In this document: positions 1 through 43,098 of the stretch, piece by piece
Layout of the letters: each line of letters opens with the position of its first letter
Numbering within the stretch: position 1 is the first letter of the stretch
Assembly: GCA_027348385.1 (NCBI GenBank)
Contig: DAIEPO010000003.1
Span: 1-43,098 of the forward strand
DNA length: 43,098 nt
Direction of reading: 5' to 3'
Source of the DNA: a bacterium
GTDB taxonomy: Bacteria; Patescibacteriota; Doudnabacteria; UBA920; VMFF01
The notes under the pieces: model-generated
What the model was told of the DNA's origin: nothing
Database searches by the model: none
What the model saw: the letters and a program-made list of their open reading frames with translations, nothing else
Translations under genes and position numbers: made by a program

Positions 1-7442: not shown

Positions 7443-8822
7443 ATGGATATAAACCAGGGGATCTTTAAGGCTTACGATATTAGAGGCATTTACCCAGATC
7501 AATTAAATGAAGACGGCGCTTATGCGATTGCACGAGCATTTGTTTCTTTGGTTAAAAAAAGAATAGGTACAGAAAAGAAACTTAAAATTGCAGTTGGTTC
7601 TGACATGCGTCTTTCAAGCCCCTCTTTAAAAGAGCGCGTAATTGCAGGGTTGTTAGATAGTGGTGTTGATGTTGATGATATTGGTTTAGTTTCTTCACCT
7701 GCTTTTTACTTTGCAGTAGGTTTTTACGGATATGATGCTGGTATGCAGGTTTCAGCTTCGCATAACCCCAAAGAATACAATGGTTTAAAACTAGTCTTTG
7801 AAAAAGGTTTTCCAGTAAGCAAAGAAAACGGTATTTATGAGTTAAGAGAAATGGTTACAAACGACCAGTTACCTGAACTTGCTTTAGAAAAAGGGACTCT
7901 TGGTAAAAGAGAAAATATTGCTGAGGCTTGTGTTGCAGAACAAACAAAAAATCTTGATCTTTCAAAGATCAAGAAGTTTAAAATAGTCATTGATCCGGCA
8001 AATGCCATGGGTATAACTGACATGCAAGCATTGTTTGCAAAACTTCCATGTGAATTAGTAAAGATGAATTTTGAACTAGATGGTAATTTTCCAGCACACC
8101 CTGCAGATCCAATGCTAGCAGAAAACATTGCTGCATTAAAGGAACGAGTTATTGCTGAAAAAGCAGACTTAGGAATTGGTATTGATGGTGATGCTGATAG
8201 ATACTTCTTTGTTGATGAAAAAGGCGAACCAATCAAACAGGGGATCATGCGCGGATTAATGGCTCAGATTGAATTAAAAGATCATCCTGGAGCAACCATT
8301 GCATATGACATCCGTCCTGGAAGAATAACTTTAGACATGATTTTAAAGTTTGGTGGTAAACCTCTTTTAACTCCTGTTGGACATTCTCTGATCAAAAAAA
8401 TGATGGTTGAAAACAACGCCATCTATGGTGGAGAATCATCCGGACACTTTGCTTACAAGTTTGATTACGGAACTTTTGAAGCACCAATTCCAGAGGTTGT
8501 TAAATTCTTAATATATATTTCAGAACAAAACAAACCAGTTTCAGAGATAATAAAGCCGTACGATGTATATTATCATTCCGGGGAAATAAATATGCATTTG
8601 CAAAGCAATGAAGAGGCACTAAGCAAGATTGAACAAATAAAAGCAATGTTCCCAGATGGCAAAGTAAACCTCATGGATGGTTTAAGCGTAGAATACCCAG
8701 ATTTCTGGTTTAACTTAAGACCTTCAAATACAGAACCGCTCTTAAGATTAGCGGTTGAGGGTGCAAGTAAAGAGATTGTTGAACAGAAAGTAGCGGAAAT
8801 GAAAAAGGTTTTAATGGGATAA
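7443..8822 (+). CDS. Phosphomannomutase/phosphoglucomutase
   Basis: IFKAYDIRG, VSASHNP phosphoserine loop, DGDADR metal loop, GESSGH, LRPSNTEP. Confidence 0.95.
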   Translation: MDINQGIFKAYDIRGIYPDQLNEDGAYAIARAFVSLVKKRIGTEKKLKIAVGSDMRLSSPSLKERVIAGLLDSGVDVDDIGLVSSPAFYFAVGFYGYDAGMQVSASHNPKEYNGLKLVFEKGFPVSKENGIYELREMVTNDQLPELALEKGTLGKRENIAEACVAEQTKNLDLSKIKKFKIVIDPANAMGITDMQALFAKLPCELVKMNFELDGNFPAHPADPMLAENIAALKERVIAEKADLGIGIDGDADRYFFVDEKGEPIKQGIMRGLMAQIELKDHPGATIAYDIRPGRITLDMILKFGGKPLLTPVGHSLIKKMMVENNAIYGGESSGHFAYKFDYGTFEAPIPEVVKFLIYISEQNKPVSEIIKPYDVYYHSGEINMHLQSNEEALSKIEQIKAMFPDGKVNLMDGLSVEYPDFWFNLRPSNTEPLLRLAVEGASKEIVEQKVAEMKKVLMG

Positions 8823-8826
8823 TAAA

Positions 8827-8850
8827 AAAAGGCGCCTCAGGGCGCCTTTT
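8827..8850. terminator. Bidirectional terminator
   Basis: AAAAGGCGCC-TCAG-GGCGCCTTTT between convergent genes. Confidence 0.85.
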
Positions 8851-8854
8851 AAAT

Positions 8855-9829
8855 TTATAACAATCCAATTTTCCCTTTTATCTCCTCAATCGTTTTGTTA
8901 GCAATACTTTGTGCTTTCTTCGATCCTTCTGCTAAGACTTCTGCAAGGTATTCTGGATCAGCAAGCAACTTCGCTCTTTTTTCCCTGAACTCTGCAAAAT
9001 GATTTGCGATTGCTTCTGCTAGAGCATCTTTTAAGTGTGAGAATTGAATAGTGTTATCTTTAAGCTGGCTTTGGAAAAATTCATACTGTCCTTCAGTTCC
9101 GAATTCTTTTAACAACCGCATCAGGTTATCAACTCCCTCAGATTTTCCTTTAGCATCAGTTGCTGTGACTGCTTTTTTAAGTTTCTTTTTAATTTCTTCA
9201 GGAGAATCAGCTAGCAATATTCCTGAACCACTAGTTTTACTCATTTTCTTTGTTGGTTCAGAAAGACTCATGATTTTTGCTGTTTTGTTTAGGATTGGTT
9301 TTGGTTCAGGAAATGTTTTGCCAAATGCATTATTAAACTTTCTTGCAATCACTCGGGAAAGTTCTAGGTGTTGCACTTGATCTTCACCAACAGGTACAAC
9401 CTCACCTTTGTAGAGCAAAACATCAGCTGCCATTAATACAGGATAGTTTAATAGCCCTGCATTAATATTCTTAATGTTTTCTCCAGAAGCTTTGTCTTTA
9501 AACTGAGTCATTCTTTGTAATTCAGAAACAGGAGTAATACAATTAAAAATCCAAGCTAGTTCTGTGTGTTGTGGCACTTGGGATTGTAAAAAGATTGTGC
9601 TTTTCTTAGGATCAAGTCCAAGGGCTATATAGTCAGCAAGAACAGCCCAAGAGCTCTTTCTTAATTCTTCAGGCTGAAACGGTGTTGTTAAAGTATGTAA
9701 GTCAGCAATGAAGAAATAGCAGTCATAGTCATCTTGTTTTTCTATGAACTGCTTTATCGCTCCTAAGTAATTGCCAATATGTGGTTCACTACTTGCTCTT
9801 AATCCAGAGACTAAAATCTGTTTTTTCAT
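8855..9829 (-). CDS. trpS: Tryptophan--tRNA ligase
   Basis: HIGNYLGA, YPVLMAADVL, VPVGEDQ, KMSK; start at ATG 9829. Confidence 0.96.
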   Translation of the reverse strand: MKKQILVSGLRASSEPHIGNYLGAIKQFIEKQDDYDCYFFIADLHTLTTPFQPEELRKSSWAVLADYIALGLDPKKSTIFLQSQVPQHTELAWIFNCITPVSELQRMTQFKDKASGENIKNINAGLLNYPVLMAADVLLYKGEVVPVGEDQVQHLELSRVIARKFNNAFGKTFPEPKPILNKTAKIMSLSEPTKKMSKTSGSGILLADSPEEIKKKLKKAVTATDAKGKSEGVDNLMRLLKEFGTEGQYEFFQSQLKDNTIQFSHLKDALAEAIANHFAEFREKRAKLLADPEYLAEVLAEGSKKAQSIANKTIEEIKGKIGLL

Positions 9830-9883
9830 GCTTAAAGTATAGCATATTTGGGTTATGATATACTCATACAAAAGAGAGTTTTG

Positions 9884-10420
9884 ATGAAAATATTCAATAT
9901 ATACAAGCAAACAAAAAGAAAAAATCAAAAGGGTTTTACCCTAATAGAGCTTTTAGTAGTTATCGCCATTATTGGTCTGATGGCCTCAGTTGTGACTATG
10001 GGTTTAGGTAGGGCTCGTGCAAAAGCACGGGATGTTAAAAGACGTGCTGATTTAAAACAAATCGCAACTGCCATGGAGTTGTATTACAATGATCACAATT
10101 CTTTTCAGGTTTCAGGTGGTGGATATTTTGGCGGCGGACAAGGTTGGTTTTCATATGAAAATGGTTCATCATATGTCACTTCAGTTGCGCATCAATTAAA
10201 TATTCTTGGGTACTTAGGAAATACAAAAGCAGAGGACCCAATTCAAAATCCTGGATATATGATATATCTTTGTAATAACGCGCAGGTCTATGCAGTTTCA
10301 GCAACCTTGGAATATCCAACTGCAGATGATATTGCTTTCATCCAAACAACTTGTAATGGAGTTGGTGGAAACGGAACGTACACGATTTATGGAAAAAACT
10401 TCGCAGTTGGACACAATTAA
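9884..10420 (+). CDS. Type IV pilin / GspG-like prepilin
   Basis: KG|FTLIELLVVIAIIGLMA prepilin cleavage motif, ARAKARDVKRRADL. Confidence 0.9.
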   Translation: MKIFNIYKQTKRKNQKGFTLIELLVVIAIIGLMASVVTMGLGRARAKARDVKRRADLKQIATAMELYYNDHNSFQVSGGGYFGGGQGWFSYENGSSYVTSVAHQLNILGYLGNTKAEDPIQNPGYMIYLCNNAQVYAVSATLEYPTADDIAFIQTTCNGVGGNGTYTIYGKNFAVGHN

Positions 10421-10446
10421 AAAAGCGGGCTTTAAAGCCCGCTTTT
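10421..10446. terminator. Bidirectional terminator
   Basis: AAAAGCGGGCTTTAAAGCCCGCTTTT palindrome. Confidence 0.85.
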
Positions 10447-10457
10447 AAACTATTAGA

Positions 10458-12257
10458 TTATACTTCCATAACCACTGGCAGAATCATTGGTCTGCGCTCG
10501 GTTTTTTGATAGAGGTATTCACCAATTTGGTCTCTGACTGTTTGACGAATCTGAGCATAGTTTGCTTCGCCATGTCCTTTGTTTTCAAAGAGCTTGCGAA
10601 CTTCGTGTTTAACTTCACGGATTAGTTCATCAGAACCTTTCATGTAGATGAAACCACGGGAAAGAATTTCTGGTTGAGAAATTAATTTTCCGGTTTTACG
10701 ATCAACGGTTAAGATGATCACAAACATTCCATCTTTGGCCATGACTTGTCGGTCACGGATAACGACCTCACCAACATCGCCAACACCTAAACCATCAATG
10801 AAGACATAGCCACCTGGAATCTTTGCTTCAGCAAGTTTGCCTTGCTGTGCTGAGTTAATTTCCATGGCTTGTCCATTGTCCATGATGAAAATGTTTTCAT
10901 CTGGAATACCAAGTTGTTTTGCTAATTCTGCGTGAGCTACTAACATGTAGTGTTCACCGTGAATTGGCATGAAGTACTTTGGTTTAATCAAAGACATCAT
11001 CAACTTTAAGTCTTCTTGTTTAGCGTGTCCGGAAGTGTGAATGTCTAAGTTTTTGTAGTACAAAACTTTGGCACCTTCACGAGTTAAGTTAGAAAGAACG
11101 CTAGCAACAGATGCTTCATTTCCAGGAATTGGAGTAGAGGAGACAACTGCTGTATCACCCTTTTTAATCTTAATGGTTTTATGTTCGCTGCGAGCAATTC
11201 TAGCAAGCGCCGCAGCTTCTTCACCTTGAGAACCAGTAACTAAGATGACCACATCTTTGTCAGGAAACTTTTTCATTTGTTCAGTTTTGATGACAATCTT
11301 TGGTTGGATCTTTAAATACCCTAAAGACAAAGCTATCTCAATGTTTTGAACCATGCTTCTACCGATAACTACAACCTTGCGGTTAAACTTAGCGGCTGAA
11401 TTAAAGACCTGTTGAATACGGGAAATGTTAGTTGCAAAGGTTGCAAAGATAATACGACCAGTCGCTCCTTGAAAAACTCGATCAATCGTATCAGAAAGCT
11501 CGCGTTCAGATATGGCATAACCTGGAACAGCAGCGTTCGTTGAGTCGCTCATTAAAAGCAAAACTCCGTCTCCACCTATTCTCGCAATCTTATCAAACTC
11601 AGCAGGCTTACCATCAACTGGAGTGTAGTCAAACTTCCAGTCTGTTGCATAGACAACAGTTCCAACCGGAGTTTTAATTGCTAAACCAACTCCATCAGGG
11701 AAGCTGTGGTTGACTCTGAAGAATCTAAATTGAAATGCTCCTAGAGTTAAGACATCATCAATGTGCAAAGTGTTAATTTTTGCACGATGCACCATATTAA
11801 ATTCTTCTAATCTTTTCTTAACAAAGCCAGCGGTCAAAGGCATGGTGTAGATTGGAGGATCACCAAGCTTAGGCAGGATGTAGGGAATACCACCAGTGTG
11901 GTCTAAGTGACCATGGGTGATAACTACTCCGCGGATGCGACGTTTGTTTTCTTCAAGCCATTTAGTATCAGGGATGATGTAATCAATACCAGGCATGCTT
12001 TCATCTGGGAAAGCAAAACCCATGTCTATAATTACGAGGTCATCACCGTACTCGAAGACAGTCATGTTTTCACCGACTTCTTCAACACCACCCATTGGGA
12101 TGATGCGCAAGTTCTGGCGTGATGCTGTGAACTTGCTTGTGTTGATGCTGGTTTGTGGCTGAACTGTGTGTCCGTGCGGCACACCAACAACTGTGGGCTT
12201 GTGCGGCGTTTTGCCAGCAGCCCTGTTTCTTATCATAAAATTCCTATTACCGAACAT
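10458..12257 (-). CDS. rnj: Ribonuclease J
   Basis: GGVEEVGENM, THGHLDHTG, SDSTNA, HTSGHA, PIHGE, RRPMILPVVMEV. Confidence 0.96.
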   Translation of the reverse strand: MFGNRNFMIRNRAAGKTPHKPTVVGVPHGHTVQPQTSINTSKFTASRQNLRIIPMGGVEEVGENMTVFEYGDDLVIIDMGFAFPDESMPGIDYIIPDTKWLEENKRRIRGVVITHGHLDHTGGIPYILPKLGDPPIYTMPLTAGFVKKRLEEFNMVHRAKINTLHIDDVLTLGAFQFRFFRVNHSFPDGVGLAIKTPVGTVVYATDWKFDYTPVDGKPAEFDKIARIGGDGVLLLMSDSTNAAVPGYAISERELSDTIDRVFQGATGRIIFATFATNISRIQQVFNSAAKFNRKVVVIGRSMVQNIEIALSLGYLKIQPKIVIKTEQMKKFPDKDVVILVTGSQGEEAAALARIARSEHKTIKIKKGDTAVVSSTPIPGNEASVASVLSNLTREGAKVLYYKNLDIHTSGHAKQEDLKLMMSLIKPKYFMPIHGEHYMLVAHAELAKQLGIPDENIFIMDNGQAMEINSAQQGKLAEAKIPGGYVFIDGLGVGDVGEVVIRDRQVMAKDGMFVIILTVDRKTGKLISQPEILSRGFIYMKGSDELIREVKHEVRKLFENKGHGEANYAQIRQTVRDQIGEYLYQKTERRPMILPVVMEV

Positions 12258-12404
12258 TTAGTAGCGTTCGGTTTAATTATCTATATTCAAATGTTTTTTG
12301 GTTTCCTTAAAGAAGGAATTACACGAAAAACTAAGTTATTAACATTCTACATGTTTTAACTGTTTTTGTCAATGTGGTATAAAAAGTGTAGAATGAAAGC
12401 AATA

Positions 12405-12872
12405 ATGAAAATACTACAGAAACAAAAGGGTTTTACGCTCATAGAGCTCATGGTGACCATGGCAATGATCGGTTTTCTTGCATCCATAATATTGATAGCT
12501 TTGGGTAGTGCTAGGTTAAAAGCACGAGACGCTAAAAGAGTTACAGACGCAAAAAATGTCATCAAGAGCTTTGAGCTGTATTTAAATGATAACGGGGTAT
12601 ACCCGCAATATGGTACAGCAGGAACAGAGTATGATTTAACAACAGCAATGACCAATGCAACACCTGTACCTTTAGTTCCAGGGTATATGAGTCAAACACC
12701 AGTAGACCCAGCGCTTCTAGCCCAAAATCATCCATACAGATATGTAACTGATGCAGGTGGCAGAAATTTTGGCTTAGCAATATATTTTGAAGCAGATGGT
12801 GCATATTGTAAATATCACAGTTCTGGAGGACTTGCTTCTTGGTTTTCAAGTGCACCAGATTGTGTGAGATAA
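12405..12872 (+). CDS. Type IV pilin-like protein
   Basis: KG|FTLIELMVTMAMIGFLAS, ARLKARDAKR, C-terminal Cys pair; promoter TTGTCA-17-TAGAAT upstream. Confidence 0.9.
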   Translation: MKILQKQKGFTLIELMVTMAMIGFLASIILIALGSARLKARDAKRVTDAKNVIKSFELYLNDNGVYPQYGTAGTEYDLTTAMTNATPVPLVPGYMSQTPVDPALLAQNHPYRYVTDAGGRNFGLAIYFEADGAYCKYHSSGGLASWFSSAPDCVR

Positions 12873-12874
12873 CT

Positions 12875-12900
12875 AAAACACCGACAATGGTCGGTGTTTT
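12875..12900. terminator. Bidirectional terminator, copy 1 of a duplicated 26-bp hairpin
   Basis: AAAACACCGAC-AATG-GTCGGTGTTTT. Confidence 0.8.
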
Positions 12901-12946
12901 AAATATGAGGATATTTTACTGAGCTTTGGAGTTTTGATAACAATTT

Positions 12947-13777
12947 CTATTCGTTGTCTTCTACCTTATTACCTTCTTTCAATTGATTTGAAGAACCTGA
13001 ATCTTGAGAACTATTTTTTTCGTCTGCATCCTCTGGCTCATCGGTTTCTTCCGCTTCATCAATCTCTTCTGGTTCCTCTGCTTCTATAGCTTCTTGCTCT
13101 TCTTTTTGTTCAAGCTCTTCTTTTTGCTGATCATCTTCACTCATTTCTTTCTCTATGTTTTTCTGTTCATTCTGGAGAGAATCTTTAAGCTGATCTTTTT
13201 TTTGTTCAAGTGTGTCAATCTTTCCATCAATATCCTTTAGCTGTGCTTCTAACACTGCTATCTCTGCTGTATCTCCGACACGGCGAGCTTCTGCAAGAAG
13301 TTTTGTTTTGATTTCTTTACGCTGGATTTTTAATTGTTCTTTAGCGTCTTTGAAAGTTTGCTCTAAAAGTTTGTCTCGTAAGTCAAACTCATCATTCAAT
13401 GTTTTAGCAAGCGTGGAAACATCCTTACCAGATGTTTTCTCCTGATTAACTATTTCTGCAGCATAGGCTATATTAGTTTTAAGAAGTGACTCAGCTATTG
13501 CCAGTCCCTTGGCATTAACGCCTTTTTTCTCAACCATTATTTTAATCTCAGCAATGCGCTCTCCTGCAAATTCAATTTGTAACTTAGCCTTTGCTTCAGG
13601 GTTAAAGGTAAAGAATTGGCGAAAATTTTCTCCGAAACGATCAAGGAAATAGAAAGGGTTGGCAGGGGTTAGTCCTGGAGATGGAAGTGTTACTGTTGTG
13701 CTTTGGGCAAAGACAGTACTATTAGTAAGGACAAGCAGAGTTGCCAGCACGATGCTAGATGTAAATAGTTTTTTCAT
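12947..13777 (-). CDS. Exported DUF5667-like coiled-coil protein with acidic tail
   Basis: Signal peptide, PGLTPANPFYFLDRFGE...KAKLQIEFAGERIAE motif, Glu/Asp-rich C-terminus. Confidence 0.8.
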   Translation of the reverse strand: MKKLFTSSIVLATLLVLTNSTVFAQSTTVTLPSPGLTPANPFYFLDRFGENFRQFFTFNPEAKAKLQIEFAGERIAEIKIMVEKKGVNAKGLAIAESLLKTNIAYAAEIVNQEKTSGKDVSTLAKTLNDEFDLRDKLLEQTFKDAKEQLKIQRKEIKTKLLAEARRVGDTAEIAVLEAQLKDIDGKIDTLEQKKDQLKDSLQNEQKNIEKEMSEDDQQKEELEQKEEQEAIEAEEPEEIDEAEETDEPEDADEKNSSQDSGSSNQLKEGNKVEDNE

Positions 13778-13879
13778 AGATTTTTGTTATGTTTATTTAA
13801 TTCTTACTGTATGAGTATAGCATAATAACCCTAGTAATAGTGTTTATGGTTGAATGAACTTTTTGGTTTACTAAATTGT

Positions 13880-13905
13880 AAAACACCGACCATTATCGGT
13901 GTTTT
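13880..13905. terminator. Terminator of tRNA-Leu, copy 2 of the duplicated hairpin
   Basis: AAAACACCGACCATTATCGGTGTTTT. Confidence 0.8.
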
Positions 13906-13923
13906 TAATTTAAGAATATTTTT

Positions 13924-14010
13924 TGGTGCCCTGGGTGGGACTTGAACCCACACGGGATTACTCCCATACGTACCTGAAACGTACGCGTATGCCAATTCCG
14001 CCACCAGGGC
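13924..14010 (-). tRNA. tRNA-Leu (CAG)
   Basis: GCCCTGGTGGCGGAATTGGCATACGCGTACGTTT-CAG-GTACGTA, long variable arm, ...GTGGGTTCAAGTCCCACCCAGGGCACCA. Confidence 0.95.
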
Positions 14011-14016
14011 AGGGAA

Positions 14017-15777
14017 CTATTTCCAGTCTCTACCAGTATCTAAATACCAGTGATTTACATCATAGAAGCGATCTTCTGGATTTGCAAGCACCTTAATATT
14101 GATTCCTAAGACATCAGGACGCATCTCGTAAACAAAAACACTTTGATCCAGGATTATTGCAGGCAAGTCGTATGAGAAAATGTCTTGAAACTGTTTGTAA
14201 AAGCCTGATCTTGTTGAACCGTTGAAAGTTGTTCTCGCATCCGCTATTATCTTGTCTATCGTTAAGTTTTTGTATTGGGATAAGTTAACTCCCGGGTTAT
14301 TACTCTGTGAAGAATGCCAAAAGATAAACGGATCTGGGTCATAACCACTGCTTTCTGCAAAGAGCAAGCCTTCAAAATTTCTTGTTCTGAGATAGTTTTT
14401 TTCAAACTCAGCTCCGGCAACAACATTGATATTAATATTTAAACCAATCTTCGCCCACTGTTCTTTTAAGTTTTCTGCACTTTTAACATTTAAAGAAAAG
14501 TCATTTGTGGTTATAGTGAACTGCAGCGCATCCTTACCTTTAAAACGCATCCCTGATGTATCTTTTTTCCAACCATCTTTTTCCAAGATCGTGTTTGCAG
14601 CATCTAAATCAAAAGAGTTTTTCAAAGCACTGTTTTGATCATAGCCAATTTGCCCTGGAAGGATTGGGGTGTATGCAGGGATGGCCATTCCAGAATATAC
14701 ATTATCGATGAAGCTGTTTCGATCAATGCTTTTTGCCATGGCTTCTCGAACTGCATGACTACCAAGTGCTTTGTTCTTGCTGAGGTTAAAAAACAAAGCT
14801 TGGTATTGAAAAACTGGGATTTGTGAAATATTTAGTTTGGTATTCTTTGGATCAACAAAGATTTTCTTGTCAAAAGGAATGAAACCAATTGCATCAACTT
14901 CTTTAGTGTGTAGTCCTGAAATTATGTCTTGGTTTGTTTGATAAAACTTCAAAGTAATTTCATCAATATATGCCTTACCATTAGCATAGTTTGAGTATGA
15001 TTCTAAAAGTACAGACCTAACTGTGCCATTAGGTAGCTTGTTAATCTCTTTTACAAAATATGGACCATTGCCAACTGGCTCGAGATTATACTTAGCAATG
15101 TAAAAGTTTTGAGCTGGTACATTTTGCCAAATGTGTTTAGGTAAAATACCTAAAGTTAAATTAGTTACAAAAGGAGCTGAAACGTTTTTGTTTGAAAACT
15201 TAACAGTTAAGTTATCAATTTTTTCCGCTGTGATGTTATTCCAAAGCGCATGCATCGGACTCTTGTAATCAGGATTTTGAATTGTTTGGATTGTAAAAAT
15301 TACATCATCTGCAGAAATGCTATGTCCGTCATGCCACTTTAAATCTGGTTTTAGAGAAATGGTGTATTGTTTTTGATCATCAGAAAGTTTAAAATCTCCA
15401 CTTGCTAAGTCTGGAACAATGTTTCCTTGGTTGTCATATTTGTACAACCCTGAAAAAACAAGTCTGGTTAAATCTTTGTCAGTTTGAGTTTGTGCAAGCA
15501 GGGGGTTAATGAATCTTGGTTCACCAACCATACCTTCGCTGTAACTACCACCATTTGCAGGCACTTTAACCGTGTTTGCAGTATAAAAGGTTGCTGCTAA
15601 CAAGAACACATCAATGATTATTAAAGCAAGCAGTGAAATTACCCAAATCTTTTCTTTTCTGCCAAAGAGCTTGAAGATCGGTCCGAGATGCTTAAACTTA
15701 AAAGAACGCAGATTTTTAATTCCGCGTCCAGTTCTTTTAATCTCTGATATTGAGTTTTCTAACAAGATCTTTTGCAA
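14017..15777 (-). CDS. Membrane-anchored peptide ABC transporter substrate-binding protein (family 5)
   Basis: N-terminal TM, GGSYSEGMVGEPRFINPL, KWHDGHSISADDVIFT, PVGNGPY. Confidence 0.9.
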   Translation of the reverse strand: MQKILLENSISEIKRTGRGIKNLRSFKFKHLGPIFKLFGRKEKIWVISLLALIIIDVFLLAATFYTANTVKVPANGGSYSEGMVGEPRFINPLLAQTQTDKDLTRLVFSGLYKYDNQGNIVPDLASGDFKLSDDQKQYTISLKPDLKWHDGHSISADDVIFTIQTIQNPDYKSPMHALWNNITAEKIDNLTVKFSNKNVSAPFVTNLTLGILPKHIWQNVPAQNFYIAKYNLEPVGNGPYFVKEINKLPNGTVRSVLLESYSNYANGKAYIDEITLKFYQTNQDIISGLHTKEVDAIGFIPFDKKIFVDPKNTKLNISQIPVFQYQALFFNLSKNKALGSHAVREAMAKSIDRNSFIDNVYSGMAIPAYTPILPGQIGYDQNSALKNSFDLDAANTILEKDGWKKDTSGMRFKGKDALQFTITTNDFSLNVKSAENLKEQWAKIGLNININVVAGAEFEKNYLRTRNFEGLLFAESSGYDPDPFIFWHSSQSNNPGVNLSQYKNLTIDKIIADARTTFNGSTRSGFYKQFQDIFSYDLPAIILDQSVFVYEMRPDVLGINIKVLANPEDRFYDVNHWYLDTGRDWK

Positions 15778-15781
15778 GGTA

Positions 15782-16009
15782 TTATTTTACTAAAACAATC
15801 GCTAAGCTCAAACCTACAAAGGCAATCGCTAAGACAATGGTAAAGTAGAAGAGCCATTTTTCAAAGCCACGCTTGGTTCTGTAAACAGCATCTGCGCCAC
15901 CGAAAACCCCTGAGAGGCCAACACCTTTGTTCTGGGAAAGGATTACTGCAGTTAGGACTACTCCCACCGCGATTTGAATCAAGCTAAGTATTTTTTGTAG
16001 ATGAGTCAT
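15782..16009 (-). CDS. secG: Preprotein translocase subunit SecG
   Basis: Two TMs, Q..GVGLSGVFGG, TKRGFEK; start at ATG 16009. Confidence 0.9.
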   Translation of the reverse strand: MTHLQKILSLIQIAVGVVLTAVILSQNKGVGLSGVFGGADAVYRTKRGFEKWLFYFTIVLAIAFVGLSLAIVLVK

Positions 16010-16056
16010 GCGAAAAGTATACCAAATATAGGGATTTGTGGTCAACGCTCCCTTTT

Positions 16057-17835
16057 TTAGAGATTTTCAAGCAGTTCTTTGGCAGTCTTTGAACCTAGTA
16101 TTAAATCAAGCTCTTTCTTAGAGGCTTTACGTATACCAGCAACTGAGCCATATTTTTTAATAAGCAGTTTTTTCTTCTTTGGACCAATCCCAGCAATCTC
16201 ATCAAGCATTGATTTGTAAGCAGTCTTTGAACGCAGTTTTTTGTGAAAGGTAATTGCAAAACGATGTGCCTCGTCTCTTAATCTTTGCAAGAGTTGTAAG
16301 GCATAATTTGATTTAGCAAGTAGAATTGGCTGAGCTTTTCCTGGAACGAATATCTCTTCCTCTCTTTTAGCCAGAGCAATGACTGGGATTTTTAATTTGT
16401 ATTGAGCAAGCACATCAATAGCAACTCCAAGCTGTCCTTTACCACCATCAACAACTAAAAGGTTTGGCAGAGGCCATTTTGCTTCAGCGCTGTTTTTAAA
16501 TCTTCTGCTTAATGCCTCTTGCATCATGCCAAAGTCATTTGGTTGGCCATCATTTTTAATCTTAAACTTTCTGTATTCGGATTTTTTTGCTTTGCCTGCT
16601 TCAAAAACAACCATACTTGCAACTGAGTTTGTTCCTTGAATATTAGAAATATCAAAACACTCAATTCTAAAAGGTGTTTCAGCAAGCTTCAAGGTTTTTT
16701 TCAATTCATCCAAGGCAAGCGTTGTTCTAGAAAGCTCAGATGCTTGACTTGTTGCCCAAGACTCAAAATATTCCCGAGCATTTTCAACCCCAAGTTTGAT
16801 GATCTTTGCTTTCTTGCCAAGTTTTGGTCTAAGAACCTTAATATTTCTACCTGAGTTTAATGTCATGACCTTACGCAAAGCAGAAAGTTCGTCAGGCATT
16901 TCCTGGACATAGATTTCTTTTGGTAGATCTGTTGCTTGAGCATAGTAATTCTCAAGAAATGCTGAAAATATTTCAGCAAACGTTTTGTTTTCCGTGTTTT
17001 CTAAAATGAAGTTCTTTCGATCATTTAACTTACCATTACGAATGACAAAAACATTAATCGTTGCTTTGTCTGCGCTTTGAAACAAAGAAACAAAATCCCA
17101 CGAAACTTTTTGAGAGAAGATAACTTTTTGGCGTTCTTCAATAATCTGCAGGGATTGCCATTGATTCCTTAAGTCCGCCGCTCGTTCAAACTGCTTTTTC
17201 TTAGAAGACTTTAGCATTTGTCCCTGAATCTCTTTTTTAATTTCAGAAATGTGTCCACTTAAGAACAAAGAGATTTTATGCATTGTTCCTTGGTATTCTG
17301 CAATACTAATTTTTCCAATACAAACACCCGGACAACGATGCAGATAGTAGTAGAAGCAAGGACGATTAGAAATTTTTTTGTTTGCACAATATGGAAAAAC
17401 TTTTCTTAAAATGCTTAAAGTCTCTCTAATCTTCTGCGCTGAAGAATACGGGCCAAAATACTTGGCGTTTTTGGAATCAGGATTTCTTACAGAGTATATC
17501 TGTGGTATTTCAGTTTCATAGTCAATCTTAATATATGCATAATTCTTGTCATCCCGAAGCATGATGTTGTATTTTGGTTGATGTTTTTTAATCAACGTAT
17601 TTTCAAGCATCAAAGACTCTAACTCATTGTCTGTAATGATATATTCAAAATCAACCGCATCATTAACTAAAAAGGGGATTTGCGGTCTAGTGTCATGCCC
17701 ATCAAAGTACTGGCTGACCCTGGATTTTAGGTTTAGAGCCTTACCAATATATATGACAACGCCTTGTTTATTCTTAAAGAGATAGACCCCGGTTTTTTTG
17801 GGTGTATTCTTTAGTTTTACCTTGATCTTGTCCAT
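16057..17835 (-). CDS. uvrC: Excinuclease ABC subunit C
   Basis: GVYLFK...YIGKA GIY-YIG domain, RIECFDISN, VDGGKGQ, RDEAHRFA, HhH. Confidence 0.97.
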   Translation of the reverse strand: MDKIKVKLKNTPKKTGVYLFKNKQGVVIYIGKALNLKSRVSQYFDGHDTRPQIPFLVNDAVDFEYIITDNELESLMLENTLIKKHQPKYNIMLRDDKNYAYIKIDYETEIPQIYSVRNPDSKNAKYFGPYSSAQKIRETLSILRKVFPYCANKKISNRPCFYYYLHRCPGVCIGKISIAEYQGTMHKISLFLSGHISEIKKEIQGQMLKSSKKKQFERAADLRNQWQSLQIIEERQKVIFSQKVSWDFVSLFQSADKATINVFVIRNGKLNDRKNFILENTENKTFAEIFSAFLENYYAQATDLPKEIYVQEMPDELSALRKVMTLNSGRNIKVLRPKLGKKAKIIKLGVENAREYFESWATSQASELSRTTLALDELKKTLKLAETPFRIECFDISNIQGTNSVASMVVFEAGKAKKSEYRKFKIKNDGQPNDFGMMQEALSRRFKNSAEAKWPLPNLLVVDGGKGQLGVAIDVLAQYKLKIPVIALAKREEEIFVPGKAQPILLAKSNYALQLLQRLRDEAHRFAITFHKKLRSKTAYKSMLDEIAGIGPKKKKLLIKKYGSVAGIRKASKKELDLILGSKTAKELLENL

Positions 17836-17910
17836 ATCGCTATTATATAGTATATTTTTTAGCTGTGTCTTAAATAGTATTCCCAGAGGTCTCTCCTAGA
17901 GGAGGCAGCA

Positions 17911-18408
17911 ATGACGCATAGCAATGGGGTTGAGACCCTATTCTGGGTAACCGAGAGGTACAGAGAGCTTCTCGAAAACTTGGAGCGGGAGATCAACAGC
18001 GCCGGGCAACTTGACGGTTTCAGGCTCCTTCCGTACTACGCTGAACGGATGGAGTTTGTCACCCTCGAGGTTGGCAAGATTCAACCCTCGTTAGCCGAAC
18101 GGGACAGAGTCGTCCGGTACCAGTGGGCAGTTGCGCAGCTCTACGGGTTGCTACGTCAACTCGAAGCAGATCAGCTCAACTACCTCAAGCACCGGGCGCA
18201 CGTTTTGCTGAAGAACTTCTTCAGGTTTCGGCGAGACGCGCGTAGTCACGCCGATGGTCCACGCCTGATGTTGTTAACCAGGACGTGCGAACACTCGGTC
18301 AAAGACTTTGTTGACCACGCCAGGCAGCCAGATGCAACCGTGCACATGCTCCGACCGAAGCTGGTTGGAATTCAGGCACGGATGCATGAGATTGAAGAGA
18401 AGTTCTAG
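17911..18408 (+). CDS. GC-rich orphan helical protein, cassette D
   Basis: SD GGAGG before ATG, 165-aa ORF between divergent uvrC and uvrA, hairpin 18463-18495. Confidence 0.65.
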   Translation: MTHSNGVETLFWVTERYRELLENLEREINSAGQLDGFRLLPYYAERMEFVTLEVGKIQPSLAERDRVVRYQWAVAQLYGLLRQLEADQLNYLKHRAHVLLKNFFRFRRDARSHADGPRLMLLTRTCEHSVKDFVDHARQPDATVHMLRPKLVGIQARMHEIEEKF

Positions 18409-18462
18409 AGGAGGAAACAAACGTCACTGCTACACATCAAGCAGTAACTCTCTGAACAACCA

Positions 18463-18495
18463 CAACCGCGCCCCGGATAACTCCAGGCGCGGTTG
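18463..18495 (+). terminator. 3' hairpin of cassette D
   Basis: CAACCGCGCC-CC-GGA-TAAC-TCC-A-GGCGCGGTTG. Confidence 0.6.
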
Positions 18496-18572
18496 GTTCG
18501 TTTCACTTGGCTCCTTGACCTGGTGTTGACATTGGGTGTATACTTTTTCTTACTTTGTCTGTAATAAAAGGT

Positions 18573-21395
18573 ATGATCAAGATCAGAGGCGCAAAACAGC
18601 ATAACCTAAAGAACATAAACTTGGATCTTCCAAGTAATAAGCTTATCGTAATGACAGGACTTTCCGGCTCGGGAAAGTCTTCTTTAGCGTTTGATACGAT
18701 CTATGCTGAAGGACAACGTAGATACGTTGAGTCTCTTTCAGCATACGCTAGACAGTTTTTGGGCTTGATGGATAAACCAGACGTTGAAAGCATTGAAGGT
18801 CTTTCTCCGGCAATTTCCATTGATCAAAAAAGCGCTTCACATAATCCTCGTTCAACAGTTGGTACTGTTACTGAGATATATGATTACTTACGTTTACTCT
18901 ATGCCCGAGTCGGTATACCGCATTGTCCTGTTTGTGGAAAAAAGATTTCCGGACAAACAGTTAGTCAAATGATTGATCAGATTTCCAACCTGCCACATGG
19001 CACCAAGATTATCCTAATGGCACCATTCATTAAAGACCAAAAGGGTGAGCACAAACATGTTTTGGAAGAAGCTAAAAAAGCAGGCTATGCCAGAGTCAGA
19101 GTAGATCACATTGTTATGGATTTAGACGAAGCTTTAAGATTAAATTTAGACAAAAAAAAGAAACACTCCATTGAAGTTGTCATTGACCGCATTACAGTTG
19201 ATAAAAATGAAAGAGGTAGACTTGCTGATTCCTTAGAAACAGCTTTAGAGCTTGGTGATGAAACTGCAATTGTTCAAACTGTTGATACAAACAAGGAAAT
19301 CTTACTTTCCCAGAAATTTGCATGTCCTCAAGGACACATGAGCATGCCAGAACTTGCACCAAGAAACTTTTCTTTTAATTCTCCGCATGGAGCATGTCCT
19401 GAATGTACAGGTTTGGGAACAAAATTAGAAATAGTTCCAGAGCTAGTCATTCCAAATCCAAAACTGACACTTGCAGAAGGCGCGATCAGGCCTTGGAGTA
19501 AGACCACTTCTCGTATTTCTTGGTATACCAGAATTTTACAGGCTGTTGCTGATGAGTATGGTTTTTCAATGGATCTGCCAATTTCTAAACTTCCTAAATC
19601 TGCTGTGGATATAATCCTACATGGAACAGGGGAGAAAAAGATTTCAGTAGAACATGGTGAGGATGATTTTGAATATGATTACAACACAACCTTTGAAGGA
19701 GTCATCCCAAACCTTGAACGTCGTTACAGAGAAACAGATTCAGATTACATGCGCAAAGAAATCGAAAACTATATGCGTATTACAGAATGTCCTGTTTGTC
19801 TTGGCAGACGATTAAAACCAGAAGCTTTAGCTGTGACAGTTGGTGAAAAGGGGATTGTTGATGTTTCCAAGCTAAGCATTGATGATGCTGATATTTTCTT
19901 CAGAGACTTAAACAAAAGGCTTTCTGAGAAAGACAAGAAAATATCATATCAGATACTAAAGGAAATTAGCGCCAGACTTTCCTTTCTAAAAGATGTTGGT
20001 CTAAACTATTTAACTCTTGATCGAAGCGCAGATACTCTTTCAGGCGGTGAAGCTCAACGTATTCGTTTGGCAACTCAGATTGGTTCTGGGCTAACAGGTG
20101 TTTTGTACATTCTTGATGAACCATCAATTGGTCTACATCAAAGAGACAATGACCGCTTACTCAAAACCCTTAAAGGTTTGAGAGACTTAGGAAATACTGT
20201 CATTGTCGTAGAACACGATCAAGACACCATTGAATCATCAGATTGGGTTGTTGATATTGGTCCAGGGGCTGGCAAACACGGTGGTGAAGTCATTGCCGAA
20301 GGAACCCCAACTCAAATTAAAAAGAATAAGAATTCCATAACTGGGCAATATCTTTCAGGGATTGAAAATATTGAGGTGCCAAAAAGAAGGCATCCGGGAA
20401 ATGGCAAAAAATTAAGCATCATTGGAGCAGAAGAACACAATTTAAAGAATATTAACGTTGAAATCCCACTTGGTAAGTTTGTTGTTTTAACCGGCGTTTC
20501 AGGTTCTGGAAAATCAACCTTGCTTAATGAAATTCTTGCTAAAGCTCTATCAAACTATTTCTACAATTCTAAAGAAGCGGTTGGTAAACACAAGAAACTC
20601 CAGGGTGTCGAACATATCGACAAGATCATCAACATTGATCAATCTCCGATTGGTAGAACTCCAAGATCTAACCCAGCAACATATACCGGAGTTTTCACAT
20701 ACATTAGAGATCTTTTTGCAGCCACACCTGAAGCAAAAATGCGCGGTTACAAAGCAGGCAGATTTTCTTTCAATGTAAAGGGTGGTAGATGCGAAGTTTG
20801 TGGTGGCGATGGTGTCATAAAGATTGAGATGCATTTTTTGCCTGATGTTTACGTTGCTTGTGAAGAATGTAAAGGCAAACGATATAACAGGGAAGCCTTA
20901 GAAATCCATTACAAAGGAAAAAACATTTCTGATGTTTTAGAAATGACAGTTGATGAAGCAAAGATTTTCTTCAAACACATCCCTTTGATTTACAGAAAAC
21001 TAGAAACTCTCTCAGAAGTTGGTTTAGGTTACATGCATTTGGGTCAACAAGCAACAACTCTTTCAGGTGGTGAAGCTCAGCGTATCAAACTTTCCTCAGA
21101 GCTTTCCAGAGCATCAACCGGTAGGACCCTTTACATCTTGGATGAACCTACCACAGGCTTGCACTTTGCTGATGTTAAACGATTGCTTTCAGTTCTAAAC
21201 AAACTTGTTGAAAAAGGAAACACAGTCGTAGTTATTGAACACAACTTAGATGTTATAAAAAGCGCAGACTGGGTGGTAGACTTAGGGCCTGAAGGCGGGG
21301 ACAAGGGTGGTGAACTAATCGCAGCTGGCACTCCTGAGGATGTTTCAAAGATAAAACGAAGTTACACCGGACAATACTTAAAAAAGATGCTTTAA
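18573..21395 (+). CDS. uvrA: Excinuclease ABC subunit A
   Basis: Two ABC ATPase cassettes ([25 protein letters not shown] twice) and zinc fingers; start at ATG 18573. Confidence 0.98.
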
Positions 21396-21456
21396 AACAA
21401 AACCCCGCTTACGCGGGGTTTTTGATCGGTTGACTTTGAGCCACCGTTTCACCAGT
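21395..21456 (-). ncRNA. Putative antisense sRNA 2, complementary to tRNA-like RNA 2
   Basis: Promoter TTGACT(21491-21486)-17-TAAATT(21468-21463); 5' ACUGGUGAAACGGUGGCUCAAAGUCA pairs with the loop arm and 5' segment of 21496-21568. Confidence 0.65.
21399..21422. terminator. Bidirectional terminator (uvrA / antisense sRNA 2)
   Basis: AAAACCCCGC-TTAC-GCGGGGTTTT. Confidence 0.85.
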
Positions 21457-21462
21457 AAATTT

Positions 21463-21491
21463 AATTTAGCTCAAATGCTTTAAAGAGTCAA
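21463..21491 (-). promoter_or_regulatory. sigma70 promoter for antisense sRNA 2
   Basis: TTGACT-17nt-TAAATT starting 4 nt after the CCA of the tRNA-like RNA. Confidence 0.65.
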
Positions 21492-21495
21492 CCTG

Positions 21496-21568
21496 TGGTG
21501 GAGATGGCGGGAATCGAACCCGCTAGATGCCGCTGGTGAAACGGTGATCTCGCTACCAAGCCACCCCC
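21496..21568 (-). ncRNA. Non-canonical tRNA-like RNA 2 (Ala-type acceptor, CAC-centred loop)
   Basis: GGGGGTG-GCTTGGTAGCG-AGATCACCGT-TTCACCA-GCGGCATCT-A-GCGGG-TTCGATT-CCCGC-CATCTCC-A-CCA: G3:U70, canonical T arm, CCA. Confidence 0.78.
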
Positions 21569-21642
21569 ATATTTGTTTCTCTACTAGTTAATACTCTAAG
21601 TTGATTAACTAATCGTTAAAAAGATATTAAAAAAAGGTGTAT

Positions 21643-21669
21643 TTAGCACTTGACAGGCTTGAGTGCTAA
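21643..21669. promoter_or_regulatory. CIRCE element 1 (HrcA operator) overlapping -35 TTGACA
   Basis: TTAGCACTT-N9-GAGTGCTAA vs consensus TTAGCACTC-N9-GAGTGCTAA. Confidence 0.92.
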
Positions 21670-21683
21670 ATATTAAAATGTTT

Positions 21684-21710
21684 TTAGCAAACGACTTAAA
21701 AGAGTGCTAA
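21684..21710. promoter_or_regulatory. CIRCE element 2 abutting the hrcA start codon
   Basis: TTAGCAAAC-N9-GAGTGCTAA. Confidence 0.85.
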
Positions 21711-22442
21711 ATGACTGAAAAAAAGCCTTTAAACATTACTCCTAGACAAGCCAAGATCCTAGCGGCCATAGTTAGGGAGTATTCAAATACCTCAGAACCT
21801 GTTAGTTCTGAAGAAATAAGCTCAAAATACAAGCTGGATATTTCTTCAGCAACCATCCGTAATGAGATGATGGCTTTAGAAAGAAATGGATTTCTGGGGC
21901 AGCCACATACTTCAGCAGGCAGGGTGCCAACAGACCTTGGCTATCGTTACTTTGTAAATGAGTTAATGAAGCGTTTTGAGCTTTCCTTGAAAGAACAACA
22001 TGCTTTAAGGGAGCAGCTTGGCAAGCTCCAGCAACAGCATCAGGAGATAGGCAAGAACATTGCCAGATTGCTTGCAGAAAAAACAGATCAAGCAGCTTTT
22101 GCGCTTTTACCAGAAGAAACTTCAGCCAGTGGTCTTTCAAATATCTTGCAACATCCAAAGTTTGACCAAAGAGATGTTGTTGAAGTAGTCCAGTTCTTTG
22201 AAGATATTGATGAATATGCAGATCAGATGTTAAGCGATTTCTTTAAAGAAAGACCAGCAGCATTAATTGGTAAAGAGCACCATTTAGCACCAATTAAAAA
22301 TTACTCTTTGATTGTTTCTAAGGTTGAACTACCAACAGGAGAGCGCGGATTGATAGGGATAGTCGGACCAAAATCCATGCGCTATGACAAAAATATTAGT
22401 TTAGTAGAATATTTCGCAAAATTTTTAAGTACAGGAGAATAA
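21711..22442 (+). CDS. hrcA: Heat-inducible transcription repressor HrcA (short form)
   Basis: EPVSS, SSATIRNEM, QPHTSAGRVPTDLGYRYFV, GIVGPKSMRY. Confidence 0.93.
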   Translation: MTEKKPLNITPRQAKILAAIVREYSNTSEPVSSEEISSKYKLDISSATIRNEMMALERNGFLGQPHTSAGRVPTDLGYRYFVNELMKRFELSLKEQHALREQLGKLQQQHQEIGKNIARLLAEKTDQAAFALLPEETSASGLSNILQHPKFDQRDVVEVVQFFEDIDEYADQMLSDFFKERPAALIGKEHHLAPIKNYSLIVSKVELPTGERGLIGIVGPKSMRYDKNISLVEYFAKFLSTGE

Positions 22443-22444
22443 CT

Positions 22445-22975
22445 ATGGATGAACAACAAATATCAGCAGTAGGTAGCGGTGAGATAACCATTGAGCAGCT
22501 GCAGACTGAGCTATCCGATGCACTAAAGCAAGCCGAGGATAATCTTTCTGGATGGAAGAGAACCCAAGCTGATTTAGAAAACTACCGTAAAAGAAAAGAG
22601 GCTGAAGGAGCAGAGCTCGTACAATTTGGTAAACAAGCAGGTTTTGTTCAAATCTTACCAATTCTAGACTCTCTGCAAATGGCCATGATTCACGCACCTG
22701 AAATATCAGATGAGAAATACCAGAGCTTTAAAAACGGACTTGATGGTATTGTGAAGCAAATAGATGTAGCAATAATTGCCATGGGCATACAAAAGATTGA
22801 AGCAGTCGGAAAAAAGTTTGACCCGAATATACACGAAGCAATCAAAGAAGTGGCAGGAGATGAAGACGGTTTGGTTGTAGAACAATACCAAACTGGTTAC
22901 ATGCTACAAGGAAAGCTTTTAAGACCAGCGCAAGTAGCAATTTCAAAAAAAGATAATTCAAAAATCAGTAATTAA
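22445..22975 (+). CDS. grpE: Nucleotide exchange factor GrpE
   Basis: [34 protein letters not shown]. Confidence 0.96.
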
Positions 22976-22994
22976 CATTAAAGAAAGGAAGATC

Positions 22995-24821
22995 ATGTCA
23001 AAAATAATTGGTATAGACTTAGGTACATCAAACTCTGCAGCCTCAGTGATGGAAGGTGGCAAACCAGTAATCATCCCGTCAGCTGAAGGAAACAGCATTG
23101 CCGGAAAAGCATTCCCTTCATACGTTGCTTTTACAAAAGAAGGCCAGCTTTTAGTTGGTGAACCTGCACGTAGGCAAGCAGTTACCAATGCAGAAGGAAC
23201 AATCTTTGAAGCAAAAAGAAAAATGGGAACTAGCTTTAAGTATTCTGTTAATGGTAAAGACTACACTCCAGAACAAATTTCAGCTTTCATTTTACAGAAG
23301 ATTAAAAAAGATGCTGAAAGCTATGCTGGTGGAGTAGTCACCAAAGCAGTTATTACAGTTCCAGCATATTTTGATGATGCTCAAAGACAAGCAACAAAAA
23401 ACGCCGGAGAAATTGCTGGTTTAGAAGTTGTTAGAATAATCAACGAACCAACAGCAGCGGCTCTAGCTTATGGTTTAGACAAAGTTGGACAAGAACAAAA
23501 GATTTTAGTCTTTGACCTTGGTGGTGGTACATTAGATGTTACTACCATGGATTTTGGTCAGGGCGTTTTTGAAGTCATTTCAACATCTGGAGATACTCAG
23601 TTAGGTGGTAAAGACATGGACTCTGTGTTAATCAACTACATCATCAGCACTTTCAAACAAGAAAATGGTATTGATATATCAGCTGACAAGATGGCAATGA
23701 ACCGTGTTAGAGAAGCTGCTGAGAAAGCAAAGATCGAGCTTTCAACAACCATGGAAACAGATTTAAACCTGCCTTTCATTACAGCAGATGCTAATGGTCC
23801 AAAACATTTGACCATGAAAATTACCAGAGCAAAATTAGAAGAGTTGGTTAAACCAATAATTGAAAAAATGCGTCATCCAATGGAGCAGGCAATTGCTGAT
23901 GCAAAACTAACACCACATCAGATTGATAAAGTGATATTAGTTGGTGGTCCAACACGTATGCCTGTGGTGCAGAAATTCGTTGAAGACTTTATCGGTAAAC
24001 AAGTAGAACGTGGTATTGACCCTATGGAGGCAGTTGCCAAGGGTGCTGCAATTCAAGCCGGTGTTTTAGGTGGAGAAGTTAAAGACATTCTGTTGCTTGA
24101 TGTTACTCCATTAACACTTGGTATTGAAACCATGGGTGGTGTTAGAACAGCATTAATTGATAGAAACACAACTGTACCAACTTCAAAGTCCCAGGTCTTT
24201 AGCACAGCAGCTGATAATCAAACATCAGTTGAAATAAACGTCTTACAAGGGGAACGTGAATTTGCTGCAGATAACAAAACATTAGGTAAATTTATTCTTG
24301 ATGGTATTCCACCAGCACCTCGTGGTGTACCACAAGTTGAAGTTGCTTTTGATATAGACGCCAACGGAATTTTAACCGTTAGAGCAAAAGACAAAGCAAC
24401 CGGTAAAGAACAGCACATCACTATTCAAGGTTCTTCCAACCTTTCCAAAGAAGACATTGAACGAATGAAAAAAGAAGCCGAAGAGCATGCTTCTGAAGAC
24501 AAGAAGAGAAGAGAGACAGTTGAAATTAGAAACCAAGCTGATACTTTAATAACTGTTTCAGAAAAAACTTTGAAAGATGCCGGCGAAAAAGCTCCAGAAG
24601 CAGATCGAAAAGAGACACAAGAAAAACTCGATGCTTTAAAAGTAGTTAAAGACAAAGACGATGTTGAAGCAATTAAAAAAGCCTTAGATGAGCTTTCAGC
24701 TGCAATCCAAAAAATAGGTGCTTCAATGTATCAACAAGGACCAGAGCAAGCACAGGGTGCTAACCCAGAAGCATCAGCAGAAAACAAAGAAGGTCCGGTT
24801 GATGCAGAGGTGGTTAAATAA
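22995..24821 (+). CDS. dnaK: Chaperone DnaK (Hsp70)
   Basis: [38 protein letters not shown]. Confidence 0.98.
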
Positions 24822-24835
24822 CTAAAAGCAAACAA

Positions 24836-25138
24836 ATGACTCAAGAACAAAACCAAGGACAACAAATTCAAGTTAAGATCACAGACGAGATATTAAAAGG
24901 TGTCTATGCAAACAGCATGCAAGTAAGCCATACTAATGACGAGTTTGTTTTAGACTTCATGAACATCTTCCCAGCAAATGGTGTTGGCATTGTTACATCA
25001 AAAGTAATTGTATCTCCCGCACATTACAAAAGAGTTCTTGCAGCAATGCAGCAAAATCTTAAGCTCTTTGAGGATAAATTTGGTACAATTAAACAAAGCG
25101 ATACGCCAGAGCCGAAAATTGGCTTTAAGGCAGAATAA
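24836..25138 (+). CDS. DUF3467-like protein
   Basis: GVYANSMQVSHTNDEFVLDF...VIVSPAHYKR...FEDKFGTI pattern. Confidence 0.8.
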   Translation: MTQEQNQGQQIQVKITDEILKGVYANSMQVSHTNDEFVLDFMNIFPANGVGIVTSKVIVSPAHYKRVLAAMQQNLKLFEDKFGTIKQSDTPEPKIGFKAE

Positions 25139-25148
25139 CTAAACAAAA

Positions 25149-26033
25149 ATGAAACTAAAAAAATTCTTTCTTAGTCTTGGCACCGTTGTTTTCTCAGGTT
25201 TAGCTTGGTATCTTTTCTCGCAAATCTTTGATAGCAGCAGTGTTTTTAAGCACAATGCATTGAATTGGTTTGGTTTCGTTTTCAGTATAGCCCTAGCTTA
25301 TGCTTTTAGCTTCTTAATTGCAGCAACTAGAGATCGTTTTGATTTTGAAGTAACTTCCTTACTTTCAGTGCTTTGGATTCCAGTGTTTTTAGGAACAAGC
25401 GGCAGAACTTTAATCGCCGCAGCAGTGCTCTTCCTCTTTACCCAAGTGCTTCTAGAGTTTGCCAGTGCCTTAGAACATTCCATTAACCTCAATTATTACT
25501 CAACAGCATATTCTAAAATTGCTCTAGTTATCATTGCTTTGCTTGCCATAACCTCAATATATTTTCAGGATCGGGTTGTAGCAAACGTAGGAAACACTGC
25601 AGTTTCTCAAAAAGCAGTAGGTACACTTTGGCCGTATGTTAGCAAATACTTTGGTCAGTACAACACCAATGGCACAGTTAATGAATTCCTAGTAACTGAA
25701 TTTAAACAACAAGGAGTAGCTCAACCAACACCACAAATGATAACTCAGGCAAGAAATGAGCTTTCAGAACAGTTAAACTTAAATCTTACAGGTAAAGAAA
25801 GCATGGCTGCTTTAGGAGAAGATTTCGTAGCTAATCAATTCAACAGTTTCTTGCAAGAATACCATATTGAAAAATCAGGTATCTATGTAATATTCCTTTC
25901 ACTTCTAGTTCTTTGGCCAATTGGCAGAGCACTCTTTGCACTTTTCGCACTCATACTCTTTAAGATCTTCAAAGCATCTGGATTGGTCAAAATTAAGCAA
26001 ACTCAGGTTACAGCTAAAACGTTAGAGATTTAA
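25149..26033 (+). CDS. Hypothetical multi-pass membrane protein in the dnaK operon
   Basis: Several hydrophobic segments, tight spacing to neighbours. Confidence 0.8.
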   Translation: MKLKKFFLSLGTVVFSGLAWYLFSQIFDSSSVFKHNALNWFGFVFSIALAYAFSFLIAATRDRFDFEVTSLLSVLWIPVFLGTSGRTLIAAAVLFLFTQVLLEFASALEHSINLNYYSTAYSKIALVIIALLAITSIYFQDRVVANVGNTAVSQKAVGTLWPYVSKYFGQYNTNGTVNEFLVTEFKQQGVAQPTPQMITQARNELSEQLNLNLTGKESMAALGEDFVANQFNSFLQEYHIEKSGIYVIFLSLLVLWPIGRALFALFALILFKIFKASGLVKIKQTQVTAKTLEI

Positions 26034-26036
26034 ACA

Positions 26037-27107
26037 ATGCCAAAAAACTATTACGATATTTTAGGTATCAGCAAAACAGCAAATGCTGATGAGATTAAAC
26101 GGGCATACAGGAAACTTGCCTCAGAGCACCACCCTGACAGAGGTGGACATTCTGACAAGTTTAAAGAGATCAATGAAGCATATCAAGTTCTTTCAGACTC
26201 TGCTAAACGCTCGCAGTATGATCAGTATGGTCAAACCTTTGAACAAGCCCAAAGACAAGGTGGTTTTTCAGGCAACCCTTTTGGAGGCTTTGGTTTTGAA
26301 GGAAGTTTCAATGGTGCTTCCGGAGGCTTTGGTTTTGAAGATATTCTTTCAAGCATGTTTGGAGGAGAAGACACTCAAGCAAGAAACCGTGGTATTGATT
26401 TAGAGATGCCTTTAAGAGTCACATTCAAAGAAGCGGTTTTTGGTGTTGAAAAAGACATTACTATAGAAAAGAAAAATCCTTGTCCAAAGTGTAGTGGTAG
26501 TGGTGCGGAACCAGGCAGTAAAATCAACACTTGTCCAAAGTGTCATGGTCAAGGACAGATTAAAACACAACGCAGAACCATTTTTGGAACAGTCGCTACA
26601 TCATCAACTTGCGATCGTTGTGAAGGAACAGGCAAAGTTCCTGAAAAACCTTGTAGCGAATGTAAAGGTATTGGCTTAAAACGTGGCAGAAAAACAATCA
26701 AGGTATCAATTCCAGCAGGAATTGATAACGGGCAGAGGATTAGAGTAAAAGGTGAGGGTGAGCAAGGGTATCGTGGTTCAGCAGTTGGTGATTTGTATAT
26801 CCAAATTGAAGTTTTAGAAAGCAAAGACTTTTTAAGAAAAGGTTTTGATCTTTACAAAGAAGAACGTATTTCTTTTCCACAAGCAGCATTGGGTATGACT
26901 TTAGAGACAGCAACCATTGATGGAACTGTAAAAATTAAAATACCAGCAGGTACACAATCAGGAAAAGTTTTTAGAATATCAGATACAGGTGTGCCATACC
27001 TAAACCGTTCTGGTAGGGGAGATATGTACGTAACAATTCTAGTACATACTCCAGAAAAACTAACTAAGAAACAAAAAGAACTATTAAAGCAATTTGAAGA
27101 AGAATAG
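26037..27107 (+). CDS. dnaJ: Chaperone DnaJ
   Basis: J domain with HPD, G/F region, four CxxCxGxG repeats. Confidence 0.97.
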   Translation: MPKNYYDILGISKTANADEIKRAYRKLASEHHPDRGGHSDKFKEINEAYQVLSDSAKRSQYDQYGQTFEQAQRQGGFSGNPFGGFGFEGSFNGASGGFGFEDILSSMFGGEDTQARNRGIDLEMPLRVTFKEAVFGVEKDITIEKKNPCPKCSGSGAEPGSKINTCPKCHGQGQIKTQRRTIFGTVATSSTCDRCEGTGKVPEKPCSECKGIGLKRGRKTIKVSIPAGIDNGQRIRVKGEGEQGYRGSAVGDLYIQIEVLESKDFLRKGFDLYKEERISFPQAALGMTLETATIDGTVKIKIPAGTQSGKVFRISDTGVPYLNRSGRGDMYVTILVHTPEKLTKKQKELLKQFEEE

Positions 27108-27114
27108 AAAACAG

Positions 27115-27143
27115 CAGACCCCGCAAAAACCTTGCGGGGTCTG
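27115..27143. terminator. Hairpin between dnaJ and convergent cassette E
   Basis: CAGACCCCGCAA-AAACC-TTGCGGGGTCTG. Confidence 0.7.
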
Positions 27144-27165
27144 GTTGCACTCCTTGTCCTCCTTG

Positions 27166-27510
27166 TTATCCGGCGATGATCCTGAGTAGCTCAGGGAACT
27201 GGGCATGTCCCAGGAAGAACACACGAGGCCTTGTTCGCGAGCGGTGCAGGCTCTTCCTGATCTTGGCCTCAGCGACCGCAACCAAGGCTTGCGGATCAGA
27301 ATTTTGCTGTTCAATATCCCAGGAGAGTCCGCCCCGCTGTTCATAGAGCTCCCAGGCGCCTTCCACGGCCGTGTCAGTCTGGGTAATCGCCTGAAGCAGA
27401 GCTTGAATGACCTGGTTCTTAGTCTGTCTCCGACAGCCATCTCTGACCGAGTGTTCCAGGATTCGGCCGTTCCTGACCAGAACAAATCCGGTCGCAAACT
27501 TGGTTAGCAA
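27166..27510 (-). CDS. GC-rich orphan protein, cassette E
   Basis: Promoter TTGCCT-16-TATATT and SD AGGAG before TTG 27510; chosen over overlapping ORFs for these signals. Confidence 0.5.
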   Translation of the reverse strand: MLTKFATGFVLVRNGRILEHSVRDGCRRQTKNQVIQALLQAITQTDTAVEGAWELYEQRGGLSWDIEQQNSDPQALVAVAEAKIRKSLHRSRTRPRVFFLGHAQFPELLRIIAG

Positions 27511-27623
27511 GCGATTTTCTCCTGATGGGGTCAGGAATAATATACCAGAAAATCAATTCTAGGCAAGTAAATCCAAGTAGTGTGATATAATTAGAGAAAC
27601 AAGGGTTTTCAAAAGAAACAAAA

Positions 27624-28163
27624 ATGCCACAAGATTACAACTCGCTTCTAAACAGTGTTAACTTCCATAACCCAAGCTGGGATGCTTTCATCTTCTTCTT
27701 CTGGGCTATTGTTGCGGTAATATACAGCTTTTCGGCAGGTCGTGGCAGAATCATCAGTATCTTAGTTGCAGTGTATATGTCTGAGCTTCTGGTAATTCAA
27801 GCTCCTTTCTTAAGTACAGCTGTTGGTGATCAGTTTGGTTTAGCACTTTACCTTGGTCGTTTGATCACTTTCTTAGTTTTGTTTGGATTCTTCTTCCTCG
27901 TGCTTTCAAAGTTTGTCTTTAGAACTTCAGTTGAAAATCGTCGTTGGGGATCTTGGCTCTTTTCCTTGTTCTTTGCTGTATTACAAGTTGGTTTTTTAAT
28001 CAGCGTTATTCTTTCATTCCTACCTCCTGAAGTTAAGACTAGTTTTGCACCACTAGTAAAGTTTGTTTTCATTTCAGAAACTGCAAACTTTGTTTGGCTA
28101 CTTCTGCCCATTGCTTTCTTAGTGTTCATGGGTAGGCATATTTCTGATCACAGACTAGAGTAA
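27624..28163 (+). CDS. Membrane protein, possibly CvpA-like
   Basis: About 5 hydrophobic helices, Phe-rich. Confidence 0.75.
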   Translation: MPQDYNSLLNSVNFHNPSWDAFIFFFWAIVAVIYSFSAGRGRIISILVAVYMSELLVIQAPFLSTAVGDQFGLALYLGRLITFLVLFGFFFLVLSKFVFRTSVENRRWGSWLFSLFFAVLQVGFLISVILSFLPPEVKTSFAPLVKFVFISETANFVWLLLPIAFLVFMGRHISDHRLE

Positions 28164-28179
28164 GGGAAAAGACCAATTT

Positions 28180-28204
28180 AAAAATCCCGATTTGCGGGAT
28201 TTTT
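28180..28204. terminator. Bidirectional terminator
   Basis: AAAAATCCCG-ATTTG-CGGGATTTTT. Confidence 0.8.
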
Positions 28205-28207
28205 CTT

Positions 28208-28283
28208 TGGTGGGTCGGGTGGGGATCGAACCCACGACAAACGGCTTAAAAGGCCGCTGCTCTACCAACTGAGCTACCGACCC
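28208..28283 (-). tRNA. tRNA-Lys (TTT)
   Basis: GGGTCGGTAGCTCAGTTGGTAGAGCAGCGGCCT-TTT-AAGCCGTTTGTCGTGGGTTCGATCCCCACCCGACCCACCA. Confidence 0.96.
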
Positions 28284-28359
28284 GCAAGCTTTGCGGGCTA
28301 AAATTGATTTAACTTCCGTATTTTACAATATATATTAGAAAACTTCAAGGTATTTTCGT

Positions 28360-30162
28360 ATGTTCAAATATATCAAATTTCTTTCAAACTACTTAAAAGA
28401 AGAGCGCAAAAACATTGCACTAATCTTTGTTTTTGTGATGCTTTCACAAACCTTCTCTTTGGCAGAACCTGTTTTCTATACTAGAATCCTGGATCGTTTC
28501 TTAAGGGACTCGCACAATCTAACAAAGTTTCCGACTGAACATGCTTTCTTTGTTGCTTTAGGTTTAACTGTCTTGGCATGGATTGGTGCTGCATTTGCTG
28601 CTAGGATCTTCAAAAATTTGCAACAATACTTTGTTAATACAGTTAGTGACAGAATAGGTATCAATGTTTTCAATCATGCTTACGAGCACGTCATATCCCT
28701 GCCCATTCAATTTCATGCTAACCAGAAAACTGGAGAGGTTTTCAGAAAGATTTCTAAAGCCAGAGAAGATATTACTACGCTCTTTGCAGTTGTTTTTGAC
28801 AAGATTTTTCAGAACATTTTTTCAATATCCATCGTTTTAATATATATCTTCATCAGAGAGTGGCGCGTAGGTATCATTGCAATAATCCTAGTTCCAGTAT
28901 TCATCATTGCAACAACTTTCTTTACCAAGAGAGTTAAAAGAATACAGAATGAAATAAACAAAACAAACGAAAAGCTTTTTGGTACTTCTTTTGAAGCCTT
29001 AAATCATATTGAAGTAGTTAAATCATTTGCTTCAGAAGAACATGAAGTTAACCAGGTTAGGGCTGATAATCGTATTACACACGCAAACGTTAAAAAGAAA
29101 ACCGTTGCATATCAGCAGCTCTTCTTTGTTCAAGGGACCATTGTAAACCTTGCCCGTGTTTCTTTAATCTGGTTTGGTTCAGTCTTAGCTTTTAAAGGGA
29201 TACTTAATTTTTCAGATGTTGTTTTGTTCGGGGTTTATTCCTTTGTCATATATCAACCACTCTATGACCTCGGAGACATCTATGCTAAATACCAGGAGGG
29301 CGTTAGTGCTGTTGATCGTTTACAAACCCTGCTTTCTGAAAAGGCAACAATTTTTTCAAAGCCTAATGCTTTAAAACCAAAAAAGCTTTTAGGTAAAATT
29401 GAGTTTAAAAACGTTTCATTCAACTATAGCCAAGAACGAGAAATATTAAAGGATATTTCTTTCAAAATAGAACCAGGGAGAAAATTAGCCATAGTCGGAC
29501 TTTCTGGTTCTGGTAAATCAACAGTTGTTAAATTGTTGCTCCGTTTCTATGAACCAAGTTCTGGTGAGATTTTAATAGACGGCAAAAACATTGCTGATTA
29601 CGATTTACAAGCATTACACAAACGAATTGGTTTAGTTTCGCAAGACAATATTCTCTTTAACACAACTCTTGCAGAGAATATCCGTTATGGTACATTCAGT
29701 GCATCTCAAAAAGAAGTTTCAGAAGCAGCCAATCGAGCATACCTTTTCTCCTTTTTGAAAAAACTGTTATCTGGTCTAGATACTTTAGTCGGCGAGCGAG
29801 GCGTTAAACTTTCAGGTGGTGAAAGACAAAGAGTTGCCATAGCAAGAAGCATAATTAAAAAACCAGATATCTTGATATTTGATGAAGCAACGTCATCCCT
29901 AGATTCACACTCTGAAGAGATGATCAAAGAAGCAATTTCTGAAGTTTCCAAAGATGTGACAAGCATAACCGTAGCGCATCGTTTTTCAACAGTTGTTAAT
30001 GCTGACGAAATAATCTTGCTGGAAGCAGGAGAAATCAAAGAGCGCGGTACACATAAAAAATTACTTGCAGAAGCAGGTAGATACGCAAGCTTGTACCAAC
30101 TTCAAACCCAAAGAAAAACAGAAGACTTTTCAAGTCCTGCAGAGATTGACAATATTGCGTAA
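28360..30162 (+). CDS. ABC exporter, fused permease/ATPase (MdlB/MsbA-like)
   Basis: N-terminal [28 protein letters not shown]. Confidence 0.93.
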   Translation: MFKYIKFLSNYLKEERKNIALIFVFVMLSQTFSLAEPVFYTRILDRFLRDSHNLTKFPTEHAFFVALGLTVLAWIGAAFAARIFKNLQQYFVNTVSDRIGINVFNHAYEHVISLPIQFHANQKTGEVFRKISKAREDITTLFAVVFDKIFQNIFSISIVLIYIFIREWRVGIIAIILVPVFIIATTFFTKRVKRIQNEINKTNEKLFGTSFEALNHIEVVKSFASEEHEVNQVRADNRITHANVKKKTVAYQQLFFVQGTIVNLARVSLIWFGSVLAFKGILNFSDVVLFGVYSFVIYQPLYDLGDIYAKYQEGVSAVDRLQTLLSEKATIFSKPNALKPKKLLGKIEFKNVSFNYSQEREILKDISFKIEPGRKLAIVGLSGSGKSTVVKLLLRFYEPSSGEILIDGKNIADYDLQALHKRIGLVSQDNILFNTTLAENIRYGTFSASQKEVSEAANRAYLFSFLKKLLSGLDTLVGERGVKLSGGERQRVAIARSIIKKPDILIFDEATSSLDSHSEEMIKEAISEVSKDVTSITVAHRFSTVVNADEIILLEAGEIKERGTHKKLLAEAGRYASLYQLQTQRKTEDFSSPAEIDNIA

Positions 30163-30190
30163 GCCGGTTAATATATTAGGTACTAACATA
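30146..30190 (+). promoter_or_regulatory. Promoter and probable MarR operator
   Basis: TTGACA(30146)-17-TAATAT; imperfect palindrome TATATTAG-GTA-CTAACATA (30172-30190) overlaps -10/+1. Confidence 0.55.
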
Positions 30191-30203
30191 TATTTTAAAG
30201 TTT

Positions 30204-30659
30204 GTGAAATATAACCGTGAAGAACAAGTAAAGAACTTTTTTGAAGAAATAGCTAAGTTGCAAAGACTCATTTTTTCAAGGAAAGATGCTTTTTTAACAA
30301 AACATAAACTCAGCCGCCCACAGATGGTTGTGATGTATTTTTTGTCAGAAGGGGGCTCTAAGAGCATTAAAGACATTGCTGAGATTATGAATATTTCAAG
30401 TAGTGCTGCTACTCAGATGATTGAGGGCTTAGTACGTAATGGATTTTTAGAAAGAGTGGTGCATCCTACAGATCGTAGATCAGTACAGATTAGCATTTCA
30501 AAGGTTGGCAAAAAGAAATTTGATGAATTCAAAATTCAGTTGCTCAGACAAATGCAGAATCTTTTGGCAACACTAAGTGATCCTGAGATTGATCTGTTAA
30601 TGAAGATTCCTGAAAAGATTCGTCAACAACTAGGTCATACAAAAGTAAGAAATAATTAA
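30204..30659 (+). CDS. MarR family transcriptional regulator
   Basis: LSRPQ...SIKDIAE...SSSAATQMIEGLVRNGFLER...DRRSV winged HTH. Confidence 0.92.
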   Translation: MKYNREEQVKNFFEEIAKLQRLIFSRKDAFLTKHKLSRPQMVVMYFLSEGGSKSIKDIAEIMNISSSAATQMIEGLVRNGFLERVVHPTDRRSVQISISKVGKKKFDEFKIQLLRQMQNLLATLSDPEIDLLMKIPEKIRQQLGHTKVRNN

Positions 30660-30668
30660 AGGAAAGAA

Positions 30669-32219
30669 ATGATTGCATATATAAAGAGAAAGAAATATTG
30701 GTTCATTGGTGGAATAATTTTACTTGCGTTAATCATTTGGCGCCTTAATTCTGGTGGTGGTGTTAAATACACCGTGGCATATACTGTTGCTAAACAAGAC
30801 GTTAAACAAACCGTATTAGCAACAGGAACTGTCACCTCCCAATCAAACCTGAACTTGAGTTTTAAAAATGGTGGCATTTTAAACAAGATTAACGTTAAGG
30901 TTGGAGACAAAGTTAGAAAAGGTCAGATTTTGGCAATGCTTGATCAGCGTGATGCTAGTGCTTCAGTTAATCAAGCAAATGCTTCCTTGCTTTCTGCACA
31001 AGCGAACTATCAAAAAGTTAAAAGTGGAGCATCTCAACCAGAAATTGCTGTGGCACAGGCTTCCGTTGATGCTGCAGAAGTGACTTACAAAAATGCGCAG
31101 AACACTTACACTGCAACTGAAGCCCAACAAAAAATATTAGTTGCATCAGCACAAAGTGCAATGCTTAACTCTGGTTTAACAGCAGTTGCTGAAAGCGGAA
31201 CAATAACTGTTAGCGCGACAGTTACCGGAACATATACTGGAAAAGAACAGGGTAGATACAGAATAGTCATAGGCACGAGTGGTTCAGGGTTAACTTATAA
31301 TGTTTCAGGACTTGAGGGATATTACGCAGAGTTTCAGCGAGGTGTTCCAGCAGCAATTGGCAGCAGAGGTTTGTATATAACCATAGGTACAAGTGGTACT
31401 TTAAATAGCGGAGACTCTTGGACTATTGATGTTCCAAATACCCAGTCTTCAACATACATTACTGCGTCTAATGCATATCAAAGTGCTTTGCAAACACAAA
31501 ACCAAGCTTTAGTTACAGCTCAAAATACTGTTGATTCAGCACGTGTTGCTCTAACCCAAGCTCAAGCCAATCTAAACTTAAAACAAGCTCAAGCAAGACC
31601 CGAAGATTTAGCAGCTGCAGATGCTGCTGTTAAAACTGCACAAGCACAGCTACAAGCAGCTCAAAATCAATACGCAAACAATATCATTACATCACCAATA
31701 GATGGCACTGTTACTTCTGTTGATTTAAAGCTTGGAGAAAACGTTGCTCCACAAAAAGCCGTAATTGTTGTTTTAGATCAAGCATCCTTACACGTTGAAT
31801 CAAACATTTCAGAATCATCAATTGCTTTGATTACAACAGCGCAGAAAATAGACATGACTATGGATGCCTTTGGTCCAGACAGACACTTTAACGGTGAAGT
31901 GCTATCAGTTGATCCTGCTTCGACAGTTGTTTCAGGAGTCATTAACTACAGAGTTGTTTCGTCAATCCCTCAAGATGTTGATATTAAACCAGGTATGACT
32001 GTTAACCTAGTTGTTTTAGTAAACGAAAAAAACCAAGTACTTGCAGTTCCAAACAGATTAGTTAAAAGCAATTCACATAAATACGTTAGCATCTTAGAAA
32101 ATGGCAAAGCTAAAGACGTCGAAGTAACCCTAGGTTTAGCCGGTGATACATATACAGAAATACTTAGTGGTTTAAGCGGTGGTGAAGAGATAGTCACAAC
32201 CTTAGAGAGTAAGAAATAA
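30669..32219 (+). CDS. Efflux adaptor (HlyD/MacA-like membrane fusion protein)
   Basis: N-terminal TM, lipoyl halves (VKVGDKVRKGQILA; ITSPIDGTV), long alpha-hairpin, IKPGMTV. Confidence 0.9.
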   Translation: MIAYIKRKKYWFIGGIILLALIIWRLNSGGGVKYTVAYTVAKQDVKQTVLATGTVTSQSNLNLSFKNGGILNKINVKVGDKVRKGQILAMLDQRDASASVNQANASLLSAQANYQKVKSGASQPEIAVAQASVDAAEVTYKNAQNTYTATEAQQKILVASAQSAMLNSGLTAVAESGTITVSATVTGTYTGKEQGRYRIVIGTSGSGLTYNVSGLEGYYAEFQRGVPAAIGSRGLYITIGTSGTLNSGDSWTIDVPNTQSSTYITASNAYQSALQTQNQALVTAQNTVDSARVALTQAQANLNLKQAQARPEDLAAADAAVKTAQAQLQAAQNQYANNIITSPIDGTVTSVDLKLGENVAPQKAVIVVLDQASLHVESNISESSIALITTAQKIDMTMDAFGPDRHFNGEVLSVDPASTVVSGVINYRVVSSIPQDVDIKPGMTVNLVVLVNEKNQVLAVPNRLVKSNSHKYVSILENGKAKDVEVTLGLAGDTYTEILSGLSGGEEIVTTLESKK

Positions 32220-32229
32220 CTAGACCAAG

Positions 32230-32928
32230 ATGCACTTGATAAAAATGGAGCAGATCCGAAAGATCTACAACAATGGCGAAGACAACCAAGTTGTAGCATT
32301 AAGAGACCTTGATTTAAAAATAGAGCAGGGTGATTTTGTTGCAATCATGGGTCCTTCAGGATCAGGTAAATCAACCCTAATGCATGTCATTGGTTTTCTA
32401 GACAAAGCAGACTCTGGAAACTATTTCTTTGAAGAGAAAAACGTTGTTTCCTTAACTGATGATGAGCTTGCAGAAATACGAAACAAAAGAGTTGGTTTTG
32501 TTTTCCAAGCCTTCAATCTTTTACCAAGAACATCAGCGCTGGATAATGTTGCCTTACCAATGCTGTATTCAGGGAGTGTAGCTAAAGCAGAAGCAGAGAA
32601 TCGAGCTTTAGAGATGCTTAAACAAGTTGATTTAGAAAGTAGAAAAGATCATCATCCTTCAGAGCTTTCCGGAGGACAACAGCAACGTGTTGCCATTGCC
32701 AGGGCTTTAGTTAATGATCCTGCAGTTATTTTTGCTGACGAACCCACAGGAAACCTAGATACCAAATCATCTGAAGAAGTCATGCATATCTTCAAGCGCC
32801 TAAATGATTCAGGAAGAACCTTAATCTTTGTGACGCATGAAGAAGATGTTGCAAGTTATGCTAAAAGAATTATTCGTTTAAAAGATGGGGTCATTGTTTC
32901 TGACGAAATTAATAGAAACAGAAAGTAA
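32230..32928 (+). CDS. ABC transporter ATP-binding protein (MacB/LolD-like)
   Basis: [33 protein letters not shown]. Confidence 0.94.
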   Translation: MHLIKMEQIRKIYNNGEDNQVVALRDLDLKIEQGDFVAIMGPSGSGKSTLMHVIGFLDKADSGNYFFEEKNVVSLTDDELAEIRNKRVGFVFQAFNLLPRTSALDNVALPMLYSGSVAKAEAENRALEMLKQVDLESRKDHHPSELSGGQQQRVAIARALVNDPAVIFADEPTGNLDTKSSEEVMHIFKRLNDSGRTLIFVTHEEDVASYAKRIIRLKDGVIVSDEINRNRK

Positions 32929-32929
32929 T

Positions 32930-34162
32930 ATGTTTTTTCAATCCATAAAAATAGCTGCTAGAGCGTTGCTACTTAACAAGACTCGTTCTTTCCTGACCAT
33001 GCTAGGAATAATCATCGGTATTACAGCAGTCATAGTTTTGATCTCAGCAGGACAAGGTGCTCAGGAGTTAATAGTTAATCAGGTTAAGGGGATTGGTTCT
33101 AATCTGCTTTTTGTCATTCCAGGTGGTAGTGGTAAATCACAGTTTTCGGCACCAGCATCAGCTCAGGGCATCATAATTACATCTTTAGTTGATGCGGATG
33201 TTAAATCATTACGTAATAAGTTGCTTGCTCCAAGCATTGAATATGTTAGTCCAGAAGTCAGGGGACAATACACTGTTTCTTACAACAACGAGGATCAGAT
33301 TGCACCAGTTGTTGGAGAAGACGAAAACTTTGGAGTTGTTAGAAATATAAATCTTACAGCAGGAAACTGGTATACCAAATCTGATGTTGATGGCTTAACT
33401 CAAGTTGCAATATTAGGTTCAACTATAAAAGAAGATCTTTTCGGCGAGCAAGATCCAATCGGACAGCTCATAAAAATAAAGCAGGTTAGCTTTAGGGTAG
33501 TCGGTGTTTCAGAACCAAAAGGGGTTGGTGCTTTCGGTGTTGATCAAGACACTCAAATCATTGTTCCTGTGAGTACTGCCCAAAAATTACTCTTGGGAAT
33601 TAATCATTACAACTTGATTTCAATCCAAGTTAAAGATGCAGAATCAATTCCTTTAGCAAAAGAAGAAGTAGAGAGAGTTTTAAGATACAACCACAAAATC
33701 TCAGATCCTCAAAAAGATGATTTTACAGTACGAAATCCCCAAGATGCTTTAAGCTTGTTGACAAACATTACTTCAGTTCTAACAATCTTCTTAGGAGCCA
33801 TAGCTGGAATTTCCTTGTTAGTTGGTGGAATTGGGATTATGAACATCATGCTTGTGTCAGTTACAGAGCGAACTAGAGAAATTGGTTTGAGAAAAGCAAT
33901 TGGTGCTAAAAGAAAAGACATCCTTCTACAGTTTTTGATAGAAGCAGTTTTCTTAACAGTCTTAGGTGGTGTCATAGGTATAGTACTAGGATATTTAGGA
34001 GCTATTGCCATAGCCATCATTGGTAAATGGACACCCGTTGTTTCTTTAGGTTCAATATTACTTGCTTTTGGGGTTTGTACGCTTTTTGGCTTAATATTTG
34101 GAATATACCCTGCAAACAAAGCATCAAAACTCAGTCCAATAGAAGCGCTGAGATATGAATAA
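32930..34162 (+). CDS. ABC transporter permease (MacB/FtsX-like)
   Basis: RSFLTMLGIIIG, GGIGIMNIMLVSVTERTREIGLRKAIGA, PIEALRYE; start at ATG 32930. Confidence 0.94.
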   Translation: MFFQSIKIAARALLLNKTRSFLTMLGIIIGITAVIVLISAGQGAQELIVNQVKGIGSNLLFVIPGGSGKSQFSAPASAQGIIITSLVDADVKSLRNKLLAPSIEYVSPEVRGQYTVSYNNEDQIAPVVGEDENFGVVRNINLTAGNWYTKSDVDGLTQVAILGSTIKEDLFGEQDPIGQLIKIKQVSFRVVGVSEPKGVGAFGVDQDTQIIVPVSTAQKLLLGINHYNLISIQVKDAESIPLAKEEVERVLRYNHKISDPQKDDFTVRNPQDALSLLTNITSVLTIFLGAIAGISLLVGGIGIMNIMLVSVTERTREIGLRKAIGAKRKDILLQFLIEAVFLTVLGGVIGIVLGYLGAIAIAIIGKWTPVVSLGSILLAFGVCTLFGLIFGIYPANKASKLSPIEALRYE

Positions 34163-34167
34163 CTAAG

Positions 34168-34193
34168 AAAACCAGGTCAGTCCTGGTTTTTTT
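34168..34193 (+). terminator. Intrinsic terminator
   Basis: AAAACCAGG-TCAGT-CCTGGTTTTTTT. Confidence 0.8.
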
Positions 34194-34209
34194 GTGCTAA
34201 AATACAACT

Positions 34210-35454
34210 ATGCAACAAAAACAAAAAATAATCGCAATTGTTGGTGGAGGCTTTGGTGGTTTAAATGCCGCAATATTACTACGCAAATATTTACGTAAAG
34301 AAAAAGCACACGTTGTTTTAATAGACAAAAGCCCATACCATCTTTTCTATCCCAGTCTTTATGAGGTTGCTTCTTCTGAAGAAGAGTTCGTAAGCATCAA
34401 AGCATTAAAGAAAAGCATTGCTCTGCCTTTTGTAGACGTACTTTCAAGACACAATATTCAGTTTGTTGAAGCAGAAGTAACCAAGATACATCAAAGAGAG
34501 AAATACTTAGTTTTCAGAGAAGAGAAAATCGATTATGATTACTTAGTTTTAGCAACTGGTTCAGTGGTTGATTTTTTCAACATTCCTGGAGCAAAAGAAC
34601 ATACCTTAACATTTAAGTCTGTAAATGATGCTTTAAAAATACGAGCTAGTCTTGAAGCCTTAGTTCAAGAAGCATCTGCCACGACAGCTAAAAAAGCTGT
34701 ACGTGTAATTATTGCAGGCGGAGGATTTACTGGAGTTGAACTTGCTGCTGAATTAACCAATTTAAAGAAGATAGTCGCTTGGAAGTATTCATTTCCAGAA
34801 GAAAAGATAGAAATAGAGATCATCGAAGCATCAAACAAGTTAATGCCTGGTATGGGCAAAAATGTTTGTCTACCGATAACGCAAAGGTTACAAGAGATTG
34901 GTGTGCGCTTAAGCTTTAATTCCATGATCACAGAAGTTTCAGAAAAGAGCATTACCTTAAAAAATGGTGAAGTGCAAAACTTTGACATGATCATCTGGAG
35001 TGCTGGTATCAAAGGCGCTGAGATTCCTTTTGAAACTAAAATTGAGGTAGATAAAAAGAATCGCTGCGCAACATGCACTGATCTAACCCTTAAGGATTTT
35101 CCGAATATATATTTAATAGGGGATAATGCTTGTGTCTTAGATTCAGACAAAAACCCAATGCCACAAACAGCAACTCAAGCAATTGATCAAGCAGAGTTTG
35201 TAGCACACAACATCGCAGCTGCTGTTAATGGATATCCAACCTTTGAATACAGCACCAAACCATCAGCATACATTATCCCTGTAAAAGGGAAGTGGGCACT
35301 TTTGCACCTGACAAATGGTTTCAATTTAAAAGGATTTTTTGCCTGGGTCATAAAGCAGTTTGTAAACCTTAGATATTTTATGCGTCTATTGCCGTTTTGG
35401 CAGGCTGTTAAGCTAGCCTGGTTTGATATGGATATATATACTAGGAATGATTAA
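34210..35454 (+). CDS. ndh: Type II NADH dehydrogenase-like FAD oxidoreductase
   Basis: IVGGGFGG, YDYLVLATGS, IAGGGFTGVELAAE, IYLIGD, PQTATQA. Confidence 0.85.
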   Translation: MQQKQKIIAIVGGGFGGLNAAILLRKYLRKEKAHVVLIDKSPYHLFYPSLYEVASSEEEFVSIKALKKSIALPFVDVLSRHNIQFVEAEVTKIHQREKYLVFREEKIDYDYLVLATGSVVDFFNIPGAKEHTLTFKSVNDALKIRASLEALVQEASATTAKKAVRVIIAGGGFTGVELAAELTNLKKIVAWKYSFPEEKIEIEIIEASNKLMPGMGKNVCLPITQRLQEIGVRLSFNSMITEVSEKSITLKNGEVQNFDMIIWSAGIKGAEIPFETKIEVDKKNRCATCTDLTLKDFPNIYLIGDNACVLDSDKNPMPQTATQAIDQAEFVAHNIAAAVNGYPTFEYSTKPSAYIIPVKGKWALLHLTNGFNLKGFFAWVIKQFVNLRYFMRLLPFWQAVKLAWFDMDIYTRND

Positions 35455-35484
35455 AAAAACCGCAAGCAAGACTTGCGGTTTTTT
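35454..35484. terminator. Bidirectional terminator
   Basis: AAAAAACCGCAAG-CAAGA-CTTGCGGTTTTTT. Confidence 0.85.
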
Positions 35485-35486
35485 AG

Positions 35487-37715
35487 TTATTCTTTTTTCT
35501 TTCGCACAAATCTTCTTTTTGTTGTTTTCTTAGGCTTTGCTTTTTGTTCTTCCCAAAGAGCTTTTAATTCTTCTTCAGTTTGTGGTTTTTTGTTGATGAT
35601 GAACTCACAATCAGGATACCTTGAACAGGAATAGAAAGGCTGTCCGCGGCCACGCGCTTTCTTTTCAACAACTTCACCAATACCACAGCTTGGACATTTA
35701 AAACCTATCTTGTTGAAGATCTTTTTAATACCTTTACATTCAGGATATTTAGCACAACCCAAGAAGAAACCAAAACGACCGCGTTGAATCTTCATTGGTC
35801 CATTACAAATTGGGCACAGCTCACCTTTAGTTTTTTCTTCAAGCTCTTTAATCTTTGCTTCTTCTTCAGGCATTGGTTTAGTAATCTTTTCACCTTCAGG
35901 ACAAGCTAAGAACTTTCCAAAACGACCATATTTAATAATCATCGGTTTACCACAATGCGGACAAGGTGTTTCTGAAACCGTAACCTGTTTTTCAACCTCA
36001 ATGTTCTTTAAGTCCAAATGCTCTTTAAAAGGGACATAGAATTCTTTAATAACTGGTTGCCATTCAATCTTTCCTTCAGCAATCTCATCAAGCTCTGCTT
36101 CCATCTTTGCAGTGAAACCAATATCAATAACTTCTGGGAAGTGTTCTACCAAAAGATCGTTAACTAAAAATCCAATTTCAGTTGGTTTATACTTTTTATC
36201 AATCTTTTCAACATACTCACGATCTTGGATAGTTGAAAGTGTCGGAGCATAAGTTGAAGGCCTGCCAATACCATAACCTTCCAATGCTTTAATTAAAGTC
36301 GCGTCAGAATATCTTGGAGGTGGTTCTGTGAAATGTTGGTTTGGCAAAAGCTCAGAAAGTTCCAAGGACTCTCCTTTAGAAAGATCTGGTAATTGTCCTT
36401 CAACCTCAGATTCTTCATCATCCCGTCCTTCAGTGTATGCTTTAATGAAGCCTTCAAACTTAACAACCTGTCCATTTGCCCTGAAGCCATATTTTTTACT
36501 AGATTTACCAGTAGTTTCAATATCAACAGCAGTAGCATCAAAAACTGCTTGTGCCATCTGACTGGCAACTGTTCTTTTCCAGATCAGATCATAGATTCTT
36601 TGTTGTCCACGATCAAGAAAAGGACGCACCTGGTCTGGATGACGCATTAAATCTGTAGGACGAATTGCTTCGTGCGCTTCCTGAGCATTCTTAGATTTAT
36701 TGCTGTATCTTCGTGCTTGGCCATGATAGTAGTTCTTACCAAAACGAGCTTCAATTACAGTAGCAGCTTGTTTTAGTGCAAACTCAGAAAGATTTACTGA
36801 GTCAGTACGCATGTAAGTAATAAGACCGGTTGAACCTTCTTCTCCAATGTCCATTCCTTCGTATAGCTGCTGAGCTATGACCATAGTTTGCTTTGCAGAC
36901 ATACCGAATTTTCGTGCTGCTTCTTGTTGTAATGTTGACGTAGTAAAAGGAGCGGCTGGGTTTCTGCTAACCTCCTTTTTTTCAACTTCTGAAACTATGT
37001 ACTTAGCAGATTCTAAATCAGCAATAACTTCATTAGCAGACAAATCCTTAGCAATATCAAACTTTCCAAGAGTCTTGCTATCAATACGGTTCAACTTAGC
37101 TGGAAAAGACGTTTTGTCTTTTGTAAACAAAGCATCAATACTCCAATATTCTTCCTTAACAAATTTTTCAATTTCTCTTTCTCTTTCTACAATCAAACGT
37201 AGAGCAACCGATTGAACTCTGCCTGCAGAAAGACCATAACGAACTTTTTTCCAAATGAAAGGGGAAAGTCCATAACCCACCAAACGATCCAAGATTCTTC
37301 TAGCTTGTTGTGCATCAACTAAATGCATGTCTAAAGCGCGTGGGTTTGCTAAGGCTTCATCAATCGCACTCTTAGTAATTTCATGAAAGACTATCCTCTT
37401 TGGTTCTTTTTTATCTAGCTTTAAAGCACTAACTAAATGCCAAGATATTGCTTCTCCTTCGCGATCTTCGTCAGTTGCCAGAATTACTTCAGAAGATTTG
37501 TCTGCTTTTGCTTTTAACTCACTGATTACTTTTTTTGCTTTAACCGGAACAATATATGTTGGTTCAAAATTCTTTTCAACATCAATACCCATTTTGCTTT
37601 TAGGCAGATCTCTAACATGCCCAAAAGATGCTTGTACATCAAAATCCTTTCCCAAGAAGCGGGAAATTGTCTTTGCTTTAGTCGGAGACTCAACAATCAC
37701 TAATGTTTTTTTCAT
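35487..37715 (-). CDS. topA: DNA topoisomerase I
   Basis: LVIVESPTKAKTI, ATDEDREGE, SAGRVQS, LITYMRTDS, C-terminal zinc ribbons. Confidence 0.98.
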   Translation of the reverse strand: MKKTLVIVESPTKAKTISRFLGKDFDVQASFGHVRDLPKSKMGIDVEKNFEPTYIVPVKAKKVISELKAKADKSSEVILATDEDREGEAISWHLVSALKLDKKEPKRIVFHEITKSAIDEALANPRALDMHLVDAQQARRILDRLVGYGLSPFIWKKVRYGLSAGRVQSVALRLIVEREREIEKFVKEEYWSIDALFTKDKTSFPAKLNRIDSKTLGKFDIAKDLSANEVIADLESAKYIVSEVEKKEVSRNPAAPFTTSTLQQEAARKFGMSAKQTMVIAQQLYEGMDIGEEGSTGLITYMRTDSVNLSEFALKQAATVIEARFGKNYYHGQARRYSNKSKNAQEAHEAIRPTDLMRHPDQVRPFLDRGQQRIYDLIWKRTVASQMAQAVFDATAVDIETTGKSSKKYGFRANGQVVKFEGFIKAYTEGRDDEESEVEGQLPDLSKGESLELSELLPNQHFTEPPPRYSDATLIKALEGYGIGRPSTYAPTLSTIQDREYVEKIDKKYKPTEIGFLVNDLLVEHFPEVIDIGFTAKMEAELDEIAEGKIEWQPVIKEFYVPFKEHLDLKNIEVEKQVTVSETPCPHCGKPMIIKYGRFGKFLACPEGEKITKPMPEEEAKIKELEEKTKGELCPICNGPMKIQRGRFGFFLGCAKYPECKGIKKIFNKIGFKCPSCGIGEVVEKKARGRGQPFYSCSRYPDCEFIINKKPQTEEELKALWEEQKAKPKKTTKRRFVRKKKE

Positions 37716-37890
37716 CTACTCTATATATTAGCTGCTTATTGGCGGTAATTACTTTAAGAGTTTAACTATATGTTTAAAAGGTTGTCAAATATGACCCTTA
37801 GAAAGAGGCATCAAAAACACAGGCATATATGCACCTGTGATATACTTAAAAACATAGAAAAAGAGTAGTAAATACAGGGGGGAAACGAGA

Positions 37891-43098: not shown

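Follow-up and report, generated by a model that had tools for sequence, protein, structure and literature searches.

What kind of RNA, if any, is encoded on the minus strand at 21496-21568 of a 43,098-nt stretch of Patescibacteriota DNA (the window, by which we mean the whole of that stretch), where 73 nucleotides begin and end like a tmRNA and carry a hairpin in place of the message? A first-pass annotation made from the letters of the window had offered two explanations, an alanine-charged tRNA that mistranslates GUG codons and a stand-alone tRNA-like domain (TLD) of tmRNA that titrates SmpB or accepts stalled peptides without tagging them, and had also considered an integration scar. It had overlooked that the RNA belongs to a multi-copy family, that each copy has an antisense small RNA of its own, and that relatives possess a normal ssrA gene.

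The 73-nt RNA and its resemblance to tmRNA

Read on the minus strand, the locus has the parts originally assigned to it, and acceptor stem, D region, hairpin and T arm are all confirmed. The acceptor stem has 7 bp (GGGGGUG with CAUCUCC), includes a G3:U70 pair and is followed by A73-CCA; the D region, GCUU-GG-UAG-CGA, forms no D stem; and the T arm is GCGGG/CCCGC with the canonical loop UUCGAUU. The place of the tmRNA message is occupied by a bulged hairpin, here called the arm, which in the minimum free energy fold is AGAU-CA-CCGU/GCGG-C-AUCU with the loop UUCACCA. From G3:U70 and A73, the RNA should be charged with alanine by alanyl-tRNA synthetase (AlaRS).

Over the whole window ARAGORN called four ordinary tRNAs, the 73-nt RNA not among them, and Rfam at gathering thresholds returned the same four tRNAs only, with the tRNA model RF00005 (29 bits) making no call on the 73-nt RNA. 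No tmRNA was called by ARAGORN, and the mRNA-like domain (resume codon, tag frame, stop, pseudoknots) is absent from the RNA. In a permissive local search the best family was the Rfam tmRNA model, RF00023, at 38.7 bits (E 4.5e-14), which is below its gathering cut-off of 47 bits. The alignment to this model is gapless over the 5' 18 nt and the 3' 29 nt, and 326 model positions are replaced by 26 nt, which bears out the earlier suggestion that a hairpin has replaced the message and identifies the RNA as a look-alike of the tmRNA TLD with alanine identity. In clan competition the tmRNA model scores above the tRNA model. The RNA is unlike a canonical tRNA, having no D stem and an arm stem that is only 56-63% paired in a fixed register across the family described below; it fits the description of TLD-only or 'Standard, no CDS' tmRNAs, that is, about 65-80 nt with both tmRNA ends and no tag frame.

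Compared with the tmRNA of the same genus, the acceptor 3' strand and the T stem are identical and 25 of the 28 3'-terminal nucleotides agree, so that the tmRNA-like character of the 3' end stands. Differences between the two RNAs affect three positions of the T loop, one of the acceptor and the entire D region. The spacing of the 5' end, noted at first as typical of tmRNA, does fit the Rfam consensus but is unlike the genus tmRNA, which reads GGGGAUG-CC-GG-AUUUU-GAC.

The fold of the 73 nucleotides alone is modest (z -2.03, with 9 of 200 shuffles equally good). As the fold energy is unremarkable, the case for a real RNA rests on the comparison with relatives. Three metatranscriptome runs from the same study yielded nothing over 20500-22500, an outcome that counts neither for nor against a transcript.

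A family of RNAs, each with an antisense partner

The genome to which the window belongs (G000; 555 kb in 50 contigs, 89% complete) holds five copies. Besides the RNA at 21496-21568, the tmRNA model picked up four paralogs of 71-73 nt, all with G3:U70 and all ARAGORN-negative, at 21-31 bits. A covariance model built from the five copies, R1, scores the 21496-21568 RNA at 80 bits and a paralog within the window, at 1844-1914 on the minus strand, at 63.4 bits; the latter has a T loop UGCAAAU and a D hairpin with a 3-nt loop. Searches with R1 found 3-7 copies per genome in four genomes of the same genus and more in G009, G020 and G028. The resulting set comprises 33 loci including one exact duplicate, and the covariation alignment holds 32 sequences from 8 genomes.

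Across these 32 family members the acceptor stem is 98.7% paired, with four of its seven pairs changed on both sides, and the T arm is 99.4% paired. G3:U70 is present in every member (32/32), and G1-C72 and G2-C71 are essentially invariant. An encoded CCA is usual, though not universal, in these RNAs of 71-73 nt. Some paralogs combine a tRNA-like D hairpin with a non-canonical T loop, unlike the 21496-21568 copy. In the loop of the arm, U33 and a 3' CA are conserved. By comparison with its relatives 21496-21568 is confirmed as the gene of a real RNA, a presumptive alanine-type look-alike of the tmRNA tRNA-like domain.

Farther afield, in further genera and families, a model biased towards the genus and run over a sample of 151 genomes from the phylum found ARAGORN-negative members in G069, G070 and G119, and an exact pattern search of 401 genomes added members in G292, G238 and G413. 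Beyond the order, most hits of such searches are ordinary tRNA-Ala genes (19 of 26 loci with the model, 20 of 25 with the pattern), and the phylum-wide frequency of the family is a lower bound only. A subtype pattern matched 11 stretches in a species-level genome collection, all but one in records titled as CPR; the sole exception is a MAG titled as Alphaproteobacteria, in which no partner lies nearby. Copies with co-varying stems and partners occur in at least three CPR classes. On this comparative evidence, the feature is one copy of a multi-copy, predicted two-gene RNA module of the CPR (Patescibacteria).

The second gene of the module follows the first closely. All five loci of the window's genome share one order: an upstream promoter-like block, the tRNA-like RNA, a TTGACx box that begins at the CCA end or a few bases past it, a TAnnnT box about 17 nt on, an antisense segment, a tail and a terminator. 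For the copy under study, all on the minus strand, the probable promoter region of the tRNA-like gene is the block TTAAyGA .. TTAAT .. GAGTATwwA at 21586-21620, which on reading the flanks is common to most paralogs of the genus. Four nucleotides past the CCA end begins a sigma-70-type promoter for the partner, TTGACT-17-TAAATT (21463-21491; 9 of 12 in a promoter scan), and 7 nt past its -10 box lies the antisense segment (21441-21455), which forms the 5' end of the small RNA as predicted. This segment has 15 nt of contiguous complementarity to positions 21533-21547, the docking part of the arm, made up of the 5' hairpin strand and the 7-nt loop. The small RNA is predicted to span about 60 nt (63 nt, at 21395-21457, with predicted ends) and to consist of the antisense segment, a short tail, a terminator hairpin and a U run; its fold of -26.1 kcal/mol (z -4.2) was equalled by none of 200 shuffles. 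The terminator at 21396-21424, CCCCGC-loop-GCGGGG flanked by A and T runs, is bidirectional and would serve both uvrA on the plus strand and the small RNA on the minus strand; a simple terminator scan over 21330-21720 made no call, though the hairpin and U run are plain in the fold. At the 1844-1914 paralog the partner promoter, TTGACA-16-TAAAAT, scores 11/12, and the antisense segment, again with 15 nt of complementarity, lies at 1792-1806 (minus strand).

The same arrangement extends over the whole set. Contiguous cognate complementarity of 12-18 nt was found in 33 of 33 loci, starting +33 to +42 past the tRNA-like RNA, against a mean of 7.5 (maximum 13) in shuffled flanks and a mean of 7.9 for non-cognate pairs. 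In the alignment, the helix between the two RNAs (columns 24-38 with 119-133) is paired in 93.6% of cells, and double-sided changes are seen at 14 of its 15 pairs; when the partner is slid, pairing drops to 36-46%, and 0 of 500 shuffles reach the observed values. The partner -35 and -10 boxes score 8-12 of 12 in all 33 loci (mean 9.85, against 6.6 for shuffled spacers), and in all 33 the antisense segment follows the end of the -10 box at a distance of 3-8 nt. Crude estimates put the small RNA at roughly 45-100 nt across loci. By itself the arm forms a weak hairpin (mean -5.0 kcal/mol, 0.0 in one copy), and the duplex of arm and antisense has a mean of -26.1 kcal/mol. The sole strong genomic match of the arms is their own partner, and no other target of the small RNAs was found at up to 2 mismatches in the window's genome, itself 89% complete. 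Taken over the loci, these comparisons show that the small RNA pairs with the arm, along its 5' strand and its U-turn-type loop, in what is predicted to be a 12-19-bp duplex private to each copy. U-turn loops serve as recognition loops in antisense-RNA pairing, and the conserved U33 and 3' CA of the loop fit such a role here.

An invertible promoter flanked by DNA inverted repeats was considered as another source of the complementarity and rejected, because inversion would destroy the conserved tRNA-like gene; the mismatches also read as G:U-compatible on the RNA strand, a biased observation in that the duplex finder allowed G:U only.

In other lineages the partner unit is found on the opposite strand. 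In G070, G119 and records titled as Peribacteria and Gracilibacteria, a terminator stands directly 3' of the tRNA-like gene, and a promoter, 5-6 nt, an antisense segment of 15-19 nt, a tail and a terminator follow on the opposite strand, convergent with it; the small RNA is thus an independent gene. The small RNA of G069 has a second segment, directed against the 3' strand of the arm. At the same-strand loci a reading of the spacers showed no terminator separating the two genes, so the tRNA-like transcript should read through the small RNA, and in the centroid fold of the 174-nt co-transcript the arm is paired with the antisense segment. From a reading of the flanks, with no formal count, some trailer hairpins appear to co-vary.

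All five modules of the window's genome run convergently towards the next housekeeping gene and border on that gene's terminator, their flanks being trxB-like/efp, uvrA/hrcA, M50 peptidase/parB, pnp and rpoC/PLP enzyme. No conserved protein neighbour was found among the five loci, the ORF list has no small gene (60 aa or longer) in the interval from uvrA to hrcA, and downstream of the small-RNA terminator there is solely the 3' end of the convergent gene (5/5 loci). Between uvrA and hrcA, species differ by a clean indel of about 205 bp, the module itself: it is present in G000 and G001, and in G002 and G003, which lack it there, the uvrA terminator is followed directly by the hrcA operator. 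The uvrA terminator is retained in relatives without the module, and in G004 the interval holds 2.7 kb of other DNA.

Readings of the module

Any reading has to be set against the ribosome-rescue machinery of these cells. A canonical tmRNA of 384-385 nt (130-134 bits, 19-aa tag) is present in all four genomes of the same genus, a tmRNA exceeds the cut-off in 36 of 41 sampled relatives, and in G020 and G028 a canonical one likewise stands beside modules. The mini RNAs as a replacement for a lost ssrA are ruled out by this coexistence. The window's genome, at 89% completeness, has no tmRNA over the cut-off and none by ARAGORN, which is an assembly gap. It encodes an intact SmpB (157.6 bits). Among five genomes searched, RqcH (NFACT_N) exceeded the cut-off in none and no ArfB-like gene was found, each genome having just two long ORFs with an RF-1 domain, so interference with trans-translation should matter in these cells. 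RNase III is encoded in all five. Two candidate users of an alanine-accepting RNA were rejected: RqcH-type alanine tailing, given no NFACT_N match over cut-off in the five genomes, and alanyl-phosphatidylglycerol synthase, present in one of the five and in none of the genus.

The reading that we favour, to which we give a probability of roughly 0.4, is that of an alanine-accepting mimic of the tmRNA TLD held in check by its antisense RNA, the two working like an RNA-only toxin-antitoxin pair. The first gene would yield a stable RNA of 71-73 nt that keeps the upper half of a tRNA or tmRNA and has neither a true anticodon arm nor a message. The second, with its own near-consensus promoter and terminator, would yield a small RNA with a 5' end that complements the weak arm of the first. 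The duplex may hold the alanine acceptor inactive or mark it for cleavage, RNase III being encoded. Were the partner short-lived and lacking, the free tRNA-like RNA would be alanylated by AlaRS and might compete with real tmRNA for SmpB, EF-Tu and stalled ribosomes, and ribosome rescue would thereby be blocked or short-circuited. The module would in effect resemble a type I toxin-antitoxin pair with an RNA, not a peptide, as effector; an adjacent antisense RNA with cognate-specific pairing, as in such pairs, is present. The stand-alone TLD of the earlier suggestion, which would titrate SmpB or take over peptides and leave them untagged, stays plausible.

Several points weigh against a restrained mimic. 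The modules lie between housekeeping genes, not in mobile or defence islands. The tRNA-like transcript of the same-strand loci should read through its own antidote; with the trailer hairpins that seemingly co-vary, this would fit an obligate complex or a processing role as well. The invariant alanine identity is unneeded for mere SmpB titration, which is described as effective 'whether or not chargeable' in PMC4131195. The proposed cleavage step suffers from arm-antisense duplexes that are shorter than classical RNase III substrates. In full-length tmRNA the remainder of the molecule hangs on the corresponding helix and ribosome entry is not blocked, so a partner bound there need not inactivate the RNA.

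Of the alternatives, the one that we would give up last, though unlikely, is that the RNA is a dedicated non-ribosomal alanine donor for a tRNA-dependent transferase, such as those of the FemAB family that build cell-wall bridges, with the partner keeping it off the ribosome or tuning its level. A FemAB-family gene is present in all five genomes tested, conservation is confined to the acceptor and T half, and the 1844-type paralog, with its UGCAAAU T loop and no GG in the D loop, resembles the staphylococcal cell-wall tRNA-Gly species in which UGC replaces T-psi-C. The FemAB gene, however, adjoins no module, in the 21496-21568 copy the T loop is canonical and the D loop tmRNA-like, and the reading leaves unexplained both the 5-7 copies with private partners and their presence or absence at the level of species.

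Close behind in our ordering, and likewise unlikely, comes an obligate complex of the two RNAs, a mini-tmRNA assembled in trans in which the small RNA would rebuild a P2-like helix and its tail would act as scaffold, short template or stop signal, giving the cell several alternative rescue RNAs. With a hairpin of -5.0 and a duplex of -26.1 kcal/mol most molecules should be complexed, and same-strand modules would be co-transcribed. Two-piece, base-paired tmRNAs are known, with tags down to 2 aa (PMC11915505). By reading, UAA or UAG stands just ahead of the terminator in most tails, and one subtype keeps a frame F-R-x-L-x-stop in three genomes. Such stop-like triplets, however, sit in the A-rich flanks of terminators and are expected by chance, and a frame that starts with GCN and has a stop occurs in only 9 of 33 tails. 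The frame of the 21496-21568 copy, AQSQPIKNPA-stop, is lost in its G001 ortholog, that of the 1844 copy is shifted in the G001 ortholog, and no tag like that of the genus tmRNA was seen. The narrower proposal that the modules are split tmRNA paralogs, whose small-RNA tail would provide a stalled ribosome with a minimal template or a stop signal, we hold to be improbable.

No better placed than that proposal is the inverse reading, with the small RNA as the working regulator and the tRNA-like RNA as a sponge or as a trans-acting, T-box-like sensor of alanine charging. It could appeal to the strong promoters of the small RNAs and to the many loops that read ACCA like a tRNA 3' end, from which (by reading) the small-RNA UGGU could touch ACCA ends. 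Against it, not all loops have ACCA, and the partner co-varies with the bases actually present; the arms match no other site in the 89% complete assembly; past the small-RNA terminator there is in 5/5 loci only the 3' end of the convergent gene; and no T-box match was obtained at gathering thresholds in the window or at E<=10 in the 501 nt around the feature.

The GUG mistranslator of the first-pass annotation is not supported. G3:U70 and A73 do predict alanylation, and the 7-nt loop has U33 and a CAC triplet. The triplet, however, varies among apparent orthologs, CAC in G000 facing UAC in G001, with UAU/UAC/CAC and UAC/UAU/UGC in two other types, orthology being assigned by sequence type and synteny used for the uvrA-hrcA locus only; with paralogs included, CAC, UAC, UAU, UGC, CGA, UGA and CGU all occur. 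Such variability makes a dedicated GUG mistranslator unlikely. Position 37 is C, not a purine, the arm stem is weak and irregular, the D stem is missing, an ordinary tRNA-Val(CAC) gene is present in the window, and the loop co-varies with, and seems selected to match, the partner RNA, all of which leaves decoding of GUG by an alanine-charged tRNA a very improbable account.

A functionless ssrA remnant, left by island integration or internal deletion, is scarcely credible: the identity of acceptor 3' strand and T stem with the genus tmRNA and the frequent use of tmRNA genes as integration sites (PMC11915505) speak for it, but the 3' end is not identical to ssrA, the T loop differing at 3 positions and the D region throughout, both ends are present and pair in a full, co-varying acceptor stem, the 5' part is conserved, each copy has its own promoter, real ssrA lies elsewhere in relatives, and 5-7 copies per genome with co-varying stems and partners extend over at least three CPR classes.

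Relation to known systems and meaning

The closest known kind is the message-less or TLD-only form of tmRNA. Those reported comprise nine 'Standard, no CDS' sequences, phage DS6A, plastids of Mallomonadaceae and mitochondria (Nawrocki, Petrov & Williams 2025, PMC11915505), and an artificial TLD-only molecule is described as strongly inhibiting tmRNA, perhaps by titrating SmpB (Hudson et al. 2014, PMC4131195, citing Mao 2009). The forms of mycobacteriophage DS6A, Mallomonadaceae plastids and jakobid mitochondria share with the feature a length of 65-80 nt, an alanine-accepting TLD and the lack of a tag frame (PMC4131195, PMC11915505). Like them, the feature is expected to meet SmpB. Unlike them, the CPR RNAs are chromosomal and multi-copy (5 here, 3-7 in relatives), and the relatives possess a full tmRNA as well; every copy comes with a private gene for an antisense small RNA; the arm would be a docking site and not a simple cap; and a true D hairpin together with a non-canonical T loop is found in some paralogs.

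Type I toxin-antitoxin systems such as hok/Sok and Ibs/Sib exist in several copies with private specificity, have a strong antisense promoter, and are gained and lost between species. The modules share with them the adjacency of the two genes, a short antisense RNA with a strong promoter and, presumably, recognition that starts at a U-turn-type loop and goes on by strand invasion, as well as private specificity among paralogs and a presence that varies between related genomes. They differ in that the target is a tRNA-like, presumably aminoacylated RNA and not the mRNA of a toxic peptide, that its toxicity is putative, and that the two genes mostly do not overlap.

In two-piece (permuted) tmRNAs of alpha- and beta-proteobacteria and cyanobacteria (RF04321, RF01849-51) an acceptor RNA is also base-paired to a second RNA, both processed from neighbouring sequence; in the CPR modules, by contrast, a single RNA forms the acceptor stem, neither pseudoknots nor a conserved tag frame is present in the second RNA, and the match of RF04321 to the feature is weak and off-register (22.5 bits). 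As in a T-box leader (RF00230), one RNA would recognise a tRNA-shaped partner by base pairing to the region of its anticodon loop, but over 12-19 nt including one stem strand instead of a 3-nt specifier, and the small RNA has no stem I platform, T-box sequence or downstream gene. In the literature we found no description of a tRNA-like RNA with a dedicated antisense partner in the CPR, although the by-taxon 'no CDS' tables of PMC11915505 might include relatives; the combination of a tRNA-like RNA with private antisense pairing appears undescribed.

For annotation, these genes are invisible to ARAGORN and at Rfam cut-offs, so that CPR annotations miss 5-7 genes per genome and risk mistaking them for tmRNA fragments, integration scars or pseudo-tRNAs. 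The strong covariation between the two RNAs (14/15 pairs) makes the family suitable for studying how pairing specificity diversifies among paralogs. If the restrained-mimic reading is true, bacterial biology would gain a novel type of RNA-RNA module, in which a private antisense RNA gates a tRNA mimic that can be aminoacylated, and would gain it in the large bacterial branch that is understood least; the modules would then represent a possible RNA-only addiction or defence system with a tRNA-like RNA as effector. If instead the split-tmRNA reading holds, a cell of 0.6 Mb would run several differently programmed rescue RNAs beside the classical tmRNA. In these minimal cells, the modules may control, or poison on demand, the essential step of ribosome rescue.

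Genomic setting of the modules

The five modules of the window's genome (G000), each comprising an alanine-type tRNA-like RNA gene and a private antisense small RNA gene, lie at positions 21496 and 1844 of the window's contig (C33), 39297 of contig C11, 382 of contig C2 and 45037 of contig C22. At all five loci the next housekeeping gene (uvrA, a trxB-like gene, parB, pnp or rpoC) is convergent with the module, and both terminate at a common bidirectional terminator; these terminators are alike in some paralog pairs (C11 with C2, and the 1844 module with C22).

At uvrA the whole module, of about 205 bp, is a clean presence/absence difference among species of the genus, sitting immediately after the uvrA terminator (window 21406-21625 compared with loci L108, L109 and L110/L113), and in this comparison no target-site duplication was seen at the indel except a T run. 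In the related genome G004 this site is taken up by different DNA of about 2.7 kb. On the hrcA side, a CIRCE-like inverted repeat (TTAGCACTTGACA..GAGTGCTAA; 21645-21679, forward strand) overlaps a promoter scoring 11/12 that precedes hrcA-grpE-dnaK.

The second module and the gene content of the genome

The second module in the window consists of a tRNA-like RNA (1844-1914, reverse strand), presumably 'tRNA-like RNA 1' of the first-pass annotation, and an antisense small RNA of its own, with the antisense segment at 1792-1806 (reverse strand). This tRNA-like RNA has a D hairpin with a loop of 3 nt, a loop of UUCGACA and, in place of UUCGAUU, the T loop UGCAAAU, which is reminiscent of staphylococcal cell-wall tRNA-Gly. 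A FemAB-family gene (tRNA-dependent peptidoglycan aminoacyl transferase) lies on contig C22 (32210-32791, forward strand) and is also present in all four other genomes tested.

ARAGORN detected 34 tRNAs in the whole G000 assembly (89% complete), among which His, Ile and Phe are not represented. A tmRNA is also missing from this assembly, whereas the four same-genus genomes have one. These absences are probably due to incompleteness.

tRNA-like RNAs with no partner found, and repeats at the small-RNA promoter

For the tRNA-like copy at locus L085, on contig C8 of the relative G119, no cognate antisense was found; approximately 45-85 nt downstream are two partial copies of its 3' end (CCATGGG.. 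and GGTCCACCA), which look like attachment-site remnants. An Alphaproteobacteria-titled MAG encodes a 74-nt G3:U70 RNA (L153:3384-3457, forward strand) that shares the GCAGGTTCGCG D region and contains a long hairpin rich in GC, but neither strand has an antisense partner within 200 nt of it.

In the relatives G028 and G020 (loci L061, L063 and L067), the promoter of the small RNA has short inverted repeats on either side of its -10 box. Since these repeats differ G:U-compatibly among the paralogs (GUGCGU/GCGCAU, GUGUAU/GUACAC and AUGCAU/GUGCAU), their sequences suggest either that they fold into a hairpin at the RNA level when transcription reads through, or that they serve as an operator.
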